The position numbers and the translations under genes were made by a program. Shown piece by piece: positions 1 to 64,000 of a stretch of DNA of 64,000 nt. Location of the stretch: positions 728-64,727 of the forward strand of contig JAYWMQ010000017.1 of the NCBI GenBank assembly GCA_035873375.1, given 5' to 3'. Source of the stretch: Nitrospirota bacterium. GTDB lineage: Bacteria; Nitrospirota; Thermodesulfovibrionia; Thermodesulfovibrionales; JdFR-85. Positions within the stretch are counted from its first letter, which is position 1. Each line of letters begins with the position of its first letter. The notes under the pieces are model-generated. The model was not told the DNA's origin. It searched no databases and worked only from the letters and a program-made list of their open reading frames with translations.

Positions 1-416
1 CCATCCCAGAAGGCATTCATATATTTAACACCGAAGTGTACATTGAGGATCAGGTTCATGCCGAGGTTATCGATAGAATTCCTGTTTAATACATTCTTGT
101 AGTAGTCCCGAACAGTTGCACTGTAGTCGTAGGTGTCGTTCACAGCATCGTCACCGGTAACGGGATCGCCCTCACCCCTGACGAGTTTAACTCTTTGTGT
201 CCATTTATTCTGACAGTCATAAACCTGCCGGGATGCTGTACCTGGAGGTGCAGTAGTAACCCCTGTAAACACTTCCATATCCACAACCTTGGCACTTCTT
301 TTTTCACGGCTCAGTTCGCTTTGATGAATGGCTAAACGGGCTCCCTCAATCCCAGCCCTCACCAGGTTCTCAAGGACAAATGGGGGAACATAGCTACATT
401 TACATTCCTTAAACAT
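1..416 (-). CDS. M4 (thermolysin-family) protealysin-like metalloprotease, N-terminal ~138 codons only; gene runs off the window start
   Basis: Not in ORF track (edge-truncated). Own reverse-strand translation from ATG at 414-416: MFKECKCSYVPPFVLENLVRAGIEG...VRGEGDPVTGDDAVNDTYDYSATVRDYYKNVLNRNSIDNLGMNLILNVHFGVKYMNAFWDG. The C-x-x-x-PP-x-x-L start and the Y-x-NAFW-x-G block are typical of protealysin-like M4 peptidases. AAGGAGGG Shine-Dalgarno lies just upstream (419-426 on plus strand). Confidence 0.8.
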   Translation of the reverse strand, partial: MFKECKCSYVPPFVLENLVRAGIEGARLAIHQSELSREKRSAKVVDMEVFTGVTTAPPGTASRQVYDCQNKWTQRVKLVRGEGDPVTGDDAVNDTYDYSATVRDYYKNVLNRNSIDNLGMNLILNVHFGVKYMNAFWD

Positions 417-495
417 GATACCCTCCTTTTTTGAATGTTTGAATTTCTTGAAAACTCCTCTAAAACAGTTCTATGATTCAATTAAGATAGAAGGA

Positions 496-512
496 AGCAA
501 TAGATATGCCAA
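496..512 (-). promoter_or_regulatory. sigma54 (-24/-12) promoter candidate for the M4 protease gene
   Basis: Reverse strand reads TTGGCAT-ATCTA-TTGCT (TGGCAT = 506-511, TTGC = 497-500). GG and GC are at canonical spacing, about 80 nt upstream of the ATG at 416. A sigma54 activator gene lies immediately upstream. Confidence 0.6.
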
Positions 513-683
513 ACCGTGATGATTTGTAACGTATTGATTTGCAAGGTATTTTTTAAGAGTGTTTAATAGGGAGAGTAATTTCCTGGTGACTCCAGCGTTA
601 CTTTTTTATGACGCAGAGAGGAGGCTAAACCCTTAACCGTGGTTTTTTGAGTGCGTCAACCATCGCTAAACAGTTAGCCTGTA

Positions 684-1745
684 TCAGTAGCGGAAATGTT
701 TTGGGGAGAGGTTGTGCTTCCTGAGCAGGTTCCAGAGGGCTGTACGACTCTTTCCTGACTTTCTGGCAGCACTGACCATATCTCCTCTGTGTTCTGTCAG
801 GAGATTGGACAGGTAGTTTTTTTCAAAAGCATTAATGGCCCTTTCCTTAGCCACCTTAAAATATTCTGTCTCTATTTCCTTAGCAGTTGCTTCGCTTGCA
901 GGTAGTTGGATATCTCCAGCACTTATTACTGAGGAGGTGGACATCACAATTAGCTGCTGGACCTTGTTCTCAAGTTCTCTGATATTTCCTGGCCATGGAT
1001 ATGAGATAAACATGTCCATGGCATCGTCTGTTATTTCCTTTATCTCTTTGTTGTATTCCCTTGAGTATTTCCTTGTAAAGTGCTCAACCAGAATTGGAAC
1101 GTCTTCCTTTCTCTTGCGCAGAGGGGGTATAAATATGGAAACTATATTCAACCTGTAGAAGAGGTCCTCCCTGAAAGTTCCCTCTTTAACAAGTCCTGCA
1201 AGGTCTTTGTTTGTTGCAGCAATTATTCTAATATCAGCCTTTTGGAACTTGGAGTCTCCAAGAGGTTTATACTCACTATCCTGCAGCAAACGGAGAAATT
1301 TTATCTGGATGTAGGGACTGACCGAACCTATCTCGTCCAGAAACAGCGTACCGCACTCAGCCTCCTTCACAAGTCCAACCTGTTGAAGACCAGCATCTGT
1401 AAAGGCACCCTTTGCATGACCAAAGAGTTCGTTTTCAAAAAGGTTTTCCGGAATAGCACCGCAATTTAGAGGAATAAAGGGCTTGCCAGCCCTGCAGCTC
1501 AGATAATGAATAGCCCTGGCTGCCAGTTCTTTTCCTGTTCCGGTCTCGCCGGATATCAAGACATTGACATCACATGCGGATATACGATCTATCTTTTCAT
1601 GGAGTTCCTGTACTACCCTGCTTCTGCCCAGGATCTGTCTTAGTCCAAACTCTCGCTTAAGGGCCTTTTTTGCAGACTCACATTCCCTGTCAAGTGCATC
1701 TCTGCTGTTAAAAGTTGTATCCTTGCTTTGAGATAGTGTATGCAT
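684..1745 (-). CDS. sigma54-dependent transcriptional activator (AAA+ plus Fis-type HTH) with no N-terminal sensory/receiver domain (PspF-like architecture)
   Basis: ORF 684..1862. Walker A GETGTGKE, a GAFTGA-type loop (GAFTDA), ESELFGH-like ENELFGH, and a C-terminal HTH. The likely true start is the ATG at 1745 (MHTLSQ...), leaving only ~50 aa before the AAA+ core. Confidence 0.9.
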   Translation of the reverse strand: MHTLSQSKDTTFNSRDALDRECESAKKALKREFGLRQILGRSRVVQELHEKIDRISACDVNVLISGETGTGKELAARAIHYLSCRAGKPFIPLNCGAIPENLFENELFGHAKGAFTDAGLQQVGLVKEAECGTLFLDEIGSVSPYIQIKFLRLLQDSEYKPLGDSKFQKADIRIIAATNKDLAGLVKEGTFREDLFYRLNIVSIFIPPLRKRKEDVPILVEHFTRKYSREYNKEIKEITDDAMDMFISYPWPGNIRELENKVQQLIVMSTSSVISAGDIQLPASEATAKEIETEYFKVAKERAINAFEKNYLSNLLTEHRGDMVSAARKSGKSRTALWNLLRKHNLSPKHFRY

Positions 1746-1959
1746 GTTTGCCGCTACTCTACAAGTTAAGTGTACGCCCGGTATGAGCGTAAACAGTGGT
1801 GAAACAGCAGGTGAAAACAGGTCCCATCTACATGCTCCCTGACAGTAAAAATATATTAGCACAAGTATTAGCCAAAGGCAAGGGTAAAATTACCAGCAGA
1901 AAAACTGGTTACAGGGCAGGATTTAAGATGAATTCATCACAGTAAATGATGCTTTTGCG

Positions 1960-2940
1960 CTATTCGTGACTGACCCAATTGCGGGACACTCCAGGCAGAG
2001 GAAAACGGTTAATTGTCCCGGTCTCTCTCTCCACCTTCTCAAAAACCTCTTCGGGCGAAAACAGGCCGGTTATATCTACCCACTGGATACCTTCTTCCTT
2101 TTTAAACCATGTAGACTGTCTCTTTGCATACCTCTTTGTTGCACGCTTTACAATCAGTTTCGTTTCATCAAGCCCCAGCTTCCCCCTCAGGTATCCTAAA
2201 ACCTCCTTATACCCGATAGCCTGAAGTGGGGTCTCCGAGGGATTCATTCCGAGGAGCCTTGCAACCTCATCAACCAATCCGCGGGCAAACATCTCTTCAA
2301 CCCTCTCCTCAATCAACCTGTAAAGCTCCTTTCTGTCCCTCGTAAGCCCTATCTTTATATACTCGTAGGGCAGGGGAGAGGTAAACTCCCTCTGGAGCTC
2401 GGATATAGGTCTGCCAGCCTTTAAGGAGACCTCAAGGGCACGGATAATCCTTCTCTTGTCTGCAGGCTCAATAGTGCAGGCCCGCTGAGGGTCTATCTTC
2501 AACAGCTCCTGATACAGTCTCCCCGGAATCCTGCTCTCAAGCCTGAGCAAGGCAGCCCTTAACTCAGGATCAGCTTCCGGTGCAGAAAATAGCCCTCTTG
2601 TAAGGGTCTTTATGTAAAGCCCTGTGCCGCCAATAACAATCGGGAGCTTTCCCCTGCTGTGAAGCCCTTTGATCAGGGGGGAGACGTCCCTCAAATACCT
2701 GCCTGCACTATAGGTCTCTGAGGGATCAACAATGTCTATCATATGATGTCTGACCCGCGCTTTCTGTTCCGGGGAAGGCTTTGCAGTACCAAGGTCCATT
2801 CCCCTGTAAATCTGCATTGAATCAGCGCTTATAATCTCTGTCCGGAGTGCCTCAGCCAAGAGCAGTGAAAAGCCTGTCTTGCCCACTCCCGTAGGACCGG
2901 TGATTATGATCACCCTCTTTTTTCCACCATCCTGTTCCAT
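1960..2940 (-). CDS. miaA: tRNA dimethylallyltransferase
   Basis: 326 aa. P-loop GPTGVGKT near the N-terminus; SADSMQIYRGMDLGTAKP and IVGGTGLY blocks are typical of MiaA. Confidence 0.95.
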   Translation of the reverse strand: MEQDGGKKRVIIITGPTGVGKTGFSLLLAEALRTEIISADSMQIYRGMDLGTAKPSPEQKARVRHHMIDIVDPSETYSAGRYLRDVSPLIKGLHSRGKLPIVIGGTGLYIKTLTRGLFSAPEADPELRAALLRLESRIPGRLYQELLKIDPQRACTIEPADKRRIIRALEVSLKAGRPISELQREFTSPLPYEYIKIGLTRDRKELYRLIEERVEEMFARGLVDEVARLLGMNPSETPLQAIGYKEVLGYLRGKLGLDETKLIVKRATKRYAKRQSTWFKKEEGIQWVDITGLFSPEEVFEKVERETGTINRFPLPGVSRNWVSHE

Positions 2941-3000
2941 ACATTAATTTTAACCTAAAGGGTGTATTTAAAGACGAAGAACTCCAAAATGGTAATAGAA

Positions 3001-3146
3001 GAAAGGGAATGAGGTATAGAGTTTTCACTCATTCTCGTCCCGGCGTCCGGCCGGGACTCCGATCCCGAAGTACTTCGACTCACCTTCCGGGTGAGACAAA
3101 AGTGATAATTTGAAACCGTTCAAACTCTATACCCGCATTCCCTTTC
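3001..3146. repeat. 146-bp element bounded by 24/25-bp terminal inverted repeats with three internal GC-rich hairpins (MITE-like element or structured RNA)
   Basis: GAAAGGGAATGAGGTATAGAGTTT (3001-3024) pairs with AAACTCTATACCCGCATTCCCTTTC (3122-3146). Internal stems are GTCCCGGC/GCCGGGAC, CGAAG/CTTCG and CTCACC/GGTGAG. AGAA sits on both flanks (2997-3000 and 3147-3150). Confidence 0.6.
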
Positions 3147-3288
3147 AGAAATTGACGGGATTTCTCCCGGCAGTTCTGGAAGAGGTATCCCTGGTTGAAA
3201 CAATAACGCCTATTGTTATAAAATTTCATAACTGAATGTTCTGCTTCATCACCAAAAAAACTATCAATTATCAGGGAGGTGTTAGAGA

Positions 3289-3765
3289 ATGAGTAATGCC
3301 GAGGAGATCGAGACACTTGAGAATTCACTGGAAGGGTACAAGGAGAAGGTTGCCCCGGTTACAAAGGCAACTCTCACCTGGGACAAGGACCTTATCTTTG
3401 TCGGAAGAACCCAGCGGGGCTATGAGATAGATTTTGACGCCAGGGTAGAGTGGGGCTGCATGCCTACAGAGAGTCTGCTGCTGAGCCTTGCCGGCTGTAT
3501 GGGCATTGACATGGTCTCTTTTCTCCAGAAGATGAAGTGCAGGATTGAAAGCTTCAAGATCGACCTGGAGGGAGAGAGAAACCCAACCCCGCCTCAGTAC
3601 TTCAAGACAATCAGGATGACTGTTCACCTGTCAGGGGATGGCATAACAGAGAAAAAGGTGCAGAGGGCGATCTCTTTATCCCATGAAAAGTATTGTTCCG
3701 TCTATCATACACTAAGGGAAGACCTGAAGGTCTTCGTGGATTACAGAATTAATGAAACCAAATGA
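3289..3765 (+). CDS. OsmC/Ohr-family protein (putative peroxiredoxin-like)
   Basis: 158 aa. Size and two-Cys layout (LAGCMGID ... HEKYCSVYHTL) are typical of the OsmC family. GGGAGG RBS precedes the ATG. Confidence 0.8.
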   Translation: MSNAEEIETLENSLEGYKEKVAPVTKATLTWDKDLIFVGRTQRGYEIDFDARVEWGCMPTESLLLSLAGCMGIDMVSFLQKMKCRIESFKIDLEGERNPTPPQYFKTIRMTVHLSGDGITEKKVQRAISLSHEKYCSVYHTLREDLKVFVDYRINETK

Positions 3766-4441
3766 CAGCCCCTCCCATTATCTCGGACACAGGAGTCGCC
3801 TCCAGAAGAGATTCGTTGAAAACGGCATAAAGGGCCTTCAGGACTACGAGGCCCTTGAGTTGCTGCTCACCTATGGTGTTGCACGGAAGGACAGAAAAGC
3901 TGTTGCAAAGGCACTTCTGAAAAGGTTTGACGGGATATCCGGGGTTTTCGGGGCAGAGATTCACGAGCTTAAAGAGATTGACGGAGTAGGAGAGAAGACC
4001 GCAATTCTTATAAATCTCATGCAGTCACTTATGGAACTCTGTGTAAAGGAGCGGACATTTCACAAAGCAAAGATATCTTCTCCGGAGGCAGTGGTAGAGT
4101 ATTGCAGGGTCTCAATGGGGTGGCTGAGGGATGAGCAGTTCAGGGTCATTTATCTAAACTCACAGAATGAAGTCCTGTCGGAAGAGGTTATTCAGGAGGG
4201 AACGGTTGACCAGGCTGTTGTATATCCGAGAAAGGTACTGGAATACGCCCTGAAACACAAGGCCGTCAGCATTATACTCGTACATAATCATCCGGGAGGT
4301 CTTCTGAAACCATCAAGGAGTGATATCGAACTGACAAAACGCCTTAAGAACACATCCGAGGAGATGGGGATCAGGGTCCACGACCACTTTATTATTACAC
4401 GAGACGGACACTTCAGTTTTTATGAAAACGGCCTGCTGTAG
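3752..4441 (+). CDS. radC: RadC-family JAB/MPN domain protein
   Basis: 229 aa. N-terminal HhH-like region and a C-terminal JAMM motif HNHPGG...PSRSDIELT. Confidence 0.9.
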   Translation: MKPNDSPSHYLGHRSRLQKRFVENGIKGLQDYEALELLLTYGVARKDRKAVAKALLKRFDGISGVFGAEIHELKEIDGVGEKTAILINLMQSLMELCVKERTFHKAKISSPEAVVEYCRVSMGWLRDEQFRVIYLNSQNEVLSEEVIQEGTVDQAVVYPRKVLEYALKHKAVSIILVHNHPGGLLKPSRSDIELTKRLKNTSEEMGIRVHDHFIITRDGHFSFYENGLL

Positions 4442-4465
4442 CAGACATTACAGATTACCAGGTGC

Positions 4466-5827
4466 TTACAGTATTACCTTTTTAATCATTCTTCTTGGCT
4501 CCGGCGGTTCCACCCCTACCTCAAAAGCCTCCTCCATAAGCTGAAATGCCTCAGCCAGGTTGGTTTCGTCATTATAGTGGAGTACGGCAAGGGTGTCTCC
4601 CTCCTGCACAACGGCTCCGGATTTCCTGTTCAGCAAAATACCTGCTCCATGGTCAATCCTGTCTTCAAGCCTCTGCCTGCCTGCCCCAACGAGCATGGAG
4701 GCAATGCCCACCTTTTCGGCATCCACCCTTTGTATGTATCCACCTGAAGCAGCCTGAACCGGCTTTATGTGAGCAGCCCCCGGCAATAAGGCAGGGTTTG
4801 CAACTATCTCGGAATTGCCTCCCTGACGCTCTACAAACTCCATAAAGCTTTCAAGGGCCTTACCCGAGTCTATCAGCTCTTCAAGCTCCGCCCGTTTCTC
4901 TGAAAGCGCGCCTTCATCTATATCCTTAATCCGCGGAACCACTATCCTGGGATTGTCAACAGCCTTTTCCACCCAGTCAGCGAGATAAAGCATCCATGCC
5001 CCGAGCGTAAGCGTCACTTCGATGAGGTCCTTGTCCGCCCTGCCTTTCAGTGCATTTATACACTCCTTGATTTCAAGTGAATTACCCACGGTCCTGCCAA
5101 GAGGTTCATCCATGTCTGTAATCAGAGCCACTGTCCTGACCCCAAAGGAGTTACCTGTATTGGTAAGGGTGCCGGCAAGTGCCTCAGCATCTTTCATGGT
5201 CTTCATAAAAGCCCCGGAACCCACCTTTACATCAAGCACCAGCCCGTTAAGGCCCTCTGCCAGTTTTTTTGACATAATGCTTGATGCAATAAGAGGGATG
5301 CTCTCTACAGTTGCCGTAACGTCTCTCAGCGCATAAAGCTTTTTATCTGCCGGGGCAATATCCTCTGTCTGCCCCATCATTGCAACTCCTGTTTCCCAAA
5401 GGATATTTCTGAAGTCAGCAATACTCATCTCTGTCCTGAAACCAGGAATGGATTCAAGCTTATCGAGTGTGCCCCCCGTGTGACCGAGTCCCCTGCCGGG
5501 TATCATTGGCACGGTAACACCGGCAGCCGCAATAAGGGGTGCAAGGATGATGCTTACCTTGTCGCCAACCCCGCCGGTTGAGTGTTTGTCTATCCTGGGG
5601 TCATCCATCTCGGTAAGGTCGAGTATCTGTCCTGTATGGAGCATTACGTCTGTAAGAGTAATGGTCTCCTCAACATTGAGCCCCCTGAGGAATGCCGCCA
5701 TTAAAAATGCCGATACCTGGTAATCGGGCACCTCTTCAGAGAGGTATCCCTTTATGAGGAACTGAAACTCCTCTTTGTTCAGGCACCCCCCGTCCCGTTT
5801 CTTTTTAATGATGTCATATGCACGCAT
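4466..5827 (-). CDS. thymidine / pyrimidine-nucleoside phosphorylase
   Basis: 453 aa. N-terminal MRAYDIIKKKRDG, plus KHSTGGVGDK and GRGLGHTGGTLDKLESIPG signature blocks. Confidence 0.93.
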   Translation of the reverse strand: MRAYDIIKKKRDGGCLNKEEFQFLIKGYLSEEVPDYQVSAFLMAAFLRGLNVEETITLTDVMLHTGQILDLTEMDDPRIDKHSTGGVGDKVSIILAPLIAAAGVTVPMIPGRGLGHTGGTLDKLESIPGFRTEMSIADFRNILWETGVAMMGQTEDIAPADKKLYALRDVTATVESIPLIASSIMSKKLAEGLNGLVLDVKVGSGAFMKTMKDAEALAGTLTNTGNSFGVRTVALITDMDEPLGRTVGNSLEIKECINALKGRADKDLIEVTLTLGAWMLYLADWVEKAVDNPRIVVPRIKDIDEGALSEKRAELEELIDSGKALESFMEFVERQGGNSEIVANPALLPGAAHIKPVQAASGGYIQRVDAEKVGIASMLVGAGRQRLEDRIDHGAGILLNRKSGAVVQEGDTLAVLHYNDETNLAEAFQLMEEAFEVGVEPPEPRRMIKKVIL

Positions 5828-5986
5828 GGTAAATATGTTAACATACGGGGCTTAAAGAGCGCACGTTTTTGCGCCTCATAAATTAATCAACCCGAGCAGA
5901 ATGCTGGCATAATAATTGCTTCTAAATTATTACTATTAAATTTTTTGTTCTGACAGCCGATAAAAGAATTAAGGAGCGTGTTTATT

Positions 5987-6127
5987 ATGGTCTTACGTGA
6001 GGCAAAAGAGATTGTGGGAATCCTGATGGAGAGTAACGTTTACTTTGAACTCAGTCTCCGGGAGAGACTCCGCCTCATAAAACACATACTCAGCACATCC
6101 CGGACTGAAACCCAACGGCCTGCCTGA
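5987..6127 (+). CDS. hypothetical 46-aa protein
   Basis: Own read: MVLREAKEIVGILMESNVYFELSLRERLRLIKHILSTSRTETQRPA. AAGGAG lies 10 nt upstream of the ATG. No recognisable family; below the ORF-track length cutoff. Confidence 0.3.
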   Translation: MVLREAKEIVGILMESNVYFELSLRERLRLIKHILSTSRTETQRPA

Positions 6128-6130
6128 ATC

Positions 6131-6586
6131 CTACATCCCGAATTCCCTGTCTATTGTTGCCTTGACATCTTCGATTTTTTTACCTTCCTTGTAAGTCTGG
6201 GAAGCCCTCAAGGCCTCCTGCTGACAGAGTAGTCAACCCGCCCCGTGATTTCCTGTAAAGCAGCTCAGAAGGCTCTTGTGATAGAAAGGGGGCTCACTAC
6301 AGTTGCAGTAGCAGTAGACCTGGTCCAAAACCTCCGGATTTTCCCGGGCTGCTGCATAAGCTGAACGGGTCAGACCTGTAAACATTGCAGGATCTATCAC
6401 AGGACGTGTCTCTCCCCCTTTGACAAAGAAGGACTTTCCGTCGTTTTTTTGCGAGTTGGTAAAAGGAATTTTACCGGAGACAGCAAGTACAAGGATGAGC
6501 ACTGAAAGGGCAAAGACAATCCAGATAACAGGGGGTTTGCCCTTCTTCTCTGAAACTTTCTGCTTCTTCTTTCCCTTGTTAGCCAT
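6131..6586 (-). CDS. membrane-anchored CYCxC/PCYCGC-motif protein, probable selenoprotein (in-frame TGA at 6233-6235 read as Sec; 151 aa)
   Basis: The track ORF 6233..6586 ends ...YCYCNCSEPPFYHKSLLSCFTGNHGAG-TGA. The same frame continues LLCQQEALRASQTYKEGKKIEDVKATIDREFGM to TAG at 6131-6133. This creates a U-x-x-C pair where the family carries C-x-x-C. There is an N-terminal TM helix. Confidence 0.6.
6200..6218 (-). promoter_or_regulatory. SECIS-like hairpin downstream of the in-frame UGA
   Basis: The mRNA reads GGAGGCC-UUGAG-GGCUUCC (7 pairs including one G-U). It starts 15 nt after the UGA and has G residues in the apical loop. Confidence 0.45.
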
Positions 6587-6746
6587 TCCCCCCTCAACCC
6601 CTTTTCAAATTTAAACAAATACTACCAAATATATTTACACAAAAAGATGAAGAAAATATGAAAATCGCCCCCAAAACCTTTTATAACAAAACACAGACTT
6701 CCTGAATATTCAGAAGGATATGTATTTGCCTAAAAAATTACTGAAA

Positions 6747-7526
6747 TCAGAAGCTTACACCTGCCTCTATGAATGGTCCTTTAAATTCCATAGATGCCCT
6801 TACGTCATTATGGTCTATCTTGATCTTTTCATATCTGTATCCGCCGGCAATAAAGACAGGGCCTACGGGTTTTACCTTCATCCTGGCTATGAGGTCATAA
6901 TAACTGTTTGAACCGTATGTAATTCCCCTTATCTCCGCCTCAATGCTGAACAAATCAACAGGTTTTAACTGGACTGCGGCATAGATCATGGGGATCGGAA
7001 GGGTATAGCTTGCAGATTCCGACTGATCTCCCTGGGAGATCTTTGCTTCAAAGTCAATAATCCTCAGGTTTAAACCCAATTCCACATTGAGACTGCCGGC
7101 AGTGGCAGTATTGAGAAAGGGCAGGGAGTAATAAACCGCAATGTCATAGTGGTCTGCCTTCAGTACTGAATTAAACGGAACCGTTGGATCAAACGTTTTA
7201 TTTCCGAATGTAAAGCTCAAATCCTTGGACCCCTGGCCTTCATACTTCATCGGGGTTGCCATGAAGTAGATATTCGGAAGAAAGAGCGGCAGGTCAGCCT
7301 TTACCCGGAGATAGGGTCTGGCCTTGCTGTCATACTTGAGGTTTTCCTTAAGATCAAGGTTGTTTTCAACCAAGTCATTACTACTGTACTGCAGATCACC
7401 TGATGGGGCCTGATTCCAGTATCCTACTGCTGCCTCAAGACCAAGTGCATAAGTTCTACCTGGCGTGATAAGGAGTAGAACCGTAAAGACCACCGTCAAG
7501 GGGATTAAAAAACCAAATTTTTTCAC
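6747..7526 (-). CDS. outer-membrane beta-barrel protein (unknown family)
   Basis: 259 aa. Signal peptide, alternating amphipathic strands, and a C-terminal ...GVSF aromatic terminus. Confidence 0.75.
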   Translation of the reverse strand: MKKFGFLIPLTVVFTVLLLITPGRTYALGLEAAVGYWNQAPSGDLQYSSNDLVENNLDLKENLKYDSKARPYLRVKADLPLFLPNIYFMATPMKYEGQGSKDLSFTFGNKTFDPTVPFNSVLKADHYDIAVYYSLPFLNTATAGSLNVELGLNLRIIDFEAKISQGDQSESASYTLPIPMIYAAVQLKPVDLFSIEAEIRGITYGSNSYYDLIARMKVKPVGPVFIAGGYRYEKIKIDHNDVRASMEFKGPFIEAGVSF

Positions 7527-7672
7527 CTGAAACCTCCTTGGAAATTAAAAATATCTTTTAGACCAACACATGGTCATAATATGCATCCAAGTGTTAAAAT
7601 AGACCAGCCTATCAGAAAACTTACGCTAAGTATAGCATTTTTAACTGATTTAGACAATGAAAAATTCTTTTT

Positions 7673-9628
7673 ATGGAGGAAGTTGTGGGGAAGAATATTG
7701 TACATAAGATTTTTGAGGCTCACCTTGTAAAGGGTGAGCTTAAAAAAGGGGAAACTGTCTCCCTGAGAGTGGATGAAGTCTATACACAGGATGCTACAGG
7801 CACCATGGCCTGGCTCCAGTTTGAGGCTATGGTGCTTGAAAGGGTAAAGGGCCCCCTTGCGGTGAGCTATGTTGACCATAACATGATTCAATCCAACCAC
7901 ATGAATCCTGATGACCACCTTTTCCTGCAGACCGCAGCGGCAAGGTTCGGCGCCTGGTTTTCAAAGCCCGGCAACGGAATATGCCATCAGGTCAATCTTG
8001 AGAGGTTTGCAAGCCCGGGCTGGATTACCCTCGGAACCGACAGCCATACACCGACAAACGGCGGCATGGGTATGATTGCCATCGGGGTTGGCGGGCTGGA
8101 TGCCGCCACAGCTATGGCTGGGATGCCCTTTGAGATAAAAATGCCGGAGGTAGTGCTTGTAAGGCTTGCAGGTAGACTCAGGCGGCCCTCGGCTACAGCC
8201 ATGGAAGTCATTCTTGAACTCCTGAGGAGGCTTACAGTCAAGGGTGGAGTGGGAAAGATTTTTGAGTATGGCGGCCCGGGGGTCGCTGACCTCAATGTCA
8301 CGGAAAGGGCAACCATTACAAACATGGGCGCAGAACTTGGCGCTACCACATCCGTTTTTCCGTCTGATGAAAGAACAGCACACTTCCTCAGGGCACAGGG
8401 CAGAGAAGAAGACTGGTCGGAACTCAGGGCAGACGAAGGTGCTCAATATGACGGGGTTGTCGAGATAGATCTGAGCAGCCTTGAGCCCCTGATTGCCCAG
8501 CCACATAGTCCGGACAATGTTGTCAGGATCAGGGATATCTCGGGCAAAAAGGTACATCAGGTATGTATCGGAAGCTGTACAAACTCCTCCTATCAGGCGA
8601 TGAGGGCAGTTGCATCGATCCTGCGAGGAAACAGGATTGCAGAACATGTGAGCCTTCATATAAATCCCGGGTCAAAACAGGTCTATGAGATGATCGCACG
8701 GGATGGCTCCCTGTCGGACATGATAGCCGCCGGTGCAAGGATGCTCGAGGCCTCATGTGGGCCCTGCATCGGGATGGGTGGGTCTCCCGGCACAGGACAT
8801 GTCTCCGTAAGGTCTTACAACAGGAATTTCAGGGGCCGCTGCGGCAACAAGGATGCCTCTGTCTTCCTCGCCAATCCCCTCGCCTGTGCCGTGATGGCAC
8901 TAAAGGGAGAGATAGTCGACCCGACTGAGACAGGCCTTGTGGTGGATGAGTTTACTGAACCGGAGGCCGCCCTTGTTAATGACAATATGCTCCTTGCACC
9001 ATTGGATGACGGCTCCGGAGTTGAGATAATAAAGGGCCCGAATATAAAAGAGGTGCCCCTCAAAGAGCCTGTAAAGGATGAGATAAGGGCTGAGGTACTC
9101 ATAAAGCTTGGAGACAATGTTACAACAGATGATATAATGCCTGCAGGTTCCCAGATACTGCCCTTCAGGTCAAATATCCCGGCGATCTCAGAATATGTCT
9201 TCTATAATATTGATTCAACCTTTGCAGAGAGGGCCAAAAAGGCAAAAGAGCACGGTGGCGGGATAATCATGGGGGGCGAAAACTATGGACAGGGCTCCTC
9301 AAGAGAGCATGCCGCCATTGCACCAATGTATCTTGGCATACAGGCAGTGATTGCAAAGTCTTTTGCAAGGATTCACAGGGCAAACCTGATAAACTTCGGT
9401 ATACTTCCCCTGATATTCACCAACCCGGGGGATATGGATAAAACAGACGAGGGGGATGTGTTGAGCATTACCGGGGTCGGGAGCTCTCTCATCACCAACC
9501 AGGAATACAGGGTAAATAACCTTACAAAGGGTCTGGAGTTTACCGTCTTCACTGACCTGAGTGAGCGTGACCGTGTCCTCCTGCTTTCCGGAGGACTGCT
9601 GTCTTTTGTAAAAAAACAGCTATCTTAA
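7673..9628 (+). CDS. aconitate hydratase (short ~650-aa form)
   Basis: 651 aa. Aconitase blocks: DEVYTQDATG, GTDSHT, the Fe-S Cys ligands IGSCTNSS and CGPCIGMG, and a swivel domain with GENYGQGSSREHAA. An alternative GTG start at 7685 has a better GGAGG RBS. Confidence 0.9.
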   Translation: MEEVVGKNIVHKIFEAHLVKGELKKGETVSLRVDEVYTQDATGTMAWLQFEAMVLERVKGPLAVSYVDHNMIQSNHMNPDDHLFLQTAAARFGAWFSKPGNGICHQVNLERFASPGWITLGTDSHTPTNGGMGMIAIGVGGLDAATAMAGMPFEIKMPEVVLVRLAGRLRRPSATAMEVILELLRRLTVKGGVGKIFEYGGPGVADLNVTERATITNMGAELGATTSVFPSDERTAHFLRAQGREEDWSELRADEGAQYDGVVEIDLSSLEPLIAQPHSPDNVVRIRDISGKKVHQVCIGSCTNSSYQAMRAVASILRGNRIAEHVSLHINPGSKQVYEMIARDGSLSDMIAAGARMLEASCGPCIGMGGSPGTGHVSVRSYNRNFRGRCGNKDASVFLANPLACAVMALKGEIVDPTETGLVVDEFTEPEAALVNDNMLLAPLDDGSGVEIIKGPNIKEVPLKEPVKDEIRAEVLIKLGDNVTTDDIMPAGSQILPFRSNIPAISEYVFYNIDSTFAERAKKAKEHGGGIIMGGENYGQGSSREHAAIAPMYLGIQAVIAKSFARIHRANLINFGILPLIFTNPGDMDKTDEGDVLSITGVGSSLITNQEYRVNNLTKGLEFTVFTDLSERDRVLLLSGGLLSFVKKQLS

Positions 9629-9703
9629 CAAAACCAGTGATAAAAGGTTGTTGGAAGCGATATGATAGACTCTTCACTGTGGATATAACCATCGATTAAG
9701 GAA

Positions 9704-9857
9704 AGCATGAGGAGAGTAGTTGAAAAAATTCATTTTCGATACCTTAATATACGGTTCATCAAGCTCCAGCCTTTAGTCTGACAGGCAAAAGACTTCAGAC
9801 TGTATTAATGGATGTTTATCGAGTTAATGAATTTTCTTCAGTTGCTCTCCTCATGCT
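9704..9857 (+). ncRNA. 154-nt rod-like imperfect hairpin (candidate structured RNA or processing/termination element) between aconitase and recQ
   Basis: AGCATGAGGAGAGTAGTTGAAAAAATTCATT..TCGATA (9704-9741) pairs with TATCGA..AATGAATTTTCTTCAGTTGCTCTCCTCATGCT (9817-9857). All three substitutions in the outer 21-bp stem are G-U compatible only on the plus strand. The apical hairpin is AGTCTGA/TCAGACT. Confidence 0.45.
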
Positions 9858-9902
9858 GACACGGGTAAAATTACACAACTCAAGTTGAATTTAAAGGTAA
9901 AC

Positions 9903-12062
9903 ATGTTTGATACATTAAAAAGGGTTTTTGGTTTTCAGGCCTTCCGTCCGAATCAGGAAGAGATTATAAAGAATATCCTGAAGGGCAGGGATGTTTTTGC
10001 TGTGATGCCCACAGGGGGTGGAAAATCGCTATGCTATCAATTACCCGCCAGGATAATGCAGGGGACAGTGGTTGTTGTAAGTCCCCTTATTGCGCTGATG
10101 AAGGACCAGGTTGATGCTGCCCTGGAAAACGGCATCTCCACGGCCTTTATAAACAGTTCCCTCAAACCCCGGGAAATGTCCGAAGTTTATCAAAGGCTGA
10201 GAAATCATGCCCTGGAGCTCCTCTACATTGCACCTGAACGCTTTGCAATGCCTGATTTCATTGAAACACTGAAAAACATCCCCGTCTCCCTTTTTGCCAT
10301 AGACGAGGCACATTGCATCTCTGAGTGGGGGCACGACTTCCGCCCTGATTACCTGAGACTCTCCAGTATTACCAGCGTCTTCCCAAATATTCCGGTTGCA
10401 GCCTTTACAGCCACGGCAACCCCCGGGGTTCAGGAAGATATAATCAGTAAAATCGGGCTCAGATCCCCATATACGGTACGTGCCTCATTTAACCGTCAGA
10501 ACCTTTTTTACCGGGTAACAGGAAAGACTGCAATAGAATCACAGATACTGGAATTCCTTGGCGGGCATACTGATGAGTCCGGCATCATTTACTGCACTAC
10601 ACGTGATTCCGTTGTCAAAATGGCTGACTTTCTGACAGCCAACGGTATTAAGGCCCTGCCCTACCATGCAGGATTGACGCCTGAGCAAAGGAAGAGGAAC
10701 CAGGAGGCCTTCAGCAGGGATGAGTTGACGGTAATTGTGGCAACGATTGCCTTTGGTATGGGAATAGACAAGTCAAATGTCCGTTTTGTCATTCATGCGG
10801 ACTTGCCGAAAAATATCGAGAGCTATTACCAGGAGACAGGACGAGCCGGGCGTGACGGTGAGCCCGCCTGGTGCATACTCTTCTTCAGCAGGGGAGACAT
10901 TCCGAAAATCAGATACTTTATTGATCAGATACCTGAAGACAAAGAGCGGACAATCGCCACAGAGAAACTGAATCAGATGGCAAGGTATGCATCACATAAT
11001 GTCTGCAGGCGCAAACACCTGCTCGGATATTTTGGAGAGGAATACGGGGATGAAAATTGCGGGGCATGCGATATTTGCACCGGCACTGTTGAAAAGGTTG
11101 ACATCACGATTGATGCACAGATACTGATGTCTGCCATGTCAAGGACTGGTCAGCGCTTTGGGATCAGGCATATCATTGATATTGTTACAGGAGCCAATAC
11201 AAAGCGTATCCGGGAGCTTCAGCACAACACCATAAAAACCTACGGGGCAGGCAGTCACAAGGATAAAAACCACTGGAGGTTCCTCGTTGATGAACTCCTT
11301 GCCCAGGACGTTATACGCCAGGATGGTGATAAGTATCCGGTACTGAAACTCACGGAAAAAGGTCAAAGCGTACTCTACGGAAAAGAGAAACTTACGGCAT
11401 TGAAAAGGGAGGAGACAAAGACAAGCCGCCGTACCGTACAGGACGATGAATTTAAGTCCTTTGACAAGGACCTCTTCAAGAGACTCAGGGTTTTGCGGAA
11501 AACCCTTGCTGAAGAGCAGCAGGTCCCTCCGTATATAATATTTTCAGACAGGAGCCTTCATGAGATGTGCAGGTATTATCCCGCAACCCTGCCGGACATG
11601 AAAAGGATCAGCGGGGTCGGGGATGCCAAGCTTGAACGCTACGGAGACGATTTTATAATGGAGATAAAGGCATACCTGAACGAAAACCCCGGTGTCCCGG
11701 TTCCTGATAATGAATATTCTGCCTTGCCTGTCAATCCGTTACGGAAGAAGGGAAAGGGAGAAACCGTTGAAAAAACATATGAGCTTTTCAGGGAGGGCCT
11801 GTCATTGGAAGGGATTGCAGAGACGCGTAATCTTTCGATATCCACAATCACGGGGCATCTTGAACAACTGATAAGAGATGGCCGTGACATAGATATAGAC
11901 CGTATCGTTGACCCCGCAAGGCGAAATAGCGTGGAAAAGCTTTTTTTGACCCTCCAGGTCTGGAACCTGAGGCCTGTTGTCGAACATTTTAATGGTACGG
12001 TAAGCTTTGAAGAGGCAAAAATTATAAGGGCCTCCCTGCAGCAGAAACAGGCAAATTTATAA
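9903..12062 (+). CDS. recQ: ATP-dependent DNA helicase RecQ
   Basis: The ORF begins at TTG 9885; the ATG at 9903 (MFDTLKRVFGF...) is the classic RecQ start. It has PTGGGKSLCYQ, DEAHCISEWGHDFRP, a zinc-binding Cys cluster, an HRDC domain, and an extra C-terminal wHTH-like tail. Confidence 0.93.
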   Translation: MFDTLKRVFGFQAFRPNQEEIIKNILKGRDVFAVMPTGGGKSLCYQLPARIMQGTVVVVSPLIALMKDQVDAALENGISTAFINSSLKPREMSEVYQRLRNHALELLYIAPERFAMPDFIETLKNIPVSLFAIDEAHCISEWGHDFRPDYLRLSSITSVFPNIPVAAFTATATPGVQEDIISKIGLRSPYTVRASFNRQNLFYRVTGKTAIESQILEFLGGHTDESGIIYCTTRDSVVKMADFLTANGIKALPYHAGLTPEQRKRNQEAFSRDELTVIVATIAFGMGIDKSNVRFVIHADLPKNIESYYQETGRAGRDGEPAWCILFFSRGDIPKIRYFIDQIPEDKERTIATEKLNQMARYASHNVCRRKHLLGYFGEEYGDENCGACDICTGTVEKVDITIDAQILMSAMSRTGQRFGIRHIIDIVTGANTKRIRELQHNTIKTYGAGSHKDKNHWRFLVDELLAQDVIRQDGDKYPVLKLTEKGQSVLYGKEKLTALKREETKTSRRTVQDDEFKSFDKDLFKRLRVLRKTLAEEQQVPPYIIFSDRSLHEMCRYYPATLPDMKRISGVGDAKLERYGDDFIMEIKAYLNENPGVPVPDNEYSALPVNPLRKKGKGETVEKTYELFREGLSLEGIAETRNLSISTITGHLEQLIRDGRDIDIDRIVDPARRNSVEKLFLTLQVWNLRPVVEHFNGTVSFEEAKIIRASLQQKQANL

Positions 12063-12285
12063 ATCTGTGATATAATATAAACAATAGCAGTCGTTGCAGA
12101 TAAAGAAAAAATTTCTCTAAATCTCATTGCCAAAATTCCTGCAAAAAACAGAACAACCCGAACCCGGCAATAAATGGTTGTTGAAAGCGTTATGATGGAG
12201 ACTTTTTATCACGGGAGCGGGGATTAACATAAACAGAAAATCCTGTAGTTTTAATCTCAGCAACATCATCAGAGGAGGAAGGGAA

Positions 12286-14247
12286 ATGAAAGGCATAAGA
12301 AACATTTTGTTTGCAGCGCTGGTCAGTTTCCTGGTCTTGGGATTCGCAGGCACAAGTTTCGGCCAGGGCCCTTTTGTGAAAGACGAAATCGTCGTTAAAT
12401 TCAAGCCGGGGGTCACAGGGGAAACGATTGAAAAGATAAACCGGGGTCATGGTACATCCGTCTTTTACGTAAGCAAGCAGGGGAGATTCAGCCGCCTTAA
12501 GGTCCCTGCCGGAAAGAGCGTTGAAGAGCTGGTGGATATTTACAATAAAAACCCCTACGTTGAATATGCAGAACCAAACTATATTGCTCACGCCTTCTGG
12601 ATACCCAACGACCCTTTATACCCCTACCAATGGAACTTCTATAATGACAAATACGGTGGAATCAATATGGAATCTGCCTGGGAGGTCAGCACAGGTGACA
12701 GCAGCGTGGTAGTTGCAGTAATAGATACAGGTGTGGCTTACGAGGACTATATTGACAGTTCTGCAAGAGGAAGGAACAGGACTGTAACTTATGAACAGGC
12801 CCCTGACCTGGCTGAAACAAATTTCGCACCCGGTTATGATTTTGTCAATGATGACTCTCACCCTAATGACGACGAAGGGCACGGCACCCATGTTACGGGT
12901 ACCATAGCTCAAAGCACAAACAATAATACAGGTGTGGCAGGAATAGCCTTCAATACCTCCATCATGCCGGTAAAGGTCCTGGACAGCAGAGGGTCCGGCA
13001 CCTATACCGAGATTGCGGATGGAATCTATTTTGCCGCCAATAACGGTGCAGATGTAATCAATATGAGTTTAGGAGGGTCCAGTGCATCCACTACCCTGGA
13101 AGATGCCCTTGCTTATGCTTACAACAAAGGTGTAACCATTGTAGCTGCAGCCGGCAATGATGGTACAGACGTTATCAGCTATCCTGCTGCTTATAATGCT
13201 TACGTCATTGCAGTAGGCGCTACCCGGTATGATGAAACATTGTCTTATTATTCCAACTACGGCCCTGGCCTGGATCTGGTCGCTCCGGGAGGAGACACAA
13301 ATGTAGACCAGAATGGCGATGGATACGGAGACGGTATCCTTCAGCAGACCTTTGGAAGCAGCCCAACAGATTGGGGCTATTATTACTACCAGGGCACCTC
13401 CATGGCCACTCCGCATGTTGCCGGGGTTGCCGCCCTTGTAATCGCTTCAGGTGTTACCGGGCCGGATAATGTCAGGCAGGTCCTGCAGAGCACAGCCAAG
13501 GACCTGGGGGCGCCGGGATGGGATAAGACTTACGGATGGGGAAGGGTGGATGCCGCTGCAGCGCTGGGATACACACCAGAGCCTGTTCATAATGTTGCAG
13601 TAACGAAGATCACTGCTCCTGACTCAGCCTTTTCGGGAGACACGGTATCTATTGACGTAACCGTGGCAAACCCCGGCGATTTTTATGAAACCTTCACCTT
13701 AACCCTAACCGACGTCACAGACGGCGTGGAGATAGGCTCCAGATCAGTTGCCCTCACTTCAGGTACCTCAACAACAGAGACCTTTTACTGGGATACCCTC
13801 AATGCCACCCTGGGAGACCATGTCCTGAAGGCCAGCGCCTCTGTTGTTGCAGGGGAGACAAACACCTCTGATAACTCAAAAAGCGTTACGGTTACCATTA
13901 CCAATGTTGTTGAACAGCCTTCCATGCACGTAGCAAGTATTAACATGGCACTCCAGACAACATCAAGAAGGAACATCACCTCAGCACTGGCGACTGTCAC
14001 CATTGTAGATGCCTATGGGGCTCCGGTTGCCGGAGCAACAGTCTCAGGTTACTGGAGCGGGGCCACATCTGATTCTGACTATGGCACAACAAACACGGCA
14101 GGGAAAGTAACACTGGTCTCGGACGGGATAAGAAGACCGGCAAGCGGAACGACCTTTACCTTTACTGTACGAGATGTAACATTGAGTGGCTGGATATATA
14201 ACCCCGATGCCAACATAGAGACTCGAGATTCCATAACCGTTCCGTAA
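12286..14247 (+). CDS. secreted S8 (subtilisin-family) serine peptidase with C-terminal beta-sandwich repeats
   Basis: 653 aa. Signal peptide. The catalytic triad sits in VAVIDTGV, HGTHVTG and GTSMATPHVAG. GAGGAGG RBS. Confidence 0.92.
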   Translation: MKGIRNILFAALVSFLVLGFAGTSFGQGPFVKDEIVVKFKPGVTGETIEKINRGHGTSVFYVSKQGRFSRLKVPAGKSVEELVDIYNKNPYVEYAEPNYIAHAFWIPNDPLYPYQWNFYNDKYGGINMESAWEVSTGDSSVVVAVIDTGVAYEDYIDSSARGRNRTVTYEQAPDLAETNFAPGYDFVNDDSHPNDDEGHGTHVTGTIAQSTNNNTGVAGIAFNTSIMPVKVLDSRGSGTYTEIADGIYFAANNGADVINMSLGGSSASTTLEDALAYAYNKGVTIVAAAGNDGTDVISYPAAYNAYVIAVGATRYDETLSYYSNYGPGLDLVAPGGDTNVDQNGDGYGDGILQQTFGSSPTDWGYYYYQGTSMATPHVAGVAALVIASGVTGPDNVRQVLQSTAKDLGAPGWDKTYGWGRVDAAAALGYTPEPVHNVAVTKITAPDSAFSGDTVSIDVTVANPGDFYETFTLTLTDVTDGVEIGSRSVALTSGTSTTETFYWDTLNATLGDHVLKASASVVAGETNTSDNSKSVTVTITNVVEQPSMHVASINMALQTTSRRNITSALATVTIVDAYGAPVAGATVSGYWSGATSDSDYGTTNTAGKVTLVSDGIRRPASGTTFTFTVRDVTLSGWIYNPDANIETRDSITVP

Positions 14248-14265
14248 AAGAGATGATTTTTTCCC

Positions 14266-14310
14266 GACCCCGCCGTCGTCGACTGAATGACAAGTCCACG
14301 GCGGCGGGTC
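14266..14310 (+). terminator. GC-rich hairpin between convergent S8 and M6 protease genes (terminator, possibly bidirectional)
   Basis: GACCCCGCCGTCGTCGACT / AGTCCACGGCGGCGGGTC gives about 17 pairs with an 8-nt loop, followed by AGTTTTC on the plus strand. Confidence 0.6.
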
Positions 14311-14316
14311 AGTTTT

Positions 14317-16632
14317 CTACTGAACTGCTGCTCTACGTATTCTACGTATTACAAGTACAACAAGGAACATTCCGGCTGCAATTGCAGCTCCAGGATATTT
14401 TATACCGTAAACCAGGGGCGTCAATGCCAACCTGGTAGCCGCCCTCAGTCCCTCATTCGCCCTTATGTAATCAGCTACAGGCGGAGAATATCTGTAGTAG
14501 AGCCTCACAAACTTCCTTCCAATAATATTGGGGACCTTAAACCTGAGATCTAAAATCCGGAATCTGAAATCCGGAATAAGCCATCTGTCCCTGAACTCCC
14601 TTAAAACCTTAACATGCGGGTCAAGGTAACTGCCGTATGCTGCTGTCGCAATAAAGCAGTCCCAGTTATCACCGGCAGCCCCTGCCAAACCTTTCAGGGA
14701 TACCTCTGCATCAGGTGTATCAGGGTCATTGGATGGTATAACAAGGGTTGCTTCCTTTAATCCATATGAAGTAGCCGAAAAAATCAGATCAACCTTACAG
14801 TTTTCCCGGGGCGCTATGGTCAGATCTGAACACTCATCCTGCCGGATGACAAAATCCTGCATATCTCTACCTTGAATGCTGATCGTGCCTGTCACCAGAG
14901 GTGTTTGCCCTGAGTTGGTAACAGTTAAGCTTCGGGATAAGGGGTTATCACTCAACTCTACGATTCCAAAATCGATTGATAATGGATCAACCGATATATT
15001 TGGATACACTGAAAGGGTTGCCGTCATGGTTGACTGAGGAGGACTGATTGAAGTTACCTCAGCTATATTGCTCAGACCACTGTATAACTGACTGGCCGGA
15101 GTGCTGGAGCCTGTAAAAGACGTATTATTCGTAGAACCGGGATAAAGGTCGCCGTCATCCCCGCTGTTATTCCGTCTCTCAAGATCCCAATTGCCGTCGG
15201 CCTGCACAACGGAAACCTTGTAATGGTTTTTCGAACAGTCAGCGGGTGGAGAACATTCATTGTTATTATCTGGCCGGCTTTCGTCTATATGCCATATGGC
15301 AAGTCCCTCTCCCGGCAATCCCTCATCAAAAGTACCACTTACACGATACCGGTTTTCAACCAGAAAATATTCGCCACCGGTAGCCGGACTCCCGGGGAGA
15401 AGCTGATACACATCCATCGCTGTGGCTGCCGAATCAATTGCCTCATTAGTGAGGCTGTCTGTAACCTGAGTCGGAGCTATCCATCCAAGGCGGTATTTGC
15501 TCCATGCCGACATATGTGCAGGGGTGTCTCCAAGGGTCGTTACATAGTTCCATGTGCCGGCACCCATCAAACCCCACTTGCCTATTCCGGACGAACTGCC
15601 ATCAGTATCGTAAAGGTCTGGTAGCCCCAGGGCATGGGCATACTCGTGGGTGAAGACACCTATCGTTGACTGTGCTGCCGAAGGAGTGGACTGATAAAGC
15701 TCCGGCATGATGATGTAGTTGTTAATAATATAACCGTCCGGACAGGCCGCATCTGAATCGGCCGTGGTATAGGCACCGTAGTTACTGTTCCCGGAGTTCC
15801 TGGCACTGGCGAGGTCCCAGCTATGGGACCATATATCTGTCGAGGATTCACCTACCTCCTCACCGGTACCCTGATGGACTATTCCCACTACATCCACGTA
15901 ACAGTTCCCGTCTGAATCATAGGCGGAAAAATCAACCGTGGCATCTGCTGCCACAACAGCCTCGTAAACGAGATCACCGGGCCACTTATCCCACCCCTTT
16001 GCATCATTAGTGCCATAGTAGTCATGAGTATTCGCCGCCGTGTACCATCCCACAACACTGGCCGGGCCGGGTGATATGCTGAAGGCACCGTAGGAGACCT
16101 CCTCGTAGTAGTCCTTCATGCTCTTGTTTCCTGTACCAAAAAGGAGGGTATCAAAATCCGGCGTGTTGTATATCGTTGTCGTATTATTAAAATTTATGAG
16201 GATGACGGGGATATTCGCAGTCCCTGAGGGAGGCACCACTCTTTGAGGCGTATTGGCAGATTTTACTGCCTTGTCCTGAGGGGTTTTCAGCGCGGCCTTT
16301 CCGGTCGGCCTGAGATGCAGTTTTAACCCAACGGGGAGTTCAATTTCAACAACCAGGGACGTAGGTGCAAGCCTTCCCTTGCCGTCTGTAGTGGCATAAA
16401 TCCAGTTTCCCGTAACTTTATCACGGATAACGGTATACCCGTCTAACGTCTCCCAACCGTGCGACCACTTGTCACCCCACTGCCGGGCAGGAAACTCGCT
16501 CCCGTCAGCCTGCCTGAGAATTTGCTCAACCGGGGCAGCCACAACCGCTTCGGCCTTCTCCATCCACATGAGTCCGATTAAAAAACAGACCTGAAATACA
16601 CAGACAACAATGCTAACCAATCCTGCCCTCAT
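14317..16632 (-). CDS. M6-family (immune inhibitor A-like) metalloprotease with a C-terminal [10 protein letters not shown]-type anchor domain
   Basis: 771 aa. Signal peptide and HEXXH in [16 protein letters not shown]. The C-terminal ~112 aa begin [10 protein letters not shown] and end with a hydrophobic helix plus RRIRRAAVQ. Confidence 0.9.
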
Positions 16633-17009
16633 CTCATCTCTATATCCCTTACCCAGAAGAGACCTCCCCTTTCATCACCCCTGAACTGAACCCTTGCCCG
16701 CACCTTCCTGCCAAACAATTGCGGAGGCAGTTTCTCTTTTGTATAAAAAGGGATATCCTTACCAACCTTGTCCCTGAGGAAATCCGGCCCATTACCAACG
16801 GCTTTGGTCGTCTCAATGTATATGGTTATTCTGTAAAGGACCTGTTCAGGCTGAATACCTGCCAGCCTCGAGGAAACAATTGCATACTCGGATACCGTAC
16901 CTTCAACTATTGTTTCATTCGGAATAACAGGGACAGAAGCACACGAACCAATCATCAAGAGAGTAAAAAAGAGCGATACACAAAATACAACCGTTAGCCT
17001 TCTAATCAT
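16629..17009 (-). CDS. small lipoprotein of unknown function, translationally coupled to the M6 protease
   Basis: [25 protein letters not shown] has a lipobox (IGSC). Its stop overlaps the protease start (ATGA, 16629-16632). The track start at 17021 is TTG; the ATG at 17009 has a GGGGTG RBS. Confidence 0.6.
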
Positions 17010-17045
17010 ATCACACCCCAATAATCTTTAAAGGTTTTATATAGT

Positions 17046-20000
17046 TTACTGCATAGGTTGCTGCAGTTGCACCTTGTGAAATCTCACGGTATCCTCTCCG
17101 GCAAACACAAGGTATCCCTCTACTGCTGAAACACCCTCTCTAAAACATTCCCGCACTATCTGCATATAATTACCGACCTGCTTTATATATCCCTCCAGGA
17201 GTGAGGTGTCATGACCTGTCTTGAAATCCATGACCCTTATTATCTCACCATCAAAGACGAGTAAGTCAACCCTGTACGGAGAGTCATTCTTTACAAAAGA
17301 CACCTCCGGCAACCGGACCTGCCCGTGTACGAGCTCAAGGAAAGTACTGTCATCAACAAGGCTTGACAGCCGCCTTTCAATGGAGATTATTGCACCCTCA
17401 TCCAACGATACATATCTCTGCCTGACCCTGTCAATTGATTCCGGTATTGAATCTGCAGAAAAATCCCCCAGCATCTCTACAGCATAATGAAATGCCTCTC
17501 CGAAAAGCCTGTCCCTGTATTCATCCGGGTTCTCTAAACTTCCATCATCATCCAGGGAGGGGCCCTCAATGCGGGAAGGCCCACCCTGGAGCATATCTTT
17601 CAGGGAGACTGTCGACCCGGCAAAGGAGACGGATCCAGTGGAGGGGGCATCTCTTTTAATTACAGTCGACTCCAACCCTTTTTCTTCATCAGGGAGTGAG
17701 CCGGCCCGGTATATGCTGCCTGCATCCTGCCCCCCGGTCTCCAAAACCCTGCAAAGAATATCAGACAAGTGCCGGGAGTCTGACACTTCTGGCTTCTCCG
17801 CAACCACCATAAGTCCATCCCTTGCCCTTGTCAGGGCAACATAGAGATAATTCAGGCGGTCCGTCCTTATCCTTGCCTCCTCCCGAACCCGTATGTCATT
17901 AAGCTCGGTAACAAGTGCGGCAATATTTTTGTTCTCGCTCAGGTACAGCCCCTTTACCGTCATATCTTCGTTATGGTCTATTATGATTGGCGTATTTCTG
18001 GCATCAAACGTCATCCTGATATCCAGTTCAGGCAGGATTACATATGGAAACTCAAGCCCCTTTGCCTTATGAATGGTCATGAGCCGCACGGACTTTTCCG
18101 AGACACCTGAGGGAATAAGGGCCTTTGTGGAGGAACGGCTATTCATAAATGCTATAAAATCCTCAATGCCTAACGGATCCGAAATCTCCTCTGAGGTCGC
18201 CATACCTGCAAGGCAGAGAAGGTTGGGATCGTAATTAAAGGCCCTGTGCAGGTCAAACTCCCAGATAATCTTCTCTACAAGCCTGTAAACAGGTATCAGA
18301 CCCGATACACTTTGCAGCCTGGAGAGTTTTTCTGAAAGGATAGGGGATATTGCAGAAAGATTATCCCGTTTATGAAAAAACTGCCTGATACCTCCCTCAT
18401 CAAGGAGACCCTCAACAGAGAAGAGGAAGCCAAAGAGATAGACTGCCTGCTGAGGGTCTGCAAGCCAGTTTAACAGGTTCATTACCGCCCTGACCGAAGG
18501 CTGCTCTAAAAGAGCCTCGGAGGATTCTGTCAGCACATCGTAGCCGCGGACTCTCAAAAACTCGGCATACTCCTCGCAGGTCCTGTTTTTCTGACAGAGC
18601 ACGGCTATATCGCCCGGAAGAACACCCCTGTTAAGAAGGGTTTCCACAAAAGAAAGCACTGTCTGCATCTTCAGGTCCGTGAAACAATCCATGTCTGAAG
18701 CTGCTCCCTTTTTCCTTGTGATAAACCTCACGTCAACGTATCCTTCCCGCTCGAGTGTGGATTCCTGCTCCTGATAGTCGTATCCGTATTGTGTTGCAAC
18801 ATCGTAAAAAACCCTGTTGACAAAATCCACGATAACCCTGCCGCTACGGAAGTTTCTCCTGAGGCTCCGGGCCTGCAGCTTTTCGGGATAATGGGAAAGT
18901 ACGGCATCAAAGAGCCTGCTCTCACCACCCCTGAACCTGTAAATAGACTGTTTTGGGTCACCAACATAGAAAAAAGACCCTACCCTCTCCTTCTGTCCCA
19001 TTCCCGAGGTCAGTTCATCTGCAACGGGTTTTAAAATCTTCCACTGAGTAATACTTGTATCCTGAAACTCATCGATCAGCAGGTGCTCGATCCGGCTGTC
19101 AAGGCGGAAGTAAAAATAATCGGGATTTTCATCGATCAGGGCATTACCGATGAGGAGGTTGTAACATATCCTCGTAACATCATTGAAGCTCAGGGCGTTG
19201 AGGCTCTGCTTCGTCCTGTCCGGGTATTGGAGAAACCTCAGGAAGAGGTAAAGGGTTATGCGCTGAAATATGCGGTTTTTATATCTGAAGGAATCCCTCA
19301 TCTCCTCCTTAAGCAGATCAAAGGAATCCTGTATCTCCGGTAAATACTCAAGGGAGGAAAAGTATTTGTAATCAGTGTACTGCTCCTTTGCAAGGCTCGT
19401 AAGGGCAGGCAGGTCTTTTATTCGGGATTCCTCATATTTTTTAAGTTCTGAAATCGCCCTCTTGCCCAGCTCCGGATAGAGACGCCTCATTCTTCCGGCA
19501 AGAGACGCTGCATCAGCCCTCACCTTCTTCTCAAGCCCTCTCAGCACATCAAACTCATCAAGCAGCCCTCTGACTTCCTGCTTCCGACTTCCCGCTTCCG
19601 ACTCCTGACTCCTGACTTCCTGCTCTCTCCCCTCGATCTCCGTCCTTATTGAAAGCATTTCCCTGAAATAACCATCAAGGACCCTGAATGGTGAAAGTTC
19701 AGCAGAACCGCTCAGCAGCACGAGGTTTTTAAGGAGCTGCCTCATGGAATCATCAGAATGAATCCCTGCAATAAACTCATCATAGGCCCTTCTGTAAATC
19801 CCGTCTTCTTCAGACTCTGTAATTATCCTGAAATCCGGCAATACTCCCGCCTCAAAGGGGAAGAGTCTGAGAACGGAGTTAAAAAAGCTGTCTATCGTAG
19901 AAACCCTCAGCCGTGAAATCTCCCTGACAACCCCTTCATATATGCTCCCCGCCTTTTTCCTTAGATACCTCAGAACCCCGGCACGCTCTTCTCCCACCCC

Positions 20001-20312
20001 TTGCTGCATCCAGTACTCTGCAAGCAGGAGAGCTTCTTCCCTTGGTGCCTGCAGGGCCCCCTGTCCACTATCCTCCGGAAGCTCATGTGCAAGGTATTTG
20101 AGGGTTTTGATTATCCGCTCATACATCTCATTGGTCGCCTTGTTTGTAAAGGTGAGGCAGAGTATCCTGTCAGGCTCAACGCCCGCTAAAAGCAGGTTCA
20201 CCACCCTGAGGCTCAGATTGAAGGTCTTGCCGCTTCCGGCAGATGCCTTAAGCGCTATGCTTTTCTCCGGGGAGAGTATATCGAGTGCGCCTCTATCCAT
20301 ATTCACCGGCAT
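17046..20312 (-). CDS. addA: UvrD/Rep-type helicase-nuclease, AddA-like (helicase plus C-terminal PD-(D/E)XK nuclease)
   Basis: 1088 aa. Walker A ASAGSGKT, DEFQDTS, and UvrD C-terminal motifs (TIHKAKGLEF, VALTRAR). The start overlaps the addB stop. Confidence 0.85.
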   Translation of the reverse strand: MPVNMDRGALDILSPEKSIALKASAGSGKTFNLSLRVVNLLLAGVEPDRILCLTFTNKATNEMYERIIKTLKYLAHELPEDSGQGALQAPREEALLLAEYWMQQGVGEERAGVLRYLRKKAGSIYEGVVREISRLRVSTIDSFFNSVLRLFPFEAGVLPDFRIITESEEDGIYRRAYDEFIAGIHSDDSMRQLLKNLVLLSGSAELSPFRVLDGYFREMLSIRTEIEGREQEVRSQESEAGSRKQEVRGLLDEFDVLRGLEKKVRADAASLAGRMRRLYPELGKRAISELKKYEESRIKDLPALTSLAKEQYTDYKYFSSLEYLPEIQDSFDLLKEEMRDSFRYKNRIFQRITLYLFLRFLQYPDRTKQSLNALSFNDVTRICYNLLIGNALIDENPDYFYFRLDSRIEHLLIDEFQDTSITQWKILKPVADELTSGMGQKERVGSFFYVGDPKQSIYRFRGGESRLFDAVLSHYPEKLQARSLRRNFRSGRVIVDFVNRVFYDVATQYGYDYQEQESTLEREGYVDVRFITRKKGAASDMDCFTDLKMQTVLSFVETLLNRGVLPGDIAVLCQKNRTCEEYAEFLRVRGYDVLTESSEALLEQPSVRAVMNLLNWLADPQQAVYLFGFLFSVEGLLDEGGIRQFFHKRDNLSAISPILSEKLSRLQSVSGLIPVYRLVEKIIWEFDLHRAFNYDPNLLCLAGMATSEEISDPLGIEDFIAFMNSRSSTKALIPSGVSEKSVRLMTIHKAKGLEFPYVILPELDIRMTFDARNTPIIIDHNEDMTVKGLYLSENKNIAALVTELNDIRVREEARIRTDRLNYLYVALTRARDGLMVVAEKPEVSDSRHLSDILCRVLETGGQDAGSIYRAGSLPDEEKGLESTVIKRDAPSTGSVSFAGSTVSLKDMLQGGPSRIEGPSLDDDGSLENPDEYRDRLFGEAFHYAVEMLGDFSADSIPESIDRVRQRYVSLDEGAIISIERRLSSLVDDSTFLELVHGQVRLPEVSFVKNDSPYRVDLLVFDGEIIRVMDFKTGHDTSLLEGYIKQVGNYMQIVRECFREGVSAVEGYLVFAGEDTVRFHKVQLQQPMQ
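19570..19625 (-). repeat. eight tandem degenerate heptanucleotides (coding-strand RAGYSRG, e.g. AAGTCAG) inside addA
   Basis: Plus strand reads CTGACTT CCTGCTT CCGACTT CCCGCTT CCGACTC CTGACTC CTGACTT CCTGCTC. It encodes EQEVRSQESEAGSRKQEVR. CTGACTTCCTGC occurs twice, 42 bp apart. Confidence 0.75.
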
Positions 20313-23116
20313 ATATCCGTATAAGAGCAGTACCTGCAGTTCTTTTCCTGAGCTGTCTTCTCAAACCCCTGCTCCCTGTCTCTCAATTCCATTACAAGCC
20401 CCTCGATATGTCCTGCGAACTCCCCGTCCGTCAGATCTTCAAAGACCCTCCTGAGCCGAAAGCTCCTCTTCAGGTCATAGTATGCAAGGCCCTCCACGTC
20501 CATTCCCTTAATCGTCTCCCTGAGCATAAGGCGGTAAAGCGGGAGCTGAAACTCCTTGAAATTTTCATCCAGGACCGTCCTGTCCCTGACGTTTATCTCG
20601 GAGAGCTTGTAATCAATAATAAGACCCCTGGTGCGCGCGGACTCAGCAGGGCCCTGAAAGATGTCAACCCTGTCTATCTTTCCCCTGAACCTCATCCCTT
20701 TCAGTTTCATGGAAACAGGAAACTCAAGATATGCCGGCATCCATCCTGCTTCAAATACCCCCTTCTCTGAGTCCACAAAATCCCTCAGCTTCTCAATAAA
20801 TACCTCGATCTCAAGCCTTGCATGATGGCTTTTTCTGAATATATCGTAACTTGCTGCCTCTCTGAGGACCTCGCTTTTCAGCTCACTTGTCAGTTTCTCA
20901 CAGGAAATGGCAGGGGAATCGGATGGCTGGGGGGTAAAGAGACCGGCCTGACTTCCGTCTTCAGACTTCTGTTTTCTGATTCCTGTCTTCTGACTTCTGT
21001 CCTGTAGAGAGGACCCAAAGAGCCTGCTGTAGACATTTTTTATCGCACTATGAAAGATATTGCCGACATCGACCCTCTGCAACTCCTCTGATATCTCCTC
21101 CTTCTCCCTGAGCTTCCTTATGTATTTCAGATAGAATCTGAACTTGCACTCCCTGTATGTCCTGAGAGACGTAGGGGTCAGCTCCATCGTCTCAATCAGC
21201 CTCAGGACTCGGCTGTCCTTTACCGGAACAAAAGACTTCGCCTGGATAGAGACAGTCGGCAATGAAGGAGCCACTTTCCCGGCACTGTATGACGAGGTTG
21301 TCTCGAATTGCCCCCCTCCGCGCTGTATTGCTATCTCTTCAATGAACCTGCTCTTCGGCCTCCTCCCCTCAGAGCCGGCATAACTTAAAAAGACCGCCCT
21401 TGCCTTTTTCAGGAGACCGTTAAAATACGTCCTGCTTAATTCCTCCCTGTCAAGGAAGGTCGGCAGTCCCACCCGCTTTCTTATCTCTGTATTCAGGAAC
21501 ATATCCTTTTCACTTGCCGGTGGCATGAACTCTTCGTTCATATCAGGGATAATGACAGCCTTGAATCCCAGTGCCCTCGTTTCAAGCATACCCATCACTG
21601 TAACAGGCCCACCCCACGTATGAGGATAGGTGACACTCTTGATGTATTCGTTCAGATAGACGAGATGCCCCAGAGGAGACCCCTTGGGCCAGAAGACCTC
21701 ATATGGAAGCATGCCGAGCATGATCAACCTTTCAAAAAAGACCTTGCACGCACCCACAAACTCGGGACTCTCCCGGATCTTCTCAATCAATGAGGAGTTC
21801 CTCTCCATTATCCATCCCATGAACTCCCTGATACGGCTGCTGAACTCCTTAAAACCCGTCTTCCTGCTGAATATCCCTTCAATCTCCTGAAAAACCTCTT
21901 TAAGTTCCCCTGTCATGCATAACTCCTCCGGGCCGACAAAGAGCCTGTTCCTCCTCTTTACATCCCTTACAAAGAGCTCATAGCCCTCACCTGCAAGTCC
22001 CCGTACAAAGGGATGGCTCAGAAAGTTCAAGGCAGCCCGTGTGTCATAAGTGCCCCTCTCGTCACACGAGGTGAGCATTGTCTCAAGGGATTTCAGGAAT
22101 GAGTAGAAGACCGTATCTCTCATCTCAAAACCCATTGCAAAGTTTAGTATACCGTCTCTGTCAAAGGCATGAAGGGTCCTTTTTAATCCATCGTCAGGAA
22201 GAACCACAACCGTCTCCTCAGGGCTTATACCCATACCGATTGACTTCCTGATGGAGTCCATTATAAACCCGGTCTGTTCCTCGGGAAGTGAAAACTCTTC
22301 AACCTCAATAAAGGCAGGGTAGGGGGCTACGGGTATTTCAGGAGGCAAAGAGGCCTCCCCGGCAAGGGTCCGGGATATCCTCTTTATCTCGCTATCCGCA
22401 ACACCTTCATAATGGAGAAACACCTTTATATCCACCACATCCGAGGCCTTTTCCATGAGTCTCAATTCAAAACTGCTGAGCCTGCCGGCAATAAGGATAT
22501 AAATCTTTTTGAACCTTTTTAAGAAGGTGGGGCTATAGAATCGTGACATCCCTGAAGAGAGGAAGTCTCCTTTGAGAAACATCAGATCAATGAGGCCGTT
22601 TCGCTTTAATATATCCCTGTAAATGGATGCAATCTCTTCAAGTATCATCACATCCTTTTCGTAATCCGTGTACAGGGCGTTTATCCTGAGGTCTTCAAAC
22701 CCGACCCCCTCGGCAAAGACCTCTTCATAGAATCTCAGCAGCCTCCTGCCGACAGAGGCAAACCTCATGAAGTCTTCATAATACCTCGCATGCTCCCTTC
22801 CAAAGAGCCTCAGGAGATTCTCTGTATCAAGCCCTCTGACAGCCTTTTGCAGATAAAGAAGCCTCAGTTCATCCGGAACAACCCCTGAGCCGCCTGAGTC
22901 AAGACATCTGAGGGCAAACTCCTTCATCTCAAAGCAATATGGCAGGACAACGGGAACTGAAGAGTCGTTGCTTATTAAATGGATGAGGTGCCTGATAGAC
23001 CTTGTTGTCGGCATAACAACGGCAGACTCGAACGGGGGAAACGGCTCTTCCTTCAAATGCATCAAGAGGTATCGTACGGGCAGTTCCTTTAAGGGAAGAC
23101 TCTCTATCTCGATCAT
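20303..23116 (-). CDS. addB: AddB-like PD-(D/E)XK nuclease subunit with C-terminal Fe-S Cys cluster
   Basis: 937 aa. It sits directly upstream of and overlaps addA. It has a degenerate helicase-like N-terminus, a C-terminal nuclease region, and a CRYCSYTDIC motif. Confidence 0.8.
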   Translation of the reverse strand: MIEIESLPLKELPVRYLLMHLKEEPFPPFESAVVMPTTRSIRHLIHLISNDSSVPVVLPYCFEMKEFALRCLDSGGSGVVPDELRLLYLQKAVRGLDTENLLRLFGREHARYYEDFMRFASVGRRLLRFYEEVFAEGVGFEDLRINALYTDYEKDVMILEEIASIYRDILKRNGLIDLMFLKGDFLSSGMSRFYSPTFLKRFKKIYILIAGRLSSFELRLMEKASDVVDIKVFLHYEGVADSEIKRISRTLAGEASLPPEIPVAPYPAFIEVEEFSLPEEQTGFIMDSIRKSIGMGISPEETVVVLPDDGLKRTLHAFDRDGILNFAMGFEMRDTVFYSFLKSLETMLTSCDERGTYDTRAALNFLSHPFVRGLAGEGYELFVRDVKRRNRLFVGPEELCMTGELKEVFQEIEGIFSRKTGFKEFSSRIREFMGWIMERNSSLIEKIRESPEFVGACKVFFERLIMLGMLPYEVFWPKGSPLGHLVYLNEYIKSVTYPHTWGGPVTVMGMLETRALGFKAVIIPDMNEEFMPPASEKDMFLNTEIRKRVGLPTFLDREELSRTYFNGLLKKARAVFLSYAGSEGRRPKSRFIEEIAIQRGGGQFETTSSYSAGKVAPSLPTVSIQAKSFVPVKDSRVLRLIETMELTPTSLRTYRECKFRFYLKYIRKLREKEEISEELQRVDVGNIFHSAIKNVYSRLFGSSLQDRSQKTGIRKQKSEDGSQAGLFTPQPSDSPAISCEKLTSELKSEVLREAASYDIFRKSHHARLEIEVFIEKLRDFVDSEKGVFEAGWMPAYLEFPVSMKLKGMRFRGKIDRVDIFQGPAESARTRGLIIDYKLSEINVRDRTVLDENFKEFQLPLYRLMLRETIKGMDVEGLAYYDLKRSFRLRRVFEDLTDGEFAGHIEGLVMELRDREQGFEKTAQEKNCRYCSYTDICR
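20948..21003 (-). repeat. eight tandem degenerate heptanucleotides (coding-strand AAGNCAG) inside addB
   Basis: Plus strand reads CTGACTT CCGTCTT CAGACTT CTGTTTT CTGATTC CTGTCTT CTGACTT CTGTCCT. It encodes QDRSQKTGIRKQKSEDGSQ. Same unit family as the tract in addA. Confidence 0.75.
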
Positions 23117-23421
23117 TACTCTGGATTACACAACTCTGGATTACAGAAGGGCATCTCCTCAAGCCCCTCTATCTCGACGACCTTGTTTTTGGAGGTCTCT
23201 CCCCTGAGGATATGAATTGCACCCTTTTTGATGCTGAAAAACTTTGAAAGCACTTCTATGAGCTGCCTGTTGGCAGCTCCGTCCACAGGGGCTGATGTGA
23301 GCTTTACCTTAAGGGCATCACCCAACGCACCGACTACCCCGGCCCTTGAGGAACGGGGCTCAACACGGATATTCAGGACTATCCCTTTTTTGCTCTTTCT
23401 GAAAGGAAGATTATTGCCCAT
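23116..23421 (-). CDS. DUF167 / YggU-family protein
   Basis: 101 aa. VEPRSSRAGVVG...LKVKLTSAPVDGAANRQLIEVLSKFF is the YggU signature. Its stop overlaps the addB start (TAATG). Confidence 0.85.
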   Translation of the reverse strand: MGNNLPFRKSKKGIVLNIRVEPRSSRAGVVGALGDALKVKLTSAPVDGAANRQLIEVLSKFFSIKKGAIHILRGETSKNKVVEIEGLEEMPFCNPELCNPE

Positions 23422-23430
23422 GCACCTGTT

Positions 23431-24771
23431 TTACCGGTTTTTCCTGAGGCCTTTTGAGACCATAGAATCGATTAAACCAACATTAGCCTTTATCCACCGC
23501 GAATCCCACCAGTATAAAGGAGAGACCTCGATTCCCTGGACAAGGATTCCGAAATGAAGGTGGTCTCCACCTGCAAGACCGCTTGATCCCGTCCTTGCAA
23601 TCAACTCTCCTTTTTTGACCGGTTGTCCCTCCTTTACCAGGATTTCAGACAGATGTCCATACAGACTCATCAACCCGAGTCCATGGTCTATTATCACGGT
23701 GTTTCCATATATGCCAAGGTCGCCTGCAAATTTCACAATACCTGAATTTGCCGCCTTAACCGGGGCATTTGAGACCGAGGCAAGGTCATACCCAAGATGT
23801 ACGCTCCGGCTGACAGGTTTTCCCTTATACAGGTATTCCCTGCGATCGCCATATGCAGCCATAACCTTGCTGTTCTTTAACTGCAGGAAACGCCCCTTCC
23901 AGAGCATCCGGGGTTCAGATTTCCGGCCTATTTCGCCAAGCCTTTTGACGTCCCTGTCTCTCCATTCCCCGTTGACCTTGAGGAAGGCGCTGACCGGATC
24001 GGGGAGCTCGGATTCATTAAACAATGGATAAACCACACGGTTTATAAAATCATCACTTATCCTGATGGATGACCTCCTGAAGGTCTTTTTCTTTACCTTT
24101 GCAGGCAGGGTCCTTATGGTCTGATTTCCGGCATGGTCCCGGGCTACCGCATAAAAGACCGCCTTGTCTTTTATATCAAAAGGAACAGGAAAGAAAACAA
24201 CATAATCACTGTCTGACCCGTCAGAAGTTTTGTATGCCTTAAATGGCTCTCCATCATCAATCCTTATGAAGACGGAATCAGCCCCCTCTGCCATGAGCAG
24301 GGCAACCGTGCCCATGCCCTGGTAAACCACCGACGGGGCATTCACTACCCTGAGTTTTGGAGCCACTGTATCAATCAAGGCATCTATCTTATACTCCACT
24401 TTCTTTAAAATCCCCGACTTTGCACGTACTGTAATAACTGCAGGGCCGTCCCTGAGCCCCAGGTCCTTTGGTTTTATCTGCAGTATGTAAGTCTTCTCCA
24501 TAACTGCAGGCTCATCCTGCAACAATTCCACGGATTTCAGGTCCTGGGTAACAGAGACCTCGATGGATTTCAGGTTTTTACCATGAACCGTTATGGTTTT
24601 GTCAGCAGGCAGGAGCTTAAAGGCATCTATCCCCGCTACCACTGGGGGTGGGATAAGAAATAGTTTATATGCCGTGTAAGAGAGAACAAGTATGATAAAT
24701 GGGAGCAGCAGAATCACGGCCAGTTTCTTGATCCTGCTCCCCTTCTTTTTCTGATATCCAAAACCGTTCAA
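23431..24771 (-). CDS. M23-family peptidoglycan metalloendopeptidase (membrane anchored)
   Basis: 446 aa. N-terminal TM helix and a C-terminal LytM domain with HLGYDLAS and GDHLHFG metal ligands. Confidence 0.88.
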   Translation of the reverse strand: MNGFGYQKKKGSRIKKLAVILLLPFIILVLSYTAYKLFLIPPPVVAGIDAFKLLPADKTITVHGKNLKSIEVSVTQDLKSVELLQDEPAVMEKTYILQIKPKDLGLRDGPAVITVRAKSGILKKVEYKIDALIDTVAPKLRVVNAPSVVYQGMGTVALLMAEGADSVFIRIDDGEPFKAYKTSDGSDSDYVVFFPVPFDIKDKAVFYAVARDHAGNQTIRTLPAKVKKKTFRRSSIRISDDFINRVVYPLFNESELPDPVSAFLKVNGEWRDRDVKRLGEIGRKSEPRMLWKGRFLQLKNSKVMAAYGDRREYLYKGKPVSRSVHLGYDLASVSNAPVKAANSGIVKFAGDLGIYGNTVIIDHGLGLMSLYGHLSEILVKEGQPVKKGELIARTGSSGLAGGDHLHFGILVQGIEVSPLYWWDSRWIKANVGLIDSMVSKGLRKNR

Positions 24772-24887
24772 AAACTCCCTCCTTCTTTAAGGTTTTATTA
24801 CTCTGTAATCTTTAATTATAATACCTTGGAGTTACTAAAGCAAAGGTGATGTAACAATTTAACCATCGGCACAAGGGAGCTTTTAAA

Positions 24888-25436
24888 ATGGTCTGTCCAT
24901 CGTGGCTGTCGTTTATGCTGTATAACCCTGCCAGGAAGGCGCTGACCAACAGGGAGAAAGTCCTGAAGGAATCCGGCATAACCGGGGAGAGCGTTGTCCT
25001 TGAGGTGGGTGCAGGAAACGGCTTTTTTACCGAGATGCTTGCCCGGACGGCAAAGAAGGTGTATGCCGTTGAACTGCAGGCGGGGATGCTGGAGAAACTG
25101 AAAAAGCGTATTGCCGGGTGTGCCGGAAAAGTAGAGGTACTGCACGGGAACGTCTCGGATATTGATCTTCCGGATGCGTTTGCTGATGTGGCCTTTATTT
25201 ATTATGCCTTCCACGAAATAGAGAGGAAACCGGAAGGCGTAAGAAAAATTGCACGGGCCGTTAAGGTCAACGGCATCCTCTCCATCTATGAGCCTGCAAT
25301 TGAGGTTGGAAGGGAGGCAATGGACAAGACCCGTGATGCCTTTGAGTCAGCGGGGTTCAGGACTGAAGTACGAAGAGACACGCTGTTTACCAGGTTTCTG
25401 CGTATGAGGAAAGAAGGGGGGAAATCCAGCCGCTAA
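24888..25436 (+). CDS. class I SAM-dependent methyltransferase
   Basis: 182 aa. Motif I is VLEVGAGNGFFT. Confidence 0.8.
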   Translation: MVCPSWLSFMLYNPARKALTNREKVLKESGITGESVVLEVGAGNGFFTEMLARTAKKVYAVELQAGMLEKLKKRIAGCAGKVEVLHGNVSDIDLPDAFADVAFIYYAFHEIERKPEGVRKIARAVKVNGILSIYEPAIEVGREAMDKTRDAFESAGFRTEVRRDTLFTRFLRMRKEGGKSSR

Positions 25437-27148
25437 AGATATCCCTCTGTAACATAACGGCGCATCATCCGGTGAGTATTGAAATAGTATGCAAGCTTTC
25501 CTATGGCATGCTGCATCATCCGTATCCAGCCGTCACGATCATTATAGTAAAGAGGAATAATCTCATGTTCAAGCTTGTTGTAAAGGTCCTCTGAGTCCCT
25601 TCTGTCTGCAGCGTTCTCATCAGGAACCAACTCCGAGGGTGCTGCCCCTATGGACCAGCCTGTATATCCCTCAATGTATCCCTCAATCCACCAGCCATCA
25701 AGGACACTGAAGTTCAACACCCCGTTATGGGCTGCCTTCATACCACTCGTCCCGGATGCCTCCAGGGGTCTTAAGGGGGTATTAAGCCATACATCCACCC
25801 CTGAAACCATCCTGAGTGCAATATCCATGTTGTAATTTTTCAGATAGGCAATCTTTAAATCGTCCCGAAGTTGTCCGATATAGGAAAATATCCTCTCTAT
25901 CGCCTTCTTTCCCGGTTCATCCTGAGGGTGTGCCTTGCCGGCATAAATGATCTGTACCTTCCCGCCGGCAATCTTTTTCAGTCTTTCAATATCCCTGAAG
26001 AGCAGGTCGCCCCTCTTGTAAGCTGTCGCCCTTCTTGCAAACCCAATGGTCAGGGTATCATGATCCATGCCCGTTCCGGTCGTTTCATTAACATAATCTA
26101 TCAAATTCTTTTTCGCATCCATGTGGGCCTGCCATATCTCTTCATGTGGTATCTTTTCAACACGAACAAGCAGCTCCGGCTCATTGGCCCAGCCGGGAAA
26201 GTAGCGGTCAAACAGTCTCTTAAAGCTGTTCGATGTCCAGGTGAAGGAATGGACGCCGTTAGTGATCGCGTGTATCTCATATCCGGGAAACATAATCCGC
26301 GAGACATCCCGGTGCTTCTTTGCAACACCGTTTACATAATCACTGAGATTAAGGGCAAGGAGGGTCATGTTGAGGTTTTCCTCCTCTCCGCCAAGCTCCC
26401 TGAGTATGTCAAGTGGAATAAAGTCACCAAGACACTTTTCCACCAGGTCAAAAGAAAACCTGTCATGTCCTGCCTCAATCGGGGTATGCGTGGTAAAGAC
26501 ACACATTTCCCTTACCTTCTCTGTATCCCAGACCAGCTTTTCATCCCAGACCTCCTCTATACTCCTCCTGTACCGTCTGAGAAGATCAAGGGTAAGAAAG
26601 GCTGAGTGTCCTTCATTCATGTGATACTTTTTTATCTCAAAACCAAGGGCACTTATCAGCCTGACCCCGCCTATGCCAAGGACTATCTCCTGCTTTATCC
26701 TGTATAAGCGGTCGCCCCCGTAAAGATAATCCGTTATTGTCCTGTCCTCAGGGCTGTTTTCCTCTATATCGGTATCAAGGAAGAGGACGGGCACCCTGCC
26801 ACCAACTATACTCTCCACAATATAGAGCCAGGCCCTGACAAAAACCTCTCGGCCTTCTATCTCAACTGTCACCTTTTCCGGCAGCAGCTGCATGAAGTCA
26901 GATGGGTTCCACTCCGAGGGGTACTCAACCTGCCTGCCCTCCGGTGTAATATCCTGCTCAAAAAAACCTTTCCTGCTCAATAGGGTTACAGCAATCAGAG
27001 GCAGTTTCAGGTCCGCAGAAGACTTGATGGTGTCGCCTGCAAGCACACCCAGACCACCACTGTAAGTGGGCATCTCCCTGCGAAGACCTATCTCCATTGA
27101 GAAGTAGGCTATCTTGGGCTCATCTAAGAAATCTGTAAGTATTGACAT
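25433..27148 (-). CDS. glgP: alpha-glucan (glycogen/maltodextrin) phosphorylase, short GT35 form
   Basis: 571 aa. N-terminal YFSMEIG...GGLGVLAGD and the PLP-lysine block EASGTSGMKAAHNG. Confidence 0.92.
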   Translation of the reverse strand: MSILTDFLDEPKIAYFSMEIGLRREMPTYSGGLGVLAGDTIKSSADLKLPLIAVTLLSRKGFFEQDITPEGRQVEYPSEWNPSDFMQLLPEKVTVEIEGREVFVRAWLYIVESIVGGRVPVLFLDTDIEENSPEDRTITDYLYGGDRLYRIKQEIVLGIGGVRLISALGFEIKKYHMNEGHSAFLTLDLLRRYRRSIEEVWDEKLVWDTEKVREMCVFTTHTPIEAGHDRFSFDLVEKCLGDFIPLDILRELGGEEENLNMTLLALNLSDYVNGVAKKHRDVSRIMFPGYEIHAITNGVHSFTWTSNSFKRLFDRYFPGWANEPELLVRVEKIPHEEIWQAHMDAKKNLIDYVNETTGTGMDHDTLTIGFARRATAYKRGDLLFRDIERLKKIAGGKVQIIYAGKAHPQDEPGKKAIERIFSYIGQLRDDLKIAYLKNYNMDIALRMVSGVDVWLNTPLRPLEASGTSGMKAAHNGVLNFSVLDGWWIEGYIEGYTGWSIGAAPSELVPDENAADRRDSEDLYNKLEHEIIPLYYNDRDGWIRMMQHAIGKLAYYFNTHRMMRRYVTEGYL

Positions 27149-27391
27149 GACGTCATATTATAGCCCAAAAACCTCACATTTATGCAACATTGGTTTGACC
27201 CCACCCTCCTTTTCTTGACATTTTCTTACATTTTTGTTTTAAAATAGGAAAATACTGCTACGGCAATTTTATGCCGACCTCATACAAAAGCAGGGCCCAA
27301 ATCATAACGTGATTCTATTACGGATACTTCACAGCTATGAACAACTTCACTACGTTCCCTTTGATGCAGAAGAAACACAGATAACAAAGAA

Positions 27392-36932: not shown

Positions 36933-38619
36933 AGCCCCTGATTCTGTAATACCTGTCAAGGGTATCATCAAAATCCTTCCTCCTGATTGGCGGGATTGTC
37001 ACGTTCTCGTCTGAATACCCCGCATCCCTGAAAAACCTCTCCGGCAGGTCGTCATCCTTTCTTGAAAAGCCGTTCAGTGTATTGAGATGCCTTTCAAGAA
37101 GCCACGTACGCTCCCCTGCCCTCACGAGTGACTGCACATCATACTCCCTTGCCGTCACTGCATTTATGGCCTTTGCATACTCCTCAAGGGAGGCTGCAAA
37201 GAAGACAAACTTGCATGCTGTAAGGGAATCTATTACTGTGTTTATATCCTCGGATATCTTGACCATCCTGGCCTTGCCCACAAAGGAGAACCTGTCAACA
37301 GCCACAGGCTTTCTGAGTATCTCGTAACTTATCGGATATGCCCTGAGGTGGCAGCCTCCTCGGTTTGAGGTGACATAGGAAAGGGCCATGCCATAGGCGC
37401 CCCGGGGGTCGTAGGCCGGAAGCTCAAGTCCCTTTACCGTCATGCTGAGCTCAGGCACACCCTTTGACTCTGCAAACCTCCTTGAACCCTCGGACAGGGC
37501 GTCTCCAATACCCTGCCTCTCCCCTATAAGCACTACATGCCTGAGGAGCTCCTCAGGCGACAGCCTCTTGCCTGAAAACTCTGAATAACAGGCAATGGTG
37601 GATGCAGTTGTAATGGTGTCAAGGCCGTAATCATTACAGAGGCGGTTTGCCTCGACAATACTTTGGAGGTCACTGTTGCCGTTGAGGGCGCCAAAATGTG
37701 AGACCGTCTCGAATTCAGGCATAACCTCACCTGCCCTGCCCACTTTCTTGCATAGTATGGGGCACCCCCTGCAACCTTTCTTTTTTGTATGATAGGCGGT
37801 CTTCATTGAATAACCCGAGTATTGGCCGGACTTGGGGAATACACTCTTTCTGAAATTCTCCGTAGGCTCCATCCTCCTTGCATGGATAAGGTCAACAAGG
37901 GCTGCCGTACCGAATTCGCTGAGGCCGAACTCACCAAATACTGCAGGTGAGGCCCTGAGCAGCCTCATTATCTCCTCCCTTGCCTTTTTCAATGCCCCGG
38001 GATCAGCGACCTTTACCTCTCCTGTCCCCCTTATCTTTATTGCCTTCAATCTCTTGGCCCCCATAACAGCCCCAAGCCCGCCCCTGCCTGCAAGGTAGTG
38101 TCCGTCAAATACAATTGAAGCAAACCTGACGCCCCGCTCTCCTGCACGGCCGATTATGGCCGTGGACCCGTCATCACCAAGAATTGCTGCCGTCTCTTCT
38201 ACATTCCTGCCATAAAGCCCCCCTGCGTCCTTTATGGATATATTACCGTCCTGAATATCTATCGTCACCCACTCTCTGGATAGACCGGAGATAATGAGCA
38301 TATCAAACCCCGCCCTCTTCAGCTCGGTTGCAAACCTGCCCCCGACAGAGCAGTCAAAAACCGTTGATGTGAGTGGAGACCTTGAGACCACGGAGAGCCT
38401 TCCTGATGTGGGGGCAGAGGTACCGACCAGTGGGCCGGAGGCAAATATTATCGGCATATCCTCTGAATCAAACGGTTTTGTAATGTGCTCCCTGATCAGC
38501 GCCACACCAAAACCCCGTCCCCCGATATATTTCTCGCACAGTTCCGGCGGGGTCTCAAATATATCCCAAACTCCTTCCGAGAGGTCTATCCTGATGCTTT
38601 TTCCTGTATACCCTGTCAT
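36886..38619 (-). CDS. aor: aldehyde:ferredoxin oxidoreductase (tungsten/molybdopterin AOR family)
   Basis: About 577 aa. The N-terminus MTGYTGKSIRIDLSEG is the classic AOR start. It has Fe-S ligand Cys residues and AOR C-terminal domains. The ATG at 38619 overlaps the upstream stop (ATGA). Confidence 0.92.
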   Translation of the reverse strand: MTGYTGKSIRIDLSEGVWDIFETPPELCEKYIGGRGFGVALIREHITKPFDSEDMPIIFASGPLVGTSAPTSGRLSVVSRSPLTSTVFDCSVGGRFATELKRAGFDMLIISGLSREWVTIDIQDGNISIKDAGGLYGRNVEETAAILGDDGSTAIIGRAGERGVRFASIVFDGHYLAGRGGLGAVMGAKRLKAIKIRGTGEVKVADPGALKKAREEIMRLLRASPAVFGEFGLSEFGTAALVDLIHARRMEPTENFRKSVFPKSGQYSGYSMKTAYHTKKKGCRGCPILCKKVGRAGEVMPEFETVSHFGALNGNSDLQSIVEANRLCNDYGLDTITTASTIACYSEFSGKRLSPEELLRHVVLIGERQGIGDALSEGSRRFAESKGVPELSMTVKGLELPAYDPRGAYGMALSYVTSNRGGCHLRAYPISYEILRKPVAVDRFSFVGKARMVKISEDINTVIDSLTACKFVFFAASLEEYAKAINAVTAREYDVQSLVRAGERTWLLERHLNTLNGFSRKDDDLPERFFRDAGYSDENVTIPPIRRKDFDDTLDRYYRIRGYDEEGRVTEEDERAD

Positions 38620-38882
38620 TTGCACCTTCCGTTCATTTTATAAATAAATGTCAGCACCTCAGCCACAGCCCTGTAGAGTTCCGGCGGTGTCTCTTCATAC
38701 ATATCAAGGGTGGAGAGTATCTCCACCAGGGCCTTGTCCTCATGGATGGGCACCCCGTGCTCACGGGCAAGGGCGATTATCCTCTCGGCAAGCCATCCCC
38801 TGCCCCTGGCCACTACTTTCGGTGCCGCATCAACACCCTGTCTGTATTTCAGGGCTGCTGCCTTTTTCCGCTCTTCCTTCAT
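38616..38882 (-). CDS. FlhB C-terminal-domain-like small protein (EscU/YscU/FlhB family)
   Basis: 88 aa. AVALKY-type start (AAALKYRQGVDAAPKVVARGRGWLAERIIALAREHGVPIHED). Confidence 0.85.
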   Translation of the reverse strand: MKEERKKAAALKYRQGVDAAPKVVARGRGWLAERIIALAREHGVPIHEDKALVEILSTLDMYEETPPELYRAVAEVLTFIYKMNGRCK

Positions 38883-40018
38883 ACCCTTATATCAAGTCCT
38901 TCTGAAATGGCGCTGCTGAAGTCTGCTTTCTCCTCATGCCTCGCACTGATGCTGCCGACTTTAAGGCCGGAGGCTTTAAACTGTTTCTCAAGCATGGGCA
39001 AGCCCTCCTTCAGCGCTTCAACAAAGGCCCGGTTCTCTGTAATGAACCTGATATGGAAACGCCCTGACTGCATAAGGATATGGGCCATTATCCTGCCGGT
39101 CCCCTCTATATCAAGGTTGACAATGCAGGAATACGCCCTCTCTTCGGGCTTCCCCCTGTATGATTCCCTGAATATCAATTCTCCATCCCGCAAATCCTTC
39201 CAGAAGAGGGGGATAAAGACCTGTAACGATTCATTCAGTCTTGACTGAAGCTGAAAGAACTCTATGTTTTTGATGAGTTTGTCTATAGCCGTGTTCAGAT
39301 TATCAGGCTTTATGTTGTTCTGAATTAATTGCTCAATTACACCTGCATCCCTTAGCGCGCCTTTAATGCTGAGAAGGGTACCCTTGAGGTCGTCCCTGAT
39401 AATCCGTGCAAGTCCTTTTTCAACATCCGGCTCAGTACCGGTATTGAGCATGGTCTTCTGTTGAAGCTCCTGTTTCAGCATATCATCTGTAACGAGCCTC
39501 AGGGTAAGCAGCCTTAATTTTGACTCAAAAAATATGCCGGAGGACTCTATTAGATCCTTCGAAATACCCGATGCGAGCATCTCAATCTGAGGGAAGAATC
39601 TTTTTAGTGATGCAAGCTGGGGGAGCACTTCCCTGACGGATCCGGGAAGCGTCTCAATCAGGCTCCTCAGTCTTCCCATCTCCCCCGCCTCAAGTCTTGC
39701 ACCCCTGAGGTTATCAAGGGCAGAGAGGATGGAGCTTTTCAGAGTCTCTGAAGACTCCCTCCCTCCTCCAACCAACCTCAGCCTTATCTCGTTTCCCTTG
39801 CCCTCTACCCTGAGCATAAGGGTTTCATTCTTTTGCAGGGGAATGTCTGTCGTTGCCTTAAGAACCGTGTTTTTCAGCCTGATGGAGACAGTGTTGCCGG
39901 AAGTGATATTCAAAACCTCGGCCTTGACAATATCCCCTATCTTTAAGGTGAGGGCCGGCCTGTCCCTGATAAGAAGGTTTATAAACTTTCCTGTCTTATT
40001 AATCAACGGCCCTTGCAT
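38879..40018 (-). CDS. FliK-like (flagellar hook-length control C-terminal domain) protein
   Basis: 379 aa. C-terminal Flg_hook-like block (VNLDIEGTGRIMAHILMQSGRFHIRFITEN...LKEGLPMLEKQF). There is a 4-nt overlap with the flhB-like gene. Confidence 0.7.
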   Translation of the reverse strand: MQGPLINKTGKFINLLIRDRPALTLKIGDIVKAEVLNITSGNTVSIRLKNTVLKATTDIPLQKNETLMLRVEGKGNEIRLRLVGGGRESSETLKSSILSALDNLRGARLEAGEMGRLRSLIETLPGSVREVLPQLASLKRFFPQIEMLASGISKDLIESSGIFFESKLRLLTLRLVTDDMLKQELQQKTMLNTGTEPDVEKGLARIIRDDLKGTLLSIKGALRDAGVIEQLIQNNIKPDNLNTAIDKLIKNIEFFQLQSRLNESLQVFIPLFWKDLRDGELIFRESYRGKPEERAYSCIVNLDIEGTGRIMAHILMQSGRFHIRFITENRAFVEALKEGLPMLEKQFKASGLKVGSISARHEEKADFSSAISEGLDIRV

Positions 40019-40095
40019 TTTCTAATTAACGGCCCTGCATTTTGCCTTTTTCAAGTCCCCTGTATTTTAATATAAACCGGTCACTTATAGTATAA

Positions 40096-41400
<1,305 letters not shown>

Positions 41401-41451
41401 ATCTTTAATATGGATATCTGAATCAGGTCTTTTTCTGATCGGACGCGCATT

Positions 41452-41497
41452 CCTACATTTTTGTATGACATTTTTGTAGGCCATACAAAAATGTAGG
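41452..41497. promoter_or_regulatory. three TACA-N4-TGTA palindromes; the outer pair forms a perfect 15-bp inverted repeat (putative upstream activator sites)
   Basis: CCTACATTTTTGTAT (41452-41466), GACATTTTTGTAGG (41467-41480) and ATACAAAAATGTAGG (41483-41497). Confidence 0.5.
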
Positions 41498-41540
41498 ACA
41501 GGCAGGGCTCACTGTCCCTGAAAACAGGGCATTTCACGGA

Positions 41541-41556
41541 TGGCACGAATATTGTA
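41541..41556 (+). promoter_or_regulatory. sigma54-type -24/-12 promoter candidate for glnB-amt
   Basis: TGGCAC-GAATA-TTGTA. The -24 element is perfect; the -12 has GT instead of GC. It lies ~85 nt upstream of the glnB ATG. Confidence 0.45.
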
Positions 41557-41640
41557 AATTATCGCAGACTGCCGGCAATCGCCGGATTATTGCCGGACGT
41601 AAATCTCTTAGAATTTTAAATACTACAGGAGGTATTTCCA

Positions 41641-41979
41641 ATGAAGATGGTTTCTGCTGTAATCAAGCATTTTCGGCTTGACAATGTACGGAAAGCCCTG
41701 ACGGACATCGGGGTGGAAGGTATGACCATTATTGAGGTAAAGGGTTTTGGGCGTCAGAAGGGTCACATGGAGGTATACAGGGGTGTGGAGTATGAGGTGA
41801 GATTCCTGCCAAAGATCAAGGTAGAGGTGGCCGTGACTGATGAAAAACTCGATCAGGTTATTGATGTTATTCAGGAAGCTGCAAGGACAGGCGAGATAGG
41901 GGATGGCAAGATATTTATTTATAACCTGCAGGATGTGGTGAGGATCAGGACAGGGGAGAGAGGAGAGGAAGCGATATGA
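41641..41979 (+). CDS. glnB: nitrogen regulatory protein P-II (copy 2)
   Basis: 112 aa. Canonical PII sequence with T-loop Tyr51. AGGAGG RBS. Confidence 0.95.
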   Translation: MKMVSAVIKHFRLDNVRKALTDIGVEGMTIIEVKGFGRQKGHMEVYRGVEYEVRFLPKIKVEVAVTDEKLDQVIDVIQEAARTGEIGDGKIFIYNLQDVVRIRTGERGEEAI

Positions 41980-43328
41980 TGAAAAAAGAGGACTCAGGAG
42001 TTGGAAGCCAGGGCTCCTTGATAAATGGAAAACTGGTTTTGATTTCGCTATTCACAGGTTTTCTGGTATTCCTTTCCTGCAACAGCGCATTTGCAGGGGA
42101 AGCAACGGGGATCGATACAGGCGATACTGCCTGGCTATTGATGTCCACAGCTCTTGTCATGCTGATGACCCCGGGGCTTGCCTTTTTTTATGGCGGAATG
42201 GTGAGGAGCAAAAATGTCCTCGGCACCATAATGCATAGTTTTATAATCCTGTGTATTGTGAGTATTGTCTGGGTATTGTGGGGGTATACACTTGCCTTTG
42301 GCCCTGACATAGGCGGGTTTGTTGGCGGACTGAAGTGGTTGGGCCTGCAGGGTGTTGGACAGGAACCCGCTCCACTGGCCCCAACAGTGCCCCACCTTGC
42401 ATTCATGATGTTTCAGGGGATGTTTGCCATCATCACACCTGCCCTTATAACAGGGGCCTTTGCAGAGAGGATGAAGTTTTCGGCCCTGGTGATCTTTACT
42501 GTGCTATGGACAACCTTTGTCTACTCTCCGGTTTGTCACTGGGTATGGGGGGGCGGATGGATCGGAACAAAAATTGGCGCCCTTGATTTTGCCGGCGGCA
42601 CAGTTGTCCATATAAACTCAGCCATTGCAGCCATTACTGCCGCGGTTATTATTGGAAAGAGAAAGGGGTATCTGGAGGAGGCTATAATGCCTCATAACCT
42701 TCCAATGACTATCCTGGGGGCTGCACTGCTGTGGTTCGGCTGGTTCGGGTTTAATGCCGGCAGTGCACTTACAGCCGGAGGACTGGCCTCCCTTGCCTTT
42801 GTAACAACAAACACCGCTGCTGCAGCAGCGGCCATGAGCTGGGCACTTACAGAGTGGGGCTACAGGGGAAAACCCACAGCCTTTGGTGCGGTCAGCGGCG
42901 CTGTAGCCGGACTTGTTGCCATAACGCCTGCAGCAGGCTTTGTAAGTCCCATGTCTGCCATCCTGATAGGTCTCGGTGCAGGCGTCTTCTGTTATCTTGC
43001 CGTTAATGTCAGACCGAAGATCGGATATGATGATTCACTTGATGTACTCGGCATCCATGGAGTAGGAGGTCTGTGGGGGGCACTGGCTACAGGTCTTTTT
43101 GCATCAACCGCAGTAAATTCCGGTGGTGCCGATGGCCTGTTTTTCGGAAACCCGTCTCTCTTTACAGCCCAGGTTATTGCGAGTGCTGCAACCATTCTTT
43201 ATTCCGGAGTTGTCACCCTTATCATACTGAAGGTGATTGACTGGACAATCGGACTCAGGGTTAAAGAGGAAGAAGAGGTTGTGGGACTTGATCTCAGCCA
43301 GCACGGTGAGACAGGATATAACCTGTAA
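41976..43328 (+). CDS. amt: ammonium transporter Amt (copy 2)
   Basis: 450 aa. The start overlaps the glnB stop (ATGA). It has the DFAGGTVVH motif and is multi-TM. Confidence 0.95.
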   Translation: MMKKEDSGVGSQGSLINGKLVLISLFTGFLVFLSCNSAFAGEATGIDTGDTAWLLMSTALVMLMTPGLAFFYGGMVRSKNVLGTIMHSFIILCIVSIVWVLWGYTLAFGPDIGGFVGGLKWLGLQGVGQEPAPLAPTVPHLAFMMFQGMFAIITPALITGAFAERMKFSALVIFTVLWTTFVYSPVCHWVWGGGWIGTKIGALDFAGGTVVHINSAIAAITAAVIIGKRKGYLEEAIMPHNLPMTILGAALLWFGWFGFNAGSALTAGGLASLAFVTTNTAAAAAAMSWALTEWGYRGKPTAFGAVSGAVAGLVAITPAAGFVSPMSAILIGLGAGVFCYLAVNVRPKIGYDDSLDVLGIHGVGGLWGALATGLFASTAVNSGGADGLFFGNPSLFTAQVIASAATILYSGVVTLIILKVIDWTIGLRVKEEEEVVGLDLSQHGETGYNL

Positions 43329-43385
43329 ACGGAACCGCCGGGCCGCAGGCGGAATTAAAAATCTTGTCAAGGAGATTAAAAGGTT

Positions 43386-44066
43386 ATGCCGGTATTGATT
43401 GTAAAGAACATCCCGGTCGAAGGGCCGGGAACGATTGAGGACTTTCTCAAGGACAAGGGTATTTCCTATACCATACTCGAGCTCTCAAAGGGCGAGCTGA
43501 TTACCGACACAGGGGAGTATTCGCATCTGATAGTAATGGGTGGACCGATGGCTGTTTACGAGATGGACAGATACGCCTACCTCCGTCAGGAGACGGACTT
43601 GATAAAGGACTTCATTAACAGGGGCAAGTCCGTCCTTGGTGTCTGCCTGGGAGCCCAAATGGTCGCTCATTGCCTTGGGGCAAGGGTTTATCCCGGTGAT
43701 GTCAAGGAGGTAGGCTGGTATAAGGTTGACATAACACCTGAGGGAATGGAAGACGAGGTCTTCTCAACCATTGCGATTGACGGGAAACCCGTTGCAGAGG
43801 TCTTTCAGTGGCACGGTGACACCTTTGACCTGCCTGAAGGCGCGGTAAGGATTGCCTCGTCATCAGCCTATCCCAATCAGGCATTCAGGTACGGCAGCCG
43901 GGTATATGCCCTGCAGTTTCATATAGAGGTTACACCGGAGATACTCAGGGAATGGTTTAAGGACGAAGAAGGGGTTGACGTTGAAGAGATGCTTGCGCAT
44001 ACGCAGAAGATATACCCTGAATATCATAAAAGGGCAATGAATTTTTATGATAAATTTTTTTCTTGA
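43386..44066 (+). CDS. class I glutamine amidotransferase (GATase1) domain protein
   Basis: 226 aa. Nucleophile elbow GVCLGAQ and a distal His (QFHIEVT). Confidence 0.85.
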   Translation: MPVLIVKNIPVEGPGTIEDFLKDKGISYTILELSKGELITDTGEYSHLIVMGGPMAVYEMDRYAYLRQETDLIKDFINRGKSVLGVCLGAQMVAHCLGARVYPGDVKEVGWYKVDITPEGMEDEVFSTIAIDGKPVAEVFQWHGDTFDLPEGAVRIASSSAYPNQAFRYGSRVYALQFHIEVTPEILREWFKDEEGVDVEEMLAHTQKIYPEYHKRAMNFYDKFFS

Positions 44067-44165
44067 CAAAACTTTGTCTTGACAAAGCCGAAAAATTTAT
44101 AGTAAATTTATCGGCAAACCCAATACCGATAAACCAACGAATTTTAATTCTTTAGGAGGTAGTCT

Positions 44166-45578
44166 ATGACGCCAAAGGATGTCTTAACGTTTGCTCAGGA
44201 AAACGACGTAGTAATGGTTGACTTCAAGTTCATTGATTTTCCAGGGGTATGGCAGCACTTTTCAGTACCTGTTGATGAACTGAAAGAAGAGACTTTTGAA
44301 GAGGGTGTTGGTTTTGACGGCTCATCCATAAGGGGCTGGCAGGCAATCAATGCATCGGATATGCTGATTATTCCTGACCCTGAGACCACAATGCTTGATC
44401 CATTCAGAAAATACCCGACTCTCGGTCTTGTCTGCAACATTGTAGACCCGATTACCAAGGAACCTTACTCAAGAGATCCAAGATACATCTCACAGAAGGC
44501 AGTTCAGTATCTCAAGTCCACAGGGTTAGGTGATACTGCATACTTTGGCCCGGAGGCAGAGTTTTTTATCTTTGACGACATAAGGTTTGACCAGAATGCC
44601 CAGAGCGGCTATTACTTTATTGATTCAAAAGAAGGCATCTGGAACTCCGGAAAGGATGAGGGCCCCAACCTCGGTTACAAACCAAGACACAAGGAGGGGT
44701 ATTTCCCTGTACCGCCTACAGACAGCCTTGAGGATTTAAGGACGGAGATGGTCGTTATAATGCAAAGGTGTGGAATACATATCGAAGCCCAGCACCACGA
44801 GGTGGCAACAGCAGGCCAGGGCGAGATTGACATGAGATTCTCCCCCCTTGTAAATATGGCCGACAAGCTCATGCTGTTCAAATACATAGTCAAGAACGTG
44901 GCCCATGCACATGGAAAGACTGCTACCTTCATGCCAAAGCCCATCTTTGAAGACAATGGCTCAGGAATGCACACCCACCAGAGCATCTGGAAGGATGGCA
45001 AACCCCTGTTTGCAGGTAATGAATACGCAGGCCTCAGTGAGATGGCGCTTCACTACATCGGAGGACTTCTGAAACATGCCAGGGCGCTTGCCGCACTCAC
45101 AAACCCCACAACCAATTCATACAAGAGACTTGTTCCGGGGTTTGAGGCACCGGTTAATCTTGCATATTCAGCAAGAAACCGCTCTGCGGCAATAAGGATT
45201 CCAATGTATTCTCCTTCTCCAAAGGCAAAGAGGGTGGAGGTAAGATTCCCGGATCCCTCATGCAACCCCTATCTTGCCTTTGCAGCATTGCTGATGGCCG
45301 GCCTTGACGGAATAGAGAACAAGATTGATCCCGGCGAGGCACTTGATAAGGACCTCTATGAGCTTCCGCCAGAGGAACTCTCAAAGGTACCCCAGATGGT
45401 AGGCAGCCTTGATGAGGCACTTGAGAGTCTTGAAAAAGACCATGAGTTCCTGCTCAAGGGAAATGTCTTCACTGAAGATGCACTTACGACATGGATAAAA
45501 TACAAGAGAGAGAACGAGGTTAATGAACTGAGGCTCAGGCCTCACCCCTATGAGTTCTTCCTTTACTACGATATATAA
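44166..45578 (+). CDS. glnA: glutamine synthetase type I
   Basis: 470 aa. [21 protein letters not shown], and [17 protein letters not shown] blocks. AGGAGG RBS. Confidence 0.96.
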
Positions 45579-45587
45579 ACTTTACTT

Positions 45588-45616
45588 CCCCCTGGAAAGA
45601 CCATCTTTCCAGGGGG
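45588..45616 (+). terminator. hairpin terminator after glnA
   Basis: A perfect 12-bp stem, CCCCCTGGAAAG / CTTTCCAGGGGG, with a 5-nt loop, 10 nt after the stop. There is no clear U tract. Confidence 0.65.
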
Positions 45617-45802
45617 GGCCTCCACAATTCCCAAACTTTCTTCTCTATCAGCTGGGCAGAATCCTTTCCGGAAACTGTGTTCATACTAATAGAGTACCCC
45701 GTGTTGAAACTCAATACGATAGATGGTGCAATATATCATCCTTGAAAGCCAGACTTGTTTATCACATAAAAGAGGATAAGTTTGTCAGTTTTTTTTAACC
45801 TT

Positions 45803-48724
45803 CTATTCAGATGCCAGTGCTTCACGTACTTTGGCTGAAAGGTCCTTGATCGAAAACGGCTTCTGGATAAAGTGCACTCCTTCTTCCAGTATGCCGCGGT
45901 GGGCGATGGCATTGGCCGTGTATCCAGACATGAACAAACACTTCAGTGAAGGCTTTATGGAACAGAGCTGGTCAGCTAAATGCCGACCGTTCATCTCCGG
46001 CATCACTATATCTGTAATCAGCAAGTGAATGTCTTCCGGATAGGTCTCGATCTGTCGCAGAGCTTCCGCCGGGGTACTGACAGCCAATACCGTATAGCCC
46101 AGCTTTTCAAGCATATGTTTTGCCATTTTCATAATCGTTACCTCATCTTCCACTAACAGAACAGTTTCTGTCCCCTGCTGAACTGTCTCAGGTGCGGGTG
46201 CCGCCGGAACACAGGAAGCTTCTTCGGCAAACCGGCTCAGATAAATCCGGAACGTTGTCCCTTCTCCCGGCTCGCTGTAGACGTTGATAAAGCCCTCATT
46301 CTGCTTTACGATGCCATATACGGTCGCCAGTCCAAGGCCGGTTCCCTTACCATGTTCCTTTGTAGAAAAGAAGGGTTCGAAGATATTGTCCATCGTCTCC
46401 TTGTCCATGCCGCAACCATTATCGCTTACCTCCAGCAGAACAAACTCGCCGGGGATAAATCCGAAATGATCGGCGCAATAGGCCTCATCGAATACGACAT
46501 TCTCTGTTCTGATGATAATCCTTCCAACACCGCTGATAGCGTCCCGGGCATTGACCAATAAATTTGCCAGTATCTGGTCAATCTGTGACGGGTCGATCTT
46601 CACCTTACCAAGATCAGCGCCAGGCTTCCAGATCAGCTCAATATCCTCGCCGATAAGCCGCTGCAACATCTTGAGTATGTCCGTTACCGTATTGTTCAGG
46701 TCGAGCACCCTGGGTGAAATAATCTGCTTTCTGGCAAAGGCCAGCAACTGGCGGGTAAGATCGGCAGAGTGCTGAGCGGCTCTCAGGATTTCCTGAAGGT
46801 AGTCGTGCCGGACGCTGCCTGCTTTGGCAGTCTCCTCTAACGCCATTTCACTGTATCCCATAATCACACTAAGTTGATTGTTGAAATCATGGGCCACACC
46901 TCCGGCCAGTCGGCCCACGGCCTCCATCTTCTGAGCCTGCAGGAGCTGCTGTTCCAGTCTTTTCCGCTCAGTAATGTCAATCAGATAACCCTGGATTTCG
47001 ATAAGATTACCGTTGCTGTCAAATTTCCCAAAGACGTTCTCAATCACCTGGATGGGCTTTCCGTCCACACGCCGCATTTCCAGTTCATGATCAAGCACTT
47101 TCTTGTCTTTGATAAGAAGGTTCAAAAGATCATCACTTGCTTCAGGTGAGGAAAACAGGGTTGTCATATTGTGTTTCCTGGCCTCTTCTACGGATTTAAA
47201 CCCCAGCATCCTGAGAAATGCCGGGTTGCAATCCAGCAGCTCTCCATCTGGAGTCGCAATAAAATCTCCGGTAATGTCATCCATGAAAAAATTACGATAG
47301 CGTCTTTCGCTTTCACGCAATGCACGCCGGGCCTCCCTCTCCTTTGTAACGTCACTGAAAACCAGCACAATGCCTATCAGCTTATCCCTGTTTCCGTTTA
47401 TAGGTGCGGCACTGTCGGCAATTGGATGTTCCGTACCGTCACGGGCTATTAAAAGGACATCCTCGGGCAGCTTAACCATCCCCCCTTTATGGAGAACACT
47501 CTCACCTGGATCGTTCAACACTTTGCGCGTTTTTTCATGGATTATGTGGAACACCTCCCCAAGCGGCTTGCCCCGGGCCTCGGCTTCATTCCAGCCGGTA
47601 AGCTTTTCAGCCACAGGATTCATATGACGAATCCTGCCGAATTTATCCATCGAGATAACCCCGTCACCGATACTGTAAAGGGTAATGCGGAACTCCTCCA
47701 GGATATCATTGTGCTCTTTTTCAGCACTATATAATTTCCGGTAGATTCTTTCACGTTGGTGTCTGTAAATGAATCCGCTTCCTGTACCGGCCAACACTAA
47801 AAGAAGAACCACAATCATCTCGATATAAAGTGAGCGTTCGCGGGCATCAGCCAGAATCTCACTTTTGTCCACCTTGGTAACCAGAAACCAATCCGTATCC
47901 GGCACATGAGAAATATCGGCTACGACCGTTACACCGCGATAGTCTTTGCCATCGAAAATGTCTTCCTGCCCTAAAGCCGACTGAACTGCCGGATTAGTTA
48001 GCCGTGTTAGCGGAAGGCTTTTGGTCAGAGCACTCTGAGGATTGTACCGCAGCTTGTTCAGAAACAGTACCTTTCCATCCTTACTTACAAGCAGCGTTTC
48101 TGAACTCGGGCTCGGGTTCGGCCAGAACTTGATGAACGGATACAGATCTTTTGCCGGATCGAGTTGTAAAACAAGCACTGCAACCGGCTGGCCGGCTGTG
48201 TTGAGAATCGGTGCAGTCACGTCAATATATATAGCACTGTTGGAGGGACTTTGAAAAAAATCACCAAACACAACATCTTCCGTGGTTGCTGCTTTATTAA
48301 CCATTTTTCTTGTAAGGGGACTCAGCCTTGTTACATCAGGATTGAGCGATAATTTTATATTACCATCCAAATCGGCGAGTATAATGTTCTTAAACCCGTC
48401 AAGTTTTCGGGTTAGTTCCCATTCTTTAAGGATTTGATCTTTCAGGCGGGGGTTTTCACTTTCCTGTAGCCATCGCACGGCAGATCCCCTGAATAAAGGA
48501 CTCGATGCATAGACCTGAATGCCAAAGATGGATTTATTACGCCAAGCAACAATCTGATTAATTTTAAGCTGCGCTATGGTTCTCAATTCATGACATTTTG
48601 AGTTGCGAATCATCTGGATCTGTTTCTGGTCGTACCAATAGCCTCCGGCAATGACCCCGATTGCCAGCACTGATACAAAAATAACCCAGAGCCAGGGATC
48701 ACTTTTAAAGTTTGATTTGTTCAT
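45803..48724 (-). CDS. hybrid sensor histidine kinase/response regulator (periplasmic Cache-like domain, two PAS, HisKA, HATPase, receiver)
   Basis: 973 aa. Two TM helices flank a ~270-aa periplasmic domain. H-box HDFNNQLSVI, G-boxes, and a C-terminal receiver (LLVEDE...DIVMPEMNG). Confidence 0.9.
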   Translation of the reverse strand: MNKSNFKSDPWLWVIFVSVLAIGVIAGGYWYDQKQIQMIRNSKCHELRTIAQLKINQIVAWRNKSIFGIQVYASSPLFRGSAVRWLQESENPRLKDQILKEWELTRKLDGFKNIILADLDGNIKLSLNPDVTRLSPLTRKMVNKAATTEDVVFGDFFQSPSNSAIYIDVTAPILNTAGQPVAVLVLQLDPAKDLYPFIKFWPNPSPSSETLLVSKDGKVLFLNKLRYNPQSALTKSLPLTRLTNPAVQSALGQEDIFDGKDYRGVTVVADISHVPDTDWFLVTKVDKSEILADARERSLYIEMIVVLLLVLAGTGSGFIYRHQRERIYRKLYSAEKEHNDILEEFRITLYSIGDGVISMDKFGRIRHMNPVAEKLTGWNEAEARGKPLGEVFHIIHEKTRKVLNDPGESVLHKGGMVKLPEDVLLIARDGTEHPIADSAAPINGNRDKLIGIVLVFSDVTKEREARRALRESERRYRNFFMDDITGDFIATPDGELLDCNPAFLRMLGFKSVEEARKHNMTTLFSSPEASDDLLNLLIKDKKVLDHELEMRRVDGKPIQVIENVFGKFDSNGNLIEIQGYLIDITERKRLEQQLLQAQKMEAVGRLAGGVAHDFNNQLSVIMGYSEMALEETAKAGSVRHDYLQEILRAAQHSADLTRQLLAFARKQIISPRVLDLNNTVTDILKMLQRLIGEDIELIWKPGADLGKVKIDPSQIDQILANLLVNARDAISGVGRIIIRTENVVFDEAYCADHFGFIPGEFVLLEVSDNGCGMDKETMDNIFEPFFSTKEHGKGTGLGLATVYGIVKQNEGFINVYSEPGEGTTFRIYLSRFAEEASCVPAAPAPETVQQGTETVLLVEDEVTIMKMAKHMLEKLGYTVLAVSTPAEALRQIETYPEDIHLLITDIVMPEMNGRHLADQLCSIKPSLKCLFMSGYTANAIAHRGILEEGVHFIQKPFSIKDLSAKVREALASE

Positions 48725-48984
48725 AGGACGCTTCTCTATTTTCAGTTTATGCGAATATCCCGGTTATTTGCGGCGTTGGCAGGTCGCTGTGCCTTTCGGC
48801 CAGGTTCCCCCTCAAGAACCGTACGTGATAGTTTCCCCCCGACTGAACTCCTCCCCCTCCATAAGCTGCCCCTGCGGGACTGCACGATACCAACAGACTT
48901 TTGAGTGATAAACAACCTGTCAAATTTGGCACTTCTGTACCGTTACTTGCGATCTCTTTTTAACCAGCTTGGATGCTTTCTGTA

Positions 48985-49013
48985 AATATAGCAAAAATAA
49001 TGGCAATTAACAA
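48985..49013 (-). promoter_or_regulatory. sigma70-type promoter candidate for the hybrid kinase (implies a ~250-nt leader)
   Basis: Reverse strand reads TTGTTA-N17-TATATT. Confidence 0.4.
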
Positions 49014-49260
49014 GCTTTTTTTGATTTCTTCTCGATTTCATAACAAAATACCCCTCTTTATGTAATATTATCAGGAAACCCGGATAATTGCAAATGTTAC
49101 AGGCACCTTCGGAATTAAGGTGCCGGGACAATGCTGTTTTCGCTAAAAGCGGAAGGTAATCCGCGATGGAGGGAGAAGATTTAAAACTGGAGTCAGCACA
49201 ACATAACAGTCCGGGAAAGCACAAAAAGCACCGAAAAACGGCGGGAACCTGGGGCTGATG

Positions 49261-49299
49261 TTGCCCTGCCCCCGGGCCTGTGTTATAATAAGGTTATAA
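49261..49299 (+). promoter_or_regulatory. sigma70 promoter plus direct-repeat operator of the AbrB/Doc module
   Basis: TTGCCC-N17-TATAAT (49261-49289). GTTATAA is repeated at 49282-49288 and 49293-49299 (11-bp phase), overlapping the -10. Confidence 0.55.
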
Positions 49300-49317
49300 C
49301 AAACACCGGAGGTAGTT

Positions 49318-49566
49318 ATGCACAGAAAGATATGCAAAATAGGGAACAGCCAGGGGGTCTCAATCCCTAATGACCTTCTCGAGAAACTACGCCTTTCTCG
49401 AGGGTCTGAAGTTGATGTAAAGCTGGACGAGGAACATTCCCGCATTATTATTGAACCGGCAAGGATAAAGGAATATCCAGAAGGAATTAACAGGGATTTT
49501 GTTGCACAGGTAAATGATTTCGTCAAAAAATACCGTCCTGCCCTTAAAGAACTTGCCAAAAAGTGA
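49318..49566 (+). CDS. AbrB/MazE/SpoVT-family antitoxin
   Basis: 82 aa. KIGNSQGVSIPNDLLEKL swapped-hairpin motif. GGAGG RBS. Confidence 0.85.
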   Translation: MHRKICKIGNSQGVSIPNDLLEKLRLSRGSEVDVKLDEEHSRIIIEPARIKEYPEGINRDFVAQVNDFVKKYRPALKELAKK

Positions 49567-49958
49567 GATATCTCTCTGCAGAACAGGTACTCTTCATACA
49601 TAGCAGGCTGATTGATGAAACAGGGGGGTCCCATGGTATCAGGGATGTTGGACTTCTTCAGTCAGCTGTGGGACGATCAAAAGCGACATACGACGGAAAG
49701 GACCTTTATCCTGATATCTTTCATAAGGTTGCTGCCCTTATGGAATCCCTCATCAAGAATCATCCATTTGTAGATGGCAACAAAAGGACAGCAATAACGT
49801 CTGCCGGTATTCTTCTTCAGATGAATGGATTCATAATAGAAACAAGTCAAAAGGATCTTGAGCGTTTTACCCTTGGTATGGCACATGGAAAAATCCCTGT
49901 GGAAGACGCAGCAGAATGGTTTAAACGTAATTCATTGAAAATAAAAAAACCGGTTTAG
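49563..49958 (+). CDS. doc: Doc (death-on-curing) Fic-fold toxin
   Basis: 131 aa. The GTG start overlaps the antitoxin stop (GTGA). Fic-like motif HPFVDGNKRTA. Confidence 0.9.
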   Translation: MRYLSAEQVLFIHSRLIDETGGSHGIRDVGLLQSAVGRSKATYDGKDLYPDIFHKVAALMESLIKNHPFVDGNKRTAITSAGILLQMNGFIIETSQKDLERFTLGMAHGKIPVEDAAEWFKRNSLKIKKPV

Positions 49959-50070
49959 TCACGAGTAGCGTTGCCAGTTCAAGACTCAAATCACAATGTC
50001 AATGGGGTCTTTATCACTGTCAAAACAGGACAGAAGAATCGCATAAATTGCTCATGCGACACCTTCAGGA

Positions 50071-51303
50071 TCAGGCACTACCCCATTTTGAAAGTTTCTT
50101 TAAATCAGGCAACGTCCGGCCATTGAAGAAGTCGCAGGCCCTGTAGTACTGGATGTCCTGAATCCATAGTTTCATGTATGCACGGTCCGTCACCATCCGC
50201 TTAAAGAAACCGAGGGGGGATGAGGTGAGGTCCCGGAAGGGGCCAAAAAGTTCAGAGGGATCCCTGAAACACTCCCAGTCGCATTTCCTGCAAACAGGCC
50301 TGCAATCCTTATCTGATAAATCCATCTCCCAGAACTTGCCGAGGCTCTCGTCTCCCCTGTATCCGCACGGATAGGTGTCACCACTGCGGGCATCTATAAA
50401 GAAAAACTCCTCTCCACCCCTGCAGGGATAGCAGTTCCAGTCTCCGGCAGTATATTGCCTTATCAGGCTGAAGAGGGAGCTCCTTGGAGAGAAGATCCTT
50501 ATCCTCGACCTGTAGGCTGGAATAGTATCAAAAAGGGCTTTAAAGAGCAGCGGTTTCTGATGTGCTGCAAACTTCACAACATCATCCTCTGACGTTGCCC
50601 TGTAAACAGCGTCATTATGTACAGGACCGCTGTCACTGCTCATGGGATAACATGCATTTGAAATAGTAAAACCCATATCTATGATAAAGTCAAAAAAGTT
50701 CTTGAATGCCCCCCTGAAATACTCATAAAACTCCACTGCATCCATTTTTCTTCCGGGAAAAAGGCCGTTTATATTTCTGTTTATCCCAAGGTTTGCCGAC
50801 GGGTAAATCCCGTGCTCGTGAAATATGGGCAGGGCCTTTTTAATGCCCTCGATTACCCCCGGTAACCCCCTCATGGATTCGTGAACCTCGGGAACTGCTG
50901 AGTCAATACTTATCCAGAAGGTATAAATCCCGGTTTCAGCAAGTTTTTCTGCAATCCCGGCAATCCTGTCGCGGTATCCCGGGCTGTCATGATCTGCAAA
51001 GAGAAAACCGTTTGTCCCGGTCCTTATATATTTAATGCCGGCATCCCCTGCATACTTTATCATCCTGATTATCTCATCAAAAAAGAGAAAGGGCTCGCCG
51101 CCGGTAAAAGAGATGGCCTGCATCCCCCTCTGTGAGGCAGAATCAATTATCTGTTTTACCACATCAGTAGAGAGTTTTGATCTTGGGAATTTTTCAGAAA
51201 CCCTCATCCCGCACTGCGGACAGCGTGCATTGCAGATATCCGTGTACTGAATAACGAGTTGTCCGGGGATGGTTTTCTTCAAAAGTGTTCCGATTGCGGT
51301 CAT
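50071..51303 (-). CDS. radical SAM protein with a C-terminal Cys-rich (SPASM/twitch-like) region
   Basis: 410 aa. CNARCPQCGM is a CxxxCxxC motif; the GGEP motif is FTGGEPFL. C-terminal Cys residues lie in NCYPCRGG...YPCGY...CRPVCRKCDWEC. Confidence 0.88.
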   Translation of the reverse strand: MTAIGTLLKKTIPGQLVIQYTDICNARCPQCGMRVSEKFPRSKLSTDVVKQIIDSASQRGMQAISFTGGEPFLFFDEIIRMIKYAGDAGIKYIRTGTNGFLFADHDSPGYRDRIAGIAEKLAETGIYTFWISIDSAVPEVHESMRGLPGVIEGIKKALPIFHEHGIYPSANLGINRNINGLFPGRKMDAVEFYEYFRGAFKNFFDFIIDMGFTISNACYPMSSDSGPVHNDAVYRATSEDDVVKFAAHQKPLLFKALFDTIPAYRSRIRIFSPRSSLFSLIRQYTAGDWNCYPCRGGEEFFFIDARSGDTYPCGYRGDESLGKFWEMDLSDKDCRPVCRKCDWECFRDPSELFGPFRDLTSSPLGFFKRMVTDRAYMKLWIQDIQYYRACDFFNGRTLPDLKKLSKWGSA

Positions 51304-53714
51304 TCAACCACGGCCCCGGCAAAGGAATCCCTGAGAATTGTAGAGTACATATCCTTGGGGTGTATGGCCTTGTTCTCGACAAACCGCCTTGCACTCTCAC
51401 CCATGATTCCGGTCTTTTCCCTGTTCATTAAAAAAAGCGCAAGGGCGTCTGCCAACAATGTTTTGTTGTCGGCACTTATAACAATACCTGTTTCATTGTT
51501 TATCATTAACTCCCTTGGCCCCCCCTTGTCAGAAACTATAACCGGCAAACCCGACGCCTGTGCCTCAAGCACTACATTTCCAAAGGTATCGGTTGTACTT
51601 GGAAAGACAAAGACATCTGAAGAGGCATATATTGCAGAGAGTGCTTCTCCTTCAAGAAAACCTGTAAACAAAACAGGATATCCACTCAATCTCTTCTCAA
51701 GTTCAGACCTGTACGGCCCGTCTCCGACCACAACAAGGTCAACACAAAACCCCCGGTTGATCGTCTCAATAAAGGCATCGGCCAGAAGCTCAAGGTTTTT
51801 CTCCTTTGAGATACGCCCAACGTAGAGAAACTTCATCTCTCCGTTCAGACTGTATCTCTGCCACATGGCCTCGTTCCTCTTCTCTGGAGAAAAGACCCCG
51901 GTATCAACCCATCTGGGCAACGGCCTTATCTTTTCAGGGGACAGACCCTTTTCAATAAGTTGATTCTCGGTGCTTTTGGACGGGACGAGCACTTCATCCA
52001 TCTGACTGTAAAACCAGATTATATAGTTCCAGGCAGTGTTTTCAAGAAAGACATCGTCCGTAAGACTCTTTACGTATTGAGGGATATCCGTGTGATACGT
52101 TGCCGAGATCGGGATGTCCATCAACTTTGATACAAGGAGGGCCAGGAGACCAAGGATTCCGGGAGTGCTTGCATGAATCCTGGTAAACCCTTCCTTTTCA
52201 AGAAAATCAACCACATCAAGAATAGGGGGGAAGTGCAGGCGGAGCTCAGGGTATTCCGGAATTGCAAATTCTCCAACAGACTTGAAATTCATTATTCCGT
52301 CCCCTGCCCCTGTCTCCTGATTATTGCATGTAACCACTGTCAGCTCAACACCCCTGGTTTTTGATGTCTCGATCAGCTTCTTTATTGTAATGGCCACGCC
52401 GTTTATTTCATTAATGGTATCTGTAAAGAGCACGGTCTTTTCGCAGCCCCCGGAGCCATTGAGTCCAAACCGTCCCTTTAACCCGCTCATAAGCCTCTTA
52501 CTCCGGTGCTGATGAAAGAATGCGACATAGTATGGCGAGATGAGCAGATGAACCATCCCGATACTGTTTAATAACTGTAGTATCCTGAAAATGCCGTTAC
52601 TGGATGGTATCTTCAGCAACTGATTTGTATAGATGTATATCATCCTGTTTGCAAGATAACTCGTTATCCTGAATATCCTCCTGTTTCTGTCCTCACTGTT
52701 GATGCTCTTCAGAAAGCTCATATCATTAACAAGTCTCTTTGCCTCACGGTCGAGTATCTCCTCAAAACTCCTGTCATCATAAGAGTTATACATCTCAGGG
52801 ATATTCTTTCTTACAAAGAACTTTATCTTGTCGATAAGGGAAACCTTTCCTGAATTCTCGTCAAATAATCTGTTTAACAGATAGTCGATAAACGGGGTCG
52901 CATTCCTGGTCCCTGATTTCAGTCTCTCAGAGTAAAATCTGTAGCCAATACCATATATGCTGTGGGCAAGGGTCAAGGGGTCGCCGTCATCCCCCTCTGC
53001 CCACACACGTTTCTCTCCTATCGAGGCCAGGAAATCATCCAAAGTCCTGCCTTTCCGGGTAACCGTATATGCCCTCGCAATAAAAAATCCGCTATGGTCA
53101 TCAGAGCCCCCAACCGTTGCCTTATGCCAGGAGGTCACACTGCACGGAGATATATCATGCCGGTCCAACAGTCTTTCATAACTATCAGGGTCGAGTGAAG
53201 ATACAACGCTGCTTATCAACGAATTAAATTGCTCCGCCCTTGCACCATTCTTCACCTCAAAGACATCAAACATCATCAGCATCTTCTCAATGACATCCAC
53301 AGTCAGCTTTTCATTCATGTCGTAAAGGGGATGAGAGACAAAATGGACAATGCCCTCCGTCTGGAGATATGCTACAAGTTCGTAAACATTTCTTCCCAGG
53401 GTCATAAGCTCCCTGAAACTGCTCTCGGATACGTCCAGAACGATAACGTGAATCTTGCATCCGTTTTCCGGAAAGTATGCTGTAACCTCAGCACTTATAA
53501 AGACACCGGGCATGTGGGCAATCTCCAGTGCACCATCTATTGTGTTATGGTCTGTTATCGTTACATAGTCCATGCCCATCTTTCTGGCTGTATTGTAAAT
53601 AAAACGGGGCGAGGTAAAACTCTCCGGACAGTTAAGCTTTCTCATTGCCCAGATGGAGGATTTGTTGGAAAAGTTTGAATGCACATGCAGGTCCGATCTA
53701 TAGAGCTGTTTCAT
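51300..53714 (-). CDS. fusion protein: N-terminal PHP-domain phosphoesterase plus C-terminal GT4 (group 1) glycosyltransferase
   Basis: 804 aa. The N-terminus SDLHVHSNFS...ITDHNTIDG...GGSDDHS gives the PHP metal ligands. The C-terminal ~380 aa have a GT-B fold with the EAQASGLPVIVSDKGGPRE motif. There is a 4-nt overlap with the radical SAM gene. Confidence 0.85.
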   Translation of the reverse strand: MKQLYRSDLHVHSNFSNKSSIWAMRKLNCPESFTSPRFIYNTARKMGMDYVTITDHNTIDGALEIAHMPGVFISAEVTAYFPENGCKIHVIVLDVSESSFRELMTLGRNVYELVAYLQTEGIVHFVSHPLYDMNEKLTVDVIEKMLMMFDVFEVKNGARAEQFNSLISSVVSSLDPDSYERLLDRHDISPCSVTSWHKATVGGSDDHSGFFIARAYTVTRKGRTLDDFLASIGEKRVWAEGDDGDPLTLAHSIYGIGYRFYSERLKSGTRNATPFIDYLLNRLFDENSGKVSLIDKIKFFVRKNIPEMYNSYDDRSFEEILDREAKRLVNDMSFLKSINSEDRNRRIFRITSYLANRMIYIYTNQLLKIPSSNGIFRILQLLNSIGMVHLLISPYYVAFFHQHRSKRLMSGLKGRFGLNGSGGCEKTVLFTDTINEINGVAITIKKLIETSKTRGVELTVVTCNNQETGAGDGIMNFKSVGEFAIPEYPELRLHFPPILDVVDFLEKEGFTRIHASTPGILGLLALLVSKLMDIPISATYHTDIPQYVKSLTDDVFLENTAWNYIIWFYSQMDEVLVPSKSTENQLIEKGLSPEKIRPLPRWVDTGVFSPEKRNEAMWQRYSLNGEMKFLYVGRISKEKNLELLADAFIETINRGFCVDLVVVGDGPYRSELEKRLSGYPVLFTGFLEGEALSAIYASSDVFVFPSTTDTFGNVVLEAQASGLPVIVSDKGGPRELMINNETGIVISADNKTLLADALALFLMNREKTGIMGESARRFVENKAIHPKDMYSTILRDSFAGAVVE

Positions 53715-53788
53715 TGTATAATCTCTCCGTTTACCATAGTCACGAAAAGGCCTGGATTTTTATGCATGCGATTACTAGTCATCAGTCC

Positions 53789-53974
53789 TCAACCCGGCGC
53801 TAATTTAGCACCCTGAAGACTCGCTACCTGACCCTGCATATCAGAATAGAAAGGACATTTTCTGTGGTCCTTGTTTTTACAATACTCCAGAAGCTGAAAA
53901 CGGCTCGGCATATAAGGGGTATCTCCAGCCCTGCAGGATGATACTATCCAGTCTCTAAGAAACGGGCATTTCAT
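53789..53974 (-). CDS. 61-aa Cys-rich peptide P1 (first gene of the PHP-GT4 / radical SAM operon)
   Basis: MKCPFLRDWIVSSCRAGDTPYMPSRFQLLEYCKNKDHRKCPFYSDMQGQVASLQGAKLAPG. A strong GGAGGAGGGAAGGA RBS precedes the internal ATG at 53974, while the track start at 54064 lacks one. Confidence 0.55.
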   Translation of the reverse strand: MKCPFLRDWIVSSCRAGDTPYMPSRFQLLEYCKNKDHRKCPFYSDMQGQVASLQGAKLAPG

Positions 53975-54203
53975 TAATCCTTCCCTCCTCCATAAAAAAG
54001 CAGTGTTTTTACCAAACAGCGCGCTTCCAGAAAAAACAGGTCCTTTATTCACCTTCCCAGTCATGGAATTCTCTGAATACCATGACTCTAAGATAGCAGG
54101 TGCATGTTACAGGGGTATTAAAGAAATGTTAATTTTTACCGGATTCAGCAAAAAGCCTTGATCAAGAAAAGGAAGTGATATGATTGACTCTGAACGGATT
54201 TAA

Positions 54204-54242
54204 GTATCACAAAAGATTCACCTGGATGGTGAATCGTGATAC
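54204..54242 (-). terminator. hairpin downstream of the response-regulator gene
   Basis: GTATCAC-AAAA-GATTCACC / GGTGAATC-GTGATAC gives 15 pairs with a 4-nt bulge. The U tract on the minus strand is weak. Confidence 0.45.
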
Positions 54243-54345
54243 TTTCCTCGGAGGAGGGCCGGATGCCCGACGAGAATGAGTGAAGAGTCTGTCATATCGC
54301 TTCCAACAACCATTTACCTCCGGACAACGGATTCGTGCTTTAATT

Positions 54346-54735
54346 TCACGTCTCCCGGCAGGCCGTATCGAGATAAAACCCGACCTTTCTCCTTAGTTCA
54401 AAGACATCCCCCTTACATATATACCCTGCAACCCCGCATTTCAAAGCCGACTTTCTCAGGCTGTCTTCATCATTTGATGAGTAAAACACCACCGGCACAT
54501 TCCTGGTACTGCCGTTAGTACGGAACAGCATGGAGAGTCTGTCACCGGACAGTGCCGGCATATTAATATCGAGCAGCACAAGGTCAGGCTTGAGTTTCAT
54601 CACTGCACTGGTAGAGCCGATCCAGTGATTGTGGGTAACCACCTCATACCCTGCATCCTCCAAAAGCCCTTTTGCAGCAACAAGATGCCTCTCATCATCA
54701 TCTATAACCAGTATCTTTCTTGCAGTTCTTTCCAT
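54346..54735 (-). CDS. single-domain response regulator (CheY-like receiver)
   Basis: 129 aa. ILVIDDD, the phospho-acceptor context VLLDINMP, and a conserved K. Confidence 0.9.
   Translation of the reverse strand: MERTARKILVIDDDERHLVAAKGLLEDAGYEVVTHNHWIGSTSAVMKLKPDLVLLDINMPALSGDRLSMLFRTNGSTRNVPVVFYSSNDEDSLRKSALKCGVAGYICKGDVFELRRKVGFYLDTACRET

Positions 54736-64000: not shown

Follow-up and report, generated by a model that had tools for sequence, protein, structure and literature searches.

An in-frame TGA very probably encodes selenocysteine in a small membrane-anchored CYCXC-family protein of a Nitrospirota bacterium

The CYCXC locus and its surroundings

The DNA analysed here, called the window throughout, is a stretch of 64,000 nucleotides (64 kb) from a Nitrospirota bacterium (GCA_035873375.1, JAYWMQ010000017.1:728-64727). 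An ORF on its minus strand (6586..6236) encodes 117 amino acids with the C-terminal end YCYCNCSEPPFYHKSLLSCFTGNHGAG and runs into a TGA at 6235..6233, after which the same frame stays open for 33 codons (LLCQQEALRASQTYKEGKKIEDVKATIDREFGM) up to a TAG at 6133..6131, giving 151 residues in total, including U. The preliminary description had placed the end of the ORF at TGA 6233-6235 and the end of the open frame at TAG 6131-6133, with a 151-aa product, and translation reproduced both exactly. The features of the locus are as follows.

6131..6586 (-), predicted coding sequence of a CYCXC-family selenoprotein of 151 residues (117 + Sec118 + 33), with ATG at 6586..6584 and TAG at 6133..6131
6588..6595 (-), Shine-Dalgarno-like GAGGGGGG directly 5' of the ATG, read from the sequence
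6476..6529 (-), single hydrophobic membrane anchor predicted from the sequence, residues 20-37, VIWIVFALSVLILVLAVS
6299..6313 (-), C-Y-C-N-C motif (Cys92/Cys94/Cys96), the family signature; C92, C94 and C96 are invariant in both homologue alignments
6224..6235 (-), U-L-L-C motif, comprising the UGA (putative Sec118) at 6235..6233 and Cys121 at 6226..6224
6200..6218 (-), SECIS-type hairpin GGAGGCCU-UGA-GGGCUUCC, separated from the UGA by a 14-nt spacer; from folding and comparison
6131..6133 (-), TAG as the true terminator, from translation; conservation collapses right after it

The ATG start fits the N-termini of homologues in the alignment (M-A/G-K-K...), and the N-terminus ahead of the anchor is rich in lysine, with 8 Lys within residues 4-17. 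By the positive-inside rule, the hydrophobic segment would be an N-in/C-out signal anchor, with the domain outside the membrane. Firmicute members of the family are lipoproteins and therefore also extracytoplasmic, which agrees with an outside location.

A promoter and terminator scan around the CYCXC gene revealed no sites attributable to it. An inverted repeat, AGTCTC-tcccg-GAGACT, is present at 6050-6075 (-), ~60 nt past the TAG of the gene, and was not flagged by the terminator scan because it has no T-run. The neighbours of the CYCXC gene in the window encode an outer-membrane beta-barrel protein and a pyrimidine-nucleoside phosphorylase, and no redoxin, two-component or Fer4_5 gene was found next to it at this locus. 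The general context in the window clade is a divergent aconitase and an outer-membrane beta-barrel gene.

Elsewhere in the window, nitrogen-assimilation genes are clustered at 27392-31526 and 41976-45578, with the following members.

within the 27392-31526 and 41976-45578 regions, NifA-type sigma-54 activator
29363..30760 and 41976..43328, two ammonium transporters
44166..45578, type I glutamine synthetase

In a 305-aa ORF at 33693-34610 (-), an IS200-like Y1 transposase domain (PF01797) is found together with the C-terminal helix-turn-helix of DnaA (PF08299). Two further ORFs at 35658-38625 (-) overlap by 86 nt. The match of the upstream one (579 aa) to aldehyde:ferredoxin oxidoreductase is limited to the N-terminal third (profile 4-230 of 703), and that of the downstream one (437 aa) to an aldolase model is confined to its C-terminal half. 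The pair may have arisen by frameshift or fusion, or may simply be unusual in architecture. Other TGA codons in the window that are followed by an open extension turned out to be antisense, out of frame or normal terminators. The Ogt gene (62383..62928, (-)) superficially mimics a selenoprotein, as its TGA precedes an L-L-C in a frame that stays open for 36 codons (62275-62385). Its TIGR00589 profile is already complete (1-80 of 80) before the stop, and this TGA was therefore regarded as a normal terminator and a chance look-alike.

Family membership and the TGA column

The protein had been guessed, from its sequence, to belong to the PCYCGC/CYCxC family. The guess proved right, in that the thresholds of both NF041379 and PF13798 are passed, and passed only when the tail behind the TGA is included. 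With U read as C, the read-through product scores 122.1 bits against NCBIfam NF041379.1 (cutoff 90) and spans 1-89 of the 90 profile positions, compared with 77.4 bits, below the cutoff, for the 117-aa ORF. Pfam PF13798 (PCYCGC) gives 34.6 bits for the read-through product versus 21.7 for the 117-aa form, at a gathering score of 25. NF041379.1 is an equivalog model entitled 'OS_HP4_CYCXC, CYCXC family (seleno)protein', and a Cys homologue (P0121) likewise carries the NCBI name 'CYCXC family (seleno)protein'. OS_HP4 has been described as a hypothetical protein with PF13798 and UxxC and as a predicted selenoprotein (PMC9312934, PMC13188914), and reviews class CYCXC/OS_HP4 among the predicted, not the verified, selenoproteins. 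Both of these sources credit OS_HP4 to Zhang & Gladyshev 2007. The accessible part of the text of that paper tabulates only OS_HP1-3, and the attribution of OS_HP4 therefore rests on the two reviews.

The window protein shares with NF041379/OS_HP4 the CYCxC signature, Sec as the first residue of UxxC, and an equal size and architecture, and differs from it in nothing of substance; its exact sequence is absent from the protein collection. With the PCYCGC family (PF13798) it has in common the conserved CxCxC, His, Cys-Phe, His and CxxC as well as an extracytoplasmic location. The wider PF13798 family mostly has Cys at the column of the TGA, whereas the window clade is dominated by the Sec form, and the window protein has a signal-anchor helix where the Firmicute PF13798 lipoproteins have a lipobox. 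An exhaustive profile search gave 1,545 family representatives, and among the best 150 of these 1,545 at least 86 have CxxC at the column and ~10 stop there. CxxC being this common family-wide among the best 150, Sec would therefore replace a conserved Cys in one clade. As the CYCXC family is already curated as selenoprotein, the find is not new, and the window gene is an ordinary member of an already known selenoprotein family.

Among 5.8 billion proteins searched, 186 relatives were found, and all of the best 120 of the 186, which were listed, end at one identical column (...SCFxxxHGAG), covering 77% of the read-through query. It had been predicted that gene callers would cut the protein at the TGA, and this is what has happened in 120/120 listed homologues. 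Essentially every entry of the clade being cut (120/120 listed), the public protein sets are without the CYCXC active-site motif. Such agreement between gene callers and database entries is also what would be seen if the TGA were a true terminator, with a product of 117 residues and the 33 codons left over, untranslated, from an ancestor of the gene that had the Cys form. Open in-frame extensions of at least 33 codons after 38% of the long ORFs in the window, and the absence of visible Sec machinery from its 64 kb, would fit such a terminator as well.

To this reading we set the genome loci of the relatives. A tblastn search gave 80 loci with matches reaching query residue 150-151, from Nitrospirota/Thermodesulfovibrionia, Thermodesulfobacteriota, Binatia, Rokubacteria, Verrucomicrobiia, Nitrospinota and other lineages, the nearest relatives being Nitrospirota/Thermodesulfovibrio MAG genes that are 88-93% identical. 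The motif could be located in 77 of these loci, which together with the window give n = 78 for the codon column. The preliminary description had named homologues that terminate here with no CxxC extension as evidence against its reading; the Sec118 column was found to hold TGA in 70/78 loci, a Cys codon in 8/78 (TGC 6, TGT 2) and TAA or TAG in none. A column in which the only stop is TGA speaks against a true terminator. The real terminators, located 32-36 codons further on, are TAG in 41, TAA in 25 and TGA in 12 of the same 78 loci.

The codons behind the TGA, whose lack of conservation had likewise been named as evidence against the reading, vary as coding sequence does. At the three codon positions, the non-consensus fraction amounts to 0.19/0.11/0.37 for the tail and 0.17/0.10/0.45 for the preceding 33 codons, compared with a variability that is flat at 0.63 in the 60 nt past the real stop. 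The tail frame is open in 68/70 TGA loci, with the remaining two reading through a second TGA, and the two alternative frames of the tail are closed in 45-47/51 loci. A relic tail would decay, whereas here the coding pattern and the open frame have been kept over several phyla, and the 117-aa form falls below both curated family cutoffs. We consider it highly improbable that the protein ends at this TGA.

Alignment with full-length Cys homologues placed the TGA at the first Cys of a conserved CxxC, as had been proposed, and bore out the layout given for the family, CYCxC...H-x-S-L-L-S-C-F...H-G-A-x-C-x-x-C-Q-x-E-A. The invariant C-x-x-C-Q-x-E-A of the Cys forms is aligned with U-L-L-C-Q-Q-E-A of the window, and the U/C-x-x-C motif with its flanks reads HGAG-U-LL-C-QQEA in the window and HGAG-C-xI-C-QxEA in the Cys forms. 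Residues C92, C94, C96, H103, C109, H114, U/C118 and C121 are invariant in the alignments. The general marks of a selenoprotein gene were found in this family: UGA aligned with Cys, TGA as the sole stop at the column, and a coding tail up to the true terminator. One base change would turn TGC or TGT into TGA, and in principle the codon could stem from an error made in sequencing or assembly, or mark a pseudogene of this one genome. An error is excluded because the identical TGA recurs in 69 other independent assemblies, and we give this explanation practically no weight. Taken at the level of sequence, a Sec reading of TGA 6235..6233 is strongly supported, and the codon would be translated.

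The SECIS-type hairpin and selenocysteine decoding

The mRNA can fold as GGAGGCC-UUGAG-GGCUUCC (6218..6200), the first base being the 15th nt after the UGA. RNAfold added one U-G pair, which gives an 8-bp stem with a 3-nt loop and -11.3 kcal/mol for the hairpin alone. Compared with shuffles, the 66-nt fold has a z-score of -1.29, which is not significant, and the MFE of Sec loci differs little from that of Cys loci (-12.6 vs -10.9 kcal/mol). Because the fold energy was non-significant and the Sec and Cys values were close, whole-segment energy was replaced by register-specific pair counts and an analysis of synonymous sites. The open extension and the hairpin are weak on their own (38%, z = -1.29), and their significance thus comes wholly from the comparative data.

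The 59 UxxC loci can be aligned free of gaps across 65 nt from the UGA. In this alignment, 86.6% of cells are paired when helix columns 18-25 are set against columns 29-36, compared with 60-62% after a one-column shift of the 3' arm and 33-40% after larger shifts. Double-sided changes were observed in 4 pairs versus 0.7 in shuffles. RNAalifold independently gave the identical helix, in which most relatives have an internal mismatch, and sub-clades have stems of differing sequence in one register (GGAGGCU/AGCCUUC, UGAAGCCC/GGGCUUCA and CGAGGCGC/GCGUCUCG). The hairpin RNA also encodes conserved peptide, and its conservation partly overlaps the peptide Q-x-E-A-L-R-A; the analysis was therefore confined to synonymous sites, counting at each codon only the sequences with the consensus amino acid. 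The results by codon after the UGA were as follows.

codon +5, stem: AAG in 26/26
codon +6, stem: GAG in 49/51
codon +7 (Ala), stem: GCC in 50/51
codon +9, stem: NGG in 47/47
codon +11 (Ala), stem: GCC in 32/32
codons +8 and +10, loop / bulge: free variation
Ala and Gly codons beyond the hairpin: each of the four synonyms used, 1.7-2.0 bits

The synonymous sites of the stem codons are frozen, which shows that the RNA itself is under selection. In Cys-form loci the hairpins are weaker and irregularly placed, with a mean of -7.0 vs -9.7 to -10.3 kcal/mol. An Rfam scan of 5900..6800 at E values up to 10 gave no SECIS family and only chance-level snoRNA and miRNA matches. This does not count against the hairpin: SECIS elements of bacteria are so short and so varied that the absence of an Rfam match is expected for them. 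The fixed register, the compensatory changes, the frozen synonymous sites and the 14-nt spacer agree with the earlier proposal of a SECIS at the expected distance, and they support the hairpin at 6218..6200 as a candidate bacterial SECIS. As is established for the E. coli fdhF-type SECIS, the stem-loop follows closely on the UGA and is itself part of the coding sequence. Its apical loop lies ~22-25 nt from the UGA and contains G, as in the fdhF type, with a GGUC loop in the UxxU variants described below. The CYCXC hairpin has no sequence similarity to that element and no Rfam match. Its stem is also the shorter of the two, with 8 bp in the window and, in most relatives, 6 conserved pairs plus a mismatch within the helix.

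AGGAGG (6219..6214), a perfect Shine-Dalgarno sequence, makes up the 5' side of the stem, and an in-frame TTG at codon +8 comes 2 nt later. The locus might accordingly be read as two genes, the 117-aa protein and a peptide re-initiated at this TTG. The spacing of 2 nt is too short for this, and the TTG is not conserved as a start codon, since it is present in 27/49 Leu loci and replaced by CTG or CTT in the other 22/49. Codons +1 to +7, which are conserved at the protein level (invariant Cys and Q-x-E-A), would fall outside such a peptide, and the Cys-form genes are continuous. Re-initiation is hardly credible as an explanation of the tail.

The genes for Sec insertion were sought in the window and around the relatives. 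The tRNA search of the 64 kb window returned no tRNA at all, and hence no tRNA-Sec, and selA, selB and selD are absent from the 36 annotated ORFs of the window. tRNA-Sec was not found in the flanks of 60 related loci either. Sec machinery has been described for Nitrospirae in the literature, and related genomes contain a second, independent TGA/Cys family, a redoxin, adjoining the CYCXC gene.

Translation of the tail would by itself also be satisfied by a selenium-free read-through of the UGA, with a near-cognate or suppressor tRNA inserting Trp or Cys, or by reassignment of UGA, and the lack of observed Sec machinery in the window would suit either. TGA is the stop of 12/32 annotated genes in the window, and UGA is therefore not reassigned genome-wide. 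A selenium-free read-through needs no structure in fixed register with frozen synonymous sites, whereas SelB-dependent decoding does. Further points against it are that the homologous residue is Cys, forming the classic Sec/Cys pair, and that relatives have a second UxxC selenoprotein adjoining. We regard decoding with no selenium involved as very unlikely.

Selenocysteine insertion is the reading we prefer. The ribosome would pause at UGA118, and the hairpin 14 nt downstream would recruit SelB-GTP with Sec-tRNA(Sec), a decoding step that is established knowledge for bacterial Sec insertion. Sec would then be inserted at position 118, and translation would run 33 codons on to the TAG. That UGA118 is recoded to Sec and is not a terminator appears well supported by the comparison of the loci. 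The small, Cys-rich, membrane-anchored protein almost certainly has selenocysteine at the position of the in-frame TGA. The best explanation overall for 6586..6131 (-), and one we hold to be highly probable, is a 151-residue member of the CYCXC/OS_HP4 family (PF13798, NF041379) in its Sec form.

Structure model, family variants and possible role

As a proxy for the structure, the AlphaFold model of the Cys homologue P0121, which is 42% identical to the window protein, was used. The model is confident across the soluble domain and all-helical, with no beta-sheet; the equivalent of the membrane anchor is helix H22-37, and the CxxC is found at the N-terminal end of a 15-residue helix. The N-terminus of a helix is the usual site of a nucleophilic redox or metal-binding cysteine. 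A Foldseek comparison of the P0121 model with the PDB gave nothing below E = 3, and a profile search of PDB sequences gave no match. As modelled, the CYCXC fold is one with no solved relative. The thioredoxin-fold UxxC selenoproteins (TlpA-like, Prx-like, DsbA-like) resemble it in having Sec first in U-x-x-C at a helix start and in being extracytoplasmic. They differ in fold, as the CYCXC domain is predicted to be all-alpha, judged by the P0121 model, and has no thioredoxin-family Pfam match. CYCXC may therefore act like a thiol:disulfide oxidoreductase, yet it is not a member of the thioredoxin fold.

The picture of topology and domain, partly inferred from this model, is as follows. An all-alpha domain rich in Cys and His would sit on the external side of the membrane, held there by a Lys-rich cytoplasmic N-terminus and one TM helix. 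Sec118 would stand in for the first Cys of the family-wide C-x-x-C, at the N-terminal end of the long helix. The U-x-x-C could cycle between selenol/thiol and selenylsulfide, trading reducing equivalents with extracytoplasmic TlpA-like redoxins, and CYCxC, Cys109, His103 and His114 may hold a metal or form a second redox site.

The related loci differ in what adjoins the CYCXC gene. Redoxin genes adjoin it in ~22 loci, and at least 7 of those redoxins are W-U-P-W-C selenoproteins; a Fer4_5 membrane protein adjoins it in 13 loci. In Thermodesulfobacteriota (L008-L011, L015, L025), a co-directional AhpC/TSA-Redoxin in Cys form (WCPPC) is located ~100 nt downstream. Seven loci (L020, L021, L028, L034, L035, L038, L044) have a convergent TlpA/AhpC-TSA-like redoxin on the minus strand, 150-1900 nt downstream of CYCXC. 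This redoxin is split by an in-frame TGA (LLSFWATW-U-PWCRKELPSLE) and is therefore a second UxxC selenoprotein beside CYCXC. In ~20 Nitrospirota loci (e.g. L014, L019, L023, L052), a string of genes on the same strand extends 0.7-3 kb upstream and ends in CYCXC. The order is an OmpR-type response regulator, a HAMP/HisKA histidine kinase, a small Cys protein and CYCXC, then a convergent redoxin. The small Cys protein has ~110-145 aa with C-x-x-C-x5-C and no Pfam match. This arrangement suggests that the CYCXC selenoprotein of those Nitrospirota lineages belongs to an envelope-sensing unit.

Two further forms of the active site were observed. In L037:3295-3306 (CP070737.1, Nitrospiraceae bin398) and L047:3295-3306 (JBFGJU010000010.1, Thermodesulfovibrionales), TGA stands at both Cys positions of the CxxC, giving a UxxU sequence, HAAA-U-N-L-U-(Q/L)DEALAVARLIKQGK...IDREFG and then the stop, in which the tail is fully conserved. 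The hairpin of this form has a GGUC loop and starts 17 nt past the first UGA and 8 nt past the second. CP070737.1 also encodes a Cys paralogue (L066). The other form is a U-x-x-x-C clade (UINIC, UENYC, UIDIC) represented by L059-L061, L063, L074, L075, L077, L078 and L080, from Binatia, Syntrophobacteraceae, 'Deltaproteobacteria' and Verrucomicrobiia. A hairpin particular to this clade, GAGGCGC-UGGAU-GCGUCUC, is conserved 17-19 nt past the UGA, and a Fer4_5 (PF12801) membrane protein usually adjoins the gene. The UxxU form appears to be uncatalogued, since reviews give the family one Sec (UxxC), and both U-x-x-U and U-x-x-x-C appear to be unlisted in catalogues.

Our best guess for the function is a selenol/thiol redox role outside the cytoplasm, with coupling to TlpA-like redoxins. 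We infer this role because redoxin neighbours recur in other lineages; the window locus gives it no support. The main alternative is a metal-binding role for the Cys/His set. More tentatively, CYCXC might be part of a conserved extracytoplasmic selenium-dependent redox/metal-sensing module, with a response regulator, a histidine kinase, the small Cys protein and a Sec TlpA-like redoxin, elsewhere with a Cys redoxin or a Fer4_5 polyferredoxin, in which the active site has diversified. This context is absent at the window locus, and we think such a module possible but rather doubtful.

The annotation of the gene should read as a 151-residue selenoprotein (transl_except 6235..6233), not as a 117-residue hypothetical protein. 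For the biology, it adds one more member to a family of predicted selenoproteins and nothing categorically new, with modest functional leads in the UxxU and UxxxC forms, the adjoining Sec-redoxin and the two-component genes.

Follow-up and report, generated by a model that had tools for sequence, protein, structure and literature searches.

Results

A Rod-Like Hairpin between the Aconitase and recQ Genes

The window analyzed here is the whole 64,000-nt stretch of a Nitrospirota contig, and the loci compared with it carry L numbers. In agreement with the initial annotation, an aconitase-family ORF (7673-9628) and recQ, starting with ATG at 9903, flank an imperfect palindrome, called here element Y (9704-9857, plus strand). 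The homologs of RecQ placed the window among Nitrospirota of marine sediment and hydrothermal samples. The structure of Y was assessed by folding of both strands and by RNAalifold and pair counts on five to six orthologs. The 154-nt sequence proved to be as described, and the ViennaRNA fold of the plus strand was one rod of 38 pairs, built of three coaxial helices and a ~75-nt interior.

The outer stem joins the 5′ arm (9704-9724) and the 3′ arm (9837-9857) over 21 contiguous pairs. Inward of it follow a bulged C at 9836 (absent in L001, L006, and L031), 10 pairs (AAAATTCATT/AATGAATTTT), a 2-nt bulge, and 6-7 pairs (TCGATA/TATCGA). The arms had been expected to pair over ~40 positions, and 21 + 10 + 7 pairs were found. 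The plus strand reads U-G, G-U, and U-G wobbles at the three outer-stem positions that are not Watson–Crick (9717, 9719, and 9720), where the minus strand has A-C mismatches, just as had been claimed. The MFE of the plus strand was −61.4 kcal/mol, with a shuffle mean of −30.4 (z = −8.1; 0 of 200 shuffles as good), and that of the minus strand −54.1 kcal/mol (z = −7.4). Hence, when the two strands were compared, as the initial annotation had proposed, the plus strand folded better.

The consensus fold of the interior (9742-9816), obtained with RNAalifold, consists of the helix AUACGGUU/AGACUGUAU, broken in L031, and a GCCU/AGGC hairpin with one compensatory change. The apical hairpin AGTCTGA/TCAGACT proposed earlier turned out to be specific for the window, as five relatives have A or C for G and RNAalifold favors a different interior fold. 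The ends of Y are 13-nt perfect terminal inverted repeats (AGCATGAGGAGAG/CTCTCCTCATGCT), extending to 21 paired nucleotides when wobbles are allowed; exact occurrences of the 13-nt repeat were found only at both ends of Y. The spacer separating Y from the recQ ATG (9858-9902) contains a weak ribosome-binding site, AAAGG. It shows 16-24% divergence among relatives and a 7-nt indel in L001.

Both neighboring genes are encoded on the plus strand, and a simple scan, one that could not score a 154-nt hairpin, detected no canonical terminator separating them; Y is therefore probably transcribed with its neighbors. The near-continuous double-stranded RNA of the predicted rod (21 + 10 + 7 coaxial pairs) reaches the ~20 bp length criterion of an RNase III substrate.

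Full, Half, and Empty Alleles of Y

Ten syntenic aconitase–recQ spacers of one species-level Nitrospirota group, a cluster with at least 90% RecQ identity, were compared. Y was intact, at the same site and in the same orientation, in six distinct lineages (the window, L001, L006, L015/L018, L028/L029, and L031). L026 and L027, which come from two samples, shared one identical deletion that had removed the 5′ half of Y and fused the box upstream (GGTTGTTGGAAG) with mid-element sequence, making formation of the rod impossible. L030 represented a clean empty site, with AAGAAAGC joined directly to ACACGGGTAAAATTACAC, that is, the two flanks of the window joined seamlessly. The segment absent from this allele corresponds to 9707-9858 of the window (152 nt, with 1-nt boundary ambiguity), AAAGC being joined to ACACGGG. 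Comparison of the filled site, AAAGC[ATGAGG...CATGCTG]ACACGGG, with the empty one, AAAGCACACGGG, revealed neither a target-site duplication nor any other direct repeat, only the 1-nt ambiguity of the junction.

The recQ genes of the empty L030 and of L031, which carries Y, are 99.6% identical (0.4% divergence), so the filled/empty polymorphism exists among close relatives. The absence of Y from one of two strains with near-identical recQ implies that the element is accessory and either young or easily lost, although the empty site of L030 could also have arisen by deletion instead of representing the pre-insertion state. The spacer alleles of the two strains (L030:1-100 and L031:1-300) were very different, the flank of L030 being similar to that of the window and dissimilar to that of L031. 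Near-identical recQ genes combined with different spacer alleles indicate recombination in the group, and the mosaic points to a breakpoint near the recQ start. Farther away, the syntenic L002 (79% recQ nucleotide identity) had unrelated sequence at the position of Y, and Y was absent from the more distant RecQ relatives (74-75% protein identity), whose loci are not syntenic.

These alleles do not agree with Y being a required regulatory RNA, since Y is half-deleted in L026/L027 and cleanly absent in L030. Strains are viable without Y; hence, any role of the element should be modulatory. Wherever Y was intact, its distance to the recQ start was held at 38-48 nt (~45 nt in the window), whereas the distance from the aconitase stop varied between 75 and more than 230 nt.

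Divergence and Pairing of Y

Y differed from its orthologs by 5.8-7.8%. The fourfold-degenerate sites of the aconitase, recQ, and subtilase genes were ~16-24% different (about 19%), and the mean divergence of other spacers was ~15% (range 7 to 36%). This island of low divergence could reflect either purifying selection or an element younger than its flanks, as is often seen with mobile DNA.

The rod was well preserved, with 96.9% of its cells paired on the plus strand in the six distinct Y sequences; counts on five sequences gave 96.8% for the plus and 92.1% for the minus strand, and the plus-strand value ranged across counts from 96.5 to 96.9%. Three pairs had changed on both sides: 3/152 (C-G, U-G, U-A), 6/149 (G-C, A-U), and 68/81 (C-G, U-A), the first of them showing the complete path from C-G through the plus-strand wobble U-G to U-A. 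Five internal positions of the rod (pairs 3, 14, 16, 17, and 32) were wobbles on the plus strand only. Pairs 1 and 38, which would wobble only in the minus-strand reading, both lie at helix ends, where the plus-strand A-C breaks the pairing, and one A-G mismatch was noticed in the rod of L028. In all five orthologs tested the MFE of the plus strand was better than that of the minus strand, by 1.3 to 11.9 kcal/mol.

The bias of the wobbles is weak: five of five internal positions correspond to a one-sided p of ~0.03, and with the helix ends included the count of five versus two is not significant. The covariation analysis suggested earlier yielded three compensatory pairs and plus-strand wobbles, but the numbers are small, as 4 of 500 shuffles reached the covariation score and, in the tool's own trials, unconstrained related sequences often scored as well. 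The pairing changes seem to follow the pattern expected of a plus-strand hairpin, on the basis of few events. The initial annotation took the strand asymmetry as a sign of selection on RNA structure. Preservation of the rod in six lineages speaks for this claim, but the statistics are weak, and tolerance of G-T on one strand would fit a plus-strand hairpin of single-stranded DNA equally well.

Searches for Further Copies and for Known Families

No second copy of Y was detected in the 64-kb window or in ~170 kb of other loci by short-word BLAST and profile searches. When representative genomes, one per species, were scanned with both terminal repeats, only an unrelated Bacteroidia palindrome was matched; since the scan did not recover Y itself, the window's own genome lies outside that collection. 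A 19-mer from the interior of Y found three true relatives among metagenome contigs, from three assemblies and all of them at the aconitase–recQ spacer, and the other fifteen matches were due to chance. Nothing similar to Y was present in the plasmid and phage collections, and no transposase was found associated with it. Y is restricted to one locus and to one clade, the species-level group of marine and hydrothermal Nitrospirota. Judged from these searches, it appears so far to be an orphan, although a few diverged copies may exist per genome. In the initial annotation, many copies with target duplications had been named as the mark of a MITE. The filled/empty polymorphism agrees with such an element; extra copies and a duplication were not found.

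The proposed comparison with Rfam, including the 6S models, gave no family at the gathering score for the whole window or at E ≤ 10 for the spacer. At E ≤ 10, the spacer, the element at 3001, the subtilase leader, and the L018 spacer returned only sub-threshold matches to microRNA precursors and snoRNAs, reflecting the hairpin shape. Genes for tRNA or tmRNA were not found, and exact-sequence look-up of the RecQ of the window and of P0123 returned no record.

Element X and Box Z

The window also contains a repeated structured element of ~145 nt, X, at 3001-3147 (plus strand) and 54165-54304 (minus strand), with a remnant at 9653-9678; further copies are L018:2585-2724 (minus strand) and L028:~1111-1252. 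The sequence of its closing stem (~21 bp) varies between copies while the pairing is kept. X possesses conserved boxes (ACTCATTCTCGTC ... GTGATAnTTnAAAnCCGTTCA) and two or three internal hairpins. The fold z-scores were −8.0 (3001-3147) and −8.8 (54165-54304), six pairs showed compensatory changes among three copies, and no Rfam family matched X.

The distribution of X among the relatives was uneven. In the aconitase–recQ spacer it is complete in L018 and L028 and absent in L001 and L006, and the window keeps its first ~13 nt. At the miaA–OsmC spacer orthologous to window 3001-3147, L026:3045-3179 carries X in the opposite orientation, arms included, which suggests that it was inverted by recombination of its two arms or that it left the site and inserted again. 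In the leader of the subtilase gene, part of X persists in L026, and a larger deletion is seen in L001. X occurs at several sites and is inserted, deleted, and inverted among relatives; it is therefore a true repeated, unstable palindromic element.

X is accompanied by a box, Z (..CCrG..TAAAkGGTTGTTGrAAGCGwTATGA..GAGnCTTTTTAT..), present at 9630-9666, 12155-12225, 54345-54292 (minus strand), and L001:6262-6296. Z is placed upstream of recQ, of a subtilase gene, and of a small Cys-rich ORF, always oriented toward the gene. Sites with the box only look like deletion derivatives of box::X::box composites. One of them is the segment 9630-9678 (plus strand; repeats I2/I3), located outside Y, in which the left part of Z and the first ~13 nt of X remain as a deletion remnant of the full Z::X::Z seen in L018 and L028. 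This remnant marks the recQ spacer as a hotspot for palindromic inserts. The small ORF downstream of the box::X copy at 54165-54345 has 61 codons (53790-53974, minus strand; MKCPFLRDW...). Just past the recQ stop, a perfect extended −10 motif (TGATATAAT) was noticed at 12068-12076, similar motifs being present in L001, L002, and L026; its position would make the box at 12155-12225 a part of the subtilase 5′ leader.

Y shares with X a similar length, a long closing stem, the same spacer, and an insertion/deletion polymorphism among the same strains. It differs from X, which is multi-copy, occurs in both orientations, and has a three-hairpin interior with conserved boxes, and no significant similarity connects the two. 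Homology of Y to X was rejected, as local alignment to three X copies was no better than that of shuffles. The same holds for the likeness, reported in the initial annotation, of the first 13 nt of Y to the left end of the element at 3001. The empty allele of L030 assigns GAAAGC to the flank and ATGAGG to the insert, which also argues against homology with that end. The motif GAAAG-N1-3-ATGAGG occurs four times in the window (0.24 expected), twice inside ORFs.

A RAYT-Like Gene in the Window

The ORF 33693-34610 (minus strand) encodes a 305-aa protein in which a Y1_Tnp (IS200-like) domain is fused to a DnaA C-terminal helix-turn-helix (HTH). The best NCBIfam match of this Y1/DnaA-HTH protein was the REP-associated tyrosine transposase (E = 2e-19), with 69.9 bits under a cut-off of 80. 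The gene is flanked by inverted repeats of 34 nt (33659-33692 and 34637-34670; 88% complementary). Outside these two positions, their 19-nt core (GGGGTCAGGTCTCAACATT) is absent from the window. No similarity of these repeats to X or Y was detected.

Discussion

Y as a Proposed Accessory Palindromic Insertion

The reading that we prefer, giving it an even chance, regards Y as an accessory palindromic insertion of ~152 bp, either the relic of a non-autonomous element of the MITE/REPIN kind or a copy of one that seldom moves, co-transcribed with its neighbors, with a modest effect on mRNA, and dispensable. Such a small non-autonomous palindromic DNA element would have inserted into the aconitase–recQ spacer and would since have been carried in the aconitase–recQ transcript or in the recQ leader. 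Its RNA would fold into a rod of ~38 bp and would end ~45 nt ahead of the recQ start codon. Double-strand-specific RNases, e.g., RNase III, would find a suitable substrate in such a rod, which could also block exonucleases; the likely outcome is a modest shift in how stable the recQ or aconitase mRNA is or in how it is processed. The lack of a second copy in the searched sets, of a target-site duplication, and of an associated transposase speaks against the mobile origin.

Other Explanations of the Hairpin

The main alternative, and the core of the interpretation in the initial annotation, is that Y is a dedicated cis-regulatory RNA, whatever its origin, with the plus-strand rod as a selected RNase III/processing site or stability element that sets the expression of recQ (or aconitase). 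The three compensatory pairs and the five internal positions that wobble on the plus strand only, together with the stepwise replacement of C-G by U-A at one pair, are what such an RNA should display, and Y is two to three times less diverged than the neighboring spacers and fourfold sites. The fixed distance to the recQ start, accompanied by a variable one to the aconitase stop, fits as well. However, the rod is destroyed in L026/L027, and L030 lacks Y altogether despite a recQ 99.6% identical to that of a carrier. The nearest syntenic relative and all the more distant ones also lack Y. The interior helix is broken in L031, and the covariation is small and at a level that 4 of 500 shuffles and, often, unconstrained relatives attain. 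We consider this explanation unlikely, although the low divergence and the structure-preserving substitutions could reflect a genuine cis-regulatory role in the lineages that keep Y.

The wobble bias might instead be the imprint of a DNA hairpin, if Y were a strand-specific single-stranded hairpin moved seamlessly in and out by an HUH Y1 enzyme of the IS200/RAYT type. The long hairpins called REPINs are ascribed to RAYTs (PMC3116915, PMC5581495). The bias toward one strand, the seamless empty site of L030 free of a target duplication, and the presence in the same window of the RAYT-like Y1_Tnp/DnaA-C HTH gene bordered by 34-nt inverted repeats are all in line with this idea. What weakens it is that those repeats (GGGGTCAGGTCTCAACATT) are dissimilar to Y and limited to two occurrences in the window, that Y is not visibly composed of two inverted REP units, that no further copies turned up in the searched sets, and that the protein scores under the family cut-off. 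We regard such a movement of Y as quite improbable. The same low credence is given to its extension, according to which Y, and perhaps X, would be non-autonomous hairpins moving as single-stranded DNA through the Y1/DnaA-HTH protein and captured as leader modulators (of recQ, subtilase, and OsmC).

The remaining explanations ascribe to Y a product or a signal of its own. A possible 18-codon ORF with a TTG start (MKKFIFDTLIYGSSSSSL; 9720-9776, plus strand) was tentatively read from the sequence and the alignment, with weak support, and Y might be the folded mRNA of this small gene or uORF, with the ribosome-binding site and the start locked by the 3′ arm as in type I toxin mRNAs. AGGAG lies 5 nt upstream of the TTG, and both are paired with CUCUCCU of the 3′ arm; the frame is free of indels across six orthologs, and its changes are TTA/TTG/CTG (all Leu) and TAG/TAA (stop kept), S/G and L/P occurring only in the last two codons. 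These amount to about six substitution events, a pattern with a chance probability of ~0.1 given the transition bias, and most of the codons lie within the rod, so the structure alone accounts for their conservation. Among the type I toxin features, only the pairing of the Shine–Dalgarno sequence and the start in the rod was found: the peptide is not hydrophobic, unlike those toxins, nor is it a membrane helix, and an antisense gene was not found. The ORF is, moreover, lost with Y in L026 and L030, and a coding function of this kind is very unlikely. Two other frames were rejected, the one from ATG 9707 being lost in L001 and L006 (ATA there) and the one at 9808-9888 being broken by a 1-nt indel, and neither forms a conserved ORF in Y.

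An independent rod-shaped small RNA, e.g., a 6S-like one, had been listed among the options in the initial annotation on account of the shape. The length of ~150 nt and a weak promoter-like site upstream (9637-9666) would suit it, but no 6S or other Rfam model matched at E ≤ 10, the plus strand has no terminator after the rod, and the spacing of the promoter-like site is not conserved. Near-identical strains would be expected to share a housekeeping RNA, yet Y is missing in such a strain and in relatives. The option of a long terminator, raised at the same time, fares no better. The plus-strand sequence after the rod, GACACGGGUAAAA, contains no U-tract, and the terminator scan was negative; lacking a U-run after the stem, Y is not an intrinsic terminator for aconitase. 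For a minus-strand transcript the case is somewhat different, since there the rod is followed by a partial U-tract, UUUCCUUAAU (UUUUCUUAAU in L006), but no gene or promoter-like site of the minus strand lies to the right of Y, and the wobble pattern favors the plus strand. Both the 6S-like RNA and the terminator, each extremely improbable, are essentially excluded.

Several candidate signals in the upstream region were also discarded. The sigma-70-like site at 9637-9666 is one promoter-like site where shuffles contain 1.1 on average, and its spacer is 20 nt in L028. Sigma-54, sigma-28, and ECF readings of the repeated box were rejected, by eye, on spacing. An iron-responsive-element-like loop, CAGUGA at 9635, of the kind bound by aconitase, misfits in geometry, and its motif is not conserved in L006 and L018. 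A terminator-like hairpin (GTCCTCCTGCTTTCCGGAGGAC followed by TGCTGTCTTTTGT) was noticed at 9575-9609, still within the aconitase reading frame, in its final ~50 nt ahead of the stop codon.

Relation to Known Palindromic Elements

Regarded as an accessory insertion, Y resembles Correia/NEMIS of Neisseria, ERIC/IRU of enterobacteria, and YPAL: all are non-coding, intergenic, 100-170 bp long, and form a long imperfect stem-loop, with filled and empty sites among close relatives. Those elements are present in tens to hundreds of copies, usually with a TA or other target duplication and with terminal repeats common to all copies, whereas Y is known from a single copy, lacks a duplication, and is not similar to any of them in sequence. 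Correia/NEMIS and ERIC, likewise small and palindromic, are known to be co-transcribed and to exert their effect via RNase III or RNase E; the transcripts of NEMIS (RNase III) and ERIC (RNase E) fold into rods, and the action of the RNases depends on orientation (PMC2229807). By analogy, Y may be cut by RNase III or may alter the stability of mRNA.

With REPINs and their RAYTs Y has in common the long extragenic hairpin, the lack of a target duplication, the apparently seamless presence or absence, and a RAYT-like gene in the same window. REPINs, however, occur in many copies, and their REP sequence recurs in the repeats on either side of the RAYT gene; Y shares nothing with the repeats that flank the RAYT-like gene here. 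The palindrome-associated elements derived from IS200/IS605 have separate left and right subterminal hairpins, in contrast to the single end-to-end rod of Y.

The rnc and pnp leaders of E. coli contain hairpins processed by RNase III that are conserved features of their operons. Like Y, they present a coaxial double-stranded RNA rod of more than two helical turns in a leader just upstream of an ORF. Unlike those leaders, Y is optional within the species, and its cleavage is only inferred.

If Y is indeed an accessory insertion, it makes a cautionary case, in which a very stable, strand-biased, and partly covarying hairpin next to a DNA-repair gene mimics a regulatory RNA and is yet optional. 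Uncultured marine Nitrospirota would then harbor palindromic inserts of at least two kinds with gene leaders as landing sites, and such inserts could be used to study gain, inversion, deletion, and the tuning of neighbor genes. The natural full, half, and empty alleles of Y offer ready comparisons for metatranscriptomics. Should Y or X move as single-stranded DNA, a REPIN-like system with long, structurally complex cargo would exist in Nitrospirota. The more interesting lead is the unstable family of structured inserts, X, together with the nearby Y1/DnaA-HTH gene.

A palindrome of another kind was seen upstream of recQ in L022 (1020-1145; 75% RecQ identity). It is rod-like, ~125 nt long, rich in G and C runs, and unrelated to Y. 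The ends of a palindrome on a Bacteroidia contig (L003:940-1100), GGAGAGGGG, are similar to those of L022.

Follow-up and report, generated by a model that had tools for sequence, protein, structure and literature searches.

The 240-bp spacer between serS and glnB in this Nitrospirota genome raises the question of why three closely spaced copies of one short palindrome stand ahead of a set of genes for ammonium assimilation. The spacer lies within a stretch of 64,000 nucleotides that was analysed as a whole and is referred to below as the window. Positions 41452-41497 read CCTACATTTTTGTAT-GACATTTTTGTAG-GCC-ATACAAAAATGTAGG, begin 52 nt past the serS stop codon and contain three 12-bp cores of the form TACA-W4-TGTA: site A (CCTACATTTTTGTATG, 41452-41467; core 41454-41465), site B (ATGACATTTTTGTAGG, 41465-41480; core 41467-41478), in which a single mismatch gives GACA, and site C (CATACAAAAATGTAGG, 41482-41497; core 41484-41495). 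The 15-bp arms at 41452-41466 and 41483-41497 form a perfect inverted repeat. An initial annotation, made from the letters of the window, had described three palindromes here and assigned the outer two to such a repeat. All three are present and both arms are confirmed; only its middle 14-mer was off by one and occupies 41466-41479 instead of 41467-41480. Between adjoining copies of the motif, the gap from TGTA to the next TACA is 1, 5 or 6 bp and never 8.

Genes were assigned by Pfam and NCBIfam searches. Upstream of the array lies serS (40135-41400, forward strand; Pfam/NCBIfam), and downstream the forward-strand target operon (41641-45578) comprises four genes on one strand with short gaps: glnB (41641-41979; Pfam), amt (41976-43328; Pfam), a class-I glutamine amidotransferase gene (43386-44066; Pfam) and, as the last gene, glnA (44166-45578). 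The same gene order is repeated in five relatives (L166, L167, L171 from Dissulfurispira thermophila, L174 and L175), and the GlnB sequence of the window has no exact match on record. We consider it probable that a NifA-like activator docks at the three palindromes and that these act as enhancer for a sigma-54 promoter of this operon.

The motif is not confined to the serS-glnB spacer. As the initial annotation had pointed out, it recurs before the other PII/amt operon (cores starting at 31956, 31974 and 31993) and before a gene for a GAF-sigma54 activator (core starting at 27227). The second operon (28991-31855, reverse strand) encodes a 64-aa protein consisting of an HTH_8 domain only (31661-31855; Pfam), a 238-aa secreted protein (30810-31526), Amt (29363-30760; Pfam) and PII (28991-29329; Pfam), all on the reverse strand, and is syntenic in L161-L165 and L171-L173. 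Its three copies span 31954-32006 (cores 31956-31967, 31974-31985 and 31993-32004, the last weaker). The copy before the activator gene, CTTACATTTTTGTTTT (27225-27240), lies just past a TTGACA hexamer (27215-27220). The promoter scan did not confirm this hexamer as part of a sigma-70 promoter of the activator gene: its spacing is 18-19 nt and the -10 element is poor.

Allowing at most one mismatch, TACAWWWWTGTA has seven matches in the window against 1.46 expected, a number reached by none of 100 shuffles, and six of these seven fall in the three intergenic regions that adjoin the activator gene and the two PII/amt operons. When the 240-bp serS-glnB spacer was resampled with a first-order Markov model, a mean of 0.015 matches was obtained, and three copies appeared in 0 of 5,000 resamplings.

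We then extended the count to the window plus 160 related loci, 80 of them activator loci and 80 metagenomic amt loci. Motif density was 1.63/kb in intergenic DNA within 450 bp upstream of genes for enhancer-binding proteins (EBP), PII, Amt, GlnA and NifH (observed/expected from composition, 17.5), 0.134/kb in other intergenic DNA (2.2) and 0.021/kb in coding DNA (0.8). Ahead of nitrogen genes the motif is thus about 12 times as dense as elsewhere between genes. The initial annotation had proposed a nitrogen-regulon operator and had set against that reading a motif no commoner before nitrogen genes than in random AT-rich intergenic DNA; the counts point the opposite way and support the operator.

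Individual loci show the same association. Among the GTDB representative genomes, which do not include that of the window, the activator closest to the window's own (69% identity) is encoded at L001, labelled a Desulfobacteraceae MAG, where its gene directly precedes nifH-nifI1-nifI2. This locus holds four motif copies against 0.14 expected: two copies and a perfect sigma-54 promoter precede the activator gene, and nifH has in front of it two copies, with a third, weaker one, and a further sigma-54 promoter. At L001, L004-L009, L011, L014, L019, L021, L041, L094 and L116, the gene for a homologous activator is flanked by a motif pair; the activators come from Desulfobacterota, Spirochaetota, Acidobacteriota and Latescibacterota, and the copies often lie 30-31 bp apart. 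At L001, L007 and L041 the motif is associated with nifH. The proteobacterial NifA, VnfA and AnfA loci within the 80 activator loci contain no motif copy. Within the metagenomic set of 80 amt loci, at least nine have copies placed 60-120 bp ahead of a strong amt-glnB promoter of the sigma-54 type, and three more carry triple arrays.

Conservation in Nitrospirota relatives follows the same lines. The serS-glnB spacer of L166 is 93% identical to that of the window and keeps every TACA and TGTA; substitutions within the array are confined to the W4 spacers or the flanks, with site B identical and the W4 of site C changed from AAAA to ATTT. Across L161-L165, the three sites of the second operon, an IHF-consensus box and the promoter stand out as near-invariant blocks while the flanking DNA drifts, and the block CTTGACATTTTCTTACATTTTTGTTTTAAA upstream of the activator gene is invariant in five relatives. 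A core this short and AT-rich could arise repeatedly by chance in AT-rich intergenic DNA; the 5,000 composition-matched resamplings without a triple, the 12-fold enrichment over other intergenic DNA and the retention of the copies across relatives together refute this explanation, to which we attach practically no weight.

The geometry of the array is preserved as closely as its letters. Relative to the predicted transcription start, the site centres lie at -107.5, -94.5 and -77.5 in both the window and L166. The more distant Nitrospirota L172, L174 and L175 place their arrays at the same positions within 3 bp, in spacers of different sequence: the centres are -107.5, -93.5 and -76.5 in L172, about -109.5, -96.5 and -80.5 in L174, and -93.5 and -76.5 in L175, which has two sites. 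The proximal site accordingly falls between -76.5 and -80.5 in all these relatives. In both L172 and L174 the order of sites is TACA..TGTC, GACA..TGTA, TACA..TGTA, so that the GACA variant stays in the middle. Comparative footprinting, one of the checks put forward with the initial annotation, therefore finds sites and distances alike kept in orthologous promoters (L166, L172, L174 and L175).

These comparisons also bear on whether the 15-bp inverted repeat acts as RNA, namely as a hairpin that ends or stabilises the serS transcript, with the motif as its by-product. The array has a strong predicted RNA fold (-47.6 kcal/mol, z = -4.6) and its position 52 nt past the serS stop codon would suit such a role, but the stem has no T-run behind it, and the terminator scan returned no terminator-like site. 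An Rfam search of the array matched no family, giving only sub-threshold miRNA and algC noise. In L166, where TACA and TGTA remain intact, uncompensated changes leave the stem formed by arms A and C with 12 of its 15 pairs; in L172 and L174 the arrays lack complementary arms A and C and any long inverted repeat. Moreover, the L172 array follows a cation/H+ antiporter gene and the L174 array follows amt, neither of them serS, and in the window the motif at 31954-32006 lies upstream of divergent genes, where no transcript ends. Since the long hairpin is lost in relatives while the sites stay, an intrinsic serS terminator was rejected, and we regard a hairpin function as highly improbable. Arrays rebuilt without complementary arms indicate that the conserved object is a set of protein-sized palindromes at fixed promoter distances.

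The promoter that such palindromes would serve is TGGCAC-GAATA-TTGTA (TGGCACGAATATTGTA, 41541-41556, forward strand), a sigma-54-type element with GG at -25/-24 and GT at -13/-12. It lies 44 nt past the array and 85 nt ahead of the glnB ATG (41641), in agreement with the roughly 45 and 85 nt given in the initial annotation. The GG and the 10-nt spacing are those of the sigma-54 consensus; the -12 element is GT instead of GC, a form that several of the promoters published for D. vulgaris also show. A matrix trained on 87 D. vulgaris promoters from the literature, with a training range of 8.7-21.6 bits, gives the element 12.7 bits and fifth place in the window. Since the same matrix finds about 3.3 sites above 12 bits in shuffled sequence, the promoter is convincing only in combination with its position, orientation and enhancer. 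It is invariant in L166, and L172, L174 and L175 have analogous promoters about 45 nt past their arrays; the enhancer-plus-promoter geometry that had been recognised in the window is thus rebuilt with the same spacing in relatives.

Transcription is predicted to start near 41567, which would give a leader of about 74 nt. This putative 5' UTR contains a hairpin element, CCGGCAAT...ATTGCCGG (41572-41596, forward strand), in which C41576 is replaced by T in L166 with a G.U pair kept; a similar element, CGGCAATTTTATGCCG, occurs in the leader of the activator gene.

The second operon has a stronger promoter, TGGCACGGTTTTAGC (31894-31908, reverse strand; 15.1 bits, third in the window), conserved in L161-L165 and separated by 46 nt from its motif copies, which are centred at about -79.5, -97.5 and -116.5. 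An IHF-consensus site, AATCAAcaggTTA (31914-31926, reverse strand), sits between enhancer and promoter in a block highly conserved across L161-L165. No IHF consensus was found between the array and the glnB promoter, where the enhancer-promoter distance is short.

The sites could also, or even mainly, be operators over a sigma-70 promoter, in a dual-promoter arrangement like enteric glnAp1/glnAp2, where the bound protein would shut a basal promoter and activate the sigma-54 promoter downstream. Several sequences invite this reading: ATGACA-16-AAAAAT (41465-41492; nine of 12 positions match) lies within sites B and C, TTGAGA-17-GATAAT overlaps the distal site of the second operon, and the copy upstream of the activator gene adjoins a TTGACA hexamer. 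Before glnB of L169, TTGACA-17-TATAAT has its -35 hexamer within a motif copy, and L167 has a weaker equivalent. However, the window's own matches are weak, and shuffles of comparable size contain such matches at least as often; furthermore, TTGACA includes GACA, so some overlap between motif and -35 hexamer is expected from sequence alone. We judge the dual-promoter arrangement improbable as an account of the array. The overlaps seen in L167, in L169 and, weakly, in the window suggest that the sites may additionally repress, like NtrC at glnAp1.

Which protein would bind the enhancer? The candidate encoded at 27392-28954 (forward strand) is a NifA-family protein with the Pfam architecture GAF - sigma54 AAA+ - HTH_8; its translation contains GAFTGA, and it is a single-component regulator with no receiver domain. 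It passes the NifA equivalog model TIGR01817 marginally, at 530.9 bits against a cutoff of 528.85. In BLASTP, its DNA-binding domain is 46% identical to that of DVU1949 over 41 aa (80% positives, E = 4e-13), and the recognition helix of DVU1949, LTPRQMGYRI, is nearly identical to its own. The DVU1949 regulon of Desulfovibrionales was predicted by comparative genomics (Kazakov 2015, BMC Genomics 16:919; PMC4641369) and comprises amt-glnB (DVU1231-1233), DVU1258, glnA (DVU3392), glutamate synthase genes including gltB, and the operon of the regulator itself. Among the 16-bp sites given in Additional file 4 of that study are TCTACATTTTTGTAAG, ATTACAAAATTGTAAT and GTTACATTTTTGTAAT (PMC4641369). 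A literature search found no further paper mentioning DVU1949, and searches on NifA sites of Nitrospirae or Leptospirillum returned nothing relevant.

The consensus of 101 predicted DVU1949 sites taken from Additional file 4 (PMC4641369), which precede amt-glnB, glnA and gltB, is TTTACAwwwwTGTAAA and contains the core of the window motif. Scored with a matrix of these sites (training range 8.5-19.2 bits), which stems from another phylum, the sites of the window reach 7.6-12.7 bits; of the three before glnB, two stay under the lowest training score, 8.5. These low to middling scores arise from the flanks, which have C/A in place of T at position 2 and G/T in place of A at position 15. High scorers of the same matrix at 23702, 57800 and 63972 were treated as chance matches, since they lie in coding DNA or adjoin the genes for a porin, TruA and an HD-response regulator. 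The motif is also adjoined by activators whose recognition helices differ considerably (ERVMGLR, ERIINYK), so the pairing of helix with motif is tentative.

We infer that dimers of the GAF-AAA+-HTH activator would occupy the sites near -107, -94 and -77. By analogy with NorR, the three dimers would supply the six subunits of an active AAA+ ring, which could contact sigma-54 RNA polymerase at TGGCAC-N5-TTGT and open the promoter by ATP when fixed nitrogen is scarce. NifA proteins sense nitrogen status through the GAF domain and/or PII, and the signal here would probably be nitrogen status received by one or both of these routes. The same activator may act on the second, HTH-amt-glnB operon and on its own gene, which would make up a small regulon of the DVU1949 type.

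A different assignment keeps the sites as genuine nitrogen operators and has them bound by another protein, either the 64-aa HTH_8-only protein (31661-31855), hereafter the mini-HTH, or an NtrC-type regulator encoded elsewhere. In its DNA-binding domain, which is of the NifA type, the mini-HTH is 51% identical to the activator, its helix ITERMIGYKI is invariant in the family, and its gene always lies right behind such sites; in addition, the amt-glnB promoter of D. vulgaris is also bound by the NtrC-like DVU3220 (PMC4641369). Against the mini-HTH, a sigma-54 promoter requires an AAA+ activator, which this protein cannot be, and the motif occurs in phyla where the full-length activator is the only conserved neighbour and the fetched loci contain no mini-HTH; against an NtrC-type regulator, NtrC half-sites are absent. 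We hold either binder to be unlikely as the principal one, and the activator at 27392-28954 remains our preferred candidate.

The mini-HTH nevertheless belongs to a conserved Nitrospirota family of 433 homologues. The 120 listed are 53-97 aa long and named Nitrospirae, Thermodesulfovibrionales or Dissulfurispira, and among the matches listed the segment AAR.LGITERMIGYKI.KYGI is invariant. In every context examined, including the complete genome of Dissulfurispira thermophila, the mini-HTH gene is the first of an operon of the order mini-HTH - secreted protein (porin) - amt - PII. Stand-alone homologues were absent from the 160 genome and metagenome loci and were found only by protein search. 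Activators of other phyla that adjoin the motif carry similar ER[IVM][IM] helices, which makes it plausible that the mini-HTH recognises the same sites.

If so, the mini-HTH could accumulate as the operon is expressed and occupy TACA-W4-TGTA sites without activating, thereby damping the nitrogen response or limiting it in time. Such a competitor would constitute built-in negative feedback at a bacterial enhancer, a proposal that we offer tentatively. The same reserve covers a broader version, in which the ancestral master regulator of nitrogen in Nitrospirota, Desulfobacterota, Spirochaetota, Acidobacteriota and Latescibacterota could be, instead of NtrC, an activator of the NifA clade that uses a compact ACA-N4-TGT site.

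Collectively, the activator, its candidate sites, two predicted sigma-54 promoters and presumed autoregulation outline a concrete nitrogen circuit for uncultured Thermodesulfovibrionia-like Nitrospirota, in which regulation is little known. A motif so far predicted only in Desulfovibrionales extends to at least five phyla. A protein that annotation pipelines would call "NifA" stands here without the textbook NifA site and would control ammonium uptake and assimilation, which bears on the inference of nif and nitrogen regulons from metagenomic data. A small protein reduced to a DNA-binding domain may represent a new layer of control.

Compared with known nitrogen regulators, the motif stands apart from the classical operators: a spacer scan and direct reading showed that none of the NifA UAS, NtrC, NtcA and GlnR/TnrA consensus sequences fits it. 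NtcA of cyanobacteria (operator GTA-N8-TAC) and GlnR/TnrA of Firmicutes (TGTNA-N7-TNACA) act with sigma-70-type promoters. They share TGTA/TACA-like half-site letters and a nitrogen context with the array, whereas the order and spacing of their half-sites do not fit here.

Enteric NtrC, a phosphorylated response regulator, binds TGCACC-N5-GGTGCA. At glnAp2 it resembles the present case in having several enhancer sites, located about 80-140 bp ahead of a gln operon's sigma-54 promoter, in a possible overlap with an upstream sigma-70 promoter and in its role as master regulator of nitrogen assimilation. The window activator, in contrast, has a GAF domain, lacks a receiver domain and would use another site; TGCACC and GGTGCA half-sites are absent from the serS-glnB spacer, and on these grounds it is not NtrC.

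The UAS of proteobacterial NifA is TGT-N10-ACA. The window activator shares with NifA the domain order, the helix TPRQ-GYRI and a score above the TIGR01817 cutoff, and its close homologues adjoin nifH. The differences lie in site and targets: TGT-N10-ACA is absent from both promoter regions (41401-41640 and 31856-32095), the half-sites here are reversed (ACA...TGT) and 4 bp apart, and the targets in the window are genes of ammonium assimilation and not nif genes, none of which was seen among its annotated parts. The remark in the initial annotation that the motif matches neither NtrC nor NifA thus holds.

NorR at norVW reportedly uses three close inverted repeats to scaffold one hexamer. It shares with the present system the GAF-AAA+-HTH architecture and the three closely spaced inverted repeats, but differs in its site (GT-N7-AC), its signal (NO) and its target.

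The closest parallel is the DVU1949 regulon. Both systems have a palindromic ACA-W4-TGT core with T/A flanks, a regulator of GAF-AAA+(GAFTGA)-HTH_8 architecture with a nearly identical recognition helix, amt-glnB and glnA targets with sites upstream of sigma-54 promoters, and a site upstream of the regulator's own gene. The distances correspond as well: the sigma-54 promoters of DVU1231 and DVU1258 each have a site about 78 bp ahead of them, at about -97 to -98, in the same zone as here. The differences are the phylum, here Nitrospirota, and the outer flanks, which read C/A-TACA...TGTA-G/T here and TT[T/G]ACA...TGT[A/C]AA for DVU1949. Furthermore, the fixed three-site array, the mini-HTH gene and the association with nifH (L001, L007 and L041) are found here and are not described for DVU1949. 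Judged by architecture, DNA-binding domain, targets, autoregulation and core, with flanks that diverge, the glnB-amt sites fit a regulon of the DVU1949 type. The mechanism itself is not new; what is new is a Nitrospirota example of a site type predicted in 2015 for sulfate-reducing bacteria.

Not all relatives place the TACA-W4-TGTA palindromes before a sigma-54 promoter. The glnB-amt genes of two relatives (L167, 2755-2795; L169, 236-270) carry a sigma-70-like promoter instead, which reads TTGACA-17-TATAAT in L169 and has a weaker -10 element in L167. Since the -35 hexamer falls within a copy of the motif at both loci (TTGACAAAAATGTAGG in L169), this arrangement suggests that the same sites can also act as operators for repression. 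In L175, a more distant Nitrospirota locus, a two-site array is enclosed by a longer 16-bp inverted repeat, CTCAATATGTCCTACA...TGTAGGACATATTGAG (2352-2412), which shares the extended half-site TCCTACA / TGTAGGA with the outer edges of the window array.

The enhancer sites may also be contested by the mini-HTH protein (64 aa; 31661-31855, minus strand), a possible competitor that consists entirely of a NifA/Fis-type HTH_8 domain. Its family comprises 433 small proteins, in which the helix ITERMIGYKI is invariant. The sigma-54-driven operon runs mini-HTH, secreted protein, amt and PII, with mini-HTH first in all contexts examined (the window, the five syntenic relatives L161-L165, and L171-L173). 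The second product of the operon (238 aa; 30810-31526, minus strand) bears a signal peptide; a Pfam search returned no match for it, and its relatives show weak Gcw_chp. Genes of this type repeatedly adjoin amt, directly upstream (the window, L102, L105, L115, L171 and L172), and the protein is a candidate channel for ammonium passage through the outer membrane.

At the HTH-amt operon, an exact match to the IHF consensus, AATCAAcaggTTA (31914-31926, minus strand), is located between the sigma-54 promoter and its enhancer sites and forms part of a block with high conservation in the five relatives. The glnB promoter has no comparable IHF box; between it and its enhancer stands an inverted repeat, GGACAG...CTGTCC (41496-41501 / 41512-41517), which appears as GGACAA...TTGTCC, a compensating double change, in the orthologous spacer L166 and was not recognised in L172, a more distant locus. 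Downstream, the glnB leader contains CCGGCAAT...ATTGCCGG (41572-41596, plus strand) with three GCCGG repeats, altered in L166 by a single change that preserves a G.U pair. It resembles a conserved palindrome in the activator gene leader, CGGCAATTTTATGCCG (27261-27276, plus strand), and the two leaders may share a common RNA or DNA element.

The two highest-scoring sigma-54 promoter matches in the window (495-513, minus strand, 17.8 bits; 5903-5921, plus strand, 15.5 bits) fall in other intergenic regions, have no TACA-W4-TGTA sites nearby and presumably serve other activators. Elsewhere, one gene (33693-34610, minus strand) fuses an IS200-like Y1 transposase domain to a DnaA C-terminal HTH; its identical syntenic position in several relatives (L161-L163) suggests a domesticated rather than mobile copy.

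The closest activator homologue (69% identity) is encoded directly upstream of nifH-nifI1-nifI2 (L001, 4874-8562), where the same motif also precedes nifH. This combination indicates that nitrogenase is probably also under this regulator in some lineages.

What the first reader, a model, noticed from the sequence alone, without database searches (positions are those of the whole stretch)
50071..53974. Operon: 61-aa Cys-rich peptide, PHP-phosphoesterase::GT4 glycosyltransferase fusion, radical SAM enzyme
Three co-oriented genes have minimal spacing.
- **P1 (53789-53974):** a very strong RBS, four Cys residues, and a CPF...C...YC...CPFY layout.
- **PHP-GT4 fusion (51300-53714):** begins 74 nt later, 804 aa, joining a PHP metal-phosphoesterase to a GT4 glycosyltransferase. 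I do not recognise this architecture as characterised.
- **Radical SAM enzyme (50071-51303):** overlaps the fusion gene by 4 nt and carries a Cys-rich C-terminal auxiliary-cluster-like region.
There are two readings. It could be a RiPP-like pathway in which the radical SAM enzyme and glycosyltransferase modify the Cys-rich peptide. Or it could be a glycolipid or sugar-phosphate modification pathway with P1 as a small metal-binding accessory. Either way this looks like an uncharacterised system.
Basis: inference. Interest (0 to 1): 0.65.

Follow-up and report, generated by a model that had tools for sequence, protein, structure and literature searches.

The report
Phosphate-starvation glycolipid operon with radical SAM partner
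The three genes are real and are probably switched on by phosphate starvation to replace membrane phospholipids with phosphorus-free sugar lipids; this is not a peptide-modification pathway, and only the big enzyme's family has been studied before.

Summary
On the minus strand lie P1 (61 aa, four Cys), an 804-aa PHP::GT4 fusion and an overlapping radical SAM gene.

The interpretation needs revision. An element of 11-bp-spaced TTAACA-like repeats sits upstream of P1. The same element precedes phoA and pstS in relatives, and in this window a phosphate-selective porin gene and a kinase/regulator unit. It recurs 48-60 nt upstream of the fusion gene in Nitrospirota and Geobacterales. In one relative (L012) the fusion and radical SAM genes lie among PhoA, PsiE, PhoH and an OlsF-like gene.

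The fusion family covers more than 546 species. It appears to include Dde_3613 of Desulfovibrio alaskensis G20, which is annotated with the same architecture. A Dde_3613 mutant lacks all glycolipids under phosphate limitation.

Best model: a Pho-regulated glycolipid synthase whose PHP domain supplies diacylglycerol (inferred).

The radical SAM enzyme is a partner in about 37% of loci. It has SPASM/twitch-like cysteines, no RRE, and no known reaction.

P1 belongs to a family of about 413 small-protein clusters, usually found beside pst operons. A RiPP role is unlikely.

The parts
54094..54132 (-). Pho-box-like element: TTAACA-N5-TTAATA-N5-GTAACA-N5-CTGCTA (11-bp phase), about 120-160 nt upstream of the P1 start codon.
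   Evidence: Exact match to the triple-repeat pattern. The window has 3 matches against 0.13 expected. The element is conserved in the P1 upstream regions of L085, L087 and L089. The same pattern precedes phoA, pstS and a HAD phosphatase gene in L087 (7 matches, 0 expected).
53789..53974 (-). P1: a 61-aa protein with four invariant Cys and one invariant His (CPFL..C..PY.PS.FQL.EYC...DHRKCPF). Member of an unannotated small-protein family.
   Evidence: Strong RBS. Homologues of 59-67 aa. Third-position-biased divergence. A profile search finds 413 cluster representatives at E<=1e-3.
52980..53714 (-). PHP metal-phosphoesterase domain of the fusion protein (residues 1-245).
   Evidence: Pfam PHP_C 22.2 bits and PHP 17.6 bits. 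H10, H12, D55, H56, E76, H89, H128, D205 and H207 are invariant or nearly invariant. pLDDT is mostly 80-96. No sequence relative in the PDB.
52455..52979 (-). All-helical middle region of the fusion protein (residues about 246-420), with a conserved, moderately hydrophobic helix pair at 374-400. No family match.
   Evidence: Secondary structure from the AF2 model. Hydropathy maximum 1.56 at residue 374, family mean 0.96. No Pfam hit.
51300..52454 (-). GT4 (GT-B, retaining) glycosyltransferase domain of the fusion protein (residues about 421-804, plus the stop codon).
   Evidence: Pfam Glycos_transf_1 5e-33 and Glyco_transf_4 1e-22. Best NCBIfam match is GlcNAc-phosphatidylglycerol synthase, 132 bits. 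Foldseek matches: BshA, MshA, HepE, SPS, PimA/B.
50071..51303 (-). Radical SAM enzyme, 410 aa. CxxxCxxC at residues 24-31 (nt 51211-51234). SPASM/twitch-like Cys region C294-x13-G-x4-C313 ... C338-x2-C341-x3-C345 ... C390 (the C294-C345 core is about nt 50254-50436). The gene overlaps the fusion gene by 4 nt.
   Evidence: Pfam Radical_SAM 1.2e-15. Conserved cysteines. AF2 pLDDT 88.6. Nearest folds are SkfB, BlsE, SuiB, anSME and DesII.
50038..50060 (-). Weak terminator-like hairpin just after the radical SAM stop codon; the likely end of the operon.
54215..54235 (-). Terminator-like hairpin that closes the upstream kinase/regulator unit, so P1 starts a new transcription unit.
54346..56273 (-). 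Neighbouring predicted Pho unit: Pho-box-like site (56246-56273), an 80-aa Cys-rich protein (55940-56182), a histidine kinase (54736-55920) and a single-domain response regulator (54346-54735).
   Evidence: Homologues of the 80-aa protein also lie close to Pho-box-like sites in L012.
56368..57815 (-). Neighbouring predicted Pho unit: Pho-box-like site (57788-57815), a phosphate-selective porin O/P gene (56449-57627) and a strong terminator (56368-56393).
   Evidence: Pfam Porin_O_P 3.9e-16; motif; terminator.

Best explanation
P1, the PHP::GT4 fusion and the radical SAM gene form one transcription unit of a phosphate-starvation (Pho) regulon, and its core job is to make phosphorus-free glycolipids.

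1. When phosphate is scarce, a PhoB/PhoP-type regulator binds the 11-bp-phased TTAACA repeats upstream of P1 and activates the operon. The motif and its distribution are shown; binding and induction are inferred.
2. The GT4 domain transfers a hexose or hexuronic acid from a nucleotide sugar onto diacylglycerol, giving MGDG/GADG-type lipids. This rests on the same-architecture protein Dde_3613, whose mutant lacks these lipids.
3. The fused PHP metal-phosphoesterase supplies the diacylglycerol and frees phosphate, by cleaving phospholipid head groups (phospholipase-C-like) or by dephosphorylating phosphatidate. It would be a non-homologous functional analogue of PlcP, joined to its Agt-like partner in one polypeptide. 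This step is inference.
4. The SPASM/twitch-like radical SAM enzyme is an optional accessory, adjacent in about 37% of loci. It most likely carries out a radical modification of the sugar head group or its donor, such as decarboxylation, dehydrogenation or epimerisation. This is a weak inference.
5. P1 is a small Cys4(His) protein, probably metal-binding, from a family that lives next to Pho-regulon genes. One member is fused to a receiver domain, which suggests a signalling or accessory role rather than a substrate role.
For: Pho box:
- The pattern occurs 3 times in the window against 0.13 expected: upstream of P1, of the small-protein/kinase/regulator unit, and of a Porin_O_P gene.
- In L087 it occurs 7 times against 0 expected, upstream of phoA, pstS, a HAD phosphatase gene and P1.
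- Perfect copies lie directly upstream of pstS in L093 and L094.
- A triple repeat scoring >=14/18 lies within 160 nt upstream of the fusion gene in 31 of 81 loci against 1.6% of background windows. It sits at a fixed -48 in Geobacterales and -60 in Nitrospirota.

Context:
- L012 carries PhoA, a PHP + GT21/HpnI-like lipid GT pair, the fusion, the radical SAM gene, an OlsF-like gene (418 bits), PsiE and PhoH, with Pho-box-like sites throughout.
- Geobacterales loci carry PPK1 and Ppx next to the fusion gene.
- Phosphatidylserine-decarboxylase-like and LGT-like genes recur nearby.

Published genetics:
[quoted passage not shown] Its mutant makes no MGDG/GADG and grows poorly under phosphate limitation (PMC5193443).
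- Full-length homologues at 41-42% identity exist in Desulfovibrio and Maridesulfovibrio.

Enzyme features:
- The PHP catalytic residues are invariant.
- Several of the stronger NCBIfam GT4 hits, including the best one, are lipid glycosyltransferases.
- Fusion and radical SAM genes are adjacent, often overlapping, in 26 of 71 loci.
- A stand-alone radical SAM gene in a Clostridia genome has TTAACA-N5-TTAACA-N5-TGAACA upstream.
Against: - No expression or binding data exist for this organism; the Pho box is a motif inference.
- I could not align the window protein with Dde_3613 itself. The link rests on the annotated architecture and on Desulfovibrio-family homologues.
- The closest solved GT4 structures (BshA, MshA, SPS) use soluble acceptors.
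- No confident membrane segment is present.
- The PHP domain has no characterised close relative, and no PHP enzyme is known to me as a phospholipase C or phosphatidate phosphatase.
- G20 makes MGDG and GADG, and the Desulfovibrio and Maridesulfovibrio relatives I examined (L075, L078) have no radical SAM gene next to the fusion gene, so the radical SAM role is not explained by the known products.
- About 60% of fusion loci lack both a clear Pho box by my score and the radical SAM gene.
Confidence: 0.68

Rival explanations
1. RiPP pathway: the radical SAM/SPASM enzyme cross-links the Cys-rich P1 peptide and the GT4 domain glycosylates it.
For: A Cys-rich 61-aa ORF heads the operon. The nearest radical SAM folds include the peptide maturases SkfB, SuiB and CteB. 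P1-like ORFs are linked to the pair in three lineages: the window, L085, and L014, where the ORF lies downstream of the radical SAM gene.
Against: - No RRE/PqqD domain, and no Pfam SPASM hit in 47 family members.
- The radical SAM cluster motif starts at residue 24, leaving no room for a leader-binding domain.
- More than 20 fusion+radical SAM loci have no P1-like ORF, even at E<=10.
- The radical SAM gene is found alone in Bacillota, Clostridia and Beggiatoa-type genomes.
- P1 family members sit beside pstSCAB-phoU with no radical SAM gene nearby, and one is fused to a receiver domain.
- The first 45 residues of P1 are conserved throughout, like a folded domain rather than a leader plus core.
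Confidence: 0.04
2. Soluble sugar-phosphate pathway. The GT4 domain glycosylates a phosphorylated small acceptor and the PHP domain removes the phosphate, as in sucrose-phosphate synthase/phosphatase or MshA/MshA2. The product would be a solute or cofactor precursor, which the radical SAM enzyme then modifies.
For: The best structural matches are BshA, MshA and sucrose-phosphate synthase. Fusions of a glycosyltransferase with a phosphatase are the usual design for such two-step pathways (established knowledge). No transmembrane segment is present.
Against: - Pho-box control and the Pho/lipid-remodelling neighbours (OlsF-like, GT21, PSD-like, LGT-like) point to membrane lipids.
- The mutant in the same-architecture protein Dde_3613 loses glycolipids.
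- The best NCBIfam GT4 hit is a lipid head-group transferase.
Confidence: 0.12
3. Envelope-polymer remodelling under phosphate stress: the fusion protein removes phosphate from an envelope glycan or lipid A precursor and substitutes a sugar, analogous to the teichoic-to-teichuronic acid switch.
For: Pho regulation. There is a weak NCBIfam hit to TuaC and to exopolysaccharide GT4 enzymes. An unknown secreted protein of about 700 aa recurs next to the fusion gene.
Against: The carriers are diderm bacteria without teichoic acids. GT4 enzymes act in the cytoplasm on nucleotide sugars. The Dde_3613 phenotype is specifically a loss of MGDG and GADG.
Confidence: 0.07

Closest known systems
Dde_3613 ('Agt') of Desulfovibrio (Oleidesulfovibrio) alaskensis G20, the MGDG/GADG synthase needed under phosphate limitation (PMC5193443)
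   Same: The annotated architecture is the same: PHP N-terminal region plus group-1 glycosyltransferase. It matters only under phosphate limitation. Full-length homologues of the window protein exist in Desulfovibrionaceae.
   Different: - I could not align the two sequences directly; the Desulfovibrio-type homologues in hand are only about 41% identical.
- The paper treats the protein as a plain Agt homologue and assigns no role to the PHP domain.
- The Desulfovibrio and Maridesulfovibrio relatives I could examine (L075, L078) have no radical SAM gene or P1-like ORF next to the fusion gene; the genes flanking Dde_3613 itself were not seen.
PlcP-Agt lipid-remodelling system of SAR11, Phaeobacter, Sinorhizobium and Agrobacterium (PMC4796936; Semeniuk et al. 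2014 as cited there)
   Same: Both have a Pho-box-preceded unit that joins a phosphoesterase to a GT4 glycosyltransferase, with the logic phospholipid -> diacylglycerol -> MGDG/GADG under phosphate stress.
   Different: The phosphoesterase here is a PHP-fold domain, not the PlcP family. It is fused to the GT rather than encoded separately. A radical SAM gene is translationally coupled in about a third of loci. The carriers are anaerobes (Nitrospirota, Desulfobacterota, Brocadiia).
SPASM/twitch radical SAM enzymes acting on sugars or cofactors (BlsE, DesII, BtrN, AhbD)
   Same: Radical SAM core plus a C-terminal Cys-rich auxiliary-cluster region. BlsE gives the best TM-score (0.55/0.67) and the best PDB sequence hit (9e-8). 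AhbD is the best NCBIfam hit, at 67 bits.
   Different: All scores are far below family cut-offs. Only six conserved C-terminal cysteines are present, with CX2CX3C in place of CX2CX5CX3C. The Pfam SPASM model does not match. The substrate is unknown.
Sucrose-phosphate synthase/phosphatase-type GT-phosphatase fusions
   Same: A GT4-type GT-B domain fused to a phosphohydrolase in one polypeptide.
   Different: The phosphohydrolase there is a C-terminal HAD domain. Here it is an N-terminal PHP domain, and the context is the Pho regulon and lipid genes.

Membership tests
GT4 glycosyltransferases (GT-B, retaining) | Two Rossmann-like halves matching Glyco_transf_4 and Glycos_transf_1, plus the EX7E-type motif. 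| tested here: met
   Pfam 81.3 and 114.5 bits, both above the cut-offs. D709-x7-E717 is invariant. Foldseek matches to BshA and MshA at E about 1e-20.
PHP metal-dependent phosphoesterase superfamily | Conserved metal ligands: HxH, (T)DH, E, H, H and DxH (GSDxH). | tested here: met
   H10/H12, D55/H56, E76, H89, H128 and D205/H207 are invariant or >=90% conserved in 55 sequences. PHP_C is above the Pfam cut-off; PHP is below it, at 17.6 against 26.4 bits. No PDB sequence relative.
Dde_3613-type PHP::GT4 glycolipid synthase | N-terminal PHP plus C-terminal group-1 GT in one protein of about 800 aa. | tested here: met
   Window protein. Dde_3613 annotation in supplement file 6 of PMC5193443.
Dde_3613-type PHP::GT4 glycolipid synthase | Sequence orthology to Dde_3613 over the full length. 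| not testable with these tools
Indirect support: full-length matches at 41-42% identity in Desulfovibrio and Maridesulfovibrio (L075, L078).
Dde_3613-type PHP::GT4 glycolipid synthase | Required for MGDG/GADG formation under phosphate limitation. | not testable with these tools
   Needs lipidomics of a mutant or of a heterologous host.
PlcP-Agt lipid-remodelling system | Pho-box / phosphate-starvation control. | tested here: met
   By motif only.
PlcP-Agt lipid-remodelling system | The phosphoesterase is a member of the PlcP family. | tested here: not met
   The N-terminal domain is PHP-fold, and no other phosphoesterase family matches the fusion protein. The system can work like PlcP-Agt without being a member.
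Radical SAM superfamily | CxxxCxxC cluster motif in a partial TIM barrel. | tested here: met
   C24/C28/C31 are invariant. Pfam Radical_SAM 58.5 bits. AF2 model and Foldseek matches.
SPASM/twitch subgroup | C-terminal CX9-15GX4C ... CX2CX5CX3C ... C motif binding one or two auxiliary clusters. | tested here: inconclusive
   C294-x13-G-x4-C313 is present. The second block is CX2CX3C (C338, C341, C345), followed by C390. Pfam SPASM matches none of 47 members. The nearest folds are SPASM/twitch enzymes.
RiPP radical SAM maturase with precursor peptide | RRE/PqqD-like leader-binding domain. | tested here: not met
   There is no N-terminal extension and no PqqD hit.
RiPP radical SAM maturase with precursor peptide | The precursor gene is consistently adjacent to the maturase gene. 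| tested here: not met
   A P1-like ORF is present in only 3 lineages of loci carrying the radical SAM gene. P1 family members lie next to pst operons without a radical SAM gene.

The most novel reading that the evidence does not exclude
Three linked novelties remain open.
- The PHP domain is a new class of lipid phosphoesterase (phospholipase C or phosphatidate phosphatase). Fused to a glycolipid synthase, it would make a single-polypeptide converter of phospholipid to glycolipid, widespread in anaerobes.
- The coupled radical SAM enzyme turns the product into a glycolipid head group not yet described.
- The P1 family is a previously unrecognised, widespread small Cys4 protein of Pho regulons, with a signalling or metal-handling role.
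Probability: 0.3. Interest if true: 0.65.

Novelty: new variant of a known kind. Interest (0 to 1): 0.5.

Why it matters
Phosphorus-free glycolipids in anoxic waters and sediments are used as markers of phosphate stress. Yet the source of diacylglycerol in anaerobes was not identified in the G20 study, which nowhere mentions PlcP.

- If the PHP domain supplies diacylglycerol, one gene present in more than 546 species would account for lipid remodelling in sulfate reducers, Geobacter, anammox bacteria and Nitrospirota. It would also be a clean marker gene for metagenomic and transcriptomic surveys.
- The radical SAM partner could point to an unknown anaerobic lipid head-group chemistry.
- The P1 family adds an unannotated small protein to Pho regulons.
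- The Pho box defined here (TTAACA-type hexamers in 11-bp phase) can be used to map Pho regulons in uncultured Nitrospirota.

Tried and rejected
- P1 against the other small Cys protein at 55940-56182: no detectable similarity. They are treated as separate families.
- PDB sequence searches. The whole fusion protein gave only GT4 hits. A profile of the PHP plus helical half gave nothing.
- Literature searches for PHP + glycosyltransferase + radical SAM, PHP + glycolipid + phosphate, and Geobacter lipid remodelling found nothing describing this operon.
- Search for pst, phoA, olsF, psiE or phoH elsewhere in the window: none. The local Pho cluster is therefore limited to about 50.0-57.8 kb.
- RiPP indicators (RRE, SPASM HMM, conserved precursor adjacency): all negative.
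- Transmembrane anchoring of the fusion protein: hydropathy is only borderline, so no membrane segment is claimed.
- Pho boxes upstream of distant P1-family genes (L093, L094, L095, L097): none found. The boxes there lie between the P1-like gene and pstS in L093 and L094, and none was found in L097. Pho control of P1 is therefore claimed only for the window lineage and its close relatives.
- The 229-aa PHP protein paired with a GT21 gene in L012 is not a close relative of the fusion's PHP domain (E = 0.22). It counts only as a parallel.

Full report
**What is there.** On the minus strand, the ORF listing shows three genes:
- P1 at 53789-53974 (61 aa from the ATG at 53974; a longer 91-aa reading starts at 54064);
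- an 804-aa ORF at 51300-53714;
- a 410-aa ORF at 50071-51303 that overlaps it by 4 nt.

P1's ATG is preceded by GGAGGAGGG. The 804-aa protein has a solid GT4 C-terminal half and weak PHP/PHP_C hits at its N-terminus. The 410-aa protein is a radical SAM enzyme.

**The fusion is a large, conserved, mostly unannotated family.** A protein search returned 1619 hits. The best 120 are full-length (about 800 aa) at 57-94% identity, from Nitrospirota, Brocadiaceae, Geobacter/Geotalea and other Desulfobacterota, and all are named only 'glycosyltransferase'. The PHP hallmark residues (H10, H12, D55, H56, E76, H89, H128, D205, H207) are invariant or nearly so, so the phosphoesterase site is intact. No solved structure is detectably related to the N-terminal half by sequence. 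An AF2 model (pLDDT 83.7) shows a PHP barrel, an all-helical middle region (about 246-415) and a GT-B domain whose nearest structures are BshA, MshA, HepE, SPS and PimA/B.

**The radical SAM partner.**
- In 26 of 71 loci with enough flanking sequence, a close homologue (about 55-70% identical) lies directly next to the fusion gene. It is downstream in nearly every case and often overlaps it. This holds in both the near (>55% identity) and far (about 41%) clades of the fusion.
- The family also occurs alone in Bacillota, Clostridia and a Beggiatoa-type genome.
- The conserved cysteines are C24/C28/C31, then C294-x13-G-x4-C313, C338-x2-C341-x3-C345 and C390. That is SPASM/twitch-like, but the Pfam SPASM and PqqD models match none of 47 members.
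- The AF2 model (pLDDT 88.6) is closest to SkfB, BlsE (best TM-score), SuiB, anSME and DesII.
- There is no room for an RRE, because the cluster motif starts at residue 24.

**P1 is a real gene but not a dedicated partner.**
- The word-index search found three close homologues of 59-67 aa.
- Divergence is strongly biased to third codon positions.
- In L085/L086, P1 precedes a deletion chimera that joins PHP residues 1-307 to radical SAM residues from about 93 to the end. The same operon therefore existed there and decayed.
- In L087-L089, P1 lies beside a HAD phosphatase gene, phoA, pstSCAB and phoU.
- A profile search of 1.84 billion representatives found 413 family members at E<=1e-3, almost all 50-125 aa.
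- Three of these (P0244, P0245, P0250) lie immediately upstream of pstS-pstCAB-phoU. One (P0278) is fused to a response-regulator receiver domain.
- An HMM of P1 found no P1-like ORF in more than 20 other fusion+radical SAM loci. The exception is L014, where one lies downstream of the radical SAM gene.

**The Pho box.** Aligning the P1 upstream regions revealed a conserved element, TTAACAT-N4-TTAATAC-N4-GTAACAT-N4-CTGCTAT, with 11-bp phasing. This is the architecture of PhoB/PhoP binding sites (established knowledge).
- In L087 the triple-repeat pattern occurs 7 times against 0 expected. The sites lie upstream of P1, the HAD phosphatase gene, a small PHP gene, phoA and pstS.
- In the window it occurs 3 times against 0.13 expected: upstream of P1 (54105-54132), of the 80-aa Cys protein/kinase/regulator unit (56246-56273), and of a gene that Pfam identifies as a phosphate-selective porin O/P (57788-57815).
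- Each of the three units ends in a terminator-like hairpin.
- Perfect copies precede pstS in L093 and L094.
- A triple repeat scoring >=14/18 lies within 160 nt upstream of the fusion gene's start in 31 of 81 loci against 1.6% of random windows. It is fixed at -48 in Geobacterales and -60 in Nitrospirota.
- A stand-alone radical SAM gene in a Clostridia genome carries TTAACA-N5-TTAACA-N5-TGAACA upstream.

**Context.**
- Locus L012 (a Thermodesulfovibrionales genome) is a Pho island. It carries PhoA, a 229-aa PHP protein next to a GT21/HpnI-like lipid glycosyltransferase, DUF3047, an MCP, the fusion, the radical SAM gene, an unknown 684-aa protein, an OlsF-like ornithine-lipid synthase (418 bits), PsiE, a homologue of the window's 80-aa protein, a kinase, a P1-like ORF and PhoH. 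Pho-box-like sites are scattered through it.
- Geobacterales loci place PPK1 and Ppx beside the fusion gene.
- Divergent phosphatidylserine-decarboxylase-like and LGT-like genes recur nearby.
- The window itself has no pst, phoA or olsF genes outside this cluster.

**Link to published work.** Bosak et al. [quoted passage not shown] A transposon mutant in Dde_3613 ('Agt homologue') lacks all glycolipids and grows poorly at low phosphate. [quoted passage not shown] That is the same architecture as the window protein. The paper never discusses the PHP domain or a source of diacylglycerol. I could not fetch the G20 sequence to align it. Desulfovibrio and Maridesulfovibrio genomes do carry full-length homologues of the window protein at 41-42% identity. 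The PlcP-Agt paradigm, a Pho-box-preceded phospholipase C gene in an operon with a GT4 gene, is described in PMC4796936.

**Interpretation.** The operon is best read as a Pho-regulated lipid-remodelling unit.
- Shown: gene structure; domain identity; conservation; the fusion/radical SAM linkage; the motif and its enrichment upstream of bona fide Pho genes and of the fusion gene; and the Pho/lipid neighbourhood.
- From the literature: a protein of the same architecture is required for MGDG/GADG synthesis under phosphate limitation.
- Inferred: the PHP domain produces the diacylglycerol acceptor (a PlcP analogue); the radical SAM enzyme modifies the head group or its donor; P1 is an accessory or signalling protein.

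The RiPP reading fails its defining tests. A soluble sugar-phosphate pathway and envelope-polymer remodelling remain minor rivals.

**Novelty and score.** The physiological role is a known kind (phosphate-stress glycolipid synthesis), and the fusion family seems to have one genetically studied member. Four things are new here:
- recognition that this 'Agt' is a PHP fusion found in more than 546 species;
- its predicted Pho box in several phyla;
- the translationally coupled radical SAM partner;
- the P1 small-protein family beside Pho loci.

I rate it a new variant of a known kind, interest 0.5.

Noticed in passing
window 55940-56182 (-), with a Pho-box-like site at 56246-56273; L012 18540-18704 and 20992-21168: A second, unrelated 80-aa Cys-rich protein (MCPKFKDGICEV...) heads the kinase/regulator unit behind its own Pho-box-like site. 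Its two L012 homologues also lie close to Pho-box-like sites. No Pfam or NCBIfam match.
   Followed up: partly
L085 4146-6014 and L086 4406-6274: A 622-aa ORF behind the P1 homologue is a deletion chimera. Residues 1-307 match the PHP half of the fusion protein (59% identity); the rest matches the radical SAM protein from about residue 93. The GT4 domain and the CxxxCxxC motif are lost. It is seen in two assemblies from the same study.
   Followed up: partly
L036 12500-16900; also L025, L028, L031, L043, L045, L050 and L057 near the fusion gene: A recurrent triad sits next to the fusion gene in Geobacterales, Magnetomicrobium and Desulfococcaceae genomes: an 815-aa protein with no family match, a divergent phosphatidylserine-decarboxylase-like protein and a divergent LGT-like membrane protein. 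It could be a second, unknown lipid head-group pathway, possibly for a phosphorus-free aminolipid.
   Followed up: partly
L012 13861-15915; L031 7594-9759; 22 members in the fetched loci: A protein of about 700 aa with a signal-peptide-like N-terminus and no Pfam or NCBIfam match lies next to the fusion gene in about 15 loci, mostly Geobacterales.
   Followed up: no
L012 4512-6518: A stand-alone 229-aa PHP protein lies directly upstream of a GT21/HpnI-like glycosyltransferase gene, behind a Pho-box-like site. This is an unfused phosphoesterase + lipid-GT pair, parallel to the fusion but built from different families.
   Followed up: partly
L096 7001-7567 (P0278): The P1 domain is fused to a response-regulator receiver domain, in a cluster of PAS histidine kinases and a sigma-54 activator. 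This hints that the P1 family acts in signalling.
   Followed up: no
L001 5290-7955; also L023, L032, L049, L051: In several Geobacter genomes, a GH3-family (acyl-acid amido synthetase-like) gene and a 360-aa protein with no family match (it looked like an alpha/beta hydrolase by eye only) lie directly upstream of the fusion gene.
   Followed up: no
window 49318-49958 (+): An AbrB/MazE-type antitoxin gene (82 aa) overlaps a Fic/Doc toxin gene (131 aa). The pair is convergent with the radical SAM gene and marks the end of the Pho cluster.
   Followed up: no
L093-L095, L097, L098: Distant P1-family genes sit at the end of runs of small unannotated ORFs (68-92 aa; some are HMA_2 or DUF5132), next to a P-type cation ATPase gene and just upstream of the pstS Pho box. 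This may link the family to metal handling.
   Followed up: no
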